From positions 32,001 through 96,000 of the IMG/VR virus record IMGVR_UViG_3300020375_000001: 64,000 nucleotides of DNA. One strand, 5' to 3'. The stretch comes from a virus (taxonomy: Duplodnaviria; Caudoviricetes). This document shows, piece after piece, positions 1-64,000 of the stretch. Numbering within the stretch: the stretch's first letter is position 1; every line of letters begins with the position of its first letter. Both the position numbers and the translations under genes were made by a program. The notes under the pieces are model-generated. The model did not search any database and was not told where the DNA came from. It worked only from the letters and a program-made list of their open reading frames with translations.

Positions 1-141
1 AAGAGCGTTATCGCCTTCGATTTGCATTGCTTCAACAGAAACTTCTTCAAGGATGCTTTCCAGACCTTCGCTTCCACCGACTTGTACGCCAGCATATTGA
101 GTCTGGGCGATTTGTTTACCGATATTTGCTAAATTACGCAT
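1..141 (-). CDS. 5' part of a probable internal head protein (runs off the window)
   Basis: Hand translation MRNLANIGKQIAQTQYAGVQVGGSEGLESILEEVSVEAMQ...; acidic N-terminus with G-L-E/S-V-E motifs typical of phiKZ-like head propeptides. Confidence 0.6.
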   Translation of the reverse strand, partial: MRNLANIGKQIAQTQYAGVQVGGSEGLESILEEVSVEAMQIEGDNAL

Positions 142-153
142 TTTAACTTTTTC

Positions 154-693
154 CTATTTGTTGCAACAAAGTTGGTTGTGTTTACCGAATAAAACGATTA
201 ACGTACATAACATATCGTTCACACCGTTTGGTTGTTGTAACCAGCGAGTGTATACGGACTCACACGGTTGTGACGTGCGTTCCATACGTGTCGGATTAAT
301 CGGGGGTAAATATTTGAGAGGATGGAATTCGAATTTCTCATCTTCTCCAAGGAAATCCATCAATTGACTAATGGTGGAAATACCCATAGTCCGGTGTCCC
401 GTCTCAATGAATTTGACGGTATCTTGAAGGAAATCATAATTATAGTCAGATTCACTAACAAGAGCACGTCGTTCATATAAGGAAGACAAATGACTAATGG
501 GATTAGGACCAAGAAGAATCTTAGCCGTATGCACCATTCGCCCGAGGAAGTCCATAGAAACCTGTTTGCGAGTACAAGTACGGTACTCAAGTGCGAGAGC
601 TTCTACTTCAGGGACAGCTAGGACGGGCAATTTCTTACCCGCCGATGGTTGACCAAAGCAGAAGCCGAATGGGCTTGCTACTGGTTTACTCAT
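154..693 (-). CDS. Hypothetical protein in head-protein operon
   Basis: 179-aa ORF overlapping the upstream gene's stop; co-oriented operon. Confidence 0.6.
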   Translation of the reverse strand: MSKPVASPFGFCFGQPSAGKKLPVLAVPEVEALALEYRTCTRKQVSMDFLGRMVHTAKILLGPNPISHLSSLYERRALVSESDYNYDFLQDTVKFIETGHRTMGISTISQLMDFLGEDEKFEFHPLKYLPPINPTRMERTSQPCESVYTRWLQQPNGVNDMLCTLIVLFGKHNQLCCNK

Positions 694-1570
694 CTTCTAG
701 CATCTCCTGAGTTTTGTACTGAAGCTTTTGAACACGAGCTTCGTAACGCTCAATAACTTCTTCAAGCTTCGCATCTTTCTTACCGCTACGTTCATTACGT
801 AGGTAGACCAGTTTAAATTCAAGAAGTTCTTTCTCTTCTTCAGCCTGACGTAAACGATGCACCTGCCACTTAGTCCAAGCCATACGGATATGGTAGATAG
901 GATTCAGACGAGCACTGATTAACCCAAAGCTGTTAGGGTCAATCTTGTCCAGTCCAACCGTTTCACGAACTGCCGCAGCTGACTCAGGTTTAACCTGCAT
1001 ATCTGGAATGGCTTCCAATTCCTTTTTCAGAACTTTGTCGTTCTTCAGGTTTGCCTTAACACAAACCAAGAAATCGTTAAAGCGCTTACGAACCCAGTTC
1101 AGGTCACGAGACAATGCTTTGTCCGCAGCTTCACTTGAACCCATAGCTTCCAGACCGTAAACCACCAACAGTAAACGACGAGCGTACATGGACATGAAGC
1201 TCATGGACTCGATGTATTGGTTGATGTTTACTTTCAGGTAGGTCATACCGTCGCGAACCACGTCATTGGAGTAATGCTTCTCTACTAAGTCAATAATGGA
1301 ATTGACGTTCGCAGTGCTCTGCTCTAATGCGGCTCGAGTAAGTAGAACAAGGTTCTTAGCTTTATGGTCCACTCTACGGTCTACAATTTTTTGCAGCTCT
1401 TGAACGTCTCTCGACTTAAAGGTGTAGTCCTTACTAAAGAACTCTGACGCACTTACAAAAGGAGGAATGGACTTACCGTCCAATTCCTCTTTAAGATTAC
1501 GCAGGTCTTCTTTGATAGACACCTTTTCCATAGAGGGCAACATTGAGCGAAGATAATTTTCGACTTTCAT
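686..1570 (-). CDS. Probable inner-body/internal head protein (phiKZ gp90-like)
   Basis: 294 aa, helical with C-terminal coiled coil; position and size match the phiKZ-like head block (recalled synteny). Confidence 0.55.
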   Translation of the reverse strand: MKVENYLRSMLPSMEKVSIKEDLRNLKEELDGKSIPPFVSASEFFSKDYTFKSRDVQELQKIVDRRVDHKAKNLVLLTRAALEQSTANVNSIIDLVEKHYSNDVVRDGMTYLKVNINQYIESMSFMSMYARRLLLVVYGLEAMGSSEAADKALSRDLNWVRKRFNDFLVCVKANLKNDKVLKKELEAIPDMQVKPESAAAVRETVGLDKIDPNSFGLISARLNPIYHIRMAWTKWQVHRLRQAEEEKELLEFKLVYLRNERSGKKDAKLEEVIERYEARVQKLQYKTQEMLEDE

Positions 1571-1582
1571 GTTTACTCCAAT

Positions 1583-2647
1583 TTAGAATTGTGGGGAATT
1601 ACCAAGCTGATAAGCTTTCAGAATTTCACCAACATCCGGACCAGTACCCCTGTTCAATGACTTGAGTTCTTTTACGGCAAGTTCGGTTGGTTCTTCAATA
1701 CCACGATGGTAGATAGTGAGTTGTTCCCACTCAGTGTCAATGACCATTACAATCATTGTCAGAGTGTTTTCGAACATACGCTCACGGTCCTTAAAACGTT
1801 TCAACTTACCACCTAAGTCTTTTTCAACTTGGCGACGAGTTGCTTCGCTCATAACGACCATGGCAGAGGCATTGTTCACCGAAGGCTCACCGGAGAAAAT
1901 ACCGGCAATGCGATTCTTAGTACGGCGATTGGCTAGCGTTGCAATCGTACCGTCCTTGTCCTGCAACATTGCTTTCTTATTCGCATCAATGAGGTCGCTG
2001 CAGAGAACAATATCATGCCAGAACGAAAGTTCACGAGCATCCCATTGCAAGTAACGCATACGGGCACCGGTGTCTTTCGCCTTTCCGGCCATAAGCTTAG
2101 TAATCGCGTCCGAACCCGTGCTCTTAACACGTAAGCGGATGGACACATCAATATCAGCTTCATGGCCATTTTCTTTAATCTGAACTTTCAGCATTTTGCC
2201 TACTGATAAGTTCGATGCATCTGCTAATTTAGCATGTGCACCAGAATCGGTTTGGGCACTGGATTCACCTCTTCGGTTACCACGTGCTTCCATTGATATC
2301 GTCGGTAGGCCAACATCATATGACTCCATAGATAAAAAGTTGCCTAAGGCAGACTTAACTGGAGAACGCTCAGTGCTTAACTTATCGAGTAACTTAGTTA
2401 CGTCGATGCTGCCGACATTAGTAGAAATGCTCACAGCTTGTAGATAGTAGCCTGAGAAGATGCTTACCAAAGAGTGTAAAGCATCGGTGATGTATGGTTG
2501 CTGACGAAGAGTTTGGTCTAAGATGACTACCGGCTCAACACGAGTATCTTTAGTATACTCGATTAGCGATTCTGAAGTAGCACTTCGCATCAGGTCAGAT
2601 ACACGCCCTACGACCGAAAGGGTAGTATCTACACTTTCCTTATACAT
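1583..2647 (-). CDS. Probable inner-body/internal head protein (phiKZ gp89-like)
   Basis: 354 aa; two S-M-E candidate protease sites (LSMES, ISMEA); divergent from the baseplate genes. Confidence 0.55.
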   Translation of the reverse strand: MYKESVDTTLSVVGRVSDLMRSATSESLIEYTKDTRVEPVVILDQTLRQQPYITDALHSLVSIFSGYYLQAVSISTNVGSIDVTKLLDKLSTERSPVKSALGNFLSMESYDVGLPTISMEARGNRRGESSAQTDSGAHAKLADASNLSVGKMLKVQIKENGHEADIDVSIRLRVKSTGSDAITKLMAGKAKDTGARMRYLQWDARELSFWHDIVLCSDLIDANKKAMLQDKDGTIATLANRRTKNRIAGIFSGEPSVNNASAMVVMSEATRRQVEKDLGGKLKRFKDRERMFENTLTMIVMVIDTEWEQLTIYHRGIEEPTELAVKELKSLNRGTGPDVGEILKAYQLGNSPQF

Positions 2648-2670
2648 GTTGGTTTTCCCCTAGGAGTTAG

Positions 2671-3771
2671 TTGAAAATGTCTGATAATAAATACGACGAC
2701 CTCGGTTACCGAAACCAGTCGGCTGTGCGCGATGCCGTATCAAAGGCTGGGAGTTCCAGAGGGGAACTCACCAAGGCGGCGACTAATGCGTTTTACGGCT
2801 TCAACCATCGGAACATTGGTGTTCAGGTTAAACCGAATAGCGATAACCACGGGTTAACGTTTTTTACCCGCCCTAGACTAAATTTGTCATATGATAATAT
2901 TGCTGGGGTACGTAACTTTGCACCTTTGCTCACCGGAGACCCCCTAACACTACCTCGTGCAATACGGTGTATACTAGACCCAGTCTCTCATAAGGGGGTG
3001 GAAAAATCGCACATAAGACCAATACAGTGTCCTATGGTCGACCCACAAAACCCGTTCATCCCATTACTCTCTAACTTATTAATTAGCATGAGTGGCTGGC
3101 CAGATTCGGTAATGGATACACATACCTCGCCTAACGGTCTTGCTAATGAATCGTGGAGTATGATTGATTCACTCCCAATGGATTACAGCACCAACGACAT
3201 TACCGCAAACTTCCGAAATATGTCTGGTGACCCAATCAGTCTACTGATGCATATTTGGACGCAGTATGCTTCACGGGTGTCAGAGGGTAGTATGTTACCG
3301 TGGCCAGAGTGTATTGCCGAAAATGAAAAAGACTACGATACTCGCATATACCGTTTGGTATTAGACCAGCGTCGTAAGTACATTACGAAGATTGCAGCCT
3401 GTGGCTACGGGGCACCTTACGTAAACCCATTGGGCGCTGCGTTCAACTTCGACTCGTCCCAACCGTTGATTCAGGATAACCAAGAAATATCTGTCCCGTT
3501 TAAATGTAGCGGGTGGATTTACAATGACCCCATTCTGGTTATTGAGTTCAATTCCTTGGTTGCAGAGTTTAACCCTAGTATGTCTAACCGTTTCCGCGAT
3601 ACGCAAATGGTTAAATTACGAGACGAGGAAAAGGACTACTTTAACTTCCGTTCTTACCCACGCATCAGTGAGGATGGTAACATGGAGTTAGAGTGGTGGG
3701 TTAACAAGCACCTTTACCTTGAATCAGCCGCTGAACTAAAACAGTTCAGACCAGAACAGTATATTAAATAA
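2671..3771 (+). CDS. Virion structural protein, possibly tail-tube-fold baseplate hub (phiKZ gp88-like)
   Basis: 366 aa; beta-rich segments (GLTFFTRP, ITANFRN, ISVPFKC); precedes the large wedge-like gene. Confidence 0.5.
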   Translation: MKMSDNKYDDLGYRNQSAVRDAVSKAGSSRGELTKAATNAFYGFNHRNIGVQVKPNSDNHGLTFFTRPRLNLSYDNIAGVRNFAPLLTGDPLTLPRAIRCILDPVSHKGVEKSHIRPIQCPMVDPQNPFIPLLSNLLISMSGWPDSVMDTHTSPNGLANESWSMIDSLPMDYSTNDITANFRNMSGDPISLLMHIWTQYASRVSEGSMLPWPECIAENEKDYDTRIYRLVLDQRRKYITKIAACGYGAPYVNPLGAAFNFDSSQPLIQDNQEISVPFKCSGWIYNDPILVIEFNSLVAEFNPSMSNRFRDTQMVKLRDEEKDYFNFRSYPRISEDGNMELEWWVNKHLYLESAAELKQFRPEQYIK

Positions 3772-3783
3772 GAGGATTCAGTA

Positions 3784-6693
3784 ATGGATAATATCCAAGT
3801 TAGTGAATTGCAGGACGACCTTGATAAGTTCCGACGAAATCCCAACGCCGTCCAACGTTCCGTATACAAGCTTCTTGATAAAGCTTCAAAGGGTACACTG
3901 AATGTCATTGACCCCACTAACCCCTTTACTCTACTACTAGAGTCCGCAGCGGTTATGGCAGCCGATTCCATCAGTGAGTGTGAAAGTCTAACCCGTCGTA
4001 CTTATCCTAAACTGGTAAGTACCGAAGATGACTTGTATGGGCATATTTCCGATTTGGAATATGTTGGTGTATGGGGTAGTCCAAGTCGTGACCTCTTCAC
4101 GTTTGCATTTAACGTGGCGGAGTTACGTAGTCTTGCGAAGACTGTTCCGGGAACTAACAACACTAAGTTAGTTATTCCACGTGAATCCCGTGTCACCGTG
4201 GCTGGTGCAAACTTCAGTTTCGTATACCCCATTGAAATTATTTTCTCTGGGGCTGAATCGATTAGCATTCTTTACGATACAAGTGAACAGTCACCGTTCA
4301 TGGCACTGGAGACTAACGTTATCGACTACCGTCTACACAGACACCAAGGTAGTGAGATGTTAATGTTCCAAGTGCCGGGTTTGCAGTATAGCGTAGAATC
4401 GTCCGTAGCCACCGTGTCAAGCGCAAGTGGCTTTAGTACGACTAAGACCATTCGCGATTACTTATATTACTGCAGAGTGTTTCATCGCCACACTGGTGGC
4501 GATTGGGAAGAGATGGTTACTACTCACTCTGGTCGCGTATACGACAATGGTATCCCTACGGCCACATTGAAACTGGCCGACGGCACGTTGCGTGTTAAGA
4601 TTCCTGAGATTTATTTCAACAAGGGATTAATCGGTGCAGAAGTTCGCATTGATGTCTACACCACTAAAGGTAATATCTCGCTGTCGCTCAGCGAGTACCC
4701 ATATACTGCCGTCCAAAGTAAGTGGATAGATTTAAACAACACGGACAATGGTCGCTACACTGCCCCTCTGTCTCAGATTACCCAAATGGCAATTGCCGGT
4801 AGTTCTGTAACTAAGGGTGGTAGTAATGGTCTGTCGTTTGAGGAGTTGCAAGACCGTACGGTTCGTAACTCCACTTACAAACCAGCACCGGTCACTGAAT
4901 TTGACTTGACCAATACGCTGAAAGACCGTGGTTATGATGTACTGAGCGTGGTGGATAACATAACTGACCGTACATTCCTCGCATCTCGCACTGTACCGGC
5001 TCCTGAGCGTGGTTTAAGCTCTAGCCCCATTGGCACTACTGTTGAGTCAATAAAGGTCTGGTCAGAGCTTTTACAGACGTTGTCGACTGCCTACTACGCT
5101 AACAAGATTTGGAGCATCATGCCTAACACGTTGTATAAACGAAATGGTGTGGGTATCAGTTTTGTGAGTGACCTTGAGCGGGAAGCGTTGGAGCAGGCAA
5201 GTGGCGATGTGCTAATCTCTTTACTGGAACAAGAAAGTTATTTCTTCAGTCCGTACCTTACCGTTTTAGACACTAACGACGATGTCTTTAGTTACAACAA
5301 CTACTACATCGATAACCCAACGGTGAACAATCGTTACTTCGGTGCAGCTAACAGTAAAGTGGATTATAAAGCTACCTTAAGTGCAATGTCGCTATACCGT
5401 ACATTCGATGGCTATGAATTAGCAGTAACCGTAAAAGGTTCGGTAGGACATGAAAAACTGCATCCGTCTAAAGTTGGTTTGCAGTTAGCGTTCCGTCCGG
5501 GTGGTCAGGAGCAACGTACTTACGTGGAGGGTGTCAACTACGGTCGTGATGTAGACGGTAACTTAATATTCCGTTTCCCCATCAACACGAAGTTTGAAAT
5601 CCACAAAGGTCACAAACTCTTTGCCACTAACTTCAATGCGGTGATTGATGATACTTTACTCTACCCCATTGAGCCTGATACGGAGTTTGACTTTATCCAT
5701 TACGTAACTGACGTTGGTTTATCTACCGACAAGCGAGACGACCTACACAACCTTCTGGGTACGCCATTTGCTGCTGAAGACGCAATCGTAATTACGCATG
5801 AAACGGCTAACCTACGTTTGTTCGAAAGCATGGATGGATTAATCAACCGTTCACGGGTATCGATTAACGAGCCTAATTACGAAGTGTGGGACCGTGACGT
5901 ACCAATGCTTTACAGTGAGGACATTTACGAACGTGAGCCCGATTCCGGCTTTATCAAGTTAGTTGAGGTGGATGGGCAGTTTGAAGGTATCTTACTTCAC
6001 TCTAAAGGTGACCCTGTCATGGATTCGGAAACTGGTGGACCGGTTTACCAATTCCGCCAAGGGGATTACAAGCTGGACGAGCACGGTGAACGTATTCCTG
6101 TTGGTGGGAGCAGTGAGACGTACTTCATTGAACAAATTCTGTTTGATGGTCGTTATCGTTACTCTACAGAAACAGGAACTAATGCATACGTTCGTACTGT
6201 GGCTGAAAGTATTGTAGATTGGGTACAAACAGACATTGGTGACATCAGTGGTAAGCTTCTGGCTCGTACTGACCTGATGTTCTCACCTAAAGCAAACAGT
6301 GGGACCATTACCGTGTACTCAGTACAAGGTGAGCCAAAACAAATCAGTGCTGGCATTAGTGTTCGTGTTGATTTGTACGTTAGCTTTAATGCGTACTCAA
6401 ACGCTGCAATTCGTAAGAGCCTCAACGCTTCGGTAAAAGAGGTGGTCATTAATGAATTGGCTAAGTCTAAAATCTCAACGGGTTCTATTCACGATAAGCT
6501 CCGTAAAGTTGTCAGTGATGACGTGGTGACCATTAAGGTGCACTCGTTCAACGATGACTCTACATTGGATGCATTTGTAGTGGACAACGACTCAGTAGGT
6601 TGTAGCCTAGCTAAAGTCTTAGAGCGTCAACCGGATGGTGCCATTGCACTGGTCGATGATTTGGACATTAAATTCATTAGACATACAGACTAA
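3784..6693 (+). CDS. Large baseplate wedge-like structural protein (phiKZ gp87-like)
   Basis: 969 aa; GGSNGLSFEELQDR segment resembles baseplate J/gp6-type proteins; synteny. Confidence 0.55.
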   Translation: MDNIQVSELQDDLDKFRRNPNAVQRSVYKLLDKASKGTLNVIDPTNPFTLLLESAAVMAADSISECESLTRRTYPKLVSTEDDLYGHISDLEYVGVWGSPSRDLFTFAFNVAELRSLAKTVPGTNNTKLVIPRESRVTVAGANFSFVYPIEIIFSGAESISILYDTSEQSPFMALETNVIDYRLHRHQGSEMLMFQVPGLQYSVESSVATVSSASGFSTTKTIRDYLYYCRVFHRHTGGDWEEMVTTHSGRVYDNGIPTATLKLADGTLRVKIPEIYFNKGLIGAEVRIDVYTTKGNISLSLSEYPYTAVQSKWIDLNNTDNGRYTAPLSQITQMAIAGSSVTKGGSNGLSFEELQDRTVRNSTYKPAPVTEFDLTNTLKDRGYDVLSVVDNITDRTFLASRTVPAPERGLSSSPIGTTVESIKVWSELLQTLSTAYYANKIWSIMPNTLYKRNGVGISFVSDLEREALEQASGDVLISLLEQESYFFSPYLTVLDTNDDVFSYNNYYIDNPTVNNRYFGAANSKVDYKATLSAMSLYRTFDGYELAVTVKGSVGHEKLHPSKVGLQLAFRPGGQEQRTYVEGVNYGRDVDGNLIFRFPINTKFEIHKGHKLFATNFNAVIDDTLLYPIEPDTEFDFIHYVTDVGLSTDKRDDLHNLLGTPFAAEDAIVITHETANLRLFESMDGLINRSRVSINEPNYEVWDRDVPMLYSEDIYEREPDSGFIKLVEVDGQFEGILLHSKGDPVMDSETGGPVYQFRQGDYKLDEHGERIPVGGSSETYFIEQILFDGRYRYSTETGTNAYVRTVAESIVDWVQTDIGDISGKLLARTDLMFSPKANSGTITVYSVQGEPKQISAGISVRVDLYVSFNAYSNAAIRKSLNASVKEVVINELAKSKISTGSIHDKLRKVVSDDVVTIKVHSFNDDSTLDAFVVDNDSVGCSLAKVLERQPDGAIALVDDLDIKFIRHTD

Positions 6694-6726
6694 GACGGCA
6701 TAAGGGGGAGTCCACTAGGACTCCCC
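6694..6726 (-). terminator. Hairpin between convergent genes, followed on minus strand by TTATGCCGTC
   Basis: GGGGAGTCC-acta-GGACTCCCC at 6705-6726; motif at 6694-6703. Confidence 0.7.
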
Positions 6727-6730
6727 TGTC

Positions 6731-7969
6731 TTATTTCGCTTTGCCGGTCATGCGTCTGATTTTAGCAAACGCTGCTTCGGTAAGTTCATCGGTAATTTTA
6801 ATACCTTTAAAGAACCCACGCTTCCCTTTGATGGAAACCATAAACATATTCTTGACAAAAGCATTGGCCGCACGAATTAACGTAAGCTGGTTATTTACTG
6901 TGTCTCGAACTGCATTGATATCATCTGAGGTCAAGCTAGAGTCAGCCTTGTCGCGACTCTCCATCTGCTCAAGTTTGTCTTGCAAAGTATTGAACTGACT
7001 GGTGTAGTTATCAGTTTCTTTGAGTAACTCACGGTCACTCTTATCGAAATTCATATCCGAATGTAACTGATTGATATAACTACGGAGTTTGTTAACCTTA
7101 TTCCGGTAATGCTGTTTTACCAGTTTAGGGTCAACCTCACGACCTTCTAACTCCCGTACACGTGTGGTTAATCTTTCAAAGGCGTCAGTTGCTTCTGTCA
7201 GGTTGCCATATGACACAGAACCTAGGTCAAGTACCTTGGCTTGGTCTTTCAAGAAATCCCCAGCAATTGCTGCTATTTCCTTTCCTGCTTCTACACTGAT
7301 AGCATCCAAGTCTTTATGTAGACGATAGAATGCATCCCCGCCTTCAATCTTACCATGGGCTTCAATGAAGCGTCTGGTTGATTTCCACATAACCGTATAG
7401 AGCCTGCGAATGTAATCGTTGATGTCCTTGTACATGTCGACGTTAGCATTGGCAATGGATTTAAACTCAAACTCGTTGAGCTTTTTCTTGTCAATAACTT
7501 CGTCTACCGTTTCATCAAGAACTTCCCGGTCCGCATCTTCTATCTTTTCAGGTTTGTCACTTTTCTCAAGCTTGTCCAGTGTATCGATTGCGGTAGCGTT
7601 GGCACCATCGCCTTTACCGCCACCTACCAACCATTCAATTGGTTTAACCAATAACTTCAAGACGCCAAAGATAAGCGAGAACATGAGGCCGAATAGTTTC
7701 TCTAGTCCGCTCGCAATACCTTCCCAGAACCCTTCAATGGCAACAGACATCTTAGTGGTTGTAGGGAATAACGTAAACTCGTTAGGGTTTATTGATTCAC
7801 ACGACGGCACATTCCGAAGAATGGCCATCGCATTTTCACGGTCTATTGCATTGTGTTCTTTAACCATTTGCATGGCGCTGAACATGTCCGACTGTGCATC
7901 AATAAGTAATGCGGCTTCTTGAGAGACTTCAGCTTCTAAGCTTTCGAGTTCTTCAAGAAATTCCAACAT
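6731..7969 (-). CDS. Probable internal head protein (phiKZ gp86-like)
   Basis: 412 aa; acidic N-terminal propeptide with S-L-E, A-I-E and G-L-E sites, then a hydrophobic segment. Confidence 0.55.
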   Translation of the reverse strand: MLEFLEELESLEAEVSQEAALLIDAQSDMFSAMQMVKEHNAIDRENAMAILRNVPSCESINPNEFTLFPTTTKMSVAIEGFWEGIASGLEKLFGLMFSLIFGVLKLLVKPIEWLVGGGKGDGANATAIDTLDKLEKSDKPEKIEDADREVLDETVDEVIDKKKLNEFEFKSIANANVDMYKDINDYIRRLYTVMWKSTRRFIEAHGKIEGGDAFYRLHKDLDAISVEAGKEIAAIAGDFLKDQAKVLDLGSVSYGNLTEATDAFERLTTRVRELEGREVDPKLVKQHYRNKVNKLRSYINQLHSDMNFDKSDRELLKETDNYTSQFNTLQDKLEQMESRDKADSSLTSDDINAVRDTVNNQLTLIRAANAFVKNMFMVSIKGKRGFFKGIKITDELTEAAFAKIRRMTGKAK

Positions 7970-8370
7970 TACTGTACCCCAATTACCATAGCGGCGAAAT
8001 CGATGTCGTCACGGTGCTCTGGATATACCGCATTCAGAGAAGCGATGACACCTTGCAGTGGATGATGAACCAAGTCATAGCGACCTTTCCATACATCGTA
8101 AACACACTTCACAACTTCATCCACGTTACAAACGATGTGCTCGTTGATAGCCCCGATGAATACATTGGCATCGGCCAATTGGAAGTTGGTAAAGTACAGA
8201 CGAGGGTTACCTTCAATAGGAGATGAAGGGATGGGTAGTTGTGCTGCAACCAGGGCCCCGACAATACGGTTTTTAATGGCTTCGCGTTTTTCCAACGGAA
8301 TGTGTTGTTCATCCATCATATTACGCATCATGCGCAGACGCGCTACTAATTCTTTAATTTTATCAGACAT
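7969..8370 (-). CDS. Small structural-operon protein
   Basis: 133 aa, start and stop overlap both neighbours. Confidence 0.6.
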   Translation of the reverse strand: MSDKIKELVARLRMMRNMMDEQHIPLEKREAIKNRIVGALVAAQLPIPSSPIEGNPRLYFTNFQLADANVFIGAINEHIVCNVDEVVKCVYDVWKGRYDLVHHPLQGVIASLNAVYPEHRDDIDFAAMVIGVQ

Positions 8371-9635
8371 TAGCCTGCTCCTAAATTTTTAAACTTCGCG
8401 GCAGTTACAAACATGTCGTTGGTTAACAACTTTTCAATTTGCTGTTGAGCGTCTTTCTGTCTCAACTGTTTGCGCGTGGTTGGTGACAAAACTTCCCATA
8501 CCAGTTGTGCAATACCGGTACGCTGGGTCATGGTAGACATGATAGCCTCAATGGCTTCAACGTCATCAGTTAGTGCCTGACGAGTGTCATCGTCTAACTT
8601 GCGGTCTTTTAGTTGTTCAACTAAGTCACGCTTGATGCGTTCGATGCGGTCACGAGGTAAGTCATACGTTGACTCATGAGGGTTGTTACTCATAATGAGA
8701 ATACCCATAAGCCAAGTAGCCGGTCCACCAAAAGTGATTGCGGTAAAGAAGCCTACTGCTTTAAGCATTTCTACACTGTAGAAGACAGCAGCATTGCGAT
8801 AGACTGGGTCACGATTGTAACGCTGGAGTTTATCCAATGCAGTAACCAAGGCCATACCACCGCCATGACGAGTAGCGAATTGGTCAGACAGGAACTCAAA
8901 GCCTGTGGCATCGTACATGCTAGCGCCGCTTTCAGAAACAGACTTTTGAATTTCAGCCTGTAACATCACAGTAGCCACGCCTTCTTTGCTATTCATGGTC
9001 AGCAGCTTTTGCTTTTCTTCAAACGTTACGTCACGAAGTTTGGAATAGGCATCTACTATCTCAACCTTGTCTACCTTACGGTCAGGGCTGAAAAGCGCAG
9101 TCACAGCAGTGTTGATTGCGTAGTTAGTAGTAACCGTGGTTCCCAACATCTCGAAATAAGAGAACAGGTGTCCTACTTCATGCATGATGACGGCAGCCAG
9201 TTCTTCATCCGACATTTTATCGGTGACGAACATATTTTCGGCAATAGTGATAGTACATTCGACTTTACGGAAGTCGCCGTGCACCTTTCCTTCTTCAAGG
9301 TCAACCCAACCTTTAATGATGTCGGAACCTTTAGACAATAGTTTCAGAGCGTCCTCATCACTAAAGTCATTCTTGAACTTACCCAACAAAGGATGGTTCT
9401 TATCTAACTGGGGCACCCCAACGAATGCGCACCAATTAATAGGTGTTAGTTTCAAGTTAACGTTTAGCTGCGTCGCTTTCTCAATCAGGTCCGCGATACC
9501 CGACTTAGTCAGAGTAGATGCGTTCACTGAACCTTTACGGAGTTCATTGATTTTACCTACCAGACCTAAAAACAACACATCCTTACGTTGTACCTTGATA
9601 GCCTCTAATCCGAGACCGCCAGTACGTAGTTTCAT
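8370..9635 (-). CDS. Probable head protein with zincin (M48-like) metalloprotease motifs
   Basis: HEVGH, then EFLSDQFATRHG and ALVTALDKL; GLGLE near N-terminus; start moved to ATG 9635 with AGGAG upstream. Confidence 0.6.
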   Translation of the reverse strand: MKLRTGGLGLEAIKVQRKDVLFLGLVGKINELRKGSVNASTLTKSGIADLIEKATQLNVNLKLTPINWCAFVGVPQLDKNHPLLGKFKNDFSDEDALKLLSKGSDIIKGWVDLEEGKVHGDFRKVECTITIAENMFVTDKMSDEELAAVIMHEVGHLFSYFEMLGTTVTTNYAINTAVTALFSPDRKVDKVEIVDAYSKLRDVTFEEKQKLLTMNSKEGVATVMLQAEIQKSVSESGASMYDATGFEFLSDQFATRHGGGMALVTALDKLQRYNRDPVYRNAAVFYSVEMLKAVGFFTAITFGGPATWLMGILIMSNNPHESTYDLPRDRIERIKRDLVEQLKDRKLDDDTRQALTDDVEAIEAIMSTMTQRTGIAQLVWEVLSPTTRKQLRQKDAQQQIEKLLTNDMFVTAAKFKNLGAG

Positions 9636-9887
9636 TTTAGGATAACTCCTTGCAAGGTTAGTGTTAATGCAATTGCATAACATAGGAAAGCTTTCTTAAC
9701 TAGTCGTCATAAAACCCCTGTCTGTAGGACAGGGTGTGTTAGTTACTAACTTATATTATTTTATTCTTAAGGCATACGATTCCCTTTCCTAGGTAATTAT
9801 ACTCCGTATAAATTACTAGTCACCGGTCTACACCTAAACAAATACCAATCCATGTAAAAATTAATTCCCAGCAAATTCTAATCTTCT

Positions 9888-9896
9888 AAAAAATAC
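9888..9896 (+). promoter_or_regulatory. AAAAAATAC middle-type promoter-like motif upstream of DNA polymerase half
   Basis: Same motif at 18137-18145 (+), 31902-31910 (-), 38529-38537 (-), 48424-48432 (-), 55475-55483 (-); resembles phiKZ middle consensus AAanntTAC. Confidence 0.5.
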
Positions 9897-9951
9897 TGAC
9901 CGCCATCTTGATATAGACTACCATAAAGAATTTTTTAAATGGGACATGTAA

Positions 9952-11733
9952 ATGAGCAAATTACCTAAAGGCGTTAAAGGCTACGAATGTAAGCACGCTT
10001 TCTACACCGAAGCATCTGACCGCTCAGGTGATGACCTAATATTAGTAAAACGTAACGTCCACAAAGAAGACGGTACAGTAATCCCAGAAGTAAACTTTGT
10101 TGAAAACTACGAGCGTGAGTTCTGGGTAGTAAACGAAGCACATCGAACGTATGAAGAAAAGAAAGCTTGGGAAGACATGTTTAAGTGTCGCCGTTACAAG
10201 TGTCGCCAGACTGAACTGACTAACCGCGTACTTCGAGCATTGGGGCGTAACCCTAGTGGATGGACACAACAATCAATCGCTTTCCGTTCGCCATATGTCT
10301 ACGGTGCAGATATCAGTACCAGCGCACTTATCAAACGTGCTTACATGGATAACTTCCCTGAACTGACTCGTGAGTCTACTGTGGGGGTAATGGATATCGA
10401 GACTGACGTTGTTAATGGCGACGGCAGTACAATCATCTCAGCATCGTTCACGTACCAAAACAACATCTACATTGCTTACACTGAAGACTTTGCAGGTAAG
10501 CTATCTGATTACGCCAAGAAGTTACAGGACAAATACGAATACTACATTGGTGGTATTGCAGATGACCTAGATGCTTTACTGGCGGGTGATACGCTAAACG
10601 GTAAGCGTCGTCAGGTATTGGAGCGGGCAGCAGCGACATTGCGTGAGCGCTCTAAGGTACAAATCAATTCTAAGCTCGTGGCGAGTCCTGCGTTGGTTAC
10701 CGACTACGTCTTCCGTGCAGCCCACGAACACAAGCCAGACTTCGTTGCCTTCTGGAACATGAACTTCGATTTACCCAAAATGATTGCTTCTCTTGAGAAT
10801 GCTAACATTGACCCGAAAGATGTATTCTGTGAGCCAACCTTACCTGAACGTTACAAGAAGTTTAAGTATGTTCCCGGTAAAGCCATTAAGCAGATTGCTG
10901 GTGGACGGACAATGTCAAAACACCCTGCTGACCTATGGCATAAAGTCTACGCGCCGTCGTCCTTCTACCTCATCGACGCCATGTGTGTCTTTAAACAGGT
11001 AAGGGTAACTGAAGGTAACCGTAATAGTTATTCGTTAGATGCAATCCTGACGGACGAGTTGAATCTTGGTAAGTTGAAGTTTAAAGAAGCTGACCACTTA
11101 ACCGGGCTAGACTGGCACGTCTACATGCAGACTAACCACAAAATTGAATACCTCATCTATAACATCTTCGACTGTATGTCGATTGAAATCTTGGATGATA
11201 AGAATAAAGATTTGGCCCTTACGGTCCCAACTCTTTGTCAGCATTCGGACTATTACAACTTTACCAGTACACCGCGTCGTCTGTGCGATGACATGCACTT
11301 CTATCTGAAGAAACACAAGAAGGTTATCTCTACTACCTCTGACGATATGGCGGAGAGCTTGGATAAACACGTTGTAGGCTCGAACGATTGGATTGTAACA
11401 CTACCCAGTCATTTGGTTGACGACAACGGTTTACAGTTGTTAGAAGAAGCACCGCACATTCGCTCAATGTTACGTGTACACGTAGCTGACTTAGACGTAG
11501 CGTCCAGTTATCCTAACACAGGTTCGTTCATGAACATGAGTATGGAAACAACGGTTCGTGAGTTAGTTGGGGTGGGGGATATCAGTGAGTACGATAAACG
11601 TATGTCTGGTCTGAACCTAACGGCAGCGCGTACTAATGCAGTAGAATGCTCTGGTACATTCTTTGGCTTTCCATCAATGGACAAGGTATTAACTGAGTTC
11701 CGACGTCAGCGCGAAGCTGGCGAATTGGATTAA
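9952..11733 (+). CDS. Split family-B DNA polymerase, exonuclease + motif A subunit (phiKZ gp82-like)
   Basis: ExoI DIETD, ExoII WNMNFD, ExoIII YNIFD; polymerase motif A DLDVASSYPN near C-terminus; lacks motifs B and C. Confidence 0.85.
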   Translation: MSKLPKGVKGYECKHAFYTEASDRSGDDLILVKRNVHKEDGTVIPEVNFVENYEREFWVVNEAHRTYEEKKAWEDMFKCRRYKCRQTELTNRVLRALGRNPSGWTQQSIAFRSPYVYGADISTSALIKRAYMDNFPELTRESTVGVMDIETDVVNGDGSTIISASFTYQNNIYIAYTEDFAGKLSDYAKKLQDKYEYYIGGIADDLDALLAGDTLNGKRRQVLERAAATLRERSKVQINSKLVASPALVTDYVFRAAHEHKPDFVAFWNMNFDLPKMIASLENANIDPKDVFCEPTLPERYKKFKYVPGKAIKQIAGGRTMSKHPADLWHKVYAPSSFYLIDAMCVFKQVRVTEGNRNSYSLDAILTDELNLGKLKFKEADHLTGLDWHVYMQTNHKIEYLIYNIFDCMSIEILDDKNKDLALTVPTLCQHSDYYNFTSTPRRLCDDMHFYLKKHKKVISTTSDDMAESLDKHVVGSNDWIVTLPSHLVDDNGLQLLEEAPHIRSMLRVHVADLDVASSYPNTGSFMNMSMETTVRELVGVGDISEYDKRMSGLNLTAARTNAVECSGTFFGFPSMDKVLTEFRRQREAGELD

Positions 11734-11736
11734 AGC

Positions 11737-11778
11737 AAAAAAAAAATAAGTCGGGGCGCAATGCCCCGCTTATGCCGT
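11737..11778. terminator. Bidirectional terminator
   Basis: CGGGGC-gcaat-GCCCCG hairpin; long A-run on left (minus-strand U-tract), TTATGCCGT on right. Confidence 0.75.
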
Positions 11779-11782
11779 ATGG

Positions 11783-12178
11783 CTATAGTTCAATTAGTTC
11801 ACAGTACCCAGTACTGGCACTAATAAAGAACTTACCAACAACCACATCGGCTACTAATACATTAAACACATCGCCGTCGATATCCATCCCCATTCTATTA
11901 CTAGAGATGGTTGCAGTTAACACGTTATAAATAACACGGACACCACTCTCAGTAATGCCGTCAGATGTAATACAGAGGTCAGGTAGCGTAATGCTTAACT
12001 TAGGTCCATCTTTACCATCACCCTTAGTTAGGATAACGGTATCCACATTCTCCCCCCATTTACGCTCTCTACTACTGCGGGTACTGTAAAAGCTATCCCG
12101 TTTAGAGATATCCCAAACCAACTTGAAGCGTTTCCAAAAACTCATCTTGCCGTATCGGCGAAGTCTTGTAATATTCAT
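11783..12178 (-). CDS. Hypothetical protein
   Basis: 131-aa ORF with AAGGA upstream. Confidence 0.6.
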   Translation of the reverse strand: MNITRLRRYGKMSFWKRFKLVWDISKRDSFYSTRSSRERKWGENVDTVILTKGDGKDGPKLSITLPDLCITSDGITESGVRVIYNVLTATISSNRMGMDIDGDVFNVLVADVVVGKFFISASTGYCELIEL

Positions 12179-12238
12179 TTCGTCTTTCCTTTTATTTACG
12201 ACGGCATAGACAGGGACAACTGCCCCTGTCGAATTTAG

Positions 12239-12607
12239 TTAAGCAACTGGTTCTTCTGGTGGTGGCTCAGGTACGGTTATCGTACCGCCACTGATGTCGT
12301 AGTATGTATAGCTATCCACGCCACAGCGCTGATAGTATTTACCACCATACTCAACTACCATTGAACCTTCTTCTTCCTGCAACGTGGTCCCTAAATCGCC
12401 CTGATTGTCCGCCTGAACAGCGAACCCTTCATCATGGATTAGTTCATCCGGTACAGCGTAGATGGTCTCAGAGCCTTCTACAGTGGCGTACAGGACACCT
12501 TCAAGAACCCCACGGAACACCATTGGGCGTTCGGTGTTTACAAAAACGTTAACGTCCCGTGCTGGTAGTAGGTCAGTTATTTCTGAATCGGTTATAAGTT
12601 CAAGCAT
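12239..12607 (-). CDS. Acidic hypothetical protein
   Basis: ORF with Pro/Glu tail; start at ATG 12607. Confidence 0.6.
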   Translation of the reverse strand: MLELITDSEITDLLPARDVNVFVNTERPMVFRGVLEGVLYATVEGSETIYAVPDELIHDEGFAVQADNQGDLGTTLQEEEGSMVVEYGGKYYQRCGVDSYTYYDISGGTITVPEPPPEEPVA

Positions 12608-12669
12608 GGTAAATCCCCCATAAAAAAGTAAAGTGGTCATAAGAGAGGGCTTTTGCCCTCCCCACCTTA

Positions 12670-13626
12670 TTAGATTATAAGTTGTTGACCGACATGTATC
12701 TTCGAGGGGTCAGCGATTTTATTCTTAGCAACCAAATGGTCCACCGTAGTACTTAGACGTTTAGCGATAGCGTACAGGGTATCTCCTTTGTTAATGGTGT
12801 ACACTGATTCACTGACGTTTAAAAACTCACCGTACTTTAGGTTGGTGGTACTATGGCCGTTAGCAAGCTGAATAATTCTTAGCCCGTTTACTCTCATGAA
12901 GTAACTTGTGGGTAAGTTGTACTTTTCAGCTATTTGCCAGATTGTATCGCCTTTCCGGACATAATATCGAGTACCGTTATAGTACCCGATAATGTCTTCA
13001 ACGTATTCAATGGTCTCTTCGAAGTTAGGTGTCATATACACCTTGCCGACTTTACGCAAACGGTTAGGTCCAGCATTGTAAGCAGCTAATACTATCCGTA
13101 GTGTATATTCGGTAAACTCCACCAGAGGCTTCTTGAACAGCCGTTGATGTAGGTGTTCCAAATAACGAGCAGCCGCATCCGCTGACTCGTAGTTATCCAT
13201 TACGTTCTCTACCTCTAATAAAGCAGCGGTCCGTGGACGGATTTGAAACATACCTTGTGCCCCTGCATGTGACACACGTGTATTGTCTTGGTGAGTCTCC
13301 TTAAAACTCATCCCCATCAATACTTTTCCAGGAAGACCGTAAACATAGCCAATGGCATCCAGTTCATCAATGGTTGGAATATCATCGGGTTGCTTACCAA
13401 AAGCGGCGGCATTTATCTTTACGGGTTCTTCTACTATTGGTTCTTCCTCCACAACGGGTAGAGGCTCGGTTTGTTTAACTACTACCTTAACCGTAGCGGG
13501 TGCGGTAGCAGCAACAATTTCTTTTTGTTCCGTCTCGTGTACGTAATCAGCCACCATCCACGTTGCCATTACAGCGATGATGATAGTTGCGCTAAATGCG
13601 TAACGAGTTAAATGTTTCTTCAACAT
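12670..13626 (-). CDS. Lytic transglycosylase (SLT) with N-terminal membrane anchor and two C-terminal LysM domains
   Basis: Catalytic ET (FKETH), GAQGMFQI, AAYNAG, ETIEYV; LysM YYVRKGDTIWQIA and YTINKGDTLYAIA; hydrophobic residues near N-terminus. Confidence 0.9.
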   Translation of the reverse strand: MLKKHLTRYAFSATIIIAVMATWMVADYVHETEQKEIVAATAPATVKVVVKQTEPLPVVEEEPIVEEPVKINAAAFGKQPDDIPTIDELDAIGYVYGLPGKVLMGMSFKETHQDNTRVSHAGAQGMFQIRPRTAALLEVENVMDNYESADAAARYLEHLHQRLFKKPLVEFTEYTLRIVLAAYNAGPNRLRKVGKVYMTPNFEETIEYVEDIIGYYNGTRYYVRKGDTIWQIAEKYNLPTSYFMRVNGLRIIQLANGHSTTNLKYGEFLNVSESVYTINKGDTLYAIAKRLSTTVDHLVAKNKIADPSKIHVGQQLII

Positions 13627-13630
13627 GGTT

Positions 13631-13864
13631 TTATCTCCGAAGGTATTTGTAGGAACCACTAACGTTACTCAGGATACCAACGATGTCACCGGATACCGAT
13701 ACCGACATTATAGGTCCTAGAGTTGTGGTATCAAACAGCTCCAAGACTGCATCTATCCCACCTTGGGTTAATGTATTACCTTTAAACTGGTCGGGGTTAA
13801 GCTCCGTGGTTTTAAAGCCACCTAGACCAGGTATTGCGGGGTTATGTATTTTAACCTTATTCAT
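13631..13864 (-). CDS. Hypothetical protein
   Basis: 77-aa ORF with GGAG upstream. Confidence 0.55.
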   Translation of the reverse strand: MNKVKIHNPAIPGLGGFKTTELNPDQFKGNTLTQGGIDAVLELFDTTTLGPIMSVSVSGDIVGILSNVSGSYKYLRR

Positions 13865-13875
13865 TAGAGTATCTC

Positions 13876-14133
13876 CTATACTAAACCGTACAGCACTGTC
13901 AGTTTAGAAGACAGTTCTTTTGCTTCGGTATTACGGTACTTCTTCAGGTGGTTAATCACTTGGTTCATTTTGTTCTTTAACTCACCACGAGTCTTAGAAC
14001 TTGCAATCCACTTGATAAAACCAACCATCTTAGCAGCCGTAGCAGATGCCAAAAGGTTCTCCTTATTTTCACTCTTAATTACAAGAGCTTGGTACAAGTT
14101 ATAGATTTGTGCTTTTAATGTTGCGTTCATCAC
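13876..14133 (-). CDS. Small basic hypothetical protein
   Basis: 85-aa ORF, AGGA upstream, early-type promoter at 14201. Confidence 0.6.
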   Translation of the reverse strand: MMNATLKAQIYNLYQALVIKSENKENLLASATAAKMVGFIKWIASSKTRGELKNKMNQVINHLKKYRNTEAKELSSKLTVLYGLV

Positions 14134-14200
14134 GATTTCCTTTTATTTAATCGCTTATAGAATTAAAGGGTTAAGTATCTTTAGATACGTTATCACCAAT

Positions 14201-14213
14201 GTAATATGTATCT
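14201..14213 (-). promoter_or_regulatory. Early-type promoter (AGATACATATTAC)
   Basis: Resembles phiKZ early consensus TATATTAC; variant at 14814-14826. Confidence 0.6.
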
Positions 14214-14338
14214 ATTGTTTTCTGGGAACGACAAAAAAAGAAGGGGCACTAGGCCCCTTCTGATATCCACATTTGGACAGTCTTCGTAGGTTCCAGAGAG
14301 AAACACACCCTACATACTATTGCCTAAAAAACAGGCAA

Positions 14339-14764
14339 TTAACATGGGTCAATTTCAAACACCGTTACTGAAGTGATGTAGTTCAACCGGTTTATGGAAC
14401 TATAGGTGAATGACTCTTTGGCGCTACTAGGCAAGGCAAGCGCCTTAGTATTGAAGATGTCCCTGCACTGACTATATTTCTCAATGTTACGCATGGTGGT
14501 AACTAAGATATGATAATCACCCGTATCAACTTTTAGCTCAACAACCCGCTTATTGGGTTCCTGAATTCTGCTTAGTATAATGGGCTCGAGTTCTGTCTTC
14601 ACTACCCGCTCAAGAATATCGTAGTCAATACCCTTAGCCTTACCATCTTCCCACTTGACAAAATCGGGCCACTTCTCTTTAAACTCAAGTGTTTCCACCG
14701 GGGCAAACTCGTGAGAGATAGAACCATCTGGTTTAGATACGTTAACAACTTTGATACTGTACAT
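14339..14764 (-). CDS. Hypothetical protein
   Basis: 141-aa ORF, GGAAGG upstream, early-type motif at 14814. Confidence 0.6.
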   Translation of the reverse strand: MYSIKVVNVSKPDGSISHEFAPVETLEFKEKWPDFVKWEDGKAKGIDYDILERVVKTELEPIILSRIQEPNKRVVELKVDTGDYHILVTTMRNIEKYSQCRDIFNTKALALPSSAKESFTYSSINRLNYITSVTVFEIDPC

Positions 14765-14857
14765 GTTACCTTCCTTTCATTTAGTAATTGTTTAAATGCA
14801 CTCTCGCATCAAAATAATATGTGTCTGTTTAATATTTGGCTTTAAGAGAAATTAATA

Positions 14858-15019
14858 ATGTTTAAGAAATTCCTGCTTCACGCTTTCCGTACCGTAGCCC
14901 TCTCCACCGTTGCCATTGCCGTGGCAATGTTAATCAACGCATACATTGTTGACGAACGCGTTAAAGGTGACATGATTGATACGTGGTCGGATGGTAAGAC
15001 GCATGTAAGATATGCATAG
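14858..15019 (+). CDS. Small membrane protein (53 aa, not in ORF track)
   Basis: Hand translation MFKKFLLHAFRTVALSTVAIAVAMLINAYIVDE...; ends directly at a terminator hairpin. Confidence 0.55.
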   Translation: MFKKFLLHAFRTVALSTVAIAVAMLINAYIVDERVKGDMIDTWSDGKTHVRYA

Positions 15020-15062
15020 ACGACATAAGGGAGGAGCTTTCGCCCCTCCCTCGTTTATGCCG
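15019..15062. terminator. Bidirectional hairpin with TTATGYCG on both exits
   Basis: GGGAGG...CCTCCC (15029-15050); TTTATGCCG on + side, CTTATGTCGTC on - side. Confidence 0.7.
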
Positions 15063-15063
15063 C

Positions 15064-15744
15064 TTACTTATAGAAAGCGCGGATTTTCTGCTCAACGTCA
15101 GCAGTGAAGTTCTTAGAGAACGCACTGAAGTCGATTGCTTTAAGAGCAGAGGCACGGTTCTGCGGGTCAGCGGTTGAAGTCATCAAAACCACGATGTTTT
15201 CAAAACGCTGGCGAGCAGCAGGTGGAATACGCATTTCGTTCATGCCACGGAAAACCATGTTGTCAGTGAACGTACCAGAGTACTCGTTCATGATTTCCAG
15301 GGCTTGACCGTAAGCTTCAACAAACGCAGCGCCTTCCAAGTTGTTCAGGATGGCCATGATTGCCTGATAGAACTGCATCTGACTACGCAGGATTGTCGGG
15401 CGGTCATTTGGCGTGTTGGGAGCCATGCGCTTCGCATACTCAAGGATGGTTACACAGTTCAGGTTCATTACTTTACCTTCTTCTGTTTCAACCACAGCCG
15501 CATCACCTTCGTCAGCTTTACCGGCACCAGGCTGTTCAACAACAGTGTTCTCTTCAACGGCACTACCGGCAGCCAAGTCATCGTCTGATGGCGTGGTTTC
15601 AGCAGTTTGCGTTTCAGTGGTTTCTACTGTAGCTTCAACGGTTTGTTCTTCAGTAGACTGAACTTCAGTCTGTTGGGTTTCTTCAACCGCTTGAGTTTCA
15701 GTAGTCTGTGTCTCAGTCGGTTGTGGGTTACGACGTTTTCCCAT
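15064..15744 (-). CDS. Conserved hypothetical protein with acidic T/E/Q-rich disordered N-terminus
   Basis: Start moved to ATG 15744 (GGAG upstream); low-complexity N-terminal ~85 aa. Confidence 0.7.
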   Translation of the reverse strand: MGKRRNPQPTETQTTETQAVEETQQTEVQSTEEQTVEATVETTETQTAETTPSDDDLAAGSAVEENTVVEQPGAGKADEGDAAVVETEEGKVMNLNCVTILEYAKRMAPNTPNDRPTILRSQMQFYQAIMAILNNLEGAAFVEAYGQALEIMNEYSGTFTDNMVFRGMNEMRIPPAARQRFENIVVLMTSTADPQNRASALKAIDFSAFSKNFTADVEQKIRAFYK

Positions 15745-15761
15745 TTCTGGATTCTCCAAAA

Positions 15762-16148
15762 TTAAGGTTTGTGTTCGTCAAGCTCATCCATGGCGTTTTC
15801 AATAGAGGCACTTCTTTCTTTCGCAATCTCAAGGGCAACAGTCATAATGTGTTCACCAATGTCACGAGGAAGCTCTAAAAAATCCGTCAAAGACAAACCA
15901 AACGTTTTAGCGATGTTACGCTTACCAAACTTGCGTATGGCATCATACAGTAAGCTATTAGCATTAGTCTCTTCTGCAGGATTCATCTTCACGTAGTCTA
16001 AACCAGTTACACTACCTTCGTAATCCCTGATGCCGTAATCAGTATCGTAAGCTTCGACTTGCAAGATTTTTGCGAGCGGAGTGGATATCTTCTCTTGCGT
16101 CTCAAAGAGGGAGGCGAGCTCTCGCCCGTACTCCTTCTTATCATCCAA
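15762..16148 (-). CDS. Tail-assembly-chaperone C-terminal-like ORF (T4 gp51-like); probably expressed as a -1 frameshift extension
   Basis: FGLSLTDFLELP motif; TTG start without a clear RBS; frame stays open upstream through the T7 run at 16214-16220. Confidence 0.55.
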   Translation of the reverse strand: MDDKKEYGRELASLFETQEKISTPLAKILQVEAYDTDYGIRDYEGSVTGLDYVKMNPAEETNANSLLYDAIRKFGKRNIAKTFGLSLTDFLELPRDIGEHIMTVALEIAKERSASIENAMDELDEHKP

Positions 16149-16165
16149 TCCAAAACGACCGTCTA

Positions 16166-17620
16166 CTACAGGGGTCGTGTTACTGTCGCTTGGATTCTCT
16201 GCCCGCAGAGGGTAAAAAAAGTGGTTGTCATGTCAAGAGGAATAAACTCAGGGACAGCCTCACTTCTAACTATTTCATCCGGCTCGCCATCTTTACCTTC
16301 TTTCACTGAGTCACCGTAGCGCAAACCACACGCTGGGCATTCAGTGTTAGGGTAACCAATGATAGCAATGGTGGTGTCTTCAATGTATTCACCGATACTG
16401 TTCATGATAGAAGTACGAATAGTATCATCGGTGGAAAACTCAGAACACACTGTGTCAATGGTATCACGGTCTTCAATGATGTCCTGCTCATCACCGTCAG
16501 TAATGTACAGTTTACCAATCCAGTGTGAGTATTGACGCAATGTAGCGAGACGACCCTGGTCGGTGATGTACTGGTCACGCTCACTACCTTTTAAAGGAAT
16601 GCGGAACGCTTTGTCTACCATGTTAACAGTAGAGTCAACCCAGTTAAATCCAACCTGTTCATACTCAGCAATGCTCGGTACCGACATGTCCATGGTAAAG
16701 CCTTCGGCTCCTTTGATGGGGACATTGCGAGTTTGAAAGTCAAACTCTTCCTGATACGCTTTTAGCTCATCAGCCGTATGTGCACCATTGCGCTTGGACA
16801 TGTGCTTCATTTGCTTTTCACTTAGCTTGGACGTATCGATGACACGTAAGCGAGCAATATTGACACGACCTTCAGACACGTGATTACACTTGGTGATTTG
16901 TGCCACACAAGGTTCACGTAAATCGTAACCGTCAGGATACATTGCACAGACCATACCCCACACCATACTTGGTAGGTCGGTAGTCAGGATAATCTTCTTC
17001 AGTTCTTCAGGGTCTTTCGTCCCAAAGGTAGTATCGTACACATGAGCCAGAACAAAGTTCATCAGATAGCTCTGAATGTAGATAGTGGTATTTGAGAAAA
17101 CCATGCCGTTAGTGATACGGCCCAGGGTGATTTTCTCAGCAGCGATACGGCGATTCAGTTCAAGGATAGCAGCATTGCTTGGAGCCTTGATGGTAATCCA
17201 GCCACCGGTATGCCAAAGAGGGATAGGTACAATTGAACCTAAGCCCAGACGAGCTTTAACCTTGAGTACCGCAGCTTCGCCGCTAGTAACGCCACTGGAG
17301 TCACCATGACGTAAACGGTTGGGGGTGATAGGTTTACCATCATAGACCGGACGGTTGCTCCAATCTGCCTCAGGGTCACCTAGGCGACGACGGAAGATAT
17401 CGCCATTGGCAATATGCTCAATTCCATCGCTGATGGCCTGTAACCAGATAGCCGAGTTACTGTTACCACTTTGGATGTTTGGAAGTTTTTGGATGTCCTT
17501 TTGGAAATCCACCGCACTAACATTCAACAAGCTCAAAGCCTCTACATTTTTAGTAGCGGCTCCTTCGGGCTTGGGATGCAGTGTCTTTATCGGCGAGTTA
17601 CTATCGATATTTACTGCCAT
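16166..17620 (-). CDS. Probable tail/baseplate-hub assembly chaperone (T4 gp26-like; phiKZ gp77-like)
   Basis: 484 aa; WITIKAPS segment and C-terminal ECPACG; paired with a gp51-like ORF. Confidence 0.5.
   Translation of the reverse strand: MAVNIDSNSPIKTLHPKPEGAATKNVEALSLLNVSAVDFQKDIQKLPNIQSGNSNSAIWLQAISDGIEHIANGDIFRRRLGDPEADWSNRPVYDGKPITPNRLRHGDSSGVTSGEAAVLKVKARLGLGSIVPIPLWHTGGWITIKAPSNAAILELNRRIAAEKITLGRITNGMVFSNTTIYIQSYLMNFVLAHVYDTTFGTKDPEELKKIILTTDLPSMVWGMVCAMYPDGYDLREPCVAQITKCNHVSEGRVNIARLRVIDTSKLSEKQMKHMSKRNGAHTADELKAYQEEFDFQTRNVPIKGAEGFTMDMSVPSIAEYEQVGFNWVDSTVNMVDKAFRIPLKGSERDQYITDQGRLATLRQYSHWIGKLYITDGDEQDIIEDRDTIDTVCSEFSTDDTIRTSIMNSIGEYIEDTTIAIIGYPNTECPACGLRYGDSVKEGKDGEPDEIVRSEAVPEFIPLDMTTTFFTLCGQRIQATVTRPL
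16214..16220 (-). other. Candidate programmed -1 ribosomal frameshift heptamer U UUU UUU
   Basis: ACT TTT TTT ACC in frame 0; -1 frame is closed by TGA four codons upstream and open to 15762; CTCTG-cggg-CAGAG hairpin 3 nt downstream. Confidence 0.65.
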
Positions 17621-17626
17621 TGTCTA

Positions 17627-18073
17627 CTAATCTCCTGTGCCGCCACACAACTCAGTGATTTCTTCCAGGGTCGGGGCGGTAAGATTGATGAAACGGTCTT
17701 GCCAGTTTTGATAGCGCTGACCAACTTTTACGGTGATGTCCATTACGGTAAGCTCATCCGTGGTGTGTGTAATCTCACGGATGTTTGCATCGCAGGACGC
17801 TACCAGATTATCCAGCTCAATTTTAAGAACCTTTAAATCGTTAGCTAAGGTATTAGCCAGGGCACCTACCTTTGCCTCATCCAGTTGGACGTCTGGATTA
17901 TCTTTAGCTGCTTTAATAAGCACACTAATGTTGGCAGAACTGGCAATTAACTGTAAACAAGCAGCACGAATACCCGCTGCTTCATTAAGGAACTGGTCAC
18001 GACGAGATACACCCGGTGCTATACCTTGCGTCGCTTTTTTACCGTTCTTTCTTTTATTGTTGGATTCGGGCAT
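17627..18073 (-). CDS. Hypothetical helical protein
   Basis: 148 aa, basic N-terminus, AGGAG upstream. Confidence 0.7.
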   Translation of the reverse strand: MPESNNKRKNGKKATQGIAPGVSRRDQFLNEAAGIRAACLQLIASSANISVLIKAAKDNPDVQLDEAKVGALANTLANDLKVLKIELDNLVASCDANIREITHTTDELTVMDITVKVGQRYQNWQDRFINLTAPTLEEITELCGGTGD

Positions 18074-18163
18074 CTATTGCTCCTTTACTATGAATTCAAT
18101 GAAATTAGTTCTCCACATAACTAAATGTGTGTGAGTAAAAAATACCCTAGAGAGGAATTAGTC

Positions 18164-19015
18164 ATGCTTTTAGGCGAGTTGCTTAGAAATAATAACGACC
18201 CAGAAAGGGTCGAAACTACCCGTAAAACTCTCGAACTTTTCATGCGTTTGGATTTTCTTCAGGCTGAAGAAGATTTGGATAAAGTCATTGACGACTTTGG
18301 TAGCAGTTCAGACATCCCTAGCCTACTGGCAGAAGTTAATGCTCGTATGGTAGAGCACCTTGTGTTCATTCTAACCGAGTATGGCATAGTACTTAATCCG
18401 GACCACAACCCGTCACTAACCGAACTATATACATTAGTCAACGGAATTGAAGATTTAACCCATTACGAACAACCCGAAGAGTTGCTGGATGCGTTAGAAA
18501 TTCACGAGGACAGTGTTGAGCGGCTGGTGGAAGCATTATCTTTAGTAGTTAAGGATATGGAGAGCGGAAACGTTTACGACTTCTACAATGTTGTTGAGAG
18601 CGTCAGTGACCGGTTCTGGACAAACCTAACCCTAGTGCTAGATGGCACCAAGGAAGAAATTGTAGACTTTGACCGCCCCGCTATTGATGAACGTATCCCA
18701 CAGGTACAGGGTTTTGTTTGGGAGTGGATTACCAACTCTCGCAGACAGGGCTACAATCTTGAAGCAGCGTACAACTTCCTGTTTGACGAATTTGTGGAAC
18801 GCTTGGGTGAGAGACCAAGTACGGACCTTATAAAGGAAGTGCTACTGGAACTGAAAACCCTGGTTCGATATTCCAGCCATGAGGATGAGTCCAGTGAGTT
18901 TATCATGAAGCTCTTTGAAGAATTTACTACCGACACGGATGTTATAACTACCGCGTCGTTGGTGGTAGCGTACGTAGAGATGCATTATTACGTCCCACCT
19001 AAAGAAGAAGGATAA
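18164..19015 (+). CDS. Acidic conserved hypothetical protein (phiKZ gp79-like)
   Basis: Start moved to ATG 18164 (GAGGA RBS, AAAAAATAC motif upstream). Confidence 0.65.
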   Translation: MLLGELLRNNNDPERVETTRKTLELFMRLDFLQAEEDLDKVIDDFGSSSDIPSLLAEVNARMVEHLVFILTEYGIVLNPDHNPSLTELYTLVNGIEDLTHYEQPEELLDALEIHEDSVERLVEALSLVVKDMESGNVYDFYNVVESVSDRFWTNLTLVLDGTKEEIVDFDRPAIDERIPQVQGFVWEWITNSRRQGYNLEAAYNFLFDEFVERLGERPSTDLIKEVLLELKTLVRYSSHEDESSEFIMKLFEEFTTDTDVITTASLVVAYVEMHYYVPPKEEG

Positions 19016-19020
19016 GGGCA

Positions 19021-20286
19021 ATGAAAAGAAAAGAGTTTCTTGTATTCTTGGCTAAGAACAAACTCTACGCCAAAAAGAAAATGTTAATCTCGACCTTTGC
19101 CATCATTGAACCTGATGAGTACGGGTTACCGAATACGCCTGAAGCACATGTAGGTCAGGTAATCACCAAAGACTCAAAGGTTATGATTCTGGATGAAGAA
19201 TTGCAACCGGTGGTATTGGAAGGATGGGTAAGCGATAAGCCTTACCTCGATATTAATGAAGTGGTTGAATTAGAACCGGGCGATTTACCCAATGTAAAGG
19301 TAAAGACTAAGACCACGTACGGTATTGCGTTGATTAACCTATTAATGCTGTGTCACGCTTTTGAAGATAAAATTGAGTTCATCAATGGAGTAATTGGATA
19401 CGGTACACTGGAATCCAAAATCGTTACTGCCTTGATGGATGAAGTTATCACGGTACAAGAGCTTAGAGCTTTCCTCAAGGCTGCTTCTTGGGCAACTGGT
19501 ATAATGCCACTCTTTATAGCACCTACCTCTCACAAGTCCATACAGGGCTCCCCAGAGGCTAAGGCTTTGCGTAAAAAGTTAATTGAAGAACGTAAAGACC
19601 GACTAGATGACCCAACGGCTCTTGCTGAGATTGATACGGCGCTTGCTAAACTGGATAAAGAATATATTGCTGGCGATGTTACAGAAGTATTCTACAAGTC
19701 CGGTAAAGCACACAACGTTACCCGTAAGCGTATGTACTCTATCTTTGGCGGTGAGAGTGACTTAGAAGACCCATCCAAAATGAATCTGGTGAGCAATTCA
19801 CTGGAAGAAGAATGGGACGTCAGTCAAATGCCTGCTATGGTAAATGCGCTGCGTATGGGTTCGTATAAGCGTGGTGCTGAGACGGCTTTAGGTGGTGCTG
19901 ACTTTAAAGACTTGTCACGAATGTTCCAGAACATCAAAATCTCTGAAAAGGATTGCAAGTCTAAAGTGGGTAAGCGCGTATTGTTCACTGAAGAAAGTTA
20001 CGACCGTCTGGTTGGCCGTACTACTTTAGATGGTAAGAAGATAACGACTGATATGGCTAAGAAGTTTATTGGTACTCGTGTACTGCTTCGTAGTCCTCAG
20101 GGTTGCCAGACTAAAGGCACGCATTTCTGTGAAACTTGCGTGGGTGACTCTGTAGCCATCAACCCTAGTTCAGTTGGTATGCTTGCAGCAAACTTGGGTG
20201 CATCATTCATGGGAATCATGATGTCAGCAATGCACGGTCGTGCACTGACACTGGTTGAAGCGGATTTAAGTGAGATAATGTCATGA
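19021..20286 (+). CDS. Virion RNA polymerase beta'-like subunit (phiKZ gp80-like)
   Basis: Bridge-helix-like RGAETALGG, then DC...RSPQGC...FCETCVG zinc site as in beta'. Confidence 0.8.
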   Translation: MKRKEFLVFLAKNKLYAKKKMLISTFAIIEPDEYGLPNTPEAHVGQVITKDSKVMILDEELQPVVLEGWVSDKPYLDINEVVELEPGDLPNVKVKTKTTYGIALINLLMLCHAFEDKIEFINGVIGYGTLESKIVTALMDEVITVQELRAFLKAASWATGIMPLFIAPTSHKSIQGSPEAKALRKKLIEERKDRLDDPTALAEIDTALAKLDKEYIAGDVTEVFYKSGKAHNVTRKRMYSIFGGESDLEDPSKMNLVSNSLEEEWDVSQMPAMVNALRMGSYKRGAETALGGADFKDLSRMFQNIKISEKDCKSKVGKRVLFTEESYDRLVGRTTLDGKKITTDMAKKFIGTRVLLRSPQGCQTKGTHFCETCVGDSVAINPSSVGMLAANLGASFMGIMMSAMHGRALTLVEADLSEIMS

Positions 20287-20582
20287 CGGATTATTTGGAA
20301 AAAGTAAACAAACACATCATCGATGCCTCTAACAAGGCGCGTAAACATCGTGATGGTAAGGCATGGGACAATGCTAAACGTAAGGCTCGTAAGCGCTACG
20401 TTCCTCGTGGTAAGGTATTTAATAAACTGACGCGTGAAGAACATCAGCGTTGGTGGAAAGAAATCACCGCTGACTTACCAGAGGATATGGTGGGTAAGAT
20501 TAGTCGTAAAAATCCGGCTGAATATTCTGAAGAAAATTATGACGATGGCGTCACAGCAGACGAAGAAAGTCATTACGATTAA
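20283..20582 (+). CDS. Small basic/acidic hypothetical protein
   Basis: 99 aa, ATGA overlap with the RNAP subunit. Confidence 0.65.
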   Translation: MTDYLEKVNKHIIDASNKARKHRDGKAWDNAKRKARKRYVPRGKVFNKLTREEHQRWWKEITADLPEDMVGKISRKNPAEYSEENYDDGVTADEESHYD

Positions 20583-20594
20583 AGCAAAAAAATG

Positions 20595-20624
20595 AAGGAG
20601 GGCGAAAGCTCTCCTTTATGACGT
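20595..20624 (+). terminator. GAAA-tetraloop hairpin + TTATGACGT
   Basis: AAGGAGGGC-gaaa-GCTCTCCTT. Confidence 0.7.
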
Positions 20625-20681
20625 ATTTTTATGATAGCCCCTATCCGGTTATTGTCCTTAGCGAATTAACGGAGTTAAATA

Positions 20682-21089
20682 ATGGACATCGAAATAGCGT
20701 TACGGATGGCCTATCGTGCAGGGTTGGAGAATAGTAATAATAAGATAGCTCATGACGAAGATGTTGTAGTTTCCGGTATTATCAACGGAGTAACTCTTCG
20801 CCGCTTTGCCGTGGATGATTGGACATTCGATGTAAAAATGGTAAGAGCGTTAAAGGTGGAGCAGTACGGTATGCCGTATCTAGCCGCCGCCAATATAACT
20901 CTTAATGGAGTAGATGCCTATGTTGATACCATGGTTGGTAGAGACATTACGCAGATTAAGAAAAAAGACGTGAGGTCGATTGCAATTGCTTCACATAAGT
21001 TGGGGGCAGAGGTGTTGGAGTACGACCGTATTAATGCGGGCGGTGTTCGAAGAGAACGTATCCCTCTGAATTTCAGCCAAAAAAAATAA
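20682..21089 (+). CDS. Hypothetical protein
   Basis: 135 aa, GGAG RBS. Confidence 0.65.
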   Translation: MDIEIALRMAYRAGLENSNNKIAHDEDVVVSGIINGVTLRRFAVDDWTFDVKMVRALKVEQYGMPYLAAANITLNGVDAYVDTMVGRDITQIKKKDVRSIAIASHKLGAEVLEYDRINAGGVRRERIPLNFSQKK

Positions 21090-21098
21090 GAATAAAGC

Positions 21099-21128
21099 TG
21101 GGGCCGAAACGCCCCACTTTATGTCGTC
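21099..21128. terminator. Bidirectional terminator
   Basis: TGGGGC...GCCCCA; A-rich run on left, TTTATGTCGTC on right; between convergent genes. Confidence 0.7.
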
Positions 21129-21135
21129 TAGAGAA

Positions 21136-21480
21136 TCAATCGTCTATGTATAGTACCCAGCGAATGTGGGTACGTTCTTTCTGCGTCAAGTCTTCACCTT
21201 TTGCAAGTAACTCTTCACCGTATTCAAGCAAGGCTTCCTTAGATAATGCTTTAGGTCGATGGTCACTTGGAATTATTATCATTCCACGACGTGTCCATAA
21301 CTCATTCCCGTAAGTAACAAAAGGTGTACGTCGGTTACCTAACGACCACGCTACCTCGTCGGTCATGCGAAGTGCTTTTAGAATATCTTCCGACCTGGTT
21401 CTCACCGCAAGCTCTATGATATTAACCATAGCCTGCCCCGTTAACATTGGATGCTTGTCCATATTTTCAGATTCCCTCAA
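21136..21480 (-). CDS. Hypothetical protein
   Basis: 114-aa ORF. Confidence 0.55.
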   Translation of the reverse strand: MRESENMDKHPMLTGQAMVNIIELAVRTRSEDILKALRMTDEVAWSLGNRRTPFVTYGNELWTRRGMIIIPSDHRPKALSKEALLEYGEELLAKGEDLTQKERTHIRWVLYIDD

Positions 21481-21519
21481 AAAAAGAAAGGGGATGAACT
21501 CCCCTAACTTATTACTTAC

Positions 21520-22635
21520 TTAGTCACGTATCCACCAGACCATCTCACGCAACAGCTTACCGTTGAAGCTGAAGTCAAGGTCATTGTGACCGGCAATGCG
21601 CATATGTTGTTGATGCGTGGCAACTTCATAGTTATTGCGGCTATGGATACCATCCTGCAGAATGTCGTAAGGAATGACCAGGTCGTTACCGTCTACACCG
21701 AAGTGTTTATGGATACGATAGGCTAAGCCAACACCCTCTACTTTCTCAGGCGAGCAGACTTCACCGGTATAGCAGTTACCAATCATACCACTTCCAACGT
21801 AAACCAGACCATAGTGGTTGATTAGACGAAGGATGGAGTTTGGATAGAACACACTAGTACCTTCTTCCAGTTCAACCTTAGGCTCAGTCTTTGCAGACAG
21901 GGCATTGGTCTTTTCAGCGGTTTGCTGTGTCAGGACAGCAGTGCGCGCAAATGATTCAGGAGAAGGATTCTTTGCGCCTTCAATTACTGGAGTGTCTTCC
22001 AACACCTCAGGGATGTCATTGCTTTCGGTCATGCAGACACTGGCAATTGTGTGTGCGACATTGACGTCCACTGAATCAATTGGTTGCTCACCAAAACGAG
22101 CCAGTGCCAACGCAGCAAATTTACCTAACACATCCGCTTGGCGTTTCACGCGAAACTCTTCCACGGTCTCAGACCCTTCGGCGCTGGTAGTTACAGTAAC
22201 ATAGTAGTTACTTGCGCGGTAATGTATTGCCATTTCACCGCCTGGTACCGCTACCGGCATTTCTAACATCCCGCCTTTAGTCCAAAGCTGTGTTTTATCA
22301 TGTAACGTCATCACGGTACGATTGTGATTCAGTCGGGTCACCGCTTCTTTGGGGATTTGAAATGCTTCCATGATGTCTTCGTCACCCGCCATTGCTTTCT
22401 GCATGATAAGTGGTAACACAACTTTGGCAAGGTTGTCCTTAACGTTCGGGATTGTCTCACCGTCCGGAATAGTAGTCACATATGCTTTCTCGTAACGGTT
22501 TGTAAGTTCAGGCATAGAACTCAATGCACCGAGCACTGCGCCTTTATCATTTTCATCAACCGCAGAGGTAGCGAAAACACATACGCTGTTGGACACATTA
22601 GCAAATACCAGATTACTTAAAATATGTTGCTTCAT
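21520..22635 (-). CDS. Hypothetical protein (probably early)
   Basis: 371 aa, AGGA RBS, early-like motif near 22692-22706, T-tract terminator downstream. Confidence 0.75.
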   Translation of the reverse strand: MKQHILSNLVFANVSNSVCVFATSAVDENDKGAVLGALSSMPELTNRYEKAYVTTIPDGETIPNVKDNLAKVVLPLIMQKAMAGDEDIMEAFQIPKEAVTRLNHNRTVMTLHDKTQLWTKGGMLEMPVAVPGGEMAIHYRASNYYVTVTTSAEGSETVEEFRVKRQADVLGKFAALALARFGEQPIDSVDVNVAHTIASVCMTESNDIPEVLEDTPVIEGAKNPSPESFARTAVLTQQTAEKTNALSAKTEPKVELEEGTSVFYPNSILRLINHYGLVYVGSGMIGNCYTGEVCSPEKVEGVGLAYRIHKHFGVDGNDLVIPYDILQDGIHSRNNYEVATHQQHMRIAGHNDLDFSFNGKLLREMVWWIRD

Positions 22636-22765
22636 TACTATCTTCCTTTTACTTGTAGTTTAAAGTGGTACTTATAGGTACCCGTTCATTTGTATTATAT
22701 ATGTCTAGGTTTTTTTATGTTAAGAGAAAAAATAAGAGGGGCTTGATAGCCCCTTTATTTACCAT

Positions 22766-23851
22766 TTACTTTTGCTCCAGCAATCCCAATCTTTCCACCA
22801 GCGATATGATGTACGATTGTGCGTCATTCGTTTCTAACCGACTGATAAGGTCGAACAGGAATCGCGATGCAAAATCTGACAGCCGCGTACATTCCGCCGT
22901 TGTAATATCATATTCACCCGGTTTAGAAAATAGAAGTATTGAGCGGTCCTTTTGAATTTCAATCAGACGCTTCAATAACATTTCTTTTCTTTGCTCAAGT
23001 GGAATACGACCCAGCGTATATGCAATAGCCTTGCCGATAGCAACTCCTTCCATGGTCAGCGACGGATAAGTTTGAACTTGTGGTTCATCCTCTTGCATCT
23101 CCGACTCATCGAATAGAATCTCTTTACGTAATTTGATTTTGGCTATCACCTCAGTCAATGTGCCCATACTTGTATGGCTACGTAGCAGATTCTGTTGCTC
23201 TTCCGACATGTTCTTAATGTGCAACTGCGTTAGCTTGCAAGTCGTATGCAATAACTCTTTCAAAGAATCTTTATCGAAAGTCATTTCCTCTTTATACCAA
23301 GGAACATTTCTTTCGGCCCACCCACGAAGAGTAGACTCTAATTCTTCTTCATCAATTACCGCATCGTCACTAACGCCAGTTAATAGCATCAGTGAACCGA
23401 CATCCCTAACTTCCCTTTCGCGAAGCTGTAATGCATTAAGTTCTTTAGAATTAAACTCAACAATTAAGCCTTTACCCAAGGCGTTAAGAATATCTTTCGA
23501 AGTGCGTCCTGTTTCAGCCTTAAGGTTTAATACATTAAGGACTGCCCCAAGTTGCTTACGCTCTATAACTTCATCGATTAACCGTAGAAGTGCGTCCTCT
23601 TCCAAGTGCCTTGCTTCAGACACTAATCCGCGAACTACAAATACAGCTACCGACGTATCATTACTACCAAGTAGTTCCCTAATAGTAGCTAGATAGTTAC
23701 AGGTTTGTTGTACCCAACGCTCAGTCACTTGCGGTTCCATTTTATACCGTGACCAAGTTGTTAATAGAATTGCTGCCAATTCATTTTCTTTAATGGATGA
23801 GTGTTCAACGATAGGTATCTTTCTAATTAAGCCAGTTTCAACTGTAAACAT
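22766..23851 (-). CDS. Hypothetical helical protein
   Basis: Start ATG 23851 with AGGAG. Confidence 0.7.
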   Translation of the reverse strand: MFTVETGLIRKIPIVEHSSIKENELAAILLTTWSRYKMEPQVTERWVQQTCNYLATIRELLGSNDTSVAVFVVRGLVSEARHLEEDALLRLIDEVIERKQLGAVLNVLNLKAETGRTSKDILNALGKGLIVEFNSKELNALQLREREVRDVGSLMLLTGVSDDAVIDEEELESTLRGWAERNVPWYKEEMTFDKDSLKELLHTTCKLTQLHIKNMSEEQQNLLRSHTSMGTLTEVIAKIKLRKEILFDESEMQEDEPQVQTYPSLTMEGVAIGKAIAYTLGRIPLEQRKEMLLKRLIEIQKDRSILLFSKPGEYDITTAECTRLSDFASRFLFDLISRLETNDAQSYIISLVERLGLLEQK

Positions 23852-23922
23852 TGTAAATCTCCTGAATGGGGGATAAGACAACGAGTTGCTAGTTGATGAC
23901 TCCGTTGGTTTTACGGTACTAC

Positions 23923-24687
23923 TCAGTTTATGTAAAACTCACCACGTATTTCCATTTTGGAGTTAAAAGAGACATTATACCTCTCCACTCTGTTTTTCAA
24001 GTAGGTTGGTAGGTTAACGAACGATAACAAATCCAATAACGCTATCGGGGCGTTACTGGGTAATCGTCCTGTCTCTCGCATCACTGCTAACAACTCTCTA
24101 TTATTGTCTAGTGTGCTTGGTGCATCCTCCAGGTTATTGATTAGTCTACCCACCATGTCAGCCCGTTCCGCTAAGGGAACCCGATTCTGGGCGGCTACTA
24201 TGCCAGCCATCCTCATGTAAGCCTCTAGCCAATTCGTTTGACCCTTAAAGTAATCAGGTTTCTGACCACTAGTAAGCAATGCTAGGTAGTACTCCATTGA
24301 TTCCAAAACATATTGTGTCTTGAACGTCTCGCAGTTCATCGTCTGTTGTATTCTTAATAACAACTCACTACGATACGCCTGCACCAGAGCAGGATAAGAC
24401 CGTAGCTCTTGCGGCACGGTAAAATACTCTGCTGTGTACAGACTCACAGGTAACTCAGACATGGGCATTACACCCGTTACGTCTTTCGTTTGACTTACGT
24501 TAGCGACAACTTCTTTGGTAGACGGTGTTGGGGAAACATCCGTCAATTGGTCGTCTTGGTTTTTAGATTCTTCAGCAACATCTAAACCGCTATTACGTAA
24601 TGTAGCGCAGGTAGCGGCGAAACTTAACGCCGCGTTGCCGAGAAATTTTAAAATCCGATTAGATACGAATTTTAGCTTTTCCCTCAT
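23923..24687 (-). CDS. Hypothetical protein
   Basis: 254 aa, overlaps the helicase stop. Confidence 0.65.
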   Translation of the reverse strand: MREKLKFVSNRILKFLGNAALSFAATCATLRNSGLDVAEESKNQDDQLTDVSPTPSTKEVVANVSQTKDVTGVMPMSELPVSLYTAEYFTVPQELRSYPALVQAYRSELLLRIQQTMNCETFKTQYVLESMEYYLALLTSGQKPDYFKGQTNWLEAYMRMAGIVAAQNRVPLAERADMVGRLINNLEDAPSTLDNNRELLAVMRETGRLPSNAPIALLDLLSFVNLPTYLKNRVERYNVSFNSKMEIRGEFYIN

Positions 24688-27239
24688 TTATTTGGTCTCC
24701 CTATAACGAAGGTTGAGTTCAGTTCACCTATGCTCTTAACCCTTGGGCGTAGAAGCTTTTTCTTCTTCTCATGGTATTCCATGTGCTTAGGTAAGTTACG
24801 AGCTAAGATGTACATGAAATCTGGCTCAACATCAGGCCAATCTTTCAAACGACGTAAACGACCCACAATCTGGATATTTGCCTGACTGGAGTTAATGTTT
24901 GTTGTCATTAAGCTATAACGTAACCCTGGAATGTCTACACCAGTCCCCGCTGACAAAGCAGTGGATGCCGATATATCCGATTCCATTAACACCTCGTAGT
25001 CATCCTCTGATATATAACGAGCTACTTCTAGTGTTGGATTCCGTTTAGCAAGATGGTCCGCTATCTTCCCACACATTTCCTTGGTCGCCGCAAACACGAG
25101 ACACTTCTGACCATCATCCCTACGTTTGACATACCACTCGTACACCAACGAATCTATCATCGCTAAGTACTGTGCTAAGTAAAGAGGTCTCTTAATAAGA
25201 CTTTCTTCAAACAGCGTGTGGCTATACATCTTTTGTTGATTGATGTGGCGTATCTTCTCCGGTTCCCATAGTTCGTACAGCAATGCTTTAACGCGAATGT
25301 AACGGTCAAAATCTCCAGGCGTAAAACGCATTCTTTCTGGCCATTGTATTTGCAACATTCTGTTACGAAACGGTGAGTCCGTTGTGATTGTAGCAGACAA
25401 GAAAATTGTCTTAGGAATATGAGCGTACAAATCCATCTTAAAGATTTGGTGCTGGTTCTCGTGGGCTTCGTCAACAACTCGTAGACCTACACCTAACACT
25501 TTCCACAAATTCCAGGGCTTAATAGGATAACCTCTGAGTTTACCCGCCTCGTAGTCTTTATAGAATCGCGCCAGTGTCGTTGTTGAAGCGATGATGGCCT
25601 TGTAATCGAATTCGCCCGCCAAAGCTAGATTGATTGCACTTAACAAAGCAGCACTGCCTCGTATTACACAAATCTCTTTCTTCTTTAGGCCTAAACAATC
25701 TTCCAGGTCACCTATCCACTTTTCGATGTACTTACCACCCATCTGAAAACAAGTGAGTACACCTAATGTTTCTGCAGCCTTTTGACTACAGAACGTATTA
25801 TGGGTTACGATAAAATCATCCGTAACGTATAGCTTGTCGTCATGGGCTATCGAGATACACTGTGCTTCCTTTTCACCAACGTACTCTATACTTGTTAATG
25901 CAAGTTTAAAGTTCTTACTGTACTGATTAGATTCAGACAGTTTGGCGATATGGCGTGGCAACCTAAATAACTCAGTAGGATTAGCCGCACGTAAATGTAC
26001 ACGATATGCTGTCTTCCCAACCCTTTGTTCACCGCGATAGGTGTACTTAGGTACCTTACTAGTCAACTTGGCATGATGACCTAAGCTTCGAGCAAGGTAT
26101 TGGAATTGTTGTGCCAGCAACAGACTAGACGTAGAGAAGCTTGAACTTTTGTTCTCACTTACTGTTCCATCCGTGTCCATTAACCCTTGTAACAAACTTC
26201 TACGCTGATAAGTCGAGCCATCCAAGTATTCCTCAGGAATAAACTTTTCATGACTTAACTTTCCACGTAAACCCATCTCTTCCAAAATGGTCAACCAAGG
26301 ATTAGCCAAGATAGACTTGTCTTCCCTGATGATGTTATAATCAACCCCACCCGCTTGAGATAGAGTCATTCCAGCTGGAAGGTTTTTATGCAGTGCTTCT
26401 AATAGCTCCTTATCCGGTGTGCTAAATTTTAGAACCTGATTACCAACATGACCATCGCCTAATATTAAACCCAAGACGTAAGGGTCAAGTGGTAACGCTT
26501 TCCCCTCATTCTTTTCGGACTCGGGTAAGTCAATGTAATACCTCGCGTTAGGGTTAGATTTACGATGCTCTAGAATTTCTCCTAGTTGCTTCACCGTCCA
26601 ACCTTGGTCGGGGTTATACACTCTCCACAAATGTTCTTTGCAACACTCCGTAGTACGGCCATCGGAAAATGTCAGTTTATAAATTGCCTTTTTACCCTGA
26701 GGGTGTATTGCGGTAACTTTAGTAGTTGAACCGTCCTTAGCAATTACATCCTGACCTACAGCCATGTCACCCATGGTTAGCCAACCACCGGGAACTTTAA
26801 TAGCTGCATCCAAAGGCTGTGCCTTCCCGCCGCCAGTCGCAAGGGTAACCACCTTTGATTCGCCTGGGTCTTCCATATACTGGATTACCCTAGGTTGGTC
26901 ATCACGTGGTACCCAATGGTCTGGAATGTTGTAATCGACTTCAGTTGGCGTATACATACGCTTCACCGTTATCTCAACAAGGCTCGGTGGGATGTTAGCA
27001 TTTTTCAGCATGTCGAGAAATTCTTCATACTGGTTAATGTGAAAACGGTAGTAGGTACGCTCAGCATTAGACGCCGCGTATACCTTAGCCATCTTCTTGT
27101 GGAACTTACCTCTCGCGTAATGCCCCGTCCACTCAACGAGCGGACGGAGAAAGTTTTGAATGAGAGGCCTTAAACGTGGAGATACCTTAGTCACCGAAAA
27201 GTGATGACTGTAGACATCTATTTTACAATAATCGCTCAA
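24684..27239 (-). CDS. SF2 (DExH) helicase, intein-containing (phiKZ gp75-like)
   Basis: Walker A ATGGGK|T split by the intein; VVDEAH, LSAT, QIVGRLRR; 509 aa after splicing. Confidence 0.9.
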   Translation of the reverse strand: MSDYCKIDVYSHHFSVTKVSPRLRPLIQNFLRPLVEWTGHYARGKFHKKMAKVYAASNAERTYYRFHINQYEEFLDMLKNANIPPSLVEITVKRMYTPTEVDYNIPDHWVPRDDQPRVIQYMEDPGESKVVTLATGGGKAQPLDAAIKVPGGWLTMGDMAVGQDVIAKDGSTTKVTAIHPQGKKAIYKLTFSDGRTTECCKEHLWRVYNPDQGWTVKQLGEILEHRKSNPNARYYIDLPESEKNEGKALPLDPYVLGLILGDGHVGNQVLKFSTPDKELLEALHKNLPAGMTLSQAGGVDYNIIREDKSILANPWLTILEEMGLRGKLSHEKFIPEEYLDGSTYQRRSLLQGLMDTDGTVSENKSSSFSTSSLLLAQQFQYLARSLGHHAKLTSKVPKYTYRGEQRVGKTAYRVHLRAANPTELFRLPRHIAKLSESNQYSKNFKLALTSIEYVGEKEAQCISIAHDDKLYVTDDFIVTHNTFCSQKAAETLGVLTCFQMGGKYIEKWIGDLEDCLGLKKKEICVIRGSAALLSAINLALAGEFDYKAIIASTTTLARFYKDYEAGKLRGYPIKPWNLWKVLGVGLRVVDEAHENQHQIFKMDLYAHIPKTIFLSATITTDSPFRNRMLQIQWPERMRFTPGDFDRYIRVKALLYELWEPEKIRHINQQKMYSHTLFEESLIKRPLYLAQYLAMIDSLVYEWYVKRRDDGQKCLVFAATKEMCGKIADHLAKRNPTLEVARYISEDDYEVLMESDISASTALSAGTGVDIPGLRYSLMTTNINSSQANIQIVGRLRRLKDWPDVEPDFMYILARNLPKHMEYHEKKKKLLRPRVKSIGELNSTFVIGRPNK
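25797..26822 (-). mobile_element. Class-3 intein with LAGLIDADG homing endonuclease (342 aa)
   Basis: Starts AQPLDA (Ala1), EHLW, AQCISI, ends IVTHN before Thr+1; motifs YVLGLILGDG and LLQGLMDTDG. Confidence 0.92.
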
Positions 27240-27264
27240 AATAACCTCTCCCGCTTTAAACCAT

Positions 27265-29238
27265 TTACCCAGCTAGAATATTGTCGTAGTTGTGGTCCGG
27301 TTTATTATGGTCGATGTACGACGTAGGTCGCAGAATAACATCGCCGTGACGTTCGAATGCCATCGCCGCAGACAAGCTACGGTTAAACATATTTTCACGG
27401 TGAATATTAAAGACCTCTTCATCATTCCCAATTGGTGGGGCACATGAATTAGACCTTGCTGCGTCCGTAGCCAGAAGCGCCAATAGTAGAATCTCAAGAT
27501 GCAATACGTTTACATCAGCACGACTGTTTACAATATCGTAAAGCTTACGCAATGCTTCTGCTGACGTCTTACAACCGTAGACTCCGTTTCGACTCTTCTT
27601 CTCAGTGAAATCTGAAATGCTTTGCATATATTCAAGCATGTTCATGTGTCGCTGAGGCATCACCAGGAATGGTTTACTGAATGTCCAATTGGCCAAATCA
27701 ATAACGTAGTCACCATACCGGTTCACCGTCCAACCGTACTTCTTCAAGTATTCTAAGAAATCATAAGTAAAGCTAGCCAAACGCGGACCTACGCTAGTAG
27801 GAACAATATGCTCAACCGCTTCCCTTTCCCCACGGGCATTCTTAATGTGTCGACGAATTACAACTTCCGCCATCACAGCCAGTGTGGTTGTAGGCAATAT
27901 TTTAACATCCGTTACCTCAGGGTTATTGATGTCATCAAGGTACTTGACGTATTGCTCAGGGATGATTAACTCTGGTTCGTAGTCCTTCAGGGTCATGTGG
28001 AATTGAATCTTCGATTGGTCCGCACCATTCAATTTAATGAACTCTGCATCCCGCTTCTCAATATTCAAATGCTCAGCTACCGATGAGCCGTCTTCGTGCT
28101 TAGTTGACATTACCTTTTGCGTTACGAATGAACATAACGCAATGGCACTGATATGACCAAGACGAGTGGCTTGACGATAGTACATCTGACTAGGGATTGA
28201 ATAACTCAATGCCCCAGCACACGCCTCACACACGTTGTATTCGTGGCGATGCTTACATTCAAGAGGAGAACGTAGTTTAACTCGCTGTCCCTCCAAATGT
28301 TTAGACTCCAAGGTAATTTCTTCCAGACTACCATCTGGCAGTACATGGTACTTACCATTAAGGTTAACCAATGATTTCTTGGTGACTTGGAATACAACCG
28401 TACGGTCACTTCCACAATCACCGGGTACTAAGCCTTTAACGTATTGGTTCTGTAATGAAACCTTACGACCAAAGTACTCAGTCTTACGTAGTGGTTCTGT
28501 GGTTACTTTCAGAGCCTTAGTACCAGAGCGAGATTCCTGTGCAGATTCCGCCAGTATTTTAAGCCCCTCAATAAATCCACGCAGGATTGGTTTACGGAAG
28601 ATGTTAGAATCGTAGTCTGTAATGAAACCACGAATAAATGCCTGTAACACCTGACCGATAGAGATTAGGTTAGCGCGACATGCATCTGCAATTGCATTAC
28701 CATTTAAGGTAGGGCATGTCATCACCGTTTCCGTAATCTGACGATAGGCCTGTTCAATACTGACAGTACTAGGGCGTACTTCAGCAATGGCTTCTCGCAC
28801 TACCGGATGTTCGAAGATGTCAAGGTAATCTAACACCGAGATTGTTGTAACGTACTCTTCCAGTTGTTCACCAGTGAATACAAACACGTTGTTAAAAATA
28901 ACCATCGCCATACGGTTCAACAAGTCCATATCGCGACAGATGCCTTGGTCGAAACATTCCCACAGTGGGCGTGACATCAATTTCTTGTGCACGCCATTAC
29001 CGAATACCACATTACCGATATGGTGATGTGGCAACAGAGCCAACTGTGGGAACTGACGATGATAGTCCCAATAAATAGTTGAGACTATTGTCTTACGACC
29101 GTTTACGGTTTCTACTGTACCATCATCGAACTTTAAGTTCATGGTCAGGACATTGTCAAACCGTTCCATTAGTTCTGGGATTGATAGATTAAGTAAATCT
29201 CTTGCCAGAATTGTTTCGTTTAGATGAATTGGATGCAT
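27265..29238 (-). CDS. Non-virion RNA polymerase beta' C-terminal subunit (phiKZ gp74-like)
   Basis: KTEYFGRK bridge-helix-like, DCGS, RSPLEC...VCEACAG zinc site, SAAMAFE. Confidence 0.85.
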   Translation of the reverse strand: MHPIHLNETILARDLLNLSIPELMERFDNVLTMNLKFDDGTVETVNGRKTIVSTIYWDYHRQFPQLALLPHHHIGNVVFGNGVHKKLMSRPLWECFDQGICRDMDLLNRMAMVIFNNVFVFTGEQLEEYVTTISVLDYLDIFEHPVVREAIAEVRPSTVSIEQAYRQITETVMTCPTLNGNAIADACRANLISIGQVLQAFIRGFITDYDSNIFRKPILRGFIEGLKILAESAQESRSGTKALKVTTEPLRKTEYFGRKVSLQNQYVKGLVPGDCGSDRTVVFQVTKKSLVNLNGKYHVLPDGSLEEITLESKHLEGQRVKLRSPLECKHRHEYNVCEACAGALSYSIPSQMYYRQATRLGHISAIALCSFVTQKVMSTKHEDGSSVAEHLNIEKRDAEFIKLNGADQSKIQFHMTLKDYEPELIIPEQYVKYLDDINNPEVTDVKILPTTTLAVMAEVVIRRHIKNARGEREAVEHIVPTSVGPRLASFTYDFLEYLKKYGWTVNRYGDYVIDLANWTFSKPFLVMPQRHMNMLEYMQSISDFTEKKSRNGVYGCKTSAEALRKLYDIVNSRADVNVLHLEILLLALLATDAARSNSCAPPIGNDEEVFNIHRENMFNRSLSAAMAFERHGDVILRPTSYIDHNKPDHNYDNILAG

Positions 29239-29265
29239 CCAGAATATTCCTTTTATTAATTCAGG

Positions 29266-31434
29266 TTACTTACCCGGTTTATACGGTGAGTAGACAAACT
29301 CAACACCACCACACATCATCAAATGTTTCATGAGCTGTAGTGGGCGTGAATTGCCACGAGGTATTTTGTTACGGTCAACAACGCAATCAATGTCGGTTGG
29401 TTTATCCGCATTCATTATGCTAATGTTGATTGCTTCTGATGAATACAACGAGTTTGTTCTATCCAGCAGTTCCGCTACGGTATCTGGGTCCATAACTGCA
29501 GACATCAGACGTACCTCAGATTCACCCGCAAATCGAACGGGCGACTCACGATACGGATTTAAGTATTTATCCGCTCTACCTAATTGCACCACAATGCCAT
29601 GGTGCTGACGTTTAGCAATTGACGTCGTAGACCAGTCTTCACCAGTCTTATCCAGCAACATCATGTATTTGGTGTCAATGGCCACTGGGCGTTTCGTCGT
29701 AATCATTCGACCGGTATTACCACGATAGGTAACTGGCCCAACAATAGAACGATGATTCGCTTCAATATCCCTGACTTGCTGAATGCCAACGTTGGGGCTG
29801 TTGGGCGGTAGCATCAGCGTAATCGCTTCTTGGTCCGATAACTTCGGATTGAGAATTGACTGCACATGTTCGTCTTGCTTAGCCTTAGTATCAAGGTGCT
29901 TTAAGCAATACCAATACATATACGGCGACGCTGCTTTGTAGTACGCCATCAGTAGGTCAAAACCTTCTTCTAACGAACTTGCATTCCGCACTCGACGAGC
30001 ACATTGTGTACTTGCCTGGTTAGTCCATTGTTCAAATATCTGTCCGACGTTTGAACGCTTAATAACTGACAACGGGTCTTTAATTACGTCCGCACGAATA
30101 CCGCAAGCAGTGGTAGGCATATCTTCGTCTTCACGAATACCTACAATTACACCTTTGGTCCCATGTGTATCGGTAATCTTGTAACCGATAGTGGGAACCT
30201 TGCGATAGGCATATGTAATCTCGATATTGAAATCGTCCAAAGGCGCTTTGTTCTTAGTGCGAACTACACGGTCTTTAGAAGACTCTGGGAAGTTAGCCAA
30301 AGCTTTTACTACCCAGCCGTGGAACTCAGGGGTAATGTCTAAATTACCCTTACCACGCTTCTTGCTGTTATGCTGATACAGCTCAATGATTTTACGGAAG
30401 AACAAATCTTTGCTCCGCACGTATTTCATCATGTCATCTTCCATGCCAGTAGGCGTGGTACGATAACGCGCATTGTGGTCGGTCAGGACATCAACATCAA
30501 CAACCTTTGCACCGGGCTGGGCATAGATTGTTTTATCGAATTCAAAATCGACACGGTCGGCTAACAGATTACGTGGATGTAAATCTGAGATTGTCAGGTT
30601 AGGGTCCATTTGACGGAACGCCATAATCAAACCATCTTCACGAATTGTTTCACCGGGTCCTGGGAAAGGCTTGTAGTAATTTTCATCACCGTACAAGTTC
30701 AGTGGGAAATACTGCTTACCGCAAGATGCAGTACGCGTTCCCAACATAGTCGTTGCCAGTTTTTGCTGATAACTTCTGCTGATTTCAAAACCATCCTCAA
30801 TGATACCGGGCACGGTTAAATATGCCACGTTAGTTTCGATGCCGTATTTATAGTTACCCTGACGGTCTACACACGGCGAATCTTTTATCACGGTACCTTT
30901 GGCTATGGTTGCACCTTTAACTATCTTGCTGGCGTTCTCAGTATCTTTATACTTCCACCCAAGGCTAGTGTGCTGGAAGAAGTAATTCTCCAGTAAGATG
31001 CTGCCAATTTCTTTGGTCTCGAAATCCTCATAGACGACTAGCGTCGATGGGTTCTCTTGAATTGCTCCTTGAGATATCTGTTTGGCATATTTTGGGAACA
31101 CGCCAAGGATTGTTGCATTCACCGGAATGCGTTGGTTAAATGTATACTTACCAAACTCACGTTCGGTACCGGTTAAGTTACGACGAACAGTTACACCTTC
31201 AGTAACTAATCGTTGTTTAAGGTGCGAAGCTTGCATCTGTTGCCGAGATGCTGAGTTAACTGCCACCCAAGGATTTAAATTAGTAGGGGCACCTACCAAC
31301 TCGATATCCAATTCATTAACCAGACTGGCATTCCCCTGCTCGTCTAAGCGGACGAACTTTTCAGTCTGTAAGTCAATGTACATTGGCTCACCATCCATAT
31401 CGGTGATATGACGGTAACGGGTTTCATCAATCAT
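29266..31434 (-). CDS. Non-virion RNA polymerase beta C-terminal subunit (phiKZ gp71-73-like)
   Basis: ASRQQMQASHLKQ, IEDG, GYKITDTHGTKGVI, DPLSVIKRSNVGQIFE, RFAGESEV correspond to RpoB motifs. Confidence 0.88.
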   Translation of the reverse strand: MIDETRYRHITDMDGEPMYIDLQTEKFVRLDEQGNASLVNELDIELVGAPTNLNPWVAVNSASRQQMQASHLKQRLVTEGVTVRRNLTGTEREFGKYTFNQRIPVNATILGVFPKYAKQISQGAIQENPSTLVVYEDFETKEIGSILLENYFFQHTSLGWKYKDTENASKIVKGATIAKGTVIKDSPCVDRQGNYKYGIETNVAYLTVPGIIEDGFEISRSYQQKLATTMLGTRTASCGKQYFPLNLYGDENYYKPFPGPGETIREDGLIMAFRQMDPNLTISDLHPRNLLADRVDFEFDKTIYAQPGAKVVDVDVLTDHNARYRTTPTGMEDDMMKYVRSKDLFFRKIIELYQHNSKKRGKGNLDITPEFHGWVVKALANFPESSKDRVVRTKNKAPLDDFNIEITYAYRKVPTIGYKITDTHGTKGVIVGIREDEDMPTTACGIRADVIKDPLSVIKRSNVGQIFEQWTNQASTQCARRVRNASSLEEGFDLLMAYYKAASPYMYWYCLKHLDTKAKQDEHVQSILNPKLSDQEAITLMLPPNSPNVGIQQVRDIEANHRSIVGPVTYRGNTGRMITTKRPVAIDTKYMMLLDKTGEDWSTTSIAKRQHHGIVVQLGRADKYLNPYRESPVRFAGESEVRLMSAVMDPDTVAELLDRTNSLYSSEAINISIMNADKPTDIDCVVDRNKIPRGNSRPLQLMKHLMMCGGVEFVYSPYKPGK

Positions 31435-31475
31435 TCTCGTAGTATCCTTTTATTTTAATGAGAGTATGTCACCTA

Positions 31476-31493
31476 GATAATATATCTTTGAAA
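31476..31493 (-). promoter_or_regulatory. Early-type promoter TTTCAAAGATATATTATC
   Basis: Identical or near-identical core at 34870, 36477, 47917 and 60408, each upstream of a minus-strand gene. Confidence 0.7.
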
Positions 31494-31557
31494 TTTTATT
31501 CAATGGCAACATCTCTATTTTATGTTTAGTTTAGAGAAAGCTTCGGAGACCAGCCCC

Positions 31558-31893
31558 ATGGAACTAACCAAGTCAATGGCAAGTGCAGGTGCCGACATCT
31601 ATTACACCCCTGACTTCAGGAATGTTTTGGAAGACCATGTTACGTTACTACGAAACGATGCCAGCACAGAAGTGGTAGATGTTAAACCTAATGTGGCCTA
31701 TAAATTCGAACGCGATTTATTTGGCTACCTTGCAAGTATTAACGTACCACATCATCTACACTGGATTACCATGCGAGTGAATGGTTGGAAGAAGGACACA
31801 GAGTTCTTAAATCCTACTCGTCTGTTCATCCCTCACCAGTCCAGTGTGAATAAAATCAAACAAATGTATGAAGCATCTACTACAAAACAATAG
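31558..31893 (+). CDS. Possible T4 gp53/LysM-like baseplate protein
   Basis: DLFGYL...LHWITMRVNGW...LFIP pattern; TATG at 31521 upstream, GGAGA RBS before ATG 31558. Confidence 0.45.
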   Translation: MELTKSMASAGADIYYTPDFRNVLEDHVTLLRNDASTEVVDVKPNVAYKFERDLFGYLASINVPHHLHWITMRVNGWKKDTEFLNPTRLFIPHQSSVNKIKQMYEASTTKQ

Positions 31894-31921
31894 ATGGCTG
31901 AGTATTTTTTCACCGTAAATG

Positions 31922-31991
31922 CTGGGAAACCTTAGGTTTCTCAGTGTTTTATGCCGTCTAGACAAAAAAAATAAAGGGAGCCGAAGCTCCC
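31922..31991. terminator. Back-to-back terminators for convergent genes
   Basis: CTGGGAAACC-tta-GGTTTCTCAG + TTATGCCGTC (+); GGGAGC-cgaa-GCTCCC with A-run (minus-strand U-tract). Confidence 0.75.
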
Positions 31992-32006
31992 AATATTAGT
32001 TATTAC

Positions 32007-33320
32007 TTACCAACCACGGTTACCCCAATTACCTTGGTTACCAAATTGGTTACCGGTAGGGTATGGAGTAGACTGCCGCATTGGTTGTTGTGGTTGACCG
32101 CCCCAGCCAGTATTTTGCTGTTGAGGCTGTGCCCAGCCAGGTCCACCAGTATTACCAAATGTTTGTGGCTGTGAATACGGGGTGGATTGACGTGTGTGTT
32201 GTGGATTGTTTTGCTGCGGGTTAACCATATCCTGAAAGCGACGCTTGGTCGGTGCCGTTTCAGCAGGTGCTTCCTGTGCTGGTTTTTGCGCAAACGAAGT
32301 AGCTGGCTTAGGTGCACTCTGCGCCAACTTTTCAGTCAGCGTCATTTTACGACCTTCTTCCAGTACTTGTTCTTGCTTAGCAGACCAGTCCAGTTTCTTA
32401 GACTTACCAGCAGGCGCTGCAGGCATAGCAGGTGTTGGTGGTTCAACCTCCTCCACTTCGTTAGGGTCAACCGCCCCTTCATTACCACGCAGGTTGGGAA
32501 TCAGACCTTTATACGGGTCCAATTCTTTCACGTCATCTTCCCACGATACATCGATTAACAAATCATCGAAATCTTCGCCCCAGACTTTCTGGAACTTACG
32601 CAGGACAACGTTCAGACGCTTAGCCGTAGCAATGTAAGCATGAAGCAATGCGTGGAACGACGGAGCCACCATAGAGTTGCTACCGAAGCTGTACGCATGT
32701 TCATTGATATCCGGCAGAATAAAATCAAACATATCAAAGAATGGTTTGAAATCGGACTTACGGAATTTTACACCAAAGATAGTGCGGTCTTTGTTACTGG
32801 CTTCCATACGCAACGGTGAGTGTACCGTAGCAAGGCGATTGTATTTCTTATCACCCATTTCACCAGAACGCTTCACAAACAGACCGATAATCTTTTCAGC
32901 TTCTGCTGGGTTGATACGGTCAAGCAATGAATCCAATGACTTCACCGTCTTAGCGTCAAAGTCTGGTACCAGCTTCAGGTATTCCTTCTGCTTGATAGTC
33001 AGTGGCTTTTGACGTGCCGGGTCAGCTGCTAACTCACCCAGACCTTGGATAAGTGTTGCAGCAACGAAGTTCAGTTTGAATTGCATTTGGTTACGCAGTT
33101 CGAACAGTACAGCGGATTCACCACGCATTACGTTTTCAGACATTGGATGGAACGCAATATGGTTATCCCAGTCAGGGTTACGCAAAATCTTTTTGGTAGG
33201 CATTACCATTTGCTTACCAGCAATTTCTACCGGACCTTTAAATGCGGTAACAAATCCCTCGCTGTTTACATTCCAGCCAGCCGATTCAACGATAGCTGTA
33301 TATAGTTCTAATAAATCCAT
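32007..33320 (-). CDS. Conserved Chimalliviridae protein with long P/Q/G-rich disordered C-terminus (phiKZ gp70-like)
   Basis: 437 aa; C-terminal ~140 aa low complexity; sits between PicA-like and RNAP beta genes. Confidence 0.55.
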   Translation of the reverse strand: MDLLELYTAIVESAGWNVNSEGFVTAFKGPVEIAGKQMVMPTKKILRNPDWDNHIAFHPMSENVMRGESAVLFELRNQMQFKLNFVAATLIQGLGELAADPARQKPLTIKQKEYLKLVPDFDAKTVKSLDSLLDRINPAEAEKIIGLFVKRSGEMGDKKYNRLATVHSPLRMEASNKDRTIFGVKFRKSDFKPFFDMFDFILPDINEHAYSFGSNSMVAPSFHALLHAYIATAKRLNVVLRKFQKVWGEDFDDLLIDVSWEDDVKELDPYKGLIPNLRGNEGAVDPNEVEEVEPPTPAMPAAPAGKSKKLDWSAKQEQVLEEGRKMTLTEKLAQSAPKPATSFAQKPAQEAPAETAPTKRRFQDMVNPQQNNPQHTRQSTPYSQPQTFGNTGGPGWAQPQQQNTGWGGQPQQPMRQSTPYPTGNQFGNQGNWGNRGW

Positions 33321-33380
33321 TATGGACTCCCGTTTATTTAAGTCTTATTCGAATAGGGGAACCGAAGTTCCCCTGATTTG

Positions 33381-34814
33381 TTACCACTTACTTGAATCAG
33401 CCGAGCCAAAGACTTGGATGTTCGATGATTGTTCAGTAGCCATACCTACGGTGTTTGTCACCGCGTAGATATCTGAGGCCAGTGAACTCAGGTCGTTATT
33501 GTTGTTACCAATGATTGGTGCAGTCAGACCATCTGCGAAAGATGGAATTACATACGGTACCGGTGGCTCATTATTAACTTGGATAGAGATTTTGGTTTCA
33601 CCCAAGATATCTACTTCCATATCCAGTGTCACAATGAAGTTCCAGTTGTTGGTAACGTCGGGCATTACAATGTTTTCCAAACGGTCCAAGAATAACTGAA
33701 TATATCTATCCAGCGGAATGTCTTGAACAAAGCCCCGTGGTACATCTGTCAGGGTAGCGTGAGGCTGACCATTAACAGTGGCGTTTGTCGCGGAGAACTT
33801 TACCTTGGTCAGTAGACATTCCATTGCTAACGGCGGTACCGTATTGGATAGAATGGTGGCCATGATAGAAGTTACATCAGAACCTTTAAAGTGCTCTGTA
33901 TTCTCCGTATAGGCAGACGCCTGTTTAAGTGGTGGCGATAACTCAAAGTGCTGTGTTACGTGCAGTGTAGAGGGAGACAGGTCACACAACAGTCCGTAGG
34001 TAATATAACCTTCTTCAAAGTAGTTACCCTGGTCATCCCAGTTACGCAGTAGCGTATCGTCTACAATACTTGCTTCACGTACCTTGGTGGTCGCTTCATT
34101 GAAGATGTCCGCCTGATTGCCTTGCATGTGGTCGACATTGTTTTGTGCCGAATGCAAAGCTTTCATGGACTTAGCCAGATACTGGTTGTGGTTAGTATTA
34201 ACTCGCTCAGATTTACGAGCACCAGTAGAAGCTATTGCACGGAAGTCGTGCATCTTCACCTCTTCTTGCGGATAGAAGTTGGTTGCCTGCAGATTATTGA
34301 ATACGTCTTCAGGACGCATTACAACGCTCTGATTTTGGAAACCACCACCATGTACAATCAGGTCGTTAACAATGATGTGGTTTGATTCCCAAATCTGCCA
34401 CTGACCCATGCCCATCATGCGAAGTACGATAACATTATTAATGTACATCCGCATGTTCGGGTCAAGATGGTCACTGAACGGTGCTTTACCAACATGGTCC
34501 GTATAGCCAATGATGATTTTACGCGTTGGTATATTACCAACCATCAGCTCAATTTCCATGAAGAAGCGATAACGACGTTCGTTCCAACCCTGAGTAATGT
34601 TGATATCACGACCGGCTTCAGAAGACGGACGAAGGATAGTGGAAGCAACACCGGCTACTGAGTTAGCTGAGATATTACTACCATCTTGGGTCGCGTTTTT
34701 CAACAAGCTCACATTACGCGTATCGTCAATGTAAGTATTGTAAGGACGTGCCGCCTGTTGGTGGTACGAGCCGGTTTCAATAAACATCAACTTGGTTACG
34801 TTAAAATTTGACAT
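33381..34814 (-). CDS. picA: Probable phage-nucleus protein importer PicA/Imp1 (phiKZ gp69-like)
   Basis: Size and position immediately downstream of the gp68-like gene; assignment is by recalled synteny only. Confidence 0.5.
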   Translation of the reverse strand: MSNFNVTKLMFIETGSYHQQAARPYNTYIDDTRNVSLLKNATQDGSNISANSVAGVASTILRPSSEAGRDINITQGWNERRYRFFMEIELMVGNIPTRKIIIGYTDHVGKAPFSDHLDPNMRMYINNVIVLRMMGMGQWQIWESNHIIVNDLIVHGGGFQNQSVVMRPEDVFNNLQATNFYPQEEVKMHDFRAIASTGARKSERVNTNHNQYLAKSMKALHSAQNNVDHMQGNQADIFNEATTKVREASIVDDTLLRNWDDQGNYFEEGYITYGLLCDLSPSTLHVTQHFELSPPLKQASAYTENTEHFKGSDVTSIMATILSNTVPPLAMECLLTKVKFSATNATVNGQPHATLTDVPRGFVQDIPLDRYIQLFLDRLENIVMPDVTNNWNFIVTLDMEVDILGETKISIQVNNEPPVPYVIPSFADGLTAPIIGNNNNDLSSLASDIYAVTNTVGMATEQSSNIQVFGSADSSKW

Positions 34815-34897
34815 TCTTATCTTCCTTTTATTTTGCAATAAGATGCTTTCGGGTTATTTGATTCGTTACGATAATATATGGTTATTAATCGCACGAG

Positions 34898-36433
34898 TTA
34901 AGTTGACTTCGTTGTGTTCCCGTGGTCACCACGGTAGTGCTTGTCCAAATCCATCAAGAAACGTGCACACTCCGGACGGAAGTTGCTTGGGATAATCAAA
35001 GGAGTACCTTCAGCAGTTTCGTCTGTTTCTAATGGCGTGGGTAAGTTATTTTCAATATTAACTGAATTAACTTTATCCAACAGGTCATCAATCCAATCGT
35101 TACCGACGTTATTTTTCGACGTCAGTGGTTTACCGCTTGTGCGACGATAATGTGGATAGATTTCAGCCAGTATCTCCAAGTCCGCACGAGTTACGCGAGA
35201 CTTAGCATGTCCACTACCACCCAGTGAGATTTCACCTGGGTCGCGGGCTAAGAACTTCGCACTGCACAAAGCAGCAAGAACATCAAAACCACGAGTGTGT
35301 AAGATAGCTTGGCAGATACCTAGCAGATGACACATTGGTACATGAGTGATGTGGTATTGGGCAGAAGGTGCAATTACCTCTGAGACCATGTTACCGCAAA
35401 TCATGTAGTGTACTTCATTCACCACCAAGTTAGAGCGTACTAGGTTATCAATACAAGCCTTTACTAACTTGATATCGATGCCGGGTTGTAGTCGCTCTGC
35501 CATTGTTTCCCAGTGCCTGATGACGTAATGCTCAATGTCACGGGGTACACGTTTGGACAACTCTTGGCGGACACGGGTATTTTCCATGATAGACAAATTG
35601 TCTTCTTCACGGGCATTATCCGTAGGACGATGTTTATCACCTATGCGCTCGAATGATTTATCCATCTGGTCCATCTTGGATTTCAGATAGTTGTACATCT
35701 TACGCACAATGTGTTCAGTACCATCGTTAGGGTCAATCAGTAATACCTTACGAATCACCGCAAATGACAACAGCCACTCAGGTAACTCTTCAGTACTCAA
35801 TGAACCGTAAACTGCTGATGTAGTCTTACGGCTGTACGTAGAGTTGACGGTCACGTATACATTTAAACGCTCCCATTCAGGCCGCGCCATAATGCGTGGG
35901 TCTATCAAATCCATCGTACGGTACTCTTTATAAGCAGTACCAACATCTTTCGCTATCGCCGCCATATACTCACCAATAATTGGCAACAACGGCTTTAGCA
36001 CCATCCCCAAACGAACCAAGCCTTTATACTCGCTTCGAATGTAAGTTAGTTCACGAGGACCATCGTCTTCACTGTAGTGCTCATTAACTTCACCTGCACT
36101 AATGTCCAAGTGCATTTCTAGCCACCGGAACATTTTATCTACATCAATGGTGTCATACAGGCGAGCAATGTGTTGTTTTAGTTTTACAGTGAGCCGCTCA
36201 CGTGAACGTACGGAATCGAAGGACTCACGAATGTCATCGTAGGTCTCAAGTATTTCTTGCTGGTCTTCTTTACTCAAGGACGCTAAATAACGATTCAGTG
36301 GCCCCATGCTTCTTGCAGGGTCATTGACATTACTTCGGTCAAAGTTCTGTGTGTTGAATGAAATGGTCGTATCATCCAACTCTACTTTAACAGAAGTGAA
36401 TCTGTTGTTAGCAGGGTATATTTTTAATGGCAT
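34898..36433 (-). CDS. Non-virion RNAP sigma-like promoter-specificity subunit (phiKZ gp68-like)
   Basis: ~510 aa helical; early promoter at 36477; synteny with the nvRNAP block. Confidence 0.6.
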   Translation of the reverse strand: MPLKIYPANNRFTSVKVELDDTTISFNTQNFDRSNVNDPARSMGPLNRYLASLSKEDQQEILETYDDIRESFDSVRSRERLTVKLKQHIARLYDTIDVDKMFRWLEMHLDISAGEVNEHYSEDDGPRELTYIRSEYKGLVRLGMVLKPLLPIIGEYMAAIAKDVGTAYKEYRTMDLIDPRIMARPEWERLNVYVTVNSTYSRKTTSAVYGSLSTEELPEWLLSFAVIRKVLLIDPNDGTEHIVRKMYNYLKSKMDQMDKSFERIGDKHRPTDNAREEDNLSIMENTRVRQELSKRVPRDIEHYVIRHWETMAERLQPGIDIKLVKACIDNLVRSNLVVNEVHYMICGNMVSEVIAPSAQYHITHVPMCHLLGICQAILHTRGFDVLAALCSAKFLARDPGEISLGGSGHAKSRVTRADLEILAEIYPHYRRTSGKPLTSKNNVGNDWIDDLLDKVNSVNIENNLPTPLETDETAEGTPLIIPSNFRPECARFLMDLDKHYRGDHGNTTKST

Positions 36434-36499
36434 TCTGTTCTCCAATACTTTTATTTAACAGGTCCGTAGCACGTTTATAATATATCTTTGAAAATATTT

Positions 36500-36985
36500 T
36501 CAATTGCGCCCGCACCAATCTTTCAGAGATTCCAATCTACAGATTGACAGAGGTTCATGGTAACCAGATTCATCCTTTTCAATGGTGAAATAATCCAATT
36601 CAGTTAAGACGTTATTCCTTGCCCCGCCTACTACACCAATTAGATACTCCACTTCGTCATTAAGTTTGAACGTTGGTTTAAAACCTACTGCGCTACCAAC
36701 TAGAAATAGCTTACGCGTTTCGCCACAAGTCGCTATAGACAAGTTATCAACAAACACTATTGTGGTACCGGTGGGTGGTATTTGTCTTGATATGGCGCTC
36801 TCTGGAACATTTGTGATGTCTCTCACCTTAGAGTCAACCGCCGCTATAGCAAAAGTCGACCTATGTTTGATGTTACGTATCAACACGCCTACATCTTTAG
36901 GGTTTTCAAACTGACTTAGGTCTAAAAGTTTGATGTACCATTTCTTTAGTTCCTCACCAGTATTTATTGCGTTAAAACTGGACAC
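36500..36985 (-). CDS. Hypothetical protein
   Basis: 161-aa ORF (GTG start, GGGG RBS). Confidence 0.55.
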   Translation of the reverse strand: MSSFNAINTGEELKKWYIKLLDLSQFENPKDVGVLIRNIKHRSTFAIAAVDSKVRDITNVPESAISRQIPPTGTTIVFVDNLSIATCGETRKLFLVGSAVGFKPTFKLNDEVEYLIGVVGGARNNVLTELDYFTIEKDESGYHEPLSICRLESLKDWCGRN

Positions 36986-37028
36986 TTTGATTTCCCCTTA
37001 GATAAAAAAAGAAAAGGGGGAAACGCCC

Positions 37029-37370
37029 CTATTCTTGTTCCTTTTTGGAAGGAGTATCTACACTAGCCTCAAGAAGCATATCTTGCAGCGCATACAGTTT
37101 TTCCAACCGACTACGGAATTGGTTACAGGTGGCACTAGTTAAAGCACCCATTTCCGCTTTATGCAGTTGGTCACTAACTTGGTCAATGGCCTTTTGCACT
37201 GCGTTGATGGGATGCGTGGGTTCGCTAGCACGTAACAACTGAATAGCCATTAGGTTTGCTATATGGTTATCCACTTCATTGTTCTCACCCCACATCCGTC
37301 TTTCGCTGGAAGCCTGGTCAATTGCTACCTGTAGTTCCTTGTTTGACATACCCATTGACATTGTGCTCAC
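37029..37370 (-). CDS. Hypothetical helical protein with internal repeat
   Basis: LQVAIDQAS / VQKAIDQVS repeated halves. Confidence 0.6.
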   Translation of the reverse strand: MSTMSMGMSNKELQVAIDQASSERRMWGENNEVDNHIANLMAIQLLRASEPTHPINAVQKAIDQVSDQLHKAEMGALTSATCNQFRSRLEKLYALQDMLLEASVDTPSKKEQE

Positions 37371-37738
37371 CCCTTCTTCTTAAAGCGTGGGTTAGCCGGT
37401 ACGGGATAGATTGCTTGTACCTTAGGATACATTACATCCGCCCCATAGACTTCATATGCTTCATTACCAATTAACCCAGAGTGAACATGTTCAATGTTAC
37501 CCTGTTCATTAGTAAAGAATTCCCCATGTGGTAAAAAGCGTCGTTTAAAACGACCGTGCCATTCACCATTAAAGTTTTTGTTATCGTCCCCACTAGGGTA
37601 GGTCTGAGGACCACAGGCACTACATTTAGCAATGCCTAGGTCTTCAGGTTTATTCAATCTTTCATTGAACCTAGTGTGGAACCATCCGCAGGCTGTGTTT
37701 TCAGCACAGCCGCAGACTTGACACTGGAAGATTGACAT
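37367..37738 (-). CDS. Cys-rich putative zinc-binding protein
   Basis: CQVCGCAENTAC...CSAC. Confidence 0.6.
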   Translation of the reverse strand: MSIFQCQVCGCAENTACGWFHTRFNERLNKPEDLGIAKCSACGPQTYPSGDDNKNFNGEWHGRFKRRFLPHGEFFTNEQGNIEHVHSGLIGNEAYEVYGADVMYPKVQAIYPVPANPRFKKKG

Positions 37739-37747
37739 CGGACGTCC

Positions 37748-38482
37748 TTAGAAAGGCATGTCGTCGTCGTAATCGTTACCACCGCCACTATTACCACCGT
37801 TGCCGTTACCACCGCCATTATTGCCGTAGTTACCGCCACCGTTGTTGTTGTTGTAGCCACCGCCGTTACCGCCGCCACGGTTGTAGCCGCCACCGCCTTG
37901 ACCTTTAGGCTGTGGTTCTTTGTACGTGATTGCGCTAACGATAGCCAGCAGTTCACGAACCTGACCGAAGTAACCTTTAGCAAACAGGCGAGACTCAAGA
38001 CCTTTCTCAATTGGTTGGCCTTCAGCATCTGTTACTTTGTGGAAGAACGGAGACGTCATGTAGAAGATAGCCTTCGGACGTTCCTTCGCTACCAACGACA
38101 GGTAGATGCGACCATCTTCGGCTTTACCGATAACAGTCTTCGATACTTCTACCGGTGAGTCTGAACGCTTACCGCCAGGCCACAGATAGTTTTTGTTTGA
38201 GATGTAGAATCGGCATGGACCATCGTGTTTGATGACTTCGTCGGACAGAGCAATCAAAGCTTGTGCAGTACGAATGTCCATGGCAGCACGAATCAGACCA
38301 TTGTCTTTATCACCTTCAACACCAGTATAAACATCGATACGCGGGTTACCATCTTCAGTTAAGTAGAACAGTAACGTAGGCGCTGATTTAGCGTTGTCCA
38401 GCTTTTCACCATAGAGACGCATTTTAGCGTGGTCCAAGGCAGTCTTCTTACGCTGCTTACGGAAGTTTTGTTGATTACTCAT
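37748..38482 (-). CDS. chmC: Probable ChmC-like nucleic-acid-binding protein (phiKZ gp67-like)
   Basis: Beta-rich core plus G/N-rich disordered tail ending DDDMPF; host-optimal codons; position upstream of the gp68-like gene. Confidence 0.55.
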   Translation of the reverse strand: MSNQQNFRKQRKKTALDHAKMRLYGEKLDNAKSAPTLLFYLTEDGNPRIDVYTGVEGDKDNGLIRAAMDIRTAQALIALSDEVIKHDGPCRFYISNKNYLWPGGKRSDSPVEVSKTVIGKAEDGRIYLSLVAKERPKAIFYMTSPFFHKVTDAEGQPIEKGLESRLFAKGYFGQVRELLAIVSAITYKEPQPKGQGGGGYNRGGGNGGGYNNNNGGGNYGNNGGGNGNGGNSGGGNDYDDDMPF

Positions 38483-38623
38483 GGGAGCTTTTCCTTACGT
38501 GTGTCTTATCAATAAATAGAGGGGGTGAGTATTTTTTCACCTTATTCCCAACATTTGGTTAGTTAAAAGAAGTCAATGCGACTGCTATACAATCGCATGA
38601 GTGTGTAGTTTTTGACCAGAAAG

Positions 38624-39439
38624 TTATCTTGGTTTATTCCGCAACATATCCTTCAGCATCTGGGCACCTAACTTATCCGTCATTTTGTTTAAGTCAGATT
38701 CCACCTTGGCGTTGGTTGTGATGGGCGACCATTTATTCTTCTTCGCCAACTCAATCAGTTCCAATTTCAATTTACGGGGATACGCTGCAAAGTTCTCCCC
38801 ATCCCCAAATATCTGCAACGTCATCGCATTAAATGGCATAAGTCCACTATCCTTACCAGACAGTTTACTGTTCCAGTAAGTTTTTGGTTTAATTTTGCCA
38901 GTATGTGATTCTAAGAGTTTGCAAGATGGGAAACTGTAATTTGATAATAAATCGATTGGTTGGTGCGTCAGTAATAAAACGGGTCGGTCTTCGCCCTGTA
39001 ACTTAATGTCAAAGATTTTAATACTATCACTTGCAGAACCAAATACCTCAAGTAGTGTTTCGGTAGTCAGTTGCAGTTCATGCTTTTGTCGAGCGGTTGT
39101 ATAACCCTTAGGTATGGCCTTTGGGAAACATCGAGCAAAAGATTTCTTCTCGGTGACATAATATACGACACGACGAGTATCATGACTCGCCTGACGTGTT
39201 AAATCACTAAGTACGTGCATCTCTTCCAATATCACTGGTGCTAAATCCATTGGGGATATAGTCAGCTTATCTTCCGTAGACAAACAATTAAGACAGTTAC
39301 GAACGAGTGTCCGGACGTTAACCCAGATGTCTCCCTTTTCACCGTCTTCTTTTAATACGACTTCCTCGAAAGGAATAGCCGTGGGAATAGAGACCGGGAC
39401 TTGTTGCCCCAGTTCTCTGTTTTCGAGTGAGGCATTCAT
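38624..39439 (-). CDS. Conserved protein, possibly PIN/FEN-like nuclease fold
   Basis: WVNVRTLVRN, LLLTHQPIDLL, LLESHTG; downstream of the SbcD-like gene. Confidence 0.4.
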   Translation of the reverse strand: MNASLENRELGQQVPVSIPTAIPFEEVVLKEDGEKGDIWVNVRTLVRNCLNCLSTEDKLTISPMDLAPVILEEMHVLSDLTRQASHDTRRVVYYVTEKKSFARCFPKAIPKGYTTARQKHELQLTTETLLEVFGSASDSIKIFDIKLQGEDRPVLLLTHQPIDLLSNYSFPSCKLLESHTGKIKPKTYWNSKLSGKDSGLMPFNAMTLQIFGDGENFAAYPRKLKLELIELAKKNKWSPITTNAKVESDLNKMTDKLGAQMLKDMLRNKPR

Positions 39440-39440
39440 G

Positions 39441-39725
39441 TTAATTTACCTCGCCCTTTAGTTCCAAGACCAACCTACCAAACTCTTCGTCATTATTTAA
39501 AAAGTGGTAAGTTACAACTTCTGGTTTAACTAATGATTTAGGTATGGCAGTGAAAGTTATGTGTTCTAACCCACCGTTACGCAAATGATTGTATAAAGCA
39601 ACTTCTATGCTTTTAAATATTTCCTCTTTGGGGAGAGACTTGGCTATCCCCGCATCGGCCGTATCGTTAATCACCCCAGATAAACAATTGGTCATGTCCA
39701 GATTATTAGTTATACTACTAATCAT
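39441..39725 (-). CDS. Hypothetical protein
   Basis: 94-aa ORF in a tightly packed operon. Confidence 0.5.
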   Translation of the reverse strand: MISSITNNLDMTNCLSGVINDTADAGIAKSLPKEEIFKSIEVALYNHLRNGGLEHITFTAIPKSLVKPEVVTYHFLNNDEEFGRLVLELKGEVN

Positions 39726-39727
39726 AA

Positions 39728-40873
39728 TTACAATACTCCGTCGAGAAGACCTAACATCTTCTCTCGTTTAGGCATGTCAATATGGTCTAGACGTGCCTCG
39801 AGTAAACGTTTGACAGAATCTTTGGTAATATCGACAGTTTGATACTTAGTTACCAATTCCATTTTAGAATCGTTAACCATGTCTTCCGCAGCCTCTCTGT
39901 TAATGGTCCATTTAACATGGTCCCACATCAATTCGAGGTCACGTTTGGCTGCCGCTACTTCTGAGCCTGCCCGTGCAATTATTCTGACATGCGAATGCGC
40001 TGGTAACTTCTCCACCCGTTCTTTTAAAACGTCCATGGTGTCAGACAGCGTCATGTCTAAACAGCTAATCGTTATAAACTTAGTTGCAAGTTCATTTTCG
40101 ATAAAAGTAATATCGTCAGGTTTGTCCGCATGAATACACACACGGTAATGCCCTTTAGCACCTTCCTCACCATGACAGAGTCTATCAAAAGACCCATTCA
40201 CTAGCACAGAGGAATTATACTTCTTACTTTTGTACGAACGTTGGGTATGGTGGTGTCCAATGTCAACGTAGTGTTCGGTTATACCTAAGTACCGGTCAGA
40301 GAGGTGATGTGAAAAGTTTAAGTGTTCAGGTAATTGAAACTCAAACAATCCGTGCATGACACTGAAGTCAACCTTCTCTAATCCACGGTCGTGTAGTAAA
40401 CCTTGAACTTGCGACCATGTGTCGTTAGGGTCATGTTCCCATTCATCAGGTACATATAGAACGTTAATGTCTAACGACTCAATGTACTCAATGCACAGGT
40501 TCTCAATCCAGCGGAAATCACACTTGGATTCTAACAACTCATGTATCTGCGTAAACATACAACCCTGCTTCCAGTCATGCGAAGGCGTACCTTCTAATAG
40601 ACGTAACACAATGTTGTACTTTTCACACAGGCGTATTAGGTGACGGATAAAGATTTGAATCTCACCGATACCGTCATACGACAAATATAAGTTACGGTCA
40701 AAGAAATCCCCAGCAATAAAGATGACATCCAGTTCAGACGTTTCTTTGTTATCAGGAAAAGCTTTATGTAGACCATCGACTACGCTGACGGTAGGCACCC
40801 GTGGGTGCCCAACGTGTATGTCAGAAATGAAAGCAACATTGAGTTCGCCGCGCTTACATCTCTTCGAAATCAT
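39728..40873 (-). CDS. SbcD/Mre11-like metallophosphoesterase nuclease
   Basis: SDIHVGH, AGDFFD, GTPSHD, HG, GHHH motifs. Confidence 0.85.
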   Translation of the reverse strand: MISKRCKRGELNVAFISDIHVGHPRVPTVSVVDGLHKAFPDNKETSELDVIFIAGDFFDRNLYLSYDGIGEIQIFIRHLIRLCEKYNIVLRLLEGTPSHDWKQGCMFTQIHELLESKCDFRWIENLCIEYIESLDINVLYVPDEWEHDPNDTWSQVQGLLHDRGLEKVDFSVMHGLFEFQLPEHLNFSHHLSDRYLGITEHYVDIGHHHTQRSYKSKKYNSSVLVNGSFDRLCHGEEGAKGHYRVCIHADKPDDITFIENELATKFITISCLDMTLSDTMDVLKERVEKLPAHSHVRIIARAGSEVAAAKRDLELMWDHVKWTINREAAEDMVNDSKMELVTKYQTVDITKDSVKRLLEARLDHIDMPKREKMLGLLDGVL

Positions 40874-41423
40874 CGTCTTTGAACTCTGCTGCTTTTGGTT
40901 CTTCAATTTTCTCGGACTTTAACCCGCCAATAGGTTCGAATCCGTAATACTCCAAGATTGCGTTCCACTGACGAACTTCTTCCAAGTCCACACCTTCTTT
41001 TACAATCTTCTCACCCAAGTTATCGATGATGTGGCGCTGACCCAATGCTGGGTGACGGTCATGGTACTGACGTGCCTCAATCATGATGGTGTGGGATGAT
41101 TTATGCGATTGAACATTAATCAAGGTGGGGTGGCGTTTAACCAGTGGTGGAACAACAAAGATGACTTGTCCGTTCTTCACTACATTTACAGACTCGTACG
41201 CCGTACCGGAGATATCCAGCCACGGTGACAGGTCAACGTTTTTAGCAGTGGACGTGAACATAGGCAAATACTTGTTACGGAAGTCTGCCTCAGGTATTGC
41301 ACGCACAATACCGTCTGTCATTTCACCAATTGATAACATGGCATCCACCAGCTCCGCAGGCATAGTGGTTTCATTTGTTTCGTACTTATCCGGAACTACG
41401 GGTACTTGTTTTTCGTCGGCCAT
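40854..41423 (-). CDS. Conserved hypothetical protein
   Basis: Start ATG 41423 with GAGGG; acidic tail. Confidence 0.65.
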   Translation of the reverse strand: MADEKQVPVVPDKYETNETTMPAELVDAMLSIGEMTDGIVRAIPEADFRNKYLPMFTSTAKNVDLSPWLDISGTAYESVNVVKNGQVIFVVPPLVKRHPTLINVQSHKSSHTIMIEARQYHDRHPALGQRHIIDNLGEKIVKEGVDLEEVRQWNAILEYYGFEPIGGLKSEKIEEPKAAEFKDDDFEEM

Positions 41424-41424
41424 C

Positions 41425-41832
41425 TTAACCCTCGACATCATTAAGAACGTTCGTAACCTTTTCAATGGTTGAATTACGAACAGTGATTAAATATTGCATG
41501 TCTTGGCTTTTACCGTTATTGGTAATAACCCCACGCGTTACAATTTCTAGCTTAGCCCCGTCTTCTTTTATTTCGACGTGTAGGTCTACGCTATCAAAAA
41601 GTTTCTTAAGGTAATCCTCAAGCGTCTTCTGTATAGAAGATTGCAATTGAGTAATATTTTTATTGTACTTAGAGATAACCCATTGAATACTTACTATTTT
41701 ACCAGCAAATGTTACCGACTGTGAATTATCACTCGTGAAGGCATAAGACATCGCATGGTCTAAGCGTTCTGCAACATCCCCATCTTTAAGCCAACCCTTT
41801 GCCGATAAAGTTGGTATTGTTCTATTGTTCAT
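41425..41832 (-). CDS. Possible T4 gp25-like baseplate wedge protein
   Basis: 135 aa; IQKTLEDYL helix followed by VDLHVEI/LEIV strands. Confidence 0.35.
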   Translation of the reverse strand: MNNRTIPTLSAKGWLKDGDVAERLDHAMSYAFTSDNSQSVTFAGKIVSIQWVISKYNKNITQLQSSIQKTLEDYLKKLFDSVDLHVEIKEDGAKLEIVTRGVITNNGKSQDMQYLITVRNSTIEKVTNVLNDVEG

Positions 41833-41890
41833 ATCCCAGGTATCCCCATTACAAAAAAGAAAGGAGTTTTCACCCCCCTCTTCTATTTAC

Positions 41891-42499
41891 TTACAGTCTG
41901 TCGTTTAGAGGAGACGTTGTATCCTCACGACGGCGCTTCATCAACAAACGTTGTGCACCCCAAGCTGCCTTGATATCCACTTGTTGCGTAAACGTCAAAT
42001 CATCTTCTGCGTTTACATGCGACTCGTAGTAACTGGTACAGCAGCCACCGCCCTCTTCGTCTTCCATAAAGATACCGTCAGTAACACGACGATAATCTGC
42101 ATGGTCTTCGCCGATGCGGTTAGGTTCCCAATCATCATAAGTTTTAGAATAACCATCACAAATTTGTTGGTTACGCATCTCACGAATTTCAGGGTCGGCC
42201 ATAAGCCAACGTTGCATAGTAAGTTTAGCTTGCTGTAGAGCACCCACGTCACCAACATACTTGATGTCGTCAGTGTCCCATGCATGGCGAAACTTACGCG
42301 CCAGAGCTTCGGTACGACGGTATGCTTCTTCACTAGTTGCTCGTTCTACAAGCTCCCGCTTTTCTTCGAAGAAACTACGACCGGCTTCCGTTAAGTTTTC
42401 CCAACCTTGTGTAAACTGGTTCTTAACAAAGTCGATTGTACCTTTGTGAGGCAGCCCGTAGACTGAAGCATCGAATGCGTCGAGGCTATCTATCTGCAT
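41891..42499 (-). CDS. Conserved hypothetical protein
   Basis: 202 aa, AGGTAGG RBS. Confidence 0.7.
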   Translation of the reverse strand: MQIDSLDAFDASVYGLPHKGTIDFVKNQFTQGWENLTEAGRSFFEEKRELVERATSEEAYRRTEALARKFRHAWDTDDIKYVGDVGALQQAKLTMQRWLMADPEIREMRNQQICDGYSKTYDDWEPNRIGEDHADYRRVTDGIFMEDEEGGGCCTSYYESHVNAEDDLTFTQQVDIKAAWGAQRLLMKRRREDTTSPLNDRL

Positions 42500-42563
42500 A
42501 TCCTACCTTTCCTTTTATTTCGTTAAAGTTTGCCCACCTATAAAGATAGGCAAGGGTGTAATT

Positions 42564-43718
42564 TTACGACTCATTATCCGCGTTTACTTCATCAAAGAAC
42601 GTTTCCAATTCATCTAAGCGACGATTAATATCATCGTTCAGGTGACTGATTAGTTCCAGATTAAAGTGGTTAATCGGGATAAAGATGATACTGCGGTGAA
42701 CTCGCACCGTCTCATCGTCCCATACACCTTCAACATCGTCTGGTATGTCATCTGGATGATATATGGCTAAACGTGCTTTGAATCTATCTTTTACAAACGC
42801 CACGGTCTTTTTACACAATAATTCAGAGTCCGACTTAATCGAACATAAGGGATTGTACAGTTCCGCATTTTCATTGTAGCAGACAGCATATACCTTCATC
42901 TCATCTTCAGACATTGTGCGCGGTGCACGATACAAGAAGAATGGATTGTTAGGTAGTTGGTCACGTACGCTAGGGAAGTTAGTTGCAGCTGCAATCAAAA
43001 CGTCTTTTGGAATGTCCGTTTCCAGATTATGAAAATCAAAGTCCAGTCCAATAGAGTCCAGATAACTATTGACGTTATCCTCTATCTCCCCAGTAACCTC
43101 TTGCACGTAAATATCCATAAGGCGATTGTTCTCCGTCAGGTATTCTTCAATCTCAGGGTCTTGGGGTTCGTAGATTTTGCAATCCGCGTAAGGTGCAATT
43201 TGTTCTTCCAACGAAATGCCTTCTTCATACGCCCATACCACCTGAACAAAGCGATACGGTAACATCTGACCATGAAATTTCTCTACCTCACATTCCTCAC
43301 GGATAATAAAGGTGGCGTAGTCTACAACATGTCCACTATCTTCCAATAATGGATTACGAATCTTTTCATCGTCATGTGTTTCTGGCGGTGACCATAGCAA
43401 CTTTGCATTGTCTATATCAAACAACACTTTAGGGTCAGTCTCATCACTGAGTGTAAGGGCTTTACCACTTTCATCCGCGACCATATGTTCAAACAGTGAT
43501 GGCGTTAAATTACATGACTGGTAACCCATGGGGAAGACCATCTTAATGTCAAGTAATCCCAGGGCAGGGCGATTGTGCGTATGCATCTCAACTTCAGAGC
43601 TGGTTTCAGATTCCACGGTATGAATAATCTGCTCTTTACGTAACAGTGCCGCCAAGCCGATTGCACAAATATCTTTTGGCATTGGGTTAACGGGTAAATC
43701 TATATTTAAAGTGTTCAT
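42564..43718 (-). CDS. Acidic hypothetical protein
   Basis: Start ATG 43718 with AAGGA. Confidence 0.7.
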   Translation of the reverse strand: MNTLNIDLPVNPMPKDICAIGLAALLRKEQIIHTVESETSSEVEMHTHNRPALGLLDIKMVFPMGYQSCNLTPSLFEHMVADESGKALTLSDETDPKVLFDIDNAKLLWSPPETHDDEKIRNPLLEDSGHVVDYATFIIREECEVEKFHGQMLPYRFVQVVWAYEEGISLEEQIAPYADCKIYEPQDPEIEEYLTENNRLMDIYVQEVTGEIEDNVNSYLDSIGLDFDFHNLETDIPKDVLIAAATNFPSVRDQLPNNPFFLYRAPRTMSEDEMKVYAVCYNENAELYNPLCSIKSDSELLCKKTVAFVKDRFKARLAIYHPDDIPDDVEGVWDDETVRVHRSIIFIPINHFNLELISHLNDDINRRLDELETFFDEVNADNES

Positions 43719-43764
43719 TAGTCTTCCTTTTATTTTAACTAATAAAGGTAGGGGAATTTCACCC

Positions 43765-44331
43765 CTACTCAATGTCGCCTAACTTATTCTTTACCTCATT
43801 CAAGGTATACATCCCCACAATGGGTTTGTGTTCCATGAAATCGTCTGACAATAAGCCACGCATGATTAACAAATCGTTGACGTTAACTGACTCTGGGTTA
43901 TCTACCTTAGAACGCCCACAGAGGACGTAGGGGTAGTGAGACATGAAATCTAGTAGTACCGCTCGGGTAACCAATTTCGTATCCTGTCGCCAGTGTACAG
44001 CGTCATGCATGAAGATGGTTGGTGCTTCAAATATCGTGGGGTATTTAGAACCCTTATCGCGATACAGTCCGACCCAACTATCTTCTTCTTTTAACACGCG
44101 GTCTAATCCTACCTTTGCACGCATTACGTACGGCAGTATATAGACGCTAATCTGGGATTCGCTCCACCGGTTGAGCTTAGCAATAGAAACGAATCGTTCA
44201 GTAGCACATGTTACAACATCATCCATTTTGAAAAATGTTCTTAGTACATCCATTTGCGGTTTGAGTGCCTCTAAAAGAGTTTCCTTAAATCGCCTGTAGT
44301 ACCGTACTTCTTTTTCTACGCCTTCAACCAT
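43765..44331 (-). CDS. Hypothetical protein
   Basis: 188 aa, GGAG RBS. Confidence 0.65.
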   Translation of the reverse strand: MVEGVEKEVRYYRRFKETLLEALKPQMDVLRTFFKMDDVVTCATERFVSIAKLNRWSESQISVYILPYVMRAKVGLDRVLKEEDSWVGLYRDKGSKYPTIFEAPTIFMHDAVHWRQDTKLVTRAVLLDFMSHYPYVLCGRSKVDNPESVNVNDLLIMRGLLSDDFMEHKPIVGMYTLNEVKNKLGDIE

Positions 44332-44344
44332 GTTACATCTCCTT

Positions 44345-45064
44345 TCAGTATGTCAATAAGCGTTCCACCCAATATTTTGTTGTTGCAATGGACAGTTCTG
44401 CCTCACGACGTAACTGTTCCAATAACTCTTTGGTAAAATCAGTGTAGTGTATAACGAAAGTTCCACTTGAATAATACCAGCGGTAGTCGGGTAATTTGTT
44501 TAGGTGGTAAAACACATCGTCGTCAACACGGTCAAGGTTAACTACCGCGATGCGACAGTTAATGTATGTCTCGGCATACCCTACCTTCTCTTTACACAGC
44601 GCCTCTACAGGCATGGCATGGCGCAATAGTTCGCACATAGCTAAACTGTGTCGTTTAGAAACGTAGTCCGTAGAATATTTCACGGGTCTACTAGCAACCT
44701 GCTTATATTCTTCGTACCAATTCCCAATAGCCTGTTTGGCTAGAAACAAACTATCAATAATTTCTTCATTCACAATACGTCGACCAATGTTCACGTCAAC
44801 GTAGAGAAATAATCTAACACCATCAAAATAGAATTTAAACCAGCCATCACTAGCTAACTCATTGTTAGACATGAACTTGAGGATAATGGTTTCCTCAAAT
44901 AGCGGATTTATATTGTATAACCACAGTCTAATGTTTTCCATCTTAGAATGCATGTTTGGTGTAGGATGTATTGTTTTCAAGGGACTCACTGCGGCGTATC
45001 TAGGCTTCTCCGATAAACCTCTAATCTTAGCGCTGAAATCTCCTATTACTGCTTCGTTCAGCAT
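44345..45064 (-). CDS. Hypothetical protein
   Basis: 239 aa, AGGA RBS. Confidence 0.65.
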   Translation of the reverse strand: MLNEAVIGDFSAKIRGLSEKPRYAAVSPLKTIHPTPNMHSKMENIRLWLYNINPLFEETIILKFMSNNELASDGWFKFYFDGVRLFLYVDVNIGRRIVNEEIIDSLFLAKQAIGNWYEEYKQVASRPVKYSTDYVSKRHSLAMCELLRHAMPVEALCKEKVGYAETYINCRIAVVNLDRVDDDVFYHLNKLPDYRWYYSSGTFVIHYTDFTKELLEQLRREAELSIATTKYWVERLLTY

Positions 45065-45165
45065 TCCTGGATAATTCCTGTTTTGTTATTGTAGTTATGG
45101 TTGTAGACAAAAAGGGATAGCGAAGCTAAACGACTATCCCCTCTATGATATCTTTGTGAGATATT

Positions 45166-45411
45166 TTAGGTTACGATATTCACCATAAAACTTGAAGCCA
45201 GCAGAGACGCTAATACTCGTGCTGAATAGAATCGGAAATTGATTCTAATGCAAGCTTTGATGATTAAGAAAAGAATACATATCGAGTAAGTCTGTACCAT
45301 GTACTCTTTTCCCCATGACTCCGTAAGGATGTAACCTAGTGCAGTAAACACCAACACTATCTCAAAGAACTTTGCAGGTTCCCGTATATCTTTATAACGT
45401 ACTTTTTGCAT
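45166..45411 (-). CDS. Small membrane protein
   Basis: 2-3 hydrophobic segments in 81 aa. Confidence 0.6.
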   Translation of the reverse strand: MQKVRYKDIREPAKFFEIVLVFTALGYILTESWGKEYMVQTYSICILFLIIKACIRINFRFYSARVLASLLASSFMVNIVT

Positions 45412-45423
45412 ACCAATCTCCTG

Positions 45424-45636
45424 TTATTCATTGGCTGTATTTCTACTACTGCGACACGCCCGACACCAGCTCTGCGCTATGCGCCTGCGATATCGTTCAC
45501 CCCGTTTACCATCTACCACACGAGTTCCGAATGCATCATCTAGCTCTCGTCTAGTACTTGCATATTCTGGACACTGTGGACACTGATGCGGTAGCACCAC
45601 CGCATCTATTATTTTCTCTTTCTTCTTCACCGCCAT
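45424..45636 (-). CDS. Small zinc-finger-like protein
   Basis: CPQC...FG.R...QSWCRAC. Confidence 0.6.
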   Translation of the reverse strand: MAVKKKEKIIDAVVLPHQCPQCPEYASTRRELDDAFGTRVVDGKRGERYRRRIAQSWCRACRSSRNTANE

Positions 45637-45707
45637 CTTTTACCTCTTTTCCAATAAACAGCATTAAAAACGGGACGATGATAAATACTGCAAAGGCACA
45701 ATACAAA

Positions 45708-45848
45708 CTAACCACCTTGAATCAACCCAATAGCAAAGTTGCTGATGGCGTGACCTATGACCGTCCCGACGGTTAGACCTATAATACCTAGCAACAGTAA
45801 TAACGTGATGTACGCTGCTGGTTTTAGTCGATAAAGTAGAGCAGTCAT
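45708..45848 (-). CDS. Small membrane protein (46 aa, not in ORF track)
   Basis: Hand translation MTALLYRLKPAAYITLLLLLGIIGLTVG...; ATGA overlap with the upstream gene. Confidence 0.5.
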   Translation of the reverse strand: MTALLYRLKPAAYITLLLLLGIIGLTVGTVIGHAISNFAIGLIQGG

Positions 45849-46120
45849 CTCTTCCCCTCTTGTTCTTTTAGTTTATCCCATAAGGCCAATCGTTCTGGAC
45901 TCATGAAGTAGTCATTGATGTCCCCGCCATCTCGACACTCAGGACATTCGTGAATTTGATAGGATGGGTTTTCCCAACCATCCCGTTCGGTTTCCGTAGG
46001 ACACTCACTGACTTTAAATGTTTTACCACAACTACCACATTTACACAGGTCAGCCTTGACTTCACTTGAATGTTTAGGTTCCGGAAACCCTTTAAATGTT
46101 AATTCATCGTTTGTTACCAT
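45845..46120 (-). CDS. Zinc-ribbon protein
   Basis: CKCGSC...CPEC; start ATG 46120. Confidence 0.6.
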   Translation of the reverse strand: MVTNDELTFKGFPEPKHSSEVKADLCKCGSCGKTFKVSECPTETERDGWENPSYQIHECPECRDGGDINDYFMSPERLALWDKLKEQEGKR

Positions 46121-46331
46121 TGAACCAGCTCCTCGGGTTAATGCGACCATCGTACCACATGACCACAAACAGAAAGACAGCCGACAGAAATAAACCCATT
46201 ACCAGTCCTTCCACTTTAGTCCAATTTATCTGAACGCCCAATAGATGAACGACGCCCATTAGTACAAAGCCAATGGCAAAGCCCAATACTACACATTGAC
46301 CATTGCTCAACTTACTTACAAACTTATCCAT
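46104..46331 (-). CDS. Two-TM membrane protein
   Basis: Two hydrophobic helices in 75 aa; AAGGA RBS. Confidence 0.6.
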   Translation of the reverse strand: MDKFVSKLSNGQCVVLGFAIGFVLMGVVHLLGVQINWTKVEGLVMGLFLSAVFLFVVMWYDGRINPRSWFNGNKR

Positions 46332-46345
46332 TTATTGTTCCTTAA

Positions 46346-46384
46346 ACGACATAAGTGGGACGACAGCGCAATGCCATCGTCCCA
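46346..46384 (-). terminator. Hairpin after nvRNAP beta' gene + TTATGTCGT
   Basis: TGGGACGA...TCGTCCCA. Confidence 0.6.
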
Positions 46385-46389
46385 GTCAG

Positions 46390-47874
46390 TTATTGTCCTA
46401 CCGCTAAAAGGTTTTCATGCTCACTGAAGTAACCACACAGCGTAGAACATGTCGGGGCTGGAATGCTTACAATACCAGATACACTTCGCGGTTTATGCAA
46501 ATCCTGAATACCCAAGTGAGTAGACATGTTATAGAATTGCTCAAACAGTTTCCGGTCAGTGATAAGTAGCAAGTTAAGCGCATCCCCATCAAAGTCAGCA
46601 TTAGGACCTTTCAACACCAATACCGATAAACCAATCGTATTATCTTCAAGGTTGTCGGATTTGAATTTGGTGACGTACAATAACTGTGCAGACAGTCTGT
46701 CCAACGTAGGGTTACGCTGTAGAACAATTGGAATACCCTTCTTACCACTGCGTATTGTGGCGTAAGGGGATTCTTCAATCAATTCATTCAGAATCTCTGC
46801 AATCTCTTCATCGTAATGGTTAGCGGCCAGCGACAGTTTGTAAGACCGTTCGCGTGGAGTGTAACCACGTTTATCGAGTTTGTTAGTAATGTGGATACGA
46901 AACAGACCGATAGCCATTGTCCACGGCATGTGACATTCGTCGTAGTCGTGGGTGTTAGAGATGGATGTGATAACGCCACGAGCTGTGAACTCTAGACGAG
47001 AACCGAACACATGGTGTCGCGACATCCCTTCTTTACGCCCAATGATGTCTTTATAGTTAACCTTGTAGTAGTTCGAGATTTGCTCATGAAATCTGAATAC
47101 CCGGTTCTCTATCACCCGCTGTGAATGTGGTACATTAGCACCGCTCACACTACAGATGGCTCGTATTGCATCAAGACACTCAACCTGACTAGGGTCAACT
47201 ACTTTACCCGCCGTTGTTGTTTCAGTAACAAACGCAATCCGGTTTGGGATTGGTAAGTACTTGGTAAACGTCGAGTCGTAGTTATCCACCAGCAACTTAA
47301 ACACCGCATCACGTCGAATCTGTGTTGCTAGTTTAGAGTCACCGGTTTTACCGTAGTCGTTCTGATGTAGGTAGGTAATGATATCTTTGTAGTTATTAAC
47401 AAAGTATTCCCAGCCACGCTCAAAGCCCGCATTACGGAGATTATCAATTTTCGCTTGGTGCTCAGGATTGTATTTGTAATCCTTGTTGGCAAACCACGAA
47501 ATGAAACTGGTGTCTGACTTACTGAAGTGTTCTTGCAGAATGCTCCAGATATCAGGGTTACACAGATACGAAATTGACTCCGGTGGACGAATCCAAACTA
47601 CTGGATTGATGTCGCTACCAAAAATATCTTCGACTGGTGAATTACAGTGGGGACAGATTTTACCCTTGTTTGCAACCCCTCGTGTGGGATTGTCCGTACA
47701 CGCACATTTGGGGACAGATTCAATTGTGTCTCCATCGTACGTAGTAGTAAGTAATCGCGATAGCGCTTCGCGGCCTTCTATTGTTTCGGGCGAGAAGTCA
47801 TTCACGAACACTGGTGTGTAAGGTAAATCATCAAATACCTTTTCGTGGTTTACGACTCCGAGGTGATAACCCAT
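46390..47874 (-). CDS. Non-virion RNA polymerase beta' N-terminal catalytic subunit (phiKZ gp55-56.1-like)
   Basis: NADFDGD catalytic motif, LQRNPTL, GSRLEFTARGVI, N-terminal CAC...CPHC zinc site. Confidence 0.92.
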   Translation of the reverse strand: MGYHLGVVNHEKVFDDLPYTPVFVNDFSPETIEGREALSRLLTTTYDGDTIESVPKCACTDNPTRGVANKGKICPHCNSPVEDIFGSDINPVVWIRPPESISYLCNPDIWSILQEHFSKSDTSFISWFANKDYKYNPEHQAKIDNLRNAGFERGWEYFVNNYKDIITYLHQNDYGKTGDSKLATQIRRDAVFKLLVDNYDSTFTKYLPIPNRIAFVTETTTAGKVVDPSQVECLDAIRAICSVSGANVPHSQRVIENRVFRFHEQISNYYKVNYKDIIGRKEGMSRHHVFGSRLEFTARGVITSISNTHDYDECHMPWTMAIGLFRIHITNKLDKRGYTPRERSYKLSLAANHYDEEIAEILNELIEESPYATIRSGKKGIPIVLQRNPTLDRLSAQLLYVTKFKSDNLEDNTIGLSVLVLKGPNADFDGDALNLLLITDRKLFEQFYNMSTHLGIQDLHKPRSVSGIVSIPAPTCSTLCGYFSEHENLLAVGQ

Positions 47875-47916
47875 ATGTAGCTCCTTTTATTTATTATACG
47901 GTTACTGTATCCCCTA

Positions 47917-47933
47917 GATAATATATCTCTGAA
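47917..47933 (-). promoter_or_regulatory. Early-type promoter TTCAGAGATATATTATC
   Basis: Same motif family as 31476. Confidence 0.7.
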
Positions 47934-47990
47934 AAAAAGTAGAAAGCTAAAATAAGTAGGGAGTCCTGAGACTCCCTGTGAACGTTTTAC

Positions 47991-48368
47991 TTACTTCTTC
48001 AGAGCAACCGTCCAGCCTTTCACTGTAAAACCGCTTGGGTCTTTTGTCAGGCGGTTAACAACGGTATTGATTGTACAGTCACAGATGTGTGCGATTGCCT
48101 CTGCGGTATGTACGGTTTCAACGACATCACCTTTAGAAACGGTGTAGGATTTTGATTCTGCAACCAAATCTGCTTCCACAACTTCTACAGTCCACCCGCC
48201 GCAAGTATGTGTAGGTTCGTCACCTTCCAACTTTTCACGAAGTGCATCTACCGCGATGTCAAGATAACCATTGGTCAGGATGAACATGAAACGTGCACCC
48301 TCATCTACATTGGTCAAAGGATATTTGTTGCCGTTGGGGGCCACAACGCGTACCACTTTATCACTCAT
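47991..48368 (-). CDS. Tandem NUMOD1-like DNA-binding domain protein
   Basis: Two modules, each ending G(G/F)-x-x-x-GWTV; paralog of 48722-49117. Confidence 0.5.
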   Translation of the reverse strand: MSDKVVRVVAPNGNKYPLTNVDEGARFMFILTNGYLDIAVDALREKLEGDEPTHTCGGWTVEVVEADLVAESKSYTVSKGDVVETVHTAEAIAHICDCTINTVVNRLTKDPSGFTVKGWTVALKK

Positions 48369-48468
48369 GGTTTTCAACCTTATAATAGTTAGTTTGTTTA
48401 CAGACATAAAAAGAAGTTACGGCGTATTTTTTAGCCAAAAAAAAAAGAAGGAGCTTTCGCCCCTACCT

Positions 48469-48762
48469 TTATATCTCCACATTTGTGAAGACGGTTATAC
48501 ATATTGATAGCGTAGATAACCCAACGGCCAATCTTGCTATAGGAACTCCTGAGGCATCATAATGTATCCAACACTCATCAGTCACGCAGACAATGAACAA
48601 GGTTAGGATTAGATACATGTTCATCTTTCCCGGTATTCCAAATATGTTCGCCAGTATAACTATAGCAATGGATACTAGCCATATCAGGTAACTTATTCTT
48701 CTTTCCGACCTCAGTATCATATTACCATCCCACATTTTGTTTCCGGTAGCGAAAACCTTCAT
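48469..48762 (-). CDS. Membrane protein (3 TM)
   Basis: Hydrophobic segments. Confidence 0.55.
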   Translation of the reverse strand: MKVFATGNKMWDGNMILRSERRISYLIWLVSIAIVILANIFGIPGKMNMYLILTLFIVCVTDECWIHYDASGVPIARLAVGLSTLSICITVFTNVEI

Positions 48763-49117
48763 GGGTATTACTAAAGCCGTTGATGAGTGTACGCACCCTA
48801 GCTTCTTTTATTCCCATTACTCCAGCACATTCTTTAATAGAACTGAAATACCTTGGTTCATTGGTACTAAGGGACGTCACAACTACGCCAATTCCGGCAC
48901 GCCTTGCTGTGTAATCTACAGCTACTGTCCAGCCTTTATATTGATAATTACTGCGAGGATTACGTTTCAACCCTTTAAGGATGTTGTCGTAGTCTTCTTT
49001 CTGTAACTCATCGCTGACGATGACCAGTGTACGCACTGCATCTTCTAACGAAGGTAAAGCATGTTCCTTACCCGTTGGACTAATAACCACACCTTTAAGT
49101 TCAGCCATCTGCACCAT
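48722..49117 (-). CDS. Tandem NUMOD1-like DNA-binding domain protein
   Basis: RYFSSIKECAGVMGIKEARVRTLING...GFRYRK is a typical NUMOD1 pattern. Confidence 0.6.
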   Translation of the reverse strand: MVQMAELKGVVISPTGKEHALPSLEDAVRTLVIVSDELQKEDYDNILKGLKRNPRSNYQYKGWTVAVDYTARRAGIGVVVTSLSTNEPRYFSSIKECAGVMGIKEARVRTLINGFSNTHEGFRYRKQNVGW

Positions 49118-49400
49118 CCGCCTTTGCTACGTTCGTTTTAAGTTTAGCACGGTTAGTTTGTACGTTGTGCTGTACCGCCACTTTTACTACGTCATGTGGC
49201 TCAAAGCCTGACAGCTTACACAGAATTACCAAGTGGGAAATGGTCATGTCGATTGTTCCATCCATAATCGCCTTTGCCTTGACGTTATCGCACATCAAAT
49301 TTTCAGCAACCACGTCAACATTCATCCCCGCCAATTTTGGCTGAAGTATTTCACGTACGGTGCGGTTTATTCCCGTCACCCATTTTAAATTAGTCCCCAT
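49101..49400 (-). CDS. XRE-like helix-turn-helix protein
   Basis: VDVVAENLMCDNVKAKAIMDG..DMTISHLVILCKLSGFEP. Confidence 0.5.
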   Translation of the reverse strand: MGTNLKWVTGINRTVREILQPKLAGMNVDVVAENLMCDNVKAKAIMDGTIDMTISHLVILCKLSGFEPHDVVKVAVQHNVQTNRAKLKTNVAKADGADG

Positions 49401-49429
49401 TTTACCTTCCTTTTATTTTAGTAAACATT

Positions 49430-49684
49430 TTAGGTTATAAAGCGATGTAAGTGTAGCGACGCTATGCAAACGCAACACACGATGATTAATGTAATCAGGA
49501 TACGCTGTGCTGTATACGGCTCAGTTTCCCCAATCATTACTACCCTGTCCACAACAACGGCTAGGAGACCCGTAGCGAACATGGTAACTGTCAAGTAGAC
49601 CGATTCGGTGGTGATATGCACACCAAGTACAGCAAAACAGAATATAATAGCAACTAGTGCTGTATACCTCAACTGCAGCCTCAT
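49430..49684 (-). CDS. Membrane protein (3 TM)
   Basis: Hydrophobic segments. Confidence 0.55.
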   Translation of the reverse strand: MRLQLRYTALVAIIFCFAVLGVHITTESVYLTVTMFATGLLAVVVDRVVMIGETEPYTAQRILITLIIVCCVCIASLHLHRFIT

Positions 49685-49757
49685 TGCACGATTCCTTCTT
49701 ATCCGTAAAAAGACCCCACTATAAAATTACGGCGTTGTGTAGAAAATGTAGTTAGGC

Positions 49758-49788
49758 AAAAAAATAAAGGGAGCCGAAGCCCCCTTTA
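49758..49788 (-). terminator. Rho-independent terminator after chimallin
   Basis: GC-rich hairpin with TTCG loop (minus strand) followed by a T-tract. Confidence 0.8.
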
Positions 49789-49809
49789 TTCACGATTTAC
49801 ATGTTGCGA

Positions 49810-51705
49810 TTACCAGGTGGTACGTGCGTTCATGTTTTGGTATTGGTTACCACGACCGCCGAACTGGTTCTGCTGGTTGAACATACCAGAGTGCTGGTTA
49901 CCTTGAGAGGCAAAGCGCTGGTAGTTAGTTGCAGGACGAGTACCGGTAGTCATGTCTTGGTAGATACCTTCTGGACGTACATTTGCACCGGCTGCTGCAC
50001 AAGCTGCTGCCAGAGTCATGATGAAGTCTGAAGTGAAGTCCACACGACGAGAGTAACCAGATACGAATACTGAGCCTTCGCCCAGCAGACCACGCAGGAT
50101 GTTCAGACGACGCTGTAAGCGGAAGTCTTCTGGAACGTTAGTTGCAGTGAACGTATCCACGTAATCAGTAACTACTTGCAGGTCGCTTCCGCCTTGCAGG
50201 TTCAGCATTGCCAAGTAGTCGATTTCGCGCAGGTCTTTCTTGTTGCCTTCTGCGTCAACGTAGTAACCGTTGTGGATACGGGTTACGTCGCCAGTAAACA
50301 ACTGCTTACCTTTAAACATGTTGCTGAAGTTACCGTTAGTCAGCGTGTCCGCTGCATTCACGATTGCTTCAATCGCTTTAGGGTTACCACAGGCAGCATC
50401 GATGAAGATGTGCTGTACCCAGCTCATTGGACCGGCTTCTGCGATATCCATAGAGTATACCATGTTAGGGTGTACTGCTACGCCAAGCAATTGAAGCAGA
50501 GTCTGAGGAGTGAAGTCTGCTGATTTAGTATCAACTTCCACATCCGCCAGTGCTGGACACTCGTACTTAACAGCACCGATATCGTGCATGTCAGTACCTT
50601 TGATGTTGTAGTTAGGCAGGAACGCACGAGCCCAGTTGTGGTCTTCATCAAGTACCGCAGCTGATGCCAGGCCTTGCAGTTGAAGTTCCAGGCTTACTGA
50701 GTCCAGACCGTGAGTGATACCAGTCATGATGAAACGAGGCAGGTAACATTGAGTCGCCGGTGCAGCTTGTTGTCCCCAAGGACCTTGCTGTTGTGGTTGA
50801 CCCATAGGCTGACCAAATACGTTTTGCTGCGAAGGCGGCGCTACGTAGATAAGGTCCATGTAACCAGTTACTTCAGAAATCATCAGCTGTTGCTGACCCC
50901 AGCCTTCATCGTGACCACCTTGGTTAGAGGTAGCTTTCATAGCAACTTGAATGTCGCTACGTACGATTTCGCCAACACCAGTTTCAGTGCTAGTAGCCAT
51001 GAAGTCCAGACGGGCAGATACGGTTTCGTTCTGCGGGTCCCACAGTGCAACAGTGTACTTCTCTTCGATGCCACCCAGTACACGGTCAAGCAGACCGATG
51101 TTAGAGTTGCTTACGTCGAATACGACATTGTGCAGACGTGGCTCGTCTTCGTGGCTCAGGCCGCGAGGGATAACAATCAAACCGGCTTCATGTAAAGTAA
51201 CACCTGCATCAAAGTGACCAGACAGTACTTCCTGAACAATTGCCCACAGGCGGTCAGATTGGATATCACCAGGTACACGCTCAACTTCAACGTTAGTGCC
51301 GTTGATGTTATTTTGGCGCGGTGCCAGTGGTTCGCCAGATTCTTCCAGTACCAGGGTAGATACTGCAACGGTGTTCTCAATTTGAGAGCACGCCAGAATC
51401 AGAGAGAATGGTAAGCCGTAACCATCTTTCTCAACGGCGAAGAATTTGATTTCGTCAGCGCCTTCTTTCTTCAGGATTTCCTGGAAAGCTTCTTGGTAAG
51501 CTGCAATGTTCTTACCAGTACCCTGACGGGAGATTGAACGACGGATACGTGCGTTAGCACCGATGATGCCAGAACGTACCTTTTGTTGACCACCTGGGCC
51601 ACGACCTTCAGTGCTCTGAGTAGCTTGCTCAGTTTCACCCGCTTTCTTGAAAGCAGCTTCCATTGCACTTTGACCGCTTTGTTGCTTGTTGTCTTTAATT
51701 GACAT
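49810..51705 (-). CDS. chmA: Chimallin, major phage-nucleus shell protein (phiKZ gp54-like)
   Basis: 631 aa, host-optimal codons, flexible N- and C-termini and Q-rich internal loop; located between nvRNAP beta' and DNA polymerase genes with an early promoter; no search run. Confidence 0.8.
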   Translation of the reverse strand: MSIKDNKQQSGQSAMEAAFKKAGETEQATQSTEGRGPGGQQKVRSGIIGANARIRRSISRQGTGKNIAAYQEAFQEILKKEGADEIKFFAVEKDGYGLPFSLILACSQIENTVAVSTLVLEESGEPLAPRQNNINGTNVEVERVPGDIQSDRLWAIVQEVLSGHFDAGVTLHEAGLIVIPRGLSHEDEPRLHNVVFDVSNSNIGLLDRVLGGIEEKYTVALWDPQNETVSARLDFMATSTETGVGEIVRSDIQVAMKATSNQGGHDEGWGQQQLMISEVTGYMDLIYVAPPSQQNVFGQPMGQPQQQGPWGQQAAPATQCYLPRFIMTGITHGLDSVSLELQLQGLASAAVLDEDHNWARAFLPNYNIKGTDMHDIGAVKYECPALADVEVDTKSADFTPQTLLQLLGVAVHPNMVYSMDIAEAGPMSWVQHIFIDAACGNPKAIEAIVNAADTLTNGNFSNMFKGKQLFTGDVTRIHNGYYVDAEGNKKDLREIDYLAMLNLQGGSDLQVVTDYVDTFTATNVPEDFRLQRRLNILRGLLGEGSVFVSGYSRRVDFTSDFIMTLAAACAAAGANVRPEGIYQDMTTGTRPATNYQRFASQGNQHSGMFNQQNQFGGRGNQYQNMNARTTW

Positions 51706-51781
51706 ATCAATTTCCTTTCATGTTTTTAAATCGATTTATTTAAAGTGTTTTCTTTGCAACGTTGCTGTTATTGCACCTGAA

Positions 51782-51797
51782 TGATATAGATGTGAAA
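51782..51797 (-). promoter_or_regulatory. Early-type promoter variant upstream of chmA (TTTCACATCTATATCAT)
   Basis: Same spacing as TTTCAAAGATATATTAT. Confidence 0.5.
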
Positions 51798-51926
51798 ACC
51801 CTTTGAATCGACTTGGGATTAAAATTAAACGCACACAGTGCTGTGATGGACAGGGCATACTGTCCTAGGAAGCCATCACAGCTTCTCTACATATATATAG
51901 GAACGATGTGTAAAAAATATTTGAGG

Positions 51927-52082
51927 CTATGATTCCCCAAGGTTTCCCACACTTTCCTTTATACAGTAGCTAAGTTCCTCACCCAATTCAGCGAGTTCTT
52001 TAATCTCGGCCAGAGACAAGTTTTCTCTACAGAGTACTCGTCGCCTTAGGAGATTCATGGCTTCTTCTATTTCTTCATCCAT
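51927..52082 (-). CDS. Small acidic protein (51 aa, not in ORF track)
   Basis: Hand translation MDEEIEEAMNLLRRRVLCRENL...; GAGGTG RBS. Confidence 0.5.
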   Translation of the reverse strand: MDEEIEEAMNLLRRRVLCRENLSLAEIKELAELGEELSYCIKESVGNLGES

Positions 52083-52146
52083 TTTTCACCTCGTCTTTTT
52101 AGTTTATTTATGATTCCTCTTAAATTACTCCTGCAAGGATACACAC

Positions 52147-53238
52147 ATGCAAAACTTAATCTTCGGTGACCTACCAGACTTTGAAGTCTCTAAGGTAGAG
52201 TACCCAAAACTTGATTACGTGTTGCGCGGCCTAGAAGCTAACCTAGAGAAGGTTCTCAACTACGAACGCCGTAACAGTAAAGTAGTGGCGTCCGACCATC
52301 CGTTATTAGGAATGCTAAACCAAGCAGGACAAATGCTCGATGCAGATATCCGCTTTCATTATTTAGCAGCCCTAGACCTAAACGATAAATGGTGTGCGGC
52401 ACATGACATCACAACTGCTTCTAAGGCAGCATCACCGTACCTAGGTGAGTTCCTCAATGGTGGAGACATCGAGTTTCTCATTAGTTCCGTTGACAGAATA
52501 CCTAACAGTAAGTTTGTGAATGGTGGATATGCAGATTGGATTAACTTAACGCCCGTCAGAGTTGTGGCTTGTAATTACCATGACAGTTATCCATGGATTC
52601 CAGGTGAAGCACCTGAGAATGGTAACCGTTGGGCCATGATTGCAATTGACTTGCCAATGCTCTCTATAATGTATCGCGAATGGGTAAAATTTCTCAAGAA
52701 AGAAAATCTTGAAGAAACCCGCTCGGCATTTATTCGCAACTACGTACTGGCCAATGCTATCAAATCGTTACAGATGGCAAAACAATTAGTTCGCCTAACT
52801 CGAATGAAACAAGGTTTGGATGTAGACCATGTTCGCTCCGATTCAGAAATATCAGTGGTAGATTACGAGTCGCGTTTAGTTAAGGCTCAGTACTCCATGA
52901 TTAAGGATAATTCCTTACGGGACCTTAACTGGGTTGAACTACTACAGAACACCAAGATTGACCTCGACCAAGATTTAGGATACTTCCTAGATATAATCGA
53001 GACGGCAGAGACAAGCCAAAACCGCTGGGCTCTGGCTTTATCTCAGGTGCACCTGTGGCGCTTCTTATTATTACACGATAAAACCGATGGTGTAAACCAA
53101 CAGTATCGTGAACGGTTACAACGTTTCTTATACGAACTTAAACGTGACCGTGGCGTTAACGGTATCCGCAACTACCAAGCGGTTAACTTAGTTCGTGATG
53201 AACTTGAGCGTATCGCACAGCTATGTAAAGAAAGATAA
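52147..53238 (+). CDS. Conserved Chimalliviridae protein (phiKZ gp52/53 position)
   Basis: 363 aa, AAGGA RBS, convergent with DNA polymerase. Confidence 0.65.
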   Translation: MQNLIFGDLPDFEVSKVEYPKLDYVLRGLEANLEKVLNYERRNSKVVASDHPLLGMLNQAGQMLDADIRFHYLAALDLNDKWCAAHDITTASKAASPYLGEFLNGGDIEFLISSVDRIPNSKFVNGGYADWINLTPVRVVACNYHDSYPWIPGEAPENGNRWAMIAIDLPMLSIMYREWVKFLKKENLEETRSAFIRNYVLANAIKSLQMAKQLVRLTRMKQGLDVDHVRSDSEISVVDYESRLVKAQYSMIKDNSLRDLNWVELLQNTKIDLDQDLGYFLDIIETAETSQNRWALALSQVHLWRFLLLHDKTDGVNQQYRERLQRFLYELKRDRGVNGIRNYQAVNLVRDELERIAQLCKER

Positions 53239-53241
53239 GTC

Positions 53242-53272
53242 TGTGGGGTGAAAGCCCCACACTTATGTCGTC
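53242..53272 (+). terminator. Hairpin + CTTATGTCGTC
   Basis: TGTGGGG-tgaaag-CCCCACA. Confidence 0.7.
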
Positions 53273-53273
53273 T

Positions 53274-55430
53274 TTATACACCTGTTAAGAAAGGTAGGTC
53301 TTTCAGGAAGTCAGATGGTAACTTAGAGTTATACTGATTCTTCATGAATATACCCAACGACTCTAGTACCAGGATGAACGGTTCTAACAGCGTAGCACAC
53401 ACTTTACGAATGTCCTTTGCTAACAACAGTTCTTTAGGTACACCCACCTGACTTACGACTTCAAGTGGCAGTAAAGCAATTTTGTAATCAGTTTTTGATT
53501 TACTGTCCAACCATTTTTCCATCCGGTAGGCAATCTCTTTATCCTCAATCTTACTCAACCATAGCTTAACCGCTGTCTGGTTAGGTAAGTCCAAAGATAA
53601 CTTCACGCCAATGTATGGTGGTGGTGGAGCTTTGCCGTAAGTAGGTCCAAAGACATAATCCCACATCTCGTAATGTTGATACGGGGAACTTTCTGGGTTC
53701 TTATACGACTCCATTGCTTTTACTGCAGAGAACTGGAGATATTCGGTTTTACCCGTCACCAGTGAATTGGTAATCTCTTCTTCAATCTGCACCACTTCTT
53801 TTAACAGGTTAGTGAGCGATAACATCTTACCTGCCATTACGTCATCCATAATGTTTTCGGTAAAGGTATTAAACCGGTTCATGATGTGCTTAGGAATCTT
53901 AGAGTTCTTCAGCGATACACCTTTATACTCAGGCTCTAGTTCATCGTACACGTTACCTTCACACGCACTGATGTAACTAAAGTAATGCTTCGCTTTAGTA
54001 GTCAGTGATAATACTGGGAAGAAGAATTCGTTCTTCATTTCCAGTTTACGGATGTGGTCAGGGATAACCCCCATACCCGCTGAGAGCTGTGCCAGTAGAT
54101 GCACGGTAGTCTGAGACGTAAGATATACCATCACCGCACCAACAGCGTTAGAAGTATCGTCAAAGCCCATGTCACCATCGTTGTACCACTTCACCCAATC
54201 TTGTACCGTAAAGATAGTAGAGTCGGTGTCTGAAACAATTACCGTCTTACGGATAGACTGTAGGAAGTAGGCCATAGACGGTGGCGGGTTATCCGTGCAC
54301 CAGAACGAACCAATTAGTAGAGAGAACTTCTCTAACGTCTCGTAGGTCTGTTTCACCTGTGCGGCCACCAACGCATATCGCTCAGGATGGTCTTTCTCCA
54401 AATCCCACCAAGTAGAGCCTTTCAGTTCCGCTGCACACACGATGCCAATCAAAGCCGTGACGTCAGCATCCATCTTTTCAATCCACTCTTTAGGGTTATC
54501 GATTGGAGTAGTTGCCTTAACTGCCAGTGGCGTGATAAAACTACGTACTACCTCAGGATTAAACTGCGTTAGGTGATACAAGTCCTGTGTGTATAAGTAG
54601 GCAGCACGTTGTAACGGAGTCAATGCTTTGATGTAATCTGCAATACGCTGAAACCTATCTGGAGCACGCCAATATTGGTCAGTAGAACGCCTTACTGCAT
54701 CTGTTACCTCTTCTGCAGTTGGGTAGTGTAGATTGTAGGCGGACATAGCCATTTCAATCTTATCGTAGTTGCTACACTGAACCACGGATACAATGTTGTT
54801 AATCGCAATGTCGGCATTACGGTAATGACGATTACCCATCAGGTAACGTTCCGTATTTGCATTCGAATAAGACGTTGCAGAACGACACGTGGACGTTAGT
54901 GTAGGGTGAGCCGATTTCAAGTACAGTGAGTTATGTGCACTTAAGTGAGCACCAGACACAGAGTTGTTCTTAATTTTAAATGTAGACTGCAATACGTGCT
55001 TGATTGCTGCTGATTCATGGTCACCATTTGCCTTGTCTTTCTGACCTGCCTTCTTAACCACTTTACGTTGAGCAACGTTACCATCAATGTATTCAGAGAG
55101 GATAGAACGTTTCTCATTTGGATTGATGTAGTTAGTTAAAGTAGGGGCCATCAGGTATTCTTGGTCTTCGATATCAGACAAGAACTGGCTGAAAGGAATA
55201 ACTTTCTTTTGTCTACCTTTCTTTTCGTCCCGCAGTAAGATACGGGTCGCTGGGTCTTTAGTTTCGAACTTCCCGCCCTTACCAGTTTCTTTTTGTACAA
55301 ATGCAATGGCTTCCTCAATAGGAATGCCCTCTACGGTGGCAAGATAATGTGCTGTATCTTTTATAGCCGCATCCAGAATACCTAGGTCTCTGCCGTATTC
55401 TGTAGCAGGTTTTACGAAAGGAGATAACAT
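53274..55430 (-). CDS. Split family-B DNA polymerase, catalytic subunit with motifs B and C (phiKZ gp50-like)
   Basis: FKIKNNSVSG (motif B), VSDTDS (motif C), KHYF and YKGV downstream. Confidence 0.88.
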   Translation of the reverse strand: MLSPFVKPATEYGRDLGILDAAIKDTAHYLATVEGIPIEEAIAFVQKETGKGGKFETKDPATRILLRDEKKGRQKKVIPFSQFLSDIEDQEYLMAPTLTNYINPNEKRSILSEYIDGNVAQRKVVKKAGQKDKANGDHESAAIKHVLQSTFKIKNNSVSGAHLSAHNSLYLKSAHPTLTSTCRSATSYSNANTERYLMGNRHYRNADIAINNIVSVVQCSNYDKIEMAMSAYNLHYPTAEEVTDAVRRSTDQYWRAPDRFQRIADYIKALTPLQRAAYLYTQDLYHLTQFNPEVVRSFITPLAVKATTPIDNPKEWIEKMDADVTALIGIVCAAELKGSTWWDLEKDHPERYALVAAQVKQTYETLEKFSLLIGSFWCTDNPPPSMAYFLQSIRKTVIVSDTDSTIFTVQDWVKWYNDGDMGFDDTSNAVGAVMVYLTSQTTVHLLAQLSAGMGVIPDHIRKLEMKNEFFFPVLSLTTKAKHYFSYISACEGNVYDELEPEYKGVSLKNSKIPKHIMNRFNTFTENIMDDVMAGKMLSLTNLLKEVVQIEEEITNSLVTGKTEYLQFSAVKAMESYKNPESSPYQHYEMWDYVFGPTYGKAPPPPYIGVKLSLDLPNQTAVKLWLSKIEDKEIAYRMEKWLDSKSKTDYKIALLPLEVVSQVGVPKELLLAKDIRKVCATLLEPFILVLESLGIFMKNQYNSKLPSDFLKDLPFLTGV

Positions 55431-55565
55431 CTCGAATTCCTTTAGTTAGAACTTCTATATTAAAATGGAGTACAGTATTTTTTCGTTTAAACAAAAAAAA
55501 GAGGCTATGCCTCTTTTCATTTAAGGGGTAGGAATCTACCCCTCCTTAATTGGATATGTCACCTT

Positions 55566-55994
55566 TTAATAAAAGTAGTGTCTCATGCGGCAACGATACC
55601 ACACCTCGAAGGCATCTCTATCTTCGCGTAATGTAGCGGGACAAATCGCCTCCATGATACGTCTACGCATTTCGTCCGCACCCAATTTCTTTAGTTCTTC
55701 CTCTACGGTACCTTCATTGTCATGAATGATGCATTCGGAGAAAATTAATGCAGACGCCATATCCCCATCATCTTCAATGGTGTAGTAGTGGTCGTAGTTA
55801 CTTTGATTGACCTCTACCTTACCATCTTTAATACGGTAACGCATACGGGCAAATCCCCAAACTGTAACCGTGTGACCCATGTGTTTTCTACTCAGTTCGA
55901 GCGCCCGTTCAAGAACATCTCCCTCAGTAACAAATTCATCCGCCACATCGACGGTGCCTTTTATTGCGTGTACTTGTATATTCCACATTGCCAT
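55566..55994 (-). CDS. Hypothetical protein
   Basis: 142 aa, AAGGAG RBS. Confidence 0.65.
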   Translation of the reverse strand: MAMWNIQVHAIKGTVDVADEFVTEGDVLERALELSRKHMGHTVTVWGFARMRYRIKDGKVEVNQSNYDHYYTIEDDGDMASALIFSECIIHDNEGTVEEELKKLGADEMRRRIMEAICPATLREDRDAFEVWYRCRMRHYFY

Positions 55995-56042
55995 TTTCTC
56001 CTTTTATATTTAAACGGCATAACTAGGGAGGTAAGTACCTCC

Positions 56043-56276
56043 CTAATAAACTCTATGTTGCTCCCCACGCCCCATACGTAATAACCTCTCAAGTTCTTCA
56101 GCGAGGGTTATACGCAGGTTACGCTTTATCAGTAGCACTATGTCTACCATAATATCGCGCTTGACACGAATCAGTGCATGTTGGTCAAACCCATTTAACG
56201 TTATCGATATATGTGGATACGACTTAGAAATATACTGCGTTCTGTTTCCGTATCTTCGTACATCGAACCTGTCCAT
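56043..56276 (-). CDS. Hypothetical protein
   Basis: 77 aa, last gene of the array operon. Confidence 0.5.
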   Translation of the reverse strand: MDRFDVRRYGNRTQYISKSYPHISITLNGFDQHALIRVKRDIMVDIVLLIKRNLRITLAEELERLLRMGRGEQHRVY

Positions 56277-56280
56277 GAGT

Positions 56281-56694
56281 TTATACCATCTTAGCGTCCA
56301 CTAGTGTCCAACCGGCAGCCGCAATGTGATTACGGAGTCGGGTTAAATCGGTTGAGCTGATATTTTGGATTCTAACTACCGCAGTGCTGGAATCGCGTTG
56401 TTCAATTGTCGTAGGATTAATCCATGGGATACCTACGGCCGTAAATTGCCCATTCGGCAGCTTAACCTTAATGTAATAGTACTGAGTAGGGTCGTCGGGT
56501 GCGGTACCCTGTGCAAGCATTGGATAGATATTGCGATGAAGCGTATATGGGTCTATCAATGCCTTAGCAGAGTCGGCATCTAAACTGCCCACTACTTTAA
56601 CGTTGTCAAACTTAGTTGGTAGTACAGCCTTCACGTTTTCAAATACGCTGAAGCTAACTACGTCCCCAAGTTTTATACCGGGAATTACTTCCAT
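56281..56694 (-). CDS. Conserved beta-rich protein
   Basis: 137 aa; YYYIKVKLPNGQFTAVGIPWI. Confidence 0.65.
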   Translation of the reverse strand: MEVIPGIKLGDVVSFSVFENVKAVLPTKFDNVKVVGSLDADSAKALIDPYTLHRNIYPMLAQGTAPDDPTQYYYIKVKLPNGQFTAVGIPWINPTTIEQRDSSTAVVRIQNISSTDLTRLRNHIAAAGWTLVDAKMV

Positions 56695-56696
56695 TG

Positions 56697-56978
56697 CTAC
56701 ATAACCTTAATCATTAGGGATTTACATTCGTCTATAGCCTCAAGTCCAGCCACAGAGAAGAAATCTAGTTTAACACCATACGATGAAAGAGTATCCAGTA
56801 GCAATTCTAGTAAATCTAAAAATGCTGGATGCATCTCTTCCACCGGTTTCTCCATTTCCTTTCTAAACACAGCCGATAGAATATCAATGGGTTCTGGTAC
56901 GTCATCTATTTGGAATTCCCGATAGATTCTGTCCATGTAGTACGACAACCGCAGAGGTTGGACAAGTACTACTTTCAT
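56697..56978 (-). CDS. Small acidic protein, array member
   Basis: 93 aa, AGGAGG RBS. Confidence 0.65.
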   Translation of the reverse strand: MKVVLVQPLRLSYYMDRIYREFQIDDVPEPIDILSAVFRKEMEKPVEEMHPAFLDLLELLLDTLSSYGVKLDFFSVAGLEAIDECKSLMIKVM

Positions 56979-56987
56979 ACAACCTCC

Positions 56988-57395
56988 TTAGTTCATAACT
57001 TCCACTATTACATCTCCGGACGGTAGCATCTCAATCACGTACAATGTAGGTAGGTTCCTTTCAGGGTCGGTATTTAAAGCACCGAGTCCTATCCGTAACA
57101 TTATTCGATTGGCACGCTGCGCTAACTCACAAAGGTCATCGCTCAGGTTTGGTATATCTGGAATGGGGGTATGTCCAGCAGAGATACCAGCGTACTCTTC
57201 TTCCAATCCCAATAGATGATTATTAACAGTGTCGTAGGGTTCATAGAAATTGTTAGGGTGAACTACTTGCGCAGCATCTATAATGATGTTGACAAATACC
57301 TCTGGGTCGATTTCCAAAAGCCCTGACCTGTTCATAAGGTCTGTTACCAATGTAGAAAATTCTGCACTAGGTAACATAGCACGTTCTTTTGCCAT
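56988..57395 (-). CDS. Small acidic protein, array member (clear paralog of 57405-57812)
   Basis: Shared KE-A-LP, DAA, PNL-D-L--LA, N-DP, GD--VE. Confidence 0.75.
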   Translation of the reverse strand: MAKERAMLPSAEFSTLVTDLMNRSGLLEIDPEVFVNIIIDAAQVVHPNNFYEPYDTVNNHLLGLEEEYAGISAGHTPIPDIPNLSDDLCELAQRANRIMLRIGLGALNTDPERNLPTLYVIEMLPSGDVIVEVMN

Positions 57396-57404
57396 GTTGT
57401 TCTC

Positions 57405-57812
57405 CTAGCCACAGATTTCTACAACCAAATCTCCTTGATGGGACATGTCCAGTATAGTAATACATGGCCAATCTTTATTTGGGTCATTGTTAAAACGGTC
57501 TAACTCCAAAGCCACCATCGTACGATAAAGCTTTACCGCCAAGTTACTTAGCGTGTCGTGGAGATTAGGTACATCAGCTAGAGGAACAGCGTCCATAGTA
57601 ACCAAGCCTATTTCAGTACCTAAGGCAAGTAGGTTATTGTGAATAACGTCATTCATCATCGCCCAGTTGGTATCATTAAAGGCAAGTGCTGCATCTAACA
57701 ATACCATGGTTAGTTTTTCGTAATCTACTTCTGGGATATCACACTCAACAATAAGTTCAGCCAGTTCCCTTGAGATATCACGTGTTGGTAGAATAGCGTG
57801 TTCTTTCTTCAT
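57405..57812 (-). CDS. Small acidic protein, array member
   Basis: Both are 135 aa and align without evident gaps. Confidence 0.75.
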   Translation of the reverse strand: MKKEHAILPTRDISRELAELIVECDIPEVDYEKLTMVLLDAALAFNDTNWAMMNDVIHNNLLALGTEIGLVTMDAVPLADVPNLHDTLSNLAVKLYRTMVALELDRFNNDPNKDWPCITILDMSHQGDLVVEICG

Positions 57813-57815
57813 AAG

Positions 57816-58184
57816 CTACTCCAGTAAAAAGAATGCACTGTTTCCTTTCAACTCAGAAAAGTAAGCTTGACGTTTAGGGTACGCCCGTGCTACTTCCCCT
57901 AGGTTCTTGTTAATGAATCGAATGGTATCATTAAGCAAGGCAACCAGTGCGTTGTAATCGTTACCATCAGCAAACTCCATACTCTCTGCAATATCGTAAG
58001 ACATCTCCGATACCGCATCCACATCATCGCTGTGAGGCGCTAATGCGGATAGCAATTGAAGTATGTCTTCGAACGATAAACCAAAGGATGTATCTGTGGA
58101 GTATACTGGGCTACGGTGGTGTTCCAACTCGTACCGTAAACGGTCAGTGTTGATAATAACCACAATCGGTTTATTAGTGGCCAT
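57816..58184 (-). CDS. Small acidic protein, array member
   Basis: Start MATNKP with GGAG upstream. Confidence 0.65.
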   Translation of the reverse strand: MATNKPIVVIINTDRLRYELEHHRSPVYSTDTSFGLSFEDILQLLSALAPHSDDVDAVSEMSYDIAESMEFADGNDYNALVALLNDTIRFINKNLGEVARAYPKRQAYFSELKGNSAFFLLE

Positions 58185-58551
58185 AGATATATACATCTCC
58201 GTTTAATAGTTCTACACTTATCTCTATACCGCAGAGGAACTCATCCAGTTGGTAGAAAGAAAGCAAATATCGGGCATAGGTAAAACCTACGTGGGCAATA
58301 AGTTCATCTTCTTCAGAACTCATACCCACATCCCAGAAATTATACATTTCCATTCGGTTATACCACATCCTTCTAGCCAAATCTTCATTTGCTCTGCGCA
58401 GTGACGAGAACCCAACTTCAGCCATTAGGTAAATGGTGCTAAGGATAAAGTCTTGTCTCGTCATTTGCACAAAATCTTCTATCAGGATGTTTTCACCCTG
58501 CAAAGCCCGTTCAACGCTATCGCCAGGAATAACGCAAACTACTTTGCTCAT
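58174..58551 (-). CDS. Small acidic protein, array member
   Basis: 125 aa; C-terminal VELLNGDVYIY hairpin. Confidence 0.65.
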   Translation of the reverse strand: MSKVVCVIPGDSVERALQGENILIEDFVQMTRQDFILSTIYLMAEVGFSSLRRANEDLARRMWYNRMEMYNFWDVGMSSEEDELIAHVGFTYARYLLSFYQLDEFLCGIEISVELLNGDVYIYGH

Positions 58552-58562
58552 TTTGTCATACC

Positions 58563-59045
58563 TCAGTAACTGTAAGCAGAACGCATCCGCTCAGGAACGT
58601 AACCACCCGCCTCTTCGAACATAGCCTCTTCTTTCAAGTGACGCTCATACTCGAGTGCGCGACGGTCACCCCGGTCGATAATCTTTAGGTTGTACACAGC
58701 TCCCGCAGCGTCAACGTCCAGAAATTCAACCTCGTACAGATGATGGTCACGAACAGGACCTAATGCATTAGCCACCATTTCGGTTAGCAGATTACGCATT
58801 ACTTTACGTGCCCGTTCGATGTTATCTGTTGGAAAGCCCATGTCACCAAACTGAGCCTCTTCATATTCTTTCTCTTCCCAATAGCTCATGGGATTCATTG
58901 GTTCAAGGATAAGACGTAACTCCGCCTCAACCCAAGGTCGCCAATTAACCATGTCTAATATAAGACTGTCGTGAATACTCAAGGCTTTCTTAGTTTGGCT
59001 AATCGCTGGGCCTAAATCAAAGATTGCTCCAAGTGCGTTTGCCAT
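58563..59045 (-). CDS. Acidic protein, array member
   Basis: 160 aa, AGGTAGG RBS. Confidence 0.65.
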   Translation of the reverse strand: MANALGAIFDLGPAISQTKKALSIHDSLILDMVNWRPWVEAELRLILEPMNPMSYWEEKEYEEAQFGDMGFPTDNIERARKVMRNLLTEMVANALGPVRDHHLYEVEFLDVDAAGAVYNLKIIDRGDRRALEYERHLKEEAMFEEAGGYVPERMRSAYSY

Positions 59046-59050
59046 ATTAC

Positions 59051-59578
59051 CTACCTGAAATCTGAAATGCCGTCTTCTTGGACTGTACCAGTAATAGAGA
59101 AACTTACCAGCTTTTCAATAGATGGAATCTCTGTCGAGTTAGTATGTTTCATGTAGCGATACAATACTTCCGCGTAGTTACCTTGGTAGATAACAAACAG
59201 ACCACCATTTCTAAAGAACACGTCCCACATGCCAAAAGGATGACGCTTAAAAATATTCGTCATTAACATTTCAGCGTAGTCCATGACATATGTCGAATCG
59301 CCTGTCCACTTCTTACCGTGTAGTTTTTCCAATACACGAATGGAGACGTATTTGGAACCAGCATCGTATTCCACGTTGTTGGCAATTACATCTTGGAAAC
59401 TATCGACGATAAATGTCTCAAGACCTTCTTCCGACTCAGGCAGTTCAAACCCCTCATCAGCAAAATTTGCCCTGGCACAGTTCTTCAACGTTGTTCCGTC
59501 CAGTATAAAACAACCAGACATGATAACGTCTTTAGAATCCCGCACCATTTTGTAGATTGGGTATTTCAACTTCAACAT
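59051..59578 (-). CDS. Array-region protein
   Basis: 175 aa, overlaps the upstream stop. Confidence 0.65.
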   Translation of the reverse strand: MLKLKYPIYKMVRDSKDVIMSGCFILDGTTLKNCARANFADEGFELPESEEGLETFIVDSFQDVIANNVEYDAGSKYVSIRVLEKLHGKKWTGDSTYVMDYAEMLMTNIFKRHPFGMWDVFFRNGGLFVIYQGNYAEVLYRYMKHTNSTEIPSIEKLVSFSITGTVQEDGISDFR

Positions 59579-59946
59579 GTTATCTCCAATAATGACTCGC
59601 GTATTTTTATTTTAATGTTTGCCACTTGCACTTCACCAAGTAAAGTTCGCATGTGACGCTCCCGTTTATACAGTTCTTTGTCTACACGTCCTGTCAGTTC
59701 CGTTGGTACAGAATGTAGGTAACGGTATAGACTATCAGGGATGGGTGCACGTGAATTGTGTTGTGGTAAGTGTGCAGCAAACATCAGCGAGAATTCTCTT
59801 AGACGTTGGTGGATGATAAGCTCTACAATATTATCCTGTAAATGTTGATACTCTGGGTACTCCGTTAGTATCTCTTTTACATAGGTAGTGACTGCTCTTA
59901 TTTCCCATCCGGCATCTAAGATAACAAGACGTTGTCTCTTACTCAT
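59572..59946 (-). CDS. First gene of the small-protein array operon
   Basis: 124 aa, GGGAGAGG RBS. Confidence 0.65.
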   Translation of the reverse strand: MSKRQRLVILDAGWEIRAVTTYVKEILTEYPEYQHLQDNIVELIIHQRLREFSLMFAAHLPQHNSRAPIPDSLYRYLHSVPTELTGRVDKELYKRERHMRTLLGEVQVANIKIKIRESLLEITC

Positions 59947-60124
59947 TTTGCCTCTCCCGTTTATATAGAGGATATAGATTCCTCCCCCTATACTAAAAGC
60001 ATTCTATGTAAATTTTATACGGCCTGTATACCGCTGTAATCAATTAGGATATACTGGGGATACGGTAGTACTATTTAATGTTTAATCTACCCTCTACGTG
60101 CTTCTCTGGAAAGATTTAAAGGGG

Positions 60125-60376
60125 CTAGTCCGTTGTGTGGACGTATACCTTATCGTCAGGGGTAAACACCGGTAACGTTGCTGTAAACGTAGTAGCTACT
60201 TGGAGTGTCCCATATACTTTATTCAGATGGGCAATTATCCCTTCGGGCATGTCCCCGCTTCCCAACACAATGTAGATGTGTTCTGGGTCGCAGAGCTTTC
60301 TGGTTTGTAAGAAGTCTCCCTTCTCAGATTTCCCCACCACCTCGATATCGTCAGATACAACTATAATAAGTTTCAT
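60125..60376 (-). CDS. Small early protein
   Basis: 83 aa, AGGAAAGG RBS, early promoter at 60408-60419. Confidence 0.6.
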   Translation of the reverse strand: MKLIIVVSDDIEVVGKSEKGDFLQTRKLCDPEHIYIVLGSGDMPEGIIAHLNKVYGTLQVATTFTATLPVFTPDDKVYVHTTD

Positions 60377-60437
60377 TACCTTTCCTTTTATTTGTTTACT
60401 TCACCAAGATAATATATCTTTATAAAAAAATAGGTAA

Positions 60438-60943
60438 GACGGCATAAGCGACGGCATCGGCCGTCACATACTTAGATGTTCTAGTCAATGTTCTAATGGA
60501 TATTGACCACGGGGGAATTATCGCTTATGCACTTTCTTATCACCCTACTAGAGGTAATGCTTACAAATCCATTGGGGCGTAATGTAAGACATCTCTCGTT
60601 CGAAGCAGTTAGTCCTTGTGGACCACTATAACCAATTCCCATTTAAGGGAGCTTTGTGTTTGCCAGATTGTAATTTTTTAAAAACCGTTAGAACTGGTCC
60701 GAGGCGGGCGCTCCTAATTAAAGGAACCCCCGACTCTTTCCAGCCTGGTTCAACCCCGGCAGGGTACCGCTAGCTTACATGGGCACTTTCGTCGTTGGTG
60801 AAGTGTGCCTCTGCCGTCAGCGCACGGCTCAGAGTCATGGTGTAAGGCGAAATTGAAAAACTCCCACACCAGAGAATCAGCTGCGTCCCCGCCGGGGTAA
60901 CCACAGCAACGCCGACGAGAACCTTAAAAGTACACCCGTCTAC
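60438..60943 (-). ncRNA. Unidentified structured non-coding RNA candidate (~500 nt)
   Basis: No ORF; about ten consecutive stems; G-U pairs form only on the minus strand; promoter-like AAAAATAC/TATG at the 5' end and a terminal hairpin at the 3' end. Confidence 0.55.
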
Positions 60944-60970
60944 ATACTATAGGTATTTTTAACTTAACTT

Positions 60971-61960
60971 TTATAAAATCAAGTCAGTGTCTGCATCGAT
61001 TTGGTCGGTGCCCGACAATACTCTACGTGTATTAACGTTGCGCGATTCAGTAGCACGACTGTAATTGTCTACTTCTTCTTGGCGGTATTTGATTAAATCA
61101 GCAATACCATCTACCGAGATGATGTAGTGTAGTTCAGTCAGCCCATCTTCCAGACCATCCAAACGATAACCAATACAAGAGTATTCAGGCATCAGTTCAG
61201 GAGCCGGTGCATCTTTATCAACCAGTAGCGTCGCCACTGAGATAGGTGCGTCGATTTGCTTTGCTACTTCCACCGAATCACAAATCTCAAGTACTGACAG
61301 TTGAGCCGGTACTGAAGTTGAGTGATTATAGAAAGCCCAGTTACGGACATCACGTTGGTCAAGCTCATCGTTCTGCTGTGAACACAGAGCAGCCATGGCT
61401 TGGATTGTTGCATTACAAGTTGCGTCTACCTGACTACGTCGAGTAGTTGCACTGTTGTGGTGGTAACTGATGATAGTTGGTTTATCCAACGAGTCACCAA
61501 TAGCCGCCAGAGACTTCAGGGTGTTCAGACTGTTTAGTGCAGTGATAGATGACTCAGAAGAACCTACTGCAATAGCGATGGCAGGAATACCACGCTTCAA
61601 CAGTTCTTTAACCAGAAGAGGCCCTACTACAGAACCCGTACCGCCAGAGGTAGAGAAGACAACAATGTTGAAACCAGCAGGTGGTTGTTTCTGCAATGCC
61701 GCACGAATGTTTTCGTTAATTACCGCAGCGTTGTCACGGCGAACTTTACCCGAACCCTCACCTTCATCTGTAGCTAAGAAGAACGGAACGTCATTCTCTT
61801 TGTGCTCAGCGGTATAGTTAGACGTTGAGGAGTCAATCAGACCCACTTCAATGTCGGAGTAACCGCGACCAGATGATTTGTTGGCGAATGGGGATACGAT
61901 GTTGATACCGCAGCCACCACAACCGTAAAGACGGATAGTGCTTTTGTTAGAATCACTCAT
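60971..61960 (-). CDS. phuZ: PhuZ tubulin/FtsZ-family spindle GTPase
   Basis: GCGGCGINI, GEGSGK, SGGTGSVVGP signature; short acidic C-terminal tail ending LIL. Confidence 0.92.
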   Translation of the reverse strand: MSDSNKSTIRLYGCGGCGINIVSPFANKSSGRGYSDIEVGLIDSSTSNYTAEHKENDVPFFLATDEGEGSGKVRRDNAAVINENIRAALQKQPPAGFNIVVFSTSGGTGSVVGPLLVKELLKRGIPAIAIAVGSSESSITALNSLNTLKSLAAIGDSLDKPTIISYHHNSATTRRSQVDATCNATIQAMAALCSQQNDELDQRDVRNWAFYNHSTSVPAQLSVLEICDSVEVAKQIDAPISVATLLVDKDAPAPELMPEYSCIGYRLDGLEDGLTELHYIISVDGIADLIKYRQEEVDNYSRATESRNVNTRRVLSGTDQIDADTDLIL

Positions 61961-61977
61961 AGTTGATTTCCTTCAGT

Positions 61978-62676
61978 TTACGTGTATTGGGAATAATCAA
62001 TGTTAACGTAGTTACCCTTTTTATCTACAGGATAGCGCATAACCGTGTTAACGTGAATTTGGTGACTGGCTCGTTTCTTGGCAGCTTCAATTTGCTGATA
62101 CCACCAATCACGAGGTCGTACAGTTACGTGGGCATTTCGACCATCAGGTAAGAATGTTACCGCCGGACCAAGATGAATTGTAACATGCAGTACCTTAGTT
62201 GTTAGATTAAACAGTTCATCTAAGAACCAAGGAATGTCTTGTGCTGGAATATGTTCTAACACATCCGTGCACACCACCATCTCCCCAGGGAAGGTAGGAT
62301 ACTCAGAGAGCTCCTCGATTCCAGGGTCGTACATTACAACGTAAGGACGGCCAAGGTAATCATAAACAGAGTCATGAACCGGACTCATTTTATTACCTTT
62401 GTCGTCTTTCTGCACAATCGTTTTGTCGATATATGGCTTTACGAAGAACGCATCGGGGTTACCACAACCAAAGTTAATAAGAGAACGGCAATCGTTCTTA
62501 TCCATTAACCGTTTAATAACAGGAGCTTCTTTACCATACTCCCCGTTAGCAAACATCTCTTTTGGAGCGCGTTTGGTTCCGTTGGCTAAAGACCCACCTT
62601 CAGTTGAGTAGAGCAGGCGATACTGCTCTGCGAGTGAGAGGTAGTCCTCGCTCGGATTTTGTTTTGTGTATTTCAT
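61978..62676 (-). CDS. Class I SAM-dependent methyltransferase-like protein
   Basis: LINFGCG (motif I), YDPG, VVCTDVLEHIP, NAHVTV. Confidence 0.75.
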   Translation of the reverse strand: MKYTKQNPSEDYLSLAEQYRLLYSTEGGSLANGTKRAPKEMFANGEYGKEAPVIKRLMDKNDCRSLINFGCGNPDAFFVKPYIDKTIVQKDDKGNKMSPVHDSVYDYLGRPYVVMYDPGIEELSEYPTFPGEMVVCTDVLEHIPAQDIPWFLDELFNLTTKVLHVTIHLGPAVTFLPDGRNAHVTVRPRDWWYQQIEAAKKRASHQIHVNTVMRYPVDKKGNYVNIDYSQYT

Positions 62677-62769
62677 TTACCTAAACTCCGCCATGTGGCT
62701 AGACATAAATAACTATAGAAGTGTAAAAATTATATCGTCAAAAGAAAGGGACTAAGTGCCCCTAACTTT

Positions 62770-63477
62770 TTACAATTTACTATAGCTGGTAAACTGCAGT
62801 TCAGGGAATTGCTTCTCTTCACTTGTGTCGGCCAGGTACGTATTTAACGCACGACGGTCATGCATCAACTTAGCAATCTTTCCATCGGTTGTTTTCTTTG
62901 GCAACAGCCTGTCTTCATCATTACTGATAAAGCGTTCTTCTAACAAGACGTCCAATAAGAACTCTTGTACTGCATTTAGATAACGTCGAGCTTTACGTTC
63001 ATCGTCAGAGACCAGTGGCTCAACCTGTAATTCCATCCACGCTACTTTAGAACTGGGTGGGGGATTAACAAGCATGAAACAACGAGTACGGTCACGATAG
63101 AATGCAAAGTCACCAATCTCAGCATCTTCTAAATGCTGTAGGTCGGATACGTCCTCTATAGGCCACTGTGAGACAGAGACAGGGATACCACCAGGGGTTA
63201 CACCATCTCCTACCCAGAAGCGTCTGTCATCAGTCGTAAAGAGCGGTTCACCAAGGTCAGGAACAAAGGTAGGACGTGCCTCATTAAGACCAACTCGCAT
63301 CCGTATAGGTATTACTTTAGCGGTCTTTTTCTCAAGGGGAAGCTGATTCAGAGGGGCTGGTAAGCTTTTCTTCTGAGATACATCCCCTTTCTTGTCGCCC
63401 TGTTTGATAGCAGCCCTCGGACTTACATTACGGCGCGACCTTTGTGGTTTGTTGTTTATTTCACCAGACATTTTCAA
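62770..63477 (-). CDS. Protein with Mtd-N/hyaluronidase-N-like module (probable virion or fibre-associated)
   Basis: GEPLFTTDDRRFWVGDGVTPGG motif. Confidence 0.55.
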   Translation of the reverse strand: MKMSGEINNKPQRSRRNVSPRAAIKQGDKKGDVSQKKSLPAPLNQLPLEKKTAKVIPIRMRVGLNEARPTFVPDLGEPLFTTDDRRFWVGDGVTPGGIPVSVSQWPIEDVSDLQHLEDAEIGDFAFYRDRTRCFMLVNPPPSSKVAWMELQVEPLVSDDERKARRYLNAVQEFLLDVLLEERFISNDEDRLLPKKTTDGKIAKLMHDRRALNTYLADTSEEKQFPELQFTSYSKL

Positions 63478-63503
63478 CTTCCTCTAATTAATTTGGAGTT
63501 AAC

Positions 63504-64000
63504 ATGGGTGCTATAGAAAAAGCAATTAGCGAGGTCCGTTTTGCTATTCCTTACGAAATACTAAACGAGACTTTTAAGATAGACACCGGTTATAGTGCCA
63601 CTCGCACTGCTGGTATTAAAACTTCTCTGGAGTCACGCATCCGAGAAGAAATCCTCGATAAGAAAGTCCTTGAGGATTGTAACCTCATGGGTGGCCATGA
63701 AGTTATTGTTCCTTTAGCGGGGCTTTCCTTACGGTACGCTCAGGACAGAACCTTTGTGGTTACAATTCCTAAGAGTCGTACTGAAGGACTCAGCATTACT
63801 TCCGTACTTAGTGTTGCCCAAGCACCTGATGGTTGGATGGGTAGCGTGTACACTAATGCAAACGCAATGAATAGCTTCTCCAATCGAATGGATGCTATCA
63901 TGCAAGGAAGTATTGGTGGCGGTAACATGGCTCGTATAGAGGCCCGAGTAAGACTCATCGGTGATAACGTGGTATACGTTAAAATGATTGATGAGACTAT
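63504..64000 (+). CDS. 5' part of a probable virion structural protein (runs off the window)
   Basis: MGAIEKAISEVRFAIPYEIL...; GGAG RBS; no stop seen before the window end. Confidence 0.6.
   Translation, partial: MGAIEKAISEVRFAIPYEILNETFKIDTGYSATRTAGIKTSLESRIREEILDKKVLEDCNLMGGHEVIVPLAGLSLRYAQDRTFVVTIPKSRTEGLSITSVLSVAQAPDGWMGSVYTNANAMNSFSNRMDAIMQGSIGGGNMARIEARVRLIGDNVVYVKMIDET

Follow-up and report, generated by a model that had tools for sequence, protein, structure and literature searches.

A candidate programmed -1 ribosomal frameshift in the gp077 gene family of phiKZ-like jumbo phages

Two overlapping reading frames at the gp077 locus

The window, as we call the whole stretch of DNA analysed here, comprises 64,000 nucleotides of a tailed phage genome (IMG/VR record IMGVR_UViG_3300020375_000001, positions 32,001 to 96,000). 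On its minus strand lies an ORF of 484 aa (P0001), and near the 3' end of this ORF a slippery heptamer leads, in the -1 frame, into a long open extension (P0002). In window coordinates the features are as follows.

17631..17636, minus strand: Shine-Dalgarno sequence AGGAGA, 10 nt 5' of the ATG of the 484-aa ORF
16166..17620, minus strand: zero-frame ORF of 484 aa, stop included in the coordinates (P0001, predicted short product; phrog_4585, E 4e-108)
16214..16220, minus strand: slippery heptamer T_TTT_TTT
15762..16214, minus strand: -1 extension of 150 codons plus stop (P0002), the stop at 15764-15762
16166..16213, minus strand: two-frame overlap, read in the zero frame as the conserved C-terminal helix tail TLCGQRIQATVTRPL and the stop, and in the -1 frame as the poorly ordered linker YPLRAENPSDSNTTPV
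16197..16210, minus strand: hairpin CUCUG-CGGG-CAGAG, 3 nt 3' of the heptamer
16146..16148, minus strand: TTG, with no other canonical start codon close to where the -1 ORF begins

The homologs of P0001, as taken from record notes and searches, are phiKZ gp077, PhiPA3 gp074, 201phi2-1 gp136 and Goslar gp081. Those of P0002 are PhiPA3 gp073, 201phi2-1 gp135, Goslar gp082 and phiKZ gp076.4, the last being a partial annotation of the downstream ORF. The proteins called 'gp77' in the papers on Goslar and PCH45 are different ones.

At the junction the 484-aa frame reads GAC ATG ACA ACC ACT TTT TTT ACC CTC TGC GGG CAG AGA, with the heptamer in the X_XXY_YYZ phase over the codons of Thr467 (ACT), Phe468 and Phe469. 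The -1 frame is closed by a TGA at 16235-16233, four codons 5' of the heptamer, and is then open into the downstream ORF, as the initial annotation of this DNA had described. The fusion that it predicted, 469 + 150 = 619 aa with the junction ...TTTFF-YPLRAENPSD, was reproduced from the sequence. In the AF2 model of the 484-aa protein (pLDDT 86, pTM 0.87) residues 464-481 form the C-terminal helix, and residues 1-30 of the -1 product are modelled without secondary structure (pLDDT 51-74).

Between the heptamer and the TTG at 16148 the -1 frame holds neither ATG nor GTG. The initial annotation had remarked that this TTG lacks a clear ribosome binding site, and we found no Shine-Dalgarno sequence there either, whereas the AGGAGA of the 484-aa ORF and a GGAG ahead of the ATG of the next gene show how a genuine ribosome binding site looks in this phage. 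The TTG also sits 3' of the nearly invariant Phe of a conserved ..P.FG motif, and the match to phrog_12109 covers residues 11-147 of P0002, that is, it begins 5' of the TTG; the alignment of the downstream homologs likewise includes residues ahead of it. This codon is probably not used as a start.

Runs of seven T are not in excess in the window (23 copies, 24 expected). Since their frequency is that of chance, a single genome is weak proof of a slippery site.

Conservation of the heptamer and of a downstream frame lacking a fixed start

An alignment of the junction across relatives had been named in the initial annotation as one check of the proposal. The comparison comprised 85 loci with 79 distinct junctions, which group into 37 clusters (identity below 50%). 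The predominant form is T_TTT_TTN in 32 of the 37 and N_TTT_TTN in 3, and the overlap of the two frames is kept. Among isolates, phiKZ gp077 and Goslar gp081 share the arrangement seen in the window, with the junctions ACT TTT TTT ACT and CTT TTT TTT ACC, respectively. Because the site is conserved in relatives, the case rises above chance.

At the protein level Phe468 and Phe469 vary little or not at all, and the T run is therefore partly explained by coding. The nucleotides are nonetheless conserved beyond this requirement. Elsewhere in the gene TTT makes up on average 38% of the Phe codons, and GC-rich members have few or none; at the site the first Phe codon is TTT in 76/79 junctions, against 30 expected, including phages whose Phe codons are otherwise nearly all TTC. 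In the codon preceding the site the third base is T in 68/79 junctions (22 expected), although the encoded residue is variable and may be V, T, L, I, S, A, N, G or H. In a position logo this X position carries about 1.4 bits, and most nearby third-codon positions carry less than 0.3 bits.

In 85/85 loci the downstream frame, counted from the site, stays open for 150-181 codons. The first ATG, GTG or TTG 3' of the site has no fixed place and falls between +2 and +151 codons, often past conserved motifs; it comes at +151 of 154 codons in L035 and at +136 of 161 in L054. The stretch between the slip and this first start codon is 48 codons long in Goslar and about 85 in phiKZ. Six loci have an earlier -1-frame start codon 5' of the site. 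Database proteins for the downstream ORF begin at profile positions 1 to 56.

An in-phase heptamer is thus accompanied by a -1 ORF that is conserved without a conserved start codon, the site, its phase and the start-less ORF being kept in 35/37 clusters, and the synonymous positions carry their own signature. This is the pattern of a programmed -1 frameshift, and the proposal that such an event joins the two ORFs was borne out at this level. We infer from it that slippage takes place, that it is ribosomal and that it is a minority event, and we give a probability of about 0.8 to a programmed -1 ribosomal frameshift in the phiKZ gp077 family, a core gene of nucleus-forming jumbo phages.

Most ribosomes would finish the 484-aa ORF at its UAG. 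A minority would stall with a tRNA-Phe on each of the two UUU codons of U_UUU_UUU and shift back by one base, after which both tRNAs could pair again with UUU. The slipped ribosomes would then read UAC CCU CUG and go on through 150 further codons in all. Two proteins with residues 1-469 in common would result, a short form of 484 aa ending in the conserved C-terminal helix and a long form of 619 aa in which this helix would give way to a flexible linker followed by a conserved domain, helical and about 120 residues long.

Sites are degenerate in 5/79 junctions, so the slip device can be lost. Where the site has decayed in three members of one clade, an ATG is found within the conserved motif (HP-M-FG); the corresponding residue is L or N in their two relatives that retain an intact T_TTT_TTC, a contrast that counts in favour of the frameshift.

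Other explanations for the paired frames

The main rival to ribosomal frameshifting is transcriptional slippage, in which the phage or host RNA polymerase would stutter on the run of T7-T9 and add one U, giving the identical 619-aa fusion. We regard it as unlikely. In its favour, a homopolymer of 7-9 T is present in about 85% of junctions. A T at -1 that lengthens the run to T8 occurs in about half of them, T8-T9 runs likewise make up about half of the junctions, and transcription in these phages relies on unusual multisubunit RNA polymerases of their own. Nor did the junction show a conserved RNA structure such as commonly stimulates frameshifting by ribosomes, which would fit slippage of a polymerase.

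The hairpin named in the initial annotation is present at 16197-16210 and forms part of the minimum-energy fold. This fold lacks significance (z = -1.4), and none of the three nearest relatives (L005, L006 and L007) keeps the stem intact, nor do they yield a consensus structure. We rejected the hairpin as a stimulator since it is weak, too near the site and not conserved, and since the family gives no structural signal; it is probably not one. No conserved hairpin or pseudoknot was found downstream across the relatives, where the 60 nt 3' of the site have a mean z of -0.75 and are no stabler than a control stretch inside the gene. No Shine-Dalgarno-like element upstream of the site was evident on inspection of the window sequence or of the position logo. 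Stimulatory elements such as a hairpin or pseudoknot 5-9 nt downstream, or a Shine-Dalgarno-like sequence upstream, are common at -1 frameshift sites, but they are not obligatory.

Against a stuttering polymerase, selection acts on the X position of the in-phase heptamer and not on the length of the run. The Z position varies, giving T_TTT_TTC in 16/79 junctions and TTG or TTA in the last codon in 3/79 and 1/79; these variants count against transcriptional slippage because they shorten the run and leave a heptamer that is still good for the ribosome. Runs of six T are confined to the two phases that fit a heptamer, save in the degenerate junction L067. Known bacterial polymerases slip poorly on runs of 6-7 T, which again speaks against this explanation. 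The contigs of four RNA-library runs show only T7, with no difference, a result that bears on the main transcript, as contigs are blind to minor variants.

A second and less probable explanation is that of two ordinary genes. The downstream ORF would be translated from the TTG at 16148, from a non-canonical codon (CTG 16208-16206) or by coupling of termination and reinitiation, and the T run would merely code for the conserved Phe-Phe. The near invariance of these two residues agrees with it, and the public records examined all annotate two genes. A few relatives have an ATG just 3' of the site (two codons 3' in L005, L007 and L084) or within the conserved motif, as in the clade described above. 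It also agrees with the downstream-ORF search, in which the two frames were never found as an in-frame single ORF among the best 150 of 1730 cluster representatives (97-186 aa each); Atlas clusters of 618/619 aa are probably N-terminally longer homologs. Two independent genes would leave unexplained, however, why TTT is used at both Phe codons in genomes that are otherwise TTC-only, and why the T of the preceding codon is conserved. Many relatives have no start codon for 50-150 of the 150-180 conserved codons, and in the window the conserved N-terminal motif lies 5' of a TTG that has no Shine-Dalgarno sequence.

Errors are frequent in homopolymers, and in the -1 frame the two ORFs adjoin without a break, as expected if a sequencing or assembly error, or decay, had split a single 619-aa ORF or left a pseudogene, but this reading is effectively refuted by the comparative data: the two-frame layout recurs in 85/85 loci, including the isolates phiKZ, PhiPA3, Goslar, LucasX, FLC9 and AgentSmith, the zero-frame tail 3' of the site is conserved with its stop 33-57 nt away in nearly all loci, and the T7 is not an assembly error because contigs of independent runs, 12 of DNA and 4 of RNA libraries, contain this stretch with an unchanged T7.

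Relation of the two predicted isoforms to phage tail proteins

The initial annotation had likened the pair to lambda G/GT, and here the analysis did not follow it. The likeness, which holds at the level of sequence and conservation, is that of a -1 slip near the 3' end of a gene yielding a minor form extended at its C-terminus. As in tail-assembly chaperones (TAC), a canonical heptamer lies a few codons 5' of the stop of a morphogenesis-related gene, a major short and a minor long form would share an N-terminal body, and the layout is kept though the sequences diverge. P2 E/E+E' slips on T_TTT_TTG, and the frameshift of Mu-type TAC genes belongs to the same class. Levin, Hendrix and Casjens in 1993 and Xu, Hendrix and Duda in 2004 reportedly described the -1 frameshift of tail chaperones and its conserved layout. 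Phage G gp181/182 is another example of a tail-assembly-chaperone frameshift (PMC8570332).

Membership of the class itself was not supported, on several grounds. The pair does not lie between tube and tape-measure genes; its neighbours are genes for a DNA polymerase, a transglycosylase, gp078-like and gp079-like proteins, a virion RNA polymerase beta subunit and a helicase. With 484 and 619 aa, against about 100-150 and 250-300 aa for TAC proteins, the products would be 3-4 times larger. No Pfam Phage_TAC_* family matched P0001 or the relatives searched. Foldseek against the PDB gave no match for either model, and PDB fold searches gave no TAC fold; the wide VIA-align search returned generic helical matches only (Z <= 6.2), and these searches turned up no relative with a solved structure. 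One weak Atlas row had Phage_TAC_4 in 15% of a cluster, with a TM of 0.19 on the query. Finally, the Goslar homolog gp081 is found in virions, from which lambda G and GT are absent.

In CsCl-purified Goslar virions, gp081 was detected with 24 peptides at about 22 copies per virion, and gp082 with 1 peptide at about 3 copies, with an area/mass ratio of 0.14, so that it stands at about 1/7 of the level of gp081 (Table S4, doi 10.64898/2026.04.21.720040). A minor long isoform would give such a gp082 signal, and an independently made small protein could also give its single peptide.

A slip in a gene for a virion protein has a parallel in phage T7 gene 10A/10B. There a -1 slip near the end of the gene gives a minor isoform, 10B, with a C-terminal extension, which is incorporated beside the major one and is dispensable. 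The T7 gene encodes the major capsid protein and has another slippery sequence, and in contrast to 10B the extension here forms a folded domain whose conservation spans at least 37 divergent clusters.

The resemblance to T4 gp26/gp51, which the initial annotation had also suggested, stood in the structural comparisons and in a few family matches, and not in profile-profile alignment. Foldseek against the BFVD viral models gave E values of 4e-5 to 1e-3 with target TM of 0.43-0.58; many of the matches are named 'baseplate hub assembly protein/subunit', and the T4-like gp26/gp51 models have about 250 aa. In the Atlas, the shape comparison gave a TM of 0.52 to a cluster with 14% PF12322, the language-model features a score of 0.91 (202/256 shared), and 86 of the 100 nearest named clusters carry PF12322. 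This family (T4_baseplate) is matched strongly by both T4 gp26 and gp51, the latter also matching PF28602 (Gp51_C), and by 2/50 relatives (best E 5e-5); P0001 had no match at E<=1, nor was there one in the window's own genome. When the upstream, downstream and fused jumbo-phage alignments were compared by hhalign with gp26, gp51 and both combined, the probability was at most 20% and not significant.

For the extension, residues 93-148 of P0002 resemble a Gp51_C cluster in shape (TM 0.72 on the target over 56 residues, rmsd 1.9). The C-terminal domains alone scored below a column-shuffled null in hhalign, and the Atlas features gave no support for a match of the extension to Gp51_C. Likenesses to gp26/gp51 are the paired Cys motifs and the C-terminal ..CPxCG...FFxLL, at which T4 gp26 ends exactly. 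In T4, gp26 is the short paralog and gp51 the long one with an extra C-terminal domain, in parallel to the predicted short and long isoforms, and the hub of Chimalliviridae resembles that of T4. The 484-aa protein differs in being twice the length of gp26 or gp51, and T4 has two genes and an internal in-frame start (26') rather than a frameshift. A distant structural relationship of the 484-aa protein to the T4 hub assembly proteins gp26/gp51 is thus partly supported by these comparisons.

This probable structural kinship and the association of gp081 with Goslar virions lead us to propose that the isoforms may act in building or arming a T4-like hub and tail end, in a ratio that would be set by the slip. 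A more tentative suggestion, which we hold to be rather doubtful, is that one gene might supply both T4-like hub paralogs by frameshifting. The gp26-like short form would end after FF-x-LL and the gp51-like long form would continue, recoding and gene duplication would be alternative routes to the same pair, and slip frequency would set the stoichiometry of a virion component of about 20 copies in nucleus-forming phages.

The initial annotation knew of no description of this frameshift in phiKZ-like phages, and we likewise found none for the gp077 family in the public genome records examined or the searchable literature. The records examined, including phiKZ, PhiPA3 and Goslar, annotate the gene in two parts, a 'hypothetical protein' and a small, truncated ORF, and because of this an isoform of about 620-730 residues would be missing from annotations, proteomics databases, structure-prediction sets and cryo-EM lists. 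The roughly 22 copies of gp081 in Goslar virions are unplaced in the map, and the longer isoform could help to assign density. The gp077 family is a core gene of phiKZ-like/Chimalliviridae jumbo phages and reaches Bacillus phages of the AR9/PBS1 type such as AgentSmith. Its site would be a natural U_UUU_UUN frameshift signal that has no obvious RNA stimulator and has been kept from Pseudomonas to Bacillus hosts.

Proposed slip site and reading frames in the window

P0001, the 484-aa homolog of phiKZ gp077 and Goslar gp081, reads GAC ATG ACA ACC ACT TTT TTT ACC CTC TGC GGG CAG AGA around the site. As the codons ACT TTT TTT ACC stand in the P0001 frame, T_TTT_TTT is a canonical heptamer in the right phase, and this reading of the minus strand confirmed the U_UUU_UUU site proposed in the initial annotation. 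A TGA lies in the -1 frame four codons 5' of the heptamer. The features are as follows.

Features of the pair, from the reading of the window sequence
17620..16166, minus strand: P0001, 484-aa ORF
16220-16214, minus strand: slippery heptamer T_TTT_TTT, in X_XXY_YYZ phase
16148, minus strand: TTG, sole canonical start near the 5' end of the -1 ORF, no Shine-Dalgarno
15764-15762, minus strand: stop of the -1 frame (end of P0002, the extension), open for 150 codons from the heptamer's last T

The predicted long product is the 619-aa fusion (469+150) that had been claimed. The TTG at 16148 was also rightly described as having no clear ribosome binding site, unlike the neighbouring genes: AGGAGA lies 10 nt ahead of the P0001 ATG and GGAG ahead of the ATG of the next gene. 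This next ORF (15064-15759, minus strand; phrog_18957), whose N-terminal third is T/E/Q-rich, low-complexity and acidic, probably starts at the ATG at 15744, preceded by the GGAG, rather than at the listed TTG at 15759. Since runs of seven T are not rare in the window (23 against 24 expected), a single sequence is merely suggestive.

Conservation of the junction and mechanism

P0001 was assigned to phrog_4585; the match of P0002 is to phrog_12109 and begins at P0002 residue 11, upstream of the TTG. In phage records searched by tblastn, P0002 homology begins in the -1 frame before the upstream gene has ended, as seen in Xanthomonas, Erwinia, Burkholderia, Klebsiella/Serratia and Bacillus jumbo phages. 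The junction was read in four records and, once 80 further loci from viral contigs had been added, analyzed by script in all (85 loci, 79 distinct junctions, 37 clusters at <50% protein identity). The comparison of junctions called for by the initial annotation showed that the heptamer and the overlap are kept across divergent relatives: the main form is an in-phase T_TTT_TTN in 32 of the 37 clusters, N_TTT_TTN in 3 and degenerate in 2, and in 85/85 loci the site is followed by 150-181 codons of open -1 frame.

The 79 junctions carry a strong synonymous-site signature at the slip site. Their first Phe codon there is TTT in 76 cases against 30 expected; TTT averages 38% among the Phe codons in the rest of the gene, and several GC-rich members do not use it at all (0 TTT vs 19 TTC in the relative L010). 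The codon before the site ends in T in 68/79 junctions against 22 expected, while its residue varies (V, T, L, I, S, A, N, G, H). The zero-frame tail past the site is conserved as well (TLLxQ[RK]IxxIxxR).

The model phages have the same arrangement. Goslar gp081 reads CTT TTT TTT ACC, with a -1 frame of 157 codons running into the truncated gp082, and phiKZ gp077 ends with ACT TTT TTT ACT and a -1 frame of 165 codons. In phiKZ (NC_004629, L088:2943-3446, minus strand) PHIKZ076.4 is annotated as 80 aa only, and about 85 codons, including the conserved HILHPNFG motif, precede its annotated ATG; judging from the sequence, PHIKZ076.4 would really be the C-terminal half of the 165-codon extension of PHIKZ077. 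The two ORFs are joined in none of the annotated records examined, and no description of a frameshift in the phiKZ gp077 family was found in the literature searched.

The best explanation, to which we give a probability of about 0.8, is tandem -1 slippage, in which two tRNA-Phe on U_UUU_UUU would slip together. The mechanism itself is classical, its nearest analogues being the tail assembly chaperone frameshifts, of which that of P2 slips on T_TTT_TTG, and T7 10A/10B.

The main rival, stuttering of the RNA polymerase on the T run, is unlikely. Two things speak for it: the site is a homopolymer, and no conserved RNA stimulator was found family-wide in the 60 nt after it, where the mean z is -0.75 and stability is no greater than in a control stretch within the gene. 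The hairpin initially proposed as stimulatory (5 bp, 3 nt past the site) lies within a non-significant fold (z = -1.4) and is broken in three relatives (L005, L006 and L007). Stuttering is, however, at odds with the selection on the X position, with a Z that is often C, G or A, and with runs down to six T that, except in one degenerate junction (L067), occur solely in heptamer-compatible phases.

Independent initiation of the downstream ORF is still less probable, being poorly compatible with the data. Past the site, the first ATG, GTG or TTG comes at +2 to +151 codons (an earlier one stands upstream of the site in six loci), with examples at +151 of 154 (L035), +136 of 161 (L054) and +87 of 164 (AgentSmith). 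The downstream-domain profile matches 1730 cluster representatives; the best 150 are all 97-186 aa, start at profile positions 1 to 56 and include no in-frame fusion of the two ORFs. Such start scatter is what gene callers yield for an ORF without a real start codon.

Site loss coincides with start-codon gain in one clade. L067, L070 and L071 have a decayed site (TCG GTT TTT TCC/ATC/ACC) and an ATG within the conserved downstream motif (HP-M-FG), whereas L072 and L075 keep an intact T_TTT_TTC and carry L or N in place of the M; from these sequences, it looks as if the former have exchanged frameshifting for independent initiation. Two viral contigs (L029, L034) read ACT TTT ATT ATC (T_TTT_ATT), with the first -1-frame start 35-39 codons downstream, past the conserved FG motif. 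In two close relatives (L005:3913-3921, L007:3904-3912) a Leu codon is CTA, a synonymous choice, and with the TGC after it gives a -1-frame ATG two codons past the site, so that gene callers predict a full-length downstream ORF; this ATG has no ribosome-binding site because the T run itself occupies the upstream sequence.

Sequencing error is poorly compatible with the data and has a negligible probability, the seven-T run being present in all of the independent DNA and RNA-library contigs. An assembly error was excluded by these contigs, by the two-frame layout of all isolates and metagenomic relatives and by the conserved zero-frame tail. For positions 15700-17700 of the window, all sampled words (share 1.00) occur in contigs from 12 metagenome DNA runs, which belong to four studies and of which nine are labelled marine, and a share of 0.99-1.00 in four marine metatranscriptome runs (2014-2019), which may include DNA carry-over. 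The phage, which is uncultured, therefore recurs in its habitat.

Protein models and resemblance to T4 gp26 and gp51

AlphaFold models of P0001 (pLDDT 86, pTM 0.87) and P0002 (pLDDT 84) were both confident. In the former the slip site, F468-F469, falls within the first residues of the C-terminal helix 464-481, so that in the long form a ~30-residue linker and a helical domain take the place of this helix. Neither model matched a solved structure.

The suggested likeness to T4 gp26/gp51 finds limited support in fold and feature searches and none in profile-profile comparison. Outside its own family, P0001 matched (E 4e-5 to 1e-3, target TM ~0.5) predicted viral structures of many ~250-aa proteins that go under the name of a baseplate hub assembly protein, subunit or chaperone. 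An Atlas shape search found a cluster with PF12322 (T4_baseplate), the family of both T4 gp26 and gp51, and this family appeared in 86/100 nearest named clusters of a feature search (score 0.91, 202/256 features). PF12322 was matched directly by 2/50 relatives (best E 5e-5), but P0001 itself was below the Pfam cut-off. T4 gp26 ends in ...CPECG...FFELL, with which a low-confidence hhalign aligned P0001 CPxCG...FFTL; gp51 runs on into a further domain, PF28602 (Gp51_C), and P0002 residues 93-148 matched a Gp51_C cluster in shape (TM 0.72 over 56 residues). None of the profile-profile comparisons, whether with gp26/gp51 or with Gp51_C, was significant. In T4 gene 26 (L089:3803-4429) the 95 codons at the 3' end are annotated as a second, internal in-frame product, 26'; two isoforms from one gene are therefore made, by another route, in the T4 branch of the family too.

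Virion presence, gene neighbourhood and function

The lambda-type tail chaperone is absent from virions. In CsCl-purified Goslar virions (Table S4), gp081 was detected with 24 peptides, 49% coverage and ~22 copies per virion (15-35), and gp082 with 1 peptide, 11% coverage and ~3 copies (2-5); gp081 was not modelled in the cryo-EM map (doi 10.64898/2026.04.21.720040). The gp081 family is therefore virion-associated, which contradicts the lambda G/GT-type chaperone first proposed, as does the position of the pair outside any tail module, judging by the neighbouring genes in the window. From the same table the gp082/gp081 area/mass ratio is 0.14, roughly one seventh, a level that, on a single peptide, weakly fits a minor frameshifted isoform. 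The Churi homolog gp256 is listed among proteins detected early in infection (PMC11849849); this could be explained if the protein is virion-borne.

The neighbours of the pair are genes for a DNA polymerase, a transglycosylase-domain protein, gp078-like and gp079-like proteins, the virion RNA polymerase beta subunit and an intein-bearing helicase, and the synteny of these surroundings is common to phiKZ and PhiPA3. In the 851-aa helicase ORF (24684-27239, minus strand) a ~300-residue insert interrupts the helicase and DnaC-like matches; the insert itself matches, in PHROGs, families of intein-bearing terminases and one of endonucleases, in agreement with the intein noted earlier at 25797-26822. 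A 329-aa protein (12670-13659, minus strand) with lytic transglycosylase/endolysin and LysM-like matches (phrog_669, 291, 4602, 1274) could be an endolysin or a virion-associated lysin.

The hub and spike of Chimalliviridae closely resemble those of T4 (doi 10.64898/2026.04.21.720040), which makes a gp26/gp51-like hub factor plausible. As a candidate reading rather than a finding, the gp26/gp51 and Gp51_C matches of P0001 and P0002 suggest that the short isoform is the counterpart of a gp26-like form and the long isoform that of a gp51-like form.

What the first reader, a model, noticed from the sequence alone, without database searches (positions are those of the whole stretch)
60438..60943. 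Large unidentified structured RNA encoded directly downstream of phuZ
Seen: ~500 nt with no ORF, GC-richer in 60690-60940, and dense consecutive stems: 60914-19/60935-40, 60880-83/60904-07 enclosing CCCC/GGGG, 60839-43/60866-70, 60813-17/60824-28, 60782-86/60805-09, 60637-40/60647-50, 60612-15/60620-23, 60560-65/60583-88, 60484-89/60502-07, 60450-55/60460-65, plus a 10-bp long-range pair 60442-51/60521-30. In three stems the imperfect pairs are G-U on the minus strand but A-C on plus, fixing the strand. AAAAATAC (60953-60) and TATG (60943-46) mark a plausible start; a hairpin, TTATGCCGTC and a T-run mark the end. It matches no RNA family I can recognise with confidence; faint tmRNA-like patches are noted under rejected. 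Inference: a novel jumbo-phage ncRNA (or structured phuZ 3' UTR), possibly a scaffold for the spindle or nucleus, or a decoy RNA.
Basis: partly seen in the sequence, partly recalled or inferred. Interest (0 to 1): 0.8.

Follow-up and report, generated by a model that had tools for sequence, protein, structure and literature searches.

The report
New large RNA beside phage tubulin
Directly after the tubulin gene phuZ, this uncultured marine nucleus-forming jumbo phage encodes a roughly 500-nt, elaborately folded non-coding RNA. At least nine related phages keep it through compensatory base changes, ocean RNA libraries contain it, it matches no catalogued RNA family, and its function is unknown.

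Summary
Window 60445-60943 (minus strand, same as phuZ) is a discrete non-coding RNA gene.

- **Start:** an invariant CTATAGTATG, which contains the TATG consensus of phiKZ-type non-virion RNA polymerase late promoters.
- **End:** a hairpin followed by CTTATGCCGTCT. This is the published phiKZ terminator motif, and it recurs 26 times in this genome.
- **Family:** nine distinct members, from IMG/VR, ENA/TARA and Logan assemblies. They share conserved unpaired motifs and strongly covarying helices. P1 has 9 of 11 positions compensatory, the 16-23-bp long-range P3 has 10 of 18, and P4 has 7 of 8. There is no conserved ORF.
- **Expression:** metatranscriptome contigs from four studies contain it. 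One 489-nt contig spans 60447-60935, almost exactly the predicted transcript.
- **Not a known RNA:** Rfam (E up to 10), ARAGORN, nhmmer and a covariance model assign it to no known family. It is not a tmRNA, RNase P RNA or intron, and it is not GOLLD or ROOL.

Function is unknown. My best guess is a very stable, stoichiometric scaffold or decoy RNA made late in infection.

Unrelated-looking but equally structured RNAs sit after phuZ in distant chimallivirus clades. I checked one of these myself. Earlier notes of this scan report the same pattern on other DNA.

The parts
60943..60952 (-). Promoter-like motif CTATAGTATG. The G at 60943 is the predicted transcription start.
   Evidence: Invariant or nearly so in all homologues and in the more distant positional analogues. 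TATG with G as the start is the phiKZ nvRNAP late-promoter consensus (PMC10612078). RNA-library contigs begin at 60935 and 60933.
60914..60940 (-). P1, the 5' hairpin (GACGGG ... CUCGUC).
   Evidence: 9 of 11 indexed pair positions show compensatory changes across nine members. Cognate strands give -10.3 kcal/mol against -4.3 for between-subgroup strands.
60900..60910 (-). Conserved motif A1, GUUGCUGUGGU. Its partner is unresolved (UAGUAG/GGCAA at 60532-60550, or ACUGC at 60598-60608).
   Evidence: Invariant except for one base in 9 members. Duplex scans give competing registers.
60887..60903 (-). P3, 5' strand of the long-range helix.
   Evidence: Pairs with 60746-60764. The helix has 16-23 bp at -25 to -37 kcal/mol in all nine members and in L014. 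10 of 18 positions are compensatory.
60838..60871 (-). P4 hairpin with the conserved 15-17-nt loop AGUUU..UUCAAUUUCG.
   Evidence: The loop sequence is kept while 7 of 8 stem positions covary. Cognate strands give -10.8 against -3.7 kcal/mol.
60782..60828 (-). P5 and P6 hairpins inside the P3 domain.
   Evidence: Present at the same place with changed sequence in relatives.
60746..60764 (-). P3, 3' strand.
   Evidence: See the P3 5' strand.
60692..60745 (-). P7-P9 peripheral domain. It is variable: replaced or much reduced in L010, L011 and L012.
60663..60673 (-). Conserved unpaired motif A3, (A)UACAAUCUGG.
   Evidence: Nearly invariant in nine members.
60637..60650 (-). P10 hairpin, CCC-UUAAnU-GGG.
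   Evidence: Conserved, with two covarying positions. Part of covariance model R1.
60598..60628 (-). P11 hairpin followed by the conserved motif A5, CUGCUUCGAAC.
   Evidence: 5 of 6 stem positions are compensatory. Model R1 scores 54-87 bits in all nine members and nowhere else significantly.
60532..60590 (-). P12 variable hairpin, then the conserved A-rich motif A6, UAGUAGGG(C/U)-A-rich.
60442..60530 (-). 3' domain. P14 (GCAUAAGCGA with UCGCUUAUGC) encloses P13, P13b and the terminator hairpin GACGGC-CGAU-GCCGUC (60450-60465).
   Evidence: P14 pairs covary (C-G to U-A and others). The hairpin is conserved. RNA-library contigs end at 60447 and 60441.
60437..60448 (-). Terminator-associated motif CUUAUGCCGUCU.
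   Evidence: 26 sites in the genome against 3 for the control. 25 of the 26 stand directly after a GC-rich hairpin. It matches the published phiKZ terminator motif ...YTTATKYYGT (PMC10914365).
60971..61960 (-). phuZ (329 aa), the upstream neighbour in every member.

Best explanation
Window 60943 to about 60445 (minus strand) is the gene of a roughly 500-nt non-coding RNA of a previously uncatalogued family. The family is carried by a clade of uncultured marine nucleus-forming jumbo phages (chimalliviruses).

**Shown**
- It is conserved in at least nine distinct phage genomes, always directly after phuZ.
- It has no conserved ORF.
- It folds into a multi-domain structure: a 5' hairpin P1; a long-range helix P3 enclosing P4-P6; a variable P7-P9 arm; hairpins P10-P13; and a 3' clamp P14 around the terminator hairpin. 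The helices covary, while about seven unpaired motifs stay nearly invariant.
- It is present in marine RNA libraries.

**Inferred from published phiKZ signals**
- It is transcribed late, inside the phage nucleus, by the phage's non-virion RNA polymerase from the TATG motif. Read-through from phuZ adds to this.
- It ends at a phiKZ-type intrinsic terminator.

**Inferred from anatomy**
- Both ends are locked in helices: P1 lies 3 nt from the 5' end, and the mature 3' end is paired in P14. That would shield the RNA from 5'-end-dependent and 3' exonucleolytic decay and let it accumulate.

**Most likely mode of action (inference only)**
- It acts as an abundant, stoichiometric structural RNA, meaning a protein-binding scaffold or a decoy for a phage or host factor. 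Its invariant loops and junctions would be the contact surfaces.
- It is probably not an antisense regulator or a translated message.
For: - **Conservation and synteny:**
- **Covariation:** RNAalifold finds 22 of 108 pairs compensatory in 3 sequences and 27 of 69 in 7 sequences. Anchor-indexed counts give P1 9/11, P3 10/18, P4 7/8 and P11 5/6.
- **Co-evolving strands:** cognate strands pair far better than strands swapped between subgroups. P3 gives -29.0 against -17.7 kcal/mol and P4 gives -10.8 against -3.7.
- **No conserved ORF:**
- **Strand:** fixed by conserved G-U pairs.
- **Promoter and terminator:**, with PMC10612078 and PMC10914365.
- **RNA libraries:** seven RNA runs from four studies hold the stretch. 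The X17 contig covers 60447-60935 at word depth 59.5, while neighbouring phage contigs lie at 2-11. X19 and X20 show only RNA-internal contigs within the 6 kb laid. phuZ itself is found in the RNA runs of only two of those four studies.
- **No antisense role:** no enrichment of sites complementary to the conserved loops in the phage genome.
Against: - Function is not tested at all.
- The RNA evidence is from assembled contigs. They give neither strand nor true ends, cannot rank abundance rigorously, and the runs were chosen because they hold this stretch (caveats printed).
- In run X14 one contig bridges phuZ and the RNA, so part of the signal may be phuZ 3' UTR or DNA.
- The global fold is not settled. 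The partner of GUUGCUG is ambiguous, and no pseudoknot could be shown.
- Nine sequences give limited statistical power, and I made the helix tables from per-sequence duplex predictions.
- The promoter motif TATAGTATG is not enriched genome-wide (22 sites at up to 1 mismatch against 44 for the control).
Confidence: 0.6

Rival explanations
1. It is only the structured 3' untranslated region of the phuZ messenger, or a fragment processed from it. Its job would be to stabilise or localise phuZ mRNA in cis, not to act as an RNA gene of its own.
For: The nine core members have no terminator between the phuZ stop and the element. The X14 contig 60662-62704 bridges the element, phuZ and the gene upstream. 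The element always follows phuZ.
Against: An invariant TATG promoter-like motif sits between the phuZ stop and the first helix, while the sequence just upstream of it varies. The X17 contig stops 36 nt short of phuZ, and phuZ is poorly represented in that run: 18% of its sampled words against 98% for the element. In L015, phuZ has its own terminator before a new promoter-like motif and a structured stretch. About 500 nt of covarying multi-domain structure is far more than 3' end protection needs.
Confidence: 0.15
2. It is a ribozyme or other catalytic or sensing RNA of a new class, for example self-processing, ligand-sensing or RNA-modifying. The invariant junction nucleotides would form an active site.
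For: The pattern of covarying helices with invariant unpaired junctions and loops is what ribozymes and large riboswitch-like RNAs show. Two T-loop-like pentads (UUCAA, UUCGA) occur in invariant elements (read directly from the sequence).
Against: No match to any ribozyme or intron family in Rfam, even at E up to 10. The phage genome has no tRNA genes that an RNase P-like activity would serve. The contigs run uninterrupted across the element, with no joints. Presence in small RNA libraries fits a stoichiometric role better than a catalytic one.
Confidence: 0.08
3. It is a highly diverged member of a known large RNA family (tmRNA, RNase P RNA, group I or II intron, GOLLD, ROOL, HEARO, 6S) that profile searches miss.
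Against: Rfam release 15 gives no hit at gathering score or at E up to 10, in the window and in 11 homologous loci. ARAGORN finds no tmRNA in the window, the genome or 17 loci. There is no CCA-ending acceptor stem and no conserved tag ORF. phuZ is uninterrupted, so there is no exon context for an intron. The genome has no reverse transcriptase and no Ro60.
Confidence: 0.04
4. It is a DNA-level element (replication origin, packaging or partition site, or protein-binding array), and the helices are incidental.
For: The plus strand folds about as well as the minus strand in single-sequence MFE (z -3.6 against -3.2). The element lies at the boundary of two transcription units.
Against: Many conserved pairs are G-U on the phuZ strand only. 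It has promoter- and terminator-type signals at its two ends and is present in RNA libraries. No repeat arrays were seen in the sequence or alignments.
Confidence: 0.03

Closest known systems
GOLLD and ROOL (large ornate non-coding RNAs of bacteria, prophages and phages; Rfam families)
   Same: Size class (about 500-800 nt). Multi-domain fold with covarying helices and invariant loops. Phage association. High expression. No known function. From my own knowledge, recent cryo-EM work shows that these assemble into homo-oligomeric cages.
   Different: No sequence or structure match in Rfam at E up to 10. Not next to tRNA genes: this phage has none. Found in nucleus-forming jumbo phages, always after phuZ. 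Oligomerisation is untested here.
phi29 pRNA (packaging RNA)
   Same: A phage-encoded, abundant structural RNA that acts as a stoichiometric part of a protein machine (my own knowledge).
   Different: pRNA is about 170 nt, has a different fold, and occurs in small podoviruses. No homology was detected, and no link to the packaging genes is seen here.
Small RNAs mapped in phiKZ and 201phi2-1 (for example sRNA005 upstream of the gp182/gp277 tail gene; PMC11512511)
   Same: Non-coding RNAs of chimalliviruses that are conserved by position relative to a conserved gene, bounded by phage promoters and phiKZ-type terminators.
   Different: Those are under 250 nt and mostly derive from 5' UTRs. None is described after phuZ (the word phuZ does not occur in that paper). 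Cultured LucasX, Eowyn and Noxifer have no comparable gap after phuZ.
tmRNA
   Same: Similar length. A UUCGAA patch that recalls a T-loop.
   Different: No tRNA-like domain, no CCA end, no tag reading frame. ARAGORN and Rfam are negative.
Positional analogues after phuZ in distant chimallivirus clades (L071/L079/L083; earlier scan notes e1-5322514, e1-5335867, e1-3430591, e1-5322506)
   Same: A 400-750-nt ORF-poor, unusually stable stretch directly after phuZ, ending in a phiKZ-type terminator. In L071/L079/L083, 14 compensatory pairs occur among sequences that are 90-95% identical.
   Different: No detectable sequence or motif similarity to this family. The first third of the L071-type element also carries an Arg-rich ORF. 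Homology is therefore unproven.

Membership tests
tmRNA | tRNA-like domain with an acceptor stem ending in CCA, plus a T-arm | tested here: not met
   ARAGORN finds none in the window, the whole genome or 17 related loci. The RNA ends in a terminator hairpin plus UUAU, not CCA.
tmRNA | Conserved tag-peptide reading frame | tested here: not met
   No ORF of 20 or more codons is shared by 8 or more of the 9 members anywhere in the alignment.
Any Rfam 15 family (including RNase P, group I/II introns, 6S, SRP, GOLLD, ROOL, HEARO, OLE, raiA, IMES) | Covariance-model score at or near the family's gathering threshold | tested here: not met
   No hit inside the element at gathering score or at E up to 10, in the window or in 11 homologous loci.
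Group I/II intron | Interrupts a host gene, with flanking exons that join | tested here: not met
   phuZ is full length (329 aa, profile coverage 3-318 of 323) and ends before the element. RNA contigs show no joints.
Retron, DRT or other reverse-transcriptase-associated ncRNA | Adjacent or genome-encoded reverse transcriptase | tested here: not met
   No RVT_1 match in the 207,748-bp genome.
Y RNA / YrlA | Ro60 (TROVE) partner gene and a tRNA-like module | tested here: not met
   No TROVE match in the genome. No tRNA-like module by ARAGORN.
phiKZ-type intrinsic terminator (Putzeys et al. 2024) | GC-rich hairpin followed directly by TTAT (motif ...YTTATKYYGT) | tested here: met
   GACGGC-CGAT-GCCGTC, then G, then CTTATGCCGT, at 60439-60465. 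The same motif follows hairpins at 25 other sites in the genome. Motif text from PMC10914365.
phiKZ-type nvRNAP late promoter | TATG with G as the transcription start | tested here: inconclusive
   TATG is invariant, within CTATAGTATG, in all members, and RNA contigs begin 8-10 nt downstream. The start site is not mapped and the polymerase was not tested. Consensus from PMC10612078.
New family proposed here (phuZ-adjacent RNA, marine chimallivirus clade) | P1, GUUGCUGUGGU, long-range P3 enclosing P4 with loop AGUUU..UUCAAUUUCG, ACAAUCUGG, P10 CCCUUAAnUGGG, P11, CUGCUUCGAA, UAGUAGGGC-A-rich, terminator clamp | tested here: met
   All elements are present in the window and in eight other distinct genomes: nhmmer E 1e-62 or better, model R1 54-87 bits. 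L014 (PhuZ 58% identical) keeps P1, P3 and a P4-like loop only.

The most novel reading that the evidence does not exclude
A large, fast-evolving structured RNA is an ancient syntenic partner of phuZ across many Chimalliviridae. Under this reading, the marine family here, the L071-type element and the analogues noted elsewhere in this scan are one lineage or one functional class. The RNA would work with the phage's cell-biology machinery, for example as a self-assembling RNA scaffold or cage in or at the phage nucleus, or as an RNA component of capsid trafficking and spindle function. That would make it the first RNA component of the jumbo-phage 'cell-like' organisation.
Probability: 0.12. Interest if true: 0.9.

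Novelty: new variant of a known kind. Interest (0 to 1): 0.75.

Why it matters
Large, intricately folded non-coding RNAs are rare, and each class found so far (ribosome, RNase P, introns, tmRNA, OLE, GOLLD, ROOL) has turned out to do something sophisticated.

- This candidate has comparative support and evidence of expression, in a virus group known for building a nucleus and a tubulin spindle inside bacteria.
- No structural or regulatory RNA of this size has been described for that group.
- It appears in RNA libraries from several ocean studies, so it is not a rarity of one sample.
- Structured RNAs recur at the same position after phuZ in distant clades. This hints at a general and overlooked component of chimallivirus infection.
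- The RNA gives a concrete object for structure determination and for knock-down experiments in culturable relatives.

Tried and rejected
- **Rfam:** gathering and E up to 10 searches on the window and 11 loci found nothing in the element.
- **ARAGORN:** no tRNA or tmRNA.
- **blastn against 50,697 phage records:** no match.
- **Motif scans of IMG/VR and JGI metagenomes:** they returned only the same phages plus chance hits in coding regions, L005, L007 and L018-L029.
- **Reach of the family:** nhmmer with the 9-sequence profile and covariance model R1 did not reach the positional analogues L013-L017 or any of about 50 other PhuZ loci. A hairpin-loop scan for P4-like loops found none after phuZ elsewhere. 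Whether L013/L017, L015 and L016 are homologues stays open.
- **Gap survey:** the naive ORF-gap survey was confounded by spurious ORFs. A stricter version still called L077 and L084 gaps, although these hold a small conserved ORF.
- **Promoter motif:** TATAGTATG is not enriched genome-wide.
- **Antisense targets:** none for the conserved loops in the phage genome.
- **Pseudoknots and long-range pairing:** attempts to pin a pseudoknot or the partner of GUUGCUG gave competing registers. Ideas of a loop E module (AGUA/GAA), a P4-loop to A-rich pairing, and palindromic kissing loops (UUCGAA, AAUU, UUAA) were inspected by eye. They are not consistently supported across members.
- **Tools missing:** MAFFT Q-INS-i is not installed, and R-scape and Infernal are absent from the script box. 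Because of the typed-text limit I did not submit a 570-column dot-bracket string to the count of structure pairs. The covariation counts are therefore my own scripts plus RNAalifold.
- **Read laying:** it gave contigs only. Stretches without cover and depth comparisons are not evidence of absence.
- **Complex prediction and protein folding:** not used, because no partner protein is identified.

Full report
**Context.** The window is bases 32001-96000 of a 207,748-bp IMG/VR viral contig with direct terminal repeats. The ORF at 60971-61960 (minus strand) is the phage tubulin PhuZ: PHROG 4733 at E 7e-85, and Pfam Tubulin plus TubZ_C_2. Its closest cultured relatives are at most 40% identical, and no phage record shares the DNA. 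This is therefore an uncultured chimallivirus. Relatives and sequencing runs are marine, one of them a TARA sample.

**The observation.** The 530 nt after phuZ carry only short ORFs of 49 aa or less. GC reaches 0.585, against about 0.42 around it. The stretch folds better than shuffles on both strands, z -3.2 and -3.6. The local stem GCUG/CAGC around CCCC/GGGG is replaced by a long-range helix, P3.

**Relatives.** PhuZ-guided retrieval from IMG/VR, ENA, JGI and Logan assemblies gave loci whose PhuZ is 56-84% identical. Eight further distinct genomes (L009, L002, L032, L030=L031, L003, L012, L010, L011) carry an alignable element of 404-517 nt at the same place. nhmmer scores them at E 1e-62 or better.

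The alignment alternates between two kinds of blocks. Some are nearly invariant:
- UAUGUAGAC
- CGUUGCUGUGGU
- GAGUUU..UUCAAUUUCG
- AUACAAUCUGG
- CCCUUAAnUGGG
- CUGCUUCGAA
- UAGUAGGGCAAAAAGAAA
- CUUAUGCCGUCU

The others are indel-rich and fold into hairpins of changed sequence. No reading frame is shared. L003 has no ORF of 20 or more codons in its first 372 nt, and no alignment stretch is covered by ORFs in 8 or more of the 9 members.

**Structure.** RNAalifold finds 22 compensatory pairs among 108 in three sequences, and 27 among 69 in seven. I then indexed base pairs from conserved anchors:

| Helix | Compensatory positions |
|---|---|
| P1 | 9 of 11 |
| P3 | 10 of 18 |
| P4 | 7 of 8 |
| P10 | 2 of 4 |
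| P11 | 5 of 6 |

P3 is a 16-23-bp helix of -25 to -37 kcal/mol joining bases about 140 nt apart. Its sequence differs between members: CCCCGGCGGGG/CCCUGCCGGGG in the window, CCCCACGGAAC/GUUCCGUGGGG in L012, and GUUCUCGUGGGG/CUCCACGGGAAC in L011.

As a test that does not assume the pairs, I paired each member's 5' strand with every member's 3' strand. Cognate combinations are much more stable than combinations between subgroups: P1 -10.3 against -4.3, P3 -29.0 against -17.7, and P4 -10.8 against -3.7 kcal/mol.

Conserved G-U pairs fix the strand as that of phuZ. The partner of GUUGCUG and any pseudoknots remain unresolved.

**Ends.** CTATAGTATG directly precedes P1 in every member, and in slightly altered form in the more distant analogues. 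phiKZ's non-virion polymerase uses a TATG promoter with G as the start (PMC10612078).

The 3' end is a hairpin followed by CUUAUGCCGUCU. That 11-mer (up to 1 mismatch) occurs 26 times in the genome, against 3 for the reversed control. In 25 cases it stands right after a GC-rich hairpin, often at gene ends. It equals the published phiKZ terminator motif, a hairpin plus YTTATKYYGT (PMC10914365).

After the terminator comes a conserved TATATTAT element and the ribosome-binding site of the next gene, which differs between phages. The element therefore closes the phuZ transcription unit.

**Expression.** The 514-nt stretch is held by 13 DNA runs and by 7 metatranscriptomic runs from four studies. 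I laid four of the RNA runs on 6 kb:
- X17 has one 489-nt contig at 60447-60935 with word depth 59.5. Its other contigs on the stretch lie at 2-11.
- X19, a run of only 15 million letters, has a single contig at 60607-60933.
- X20 has a single contig at 60756-60906.
- X14 covers the whole region. It has a break at 60250-60440, just past the terminator, and one contig that bridges the element and phuZ.

phuZ itself is found in the RNA runs of only two of the four studies. X17 holds 18% of the phuZ words, against 98% of the element's.

These are contigs. They show presence and are compatible with the predicted ends, but they give neither strand nor rigorous abundance, and the runs were selected with the element as query.

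**What it is not.**
- Rfam 15 gives nothing in the element at E up to 10, in the window or in 11 loci.
- ARAGORN finds no tRNA or tmRNA anywhere in the genome or the loci.
- The genome has no reverse transcriptase and no Ro60 gene.
- phuZ is intact, so the element is not an intron.
- Sites complementary to the invariant loops are not enriched in the phage genome, which argues against a multi-target antisense regulator.
- The jumbo-phage review and transcriptome papers I read describe small RNAs but nothing of this size or position.

**Mechanism.** Shown: a conserved, structured, non-coding, transcribed element bounded by phage-type signals.

Inferred:
- Late transcription in the phage nucleus.
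- High stability. P1 begins 3 nt from the 5' end, and the mature 3' end (…GUCGCUUAU) is paired with AUAAGCGA in P14, next to the terminator hairpin.
- A stoichiometric role as scaffold or decoy. The RNA combines covarying helices with invariant unpaired motifs, turns up even in very small RNA libraries, and shows no antisense targets.

I put about 0.85 on 'a discrete structured RNA gene of a new family' and about 0.3 on the scaffold or decoy mode. The rivals are a pure phuZ 3' UTR function, a new ribozyme or sensor, a diverged known family, and a DNA element. They are weighed in their own sections.

**Beyond the family.** Model R1 and nhmmer find no further members among about 50 other PhuZ loci. 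Cultured LucasX, Eowyn and Noxifer have no large gap after phuZ.

Even so, long ORF-poor stretches with strongly negative folding z-scores follow phuZ in several distant clades:

| Locus | Length after phuZ (nt) | z-score |
|---|---|---|
| L061 | 480 | -8.6 |
| L069 | 668 | -6.8 |
| L071 | 743 | -6.7 |
| L050 | 634 | -6.2 |

L013, L015 and L016 score -4.2 to -5.3. Coding controls run from +1.3 to -1.9, with one at -3.1.

In L071/L079/L083 (PhuZ about 36% identical to the window's), the roughly 690 nt after phuZ show 14 compensatory pairs among sequences that are 90-95% identical, and they end in a phiKZ-type terminator. The first third also carries an Arg-rich ORF.

Two other 'gaps' (L077, L084) turned out to hold a small conserved ORF, so this pattern is a lead, not a rule. 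Earlier notes of this scan describe the same positional pattern on other genomes. I confirmed it for one clade only, and homology between the clade-specific RNAs is unproven.

**Verdict.** This is a real feature and a new RNA family of the 'large ornate RNA' kind, in marine nucleus-forming jumbo phages. Its function is unknown.

Noticed in passing
window 14230-14321 (minus strand): AATAGTATG, like the RNA's promoter motif, is followed by GUAGGGUGUG..., a hairpin GAAGGGGC-CUAG-UGCCCCUUC and a U-run. It lies in the gap between the ORF at 14339-14764 and the next gene. This is a candidate sRNA of about 85 nt. Its start resembles the start of the phuZ-adjacent element of L013/L017 (TATCTATGTAGGGTGTGG).
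   Followed up: partly
whole genome G000 (for example window 6693-6703, 11770, 15028, 21119, 31949, 53263, 56022): The phiKZ-type terminator motif (GC hairpin plus TTATGCCGTCT) occurs 26 times. Several sites are bidirectional, with the motif in inverse orientation on both sides of one hairpin. The same motif ends the phuZ-downstream elements of distant GC-rich clades (L050, L069, L071), so the signal is conserved across very diverged chimalliviruses.
   Followed up: partly
window 60385-60436 (minus strand) and the same place in all relatives: After the terminator comes a conserved CTATTTTATTACAnAACTATATTATC element. It resembles the AT-rich early promoters described for phiKZ-like phages. It is followed by AAAAGGA and a first gene that differs between phages (83 aa here; 52-159 aa elsewhere). 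This looks like a hot spot for gene replacement at the start of an early operon.
   Followed up: no
L077:3630-3780 and L084:3670-3840: In two AT-rich distant clades, the apparent gap after phuZ contains a small conserved coiled-coil-like ORF of about 47-56 aa with a shared EYA.S.V.Y.T.R.NRL motif. Many other clades have a 59-72-aa ORF 10-20 nt after phuZ. A small protein gene is thus another frequent phuZ neighbour.
   Followed up: partly
L015:2514-2600: In this relative (PhuZ 56% identical), phuZ has its own phiKZ-type terminator. Then comes ACTATATTATG and a separate structured stretch of about 270 nt with its own terminator, forming a free-standing transcription unit at the position of the RNA.
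   Followed up: partly
L061:3690-3710: The motif GTATAGTATG recurs about 230 nt after phuZ in a clade whose PhuZ is only 42% identical. TATAGTATG may therefore be an extended promoter consensus shared well beyond this family.
   Followed up: no
window 61978-63477 and all related loci: Upstream of phuZ lie two paralogous genes of about 232-245 aa (weak methyltransferase PHROG hit, faint Mtd_N). A divergently oriented DUF7484 gene also lies upstream in the related loci (not checked in the window). The synteny is conserved in every locus fetched.
   Followed up: no
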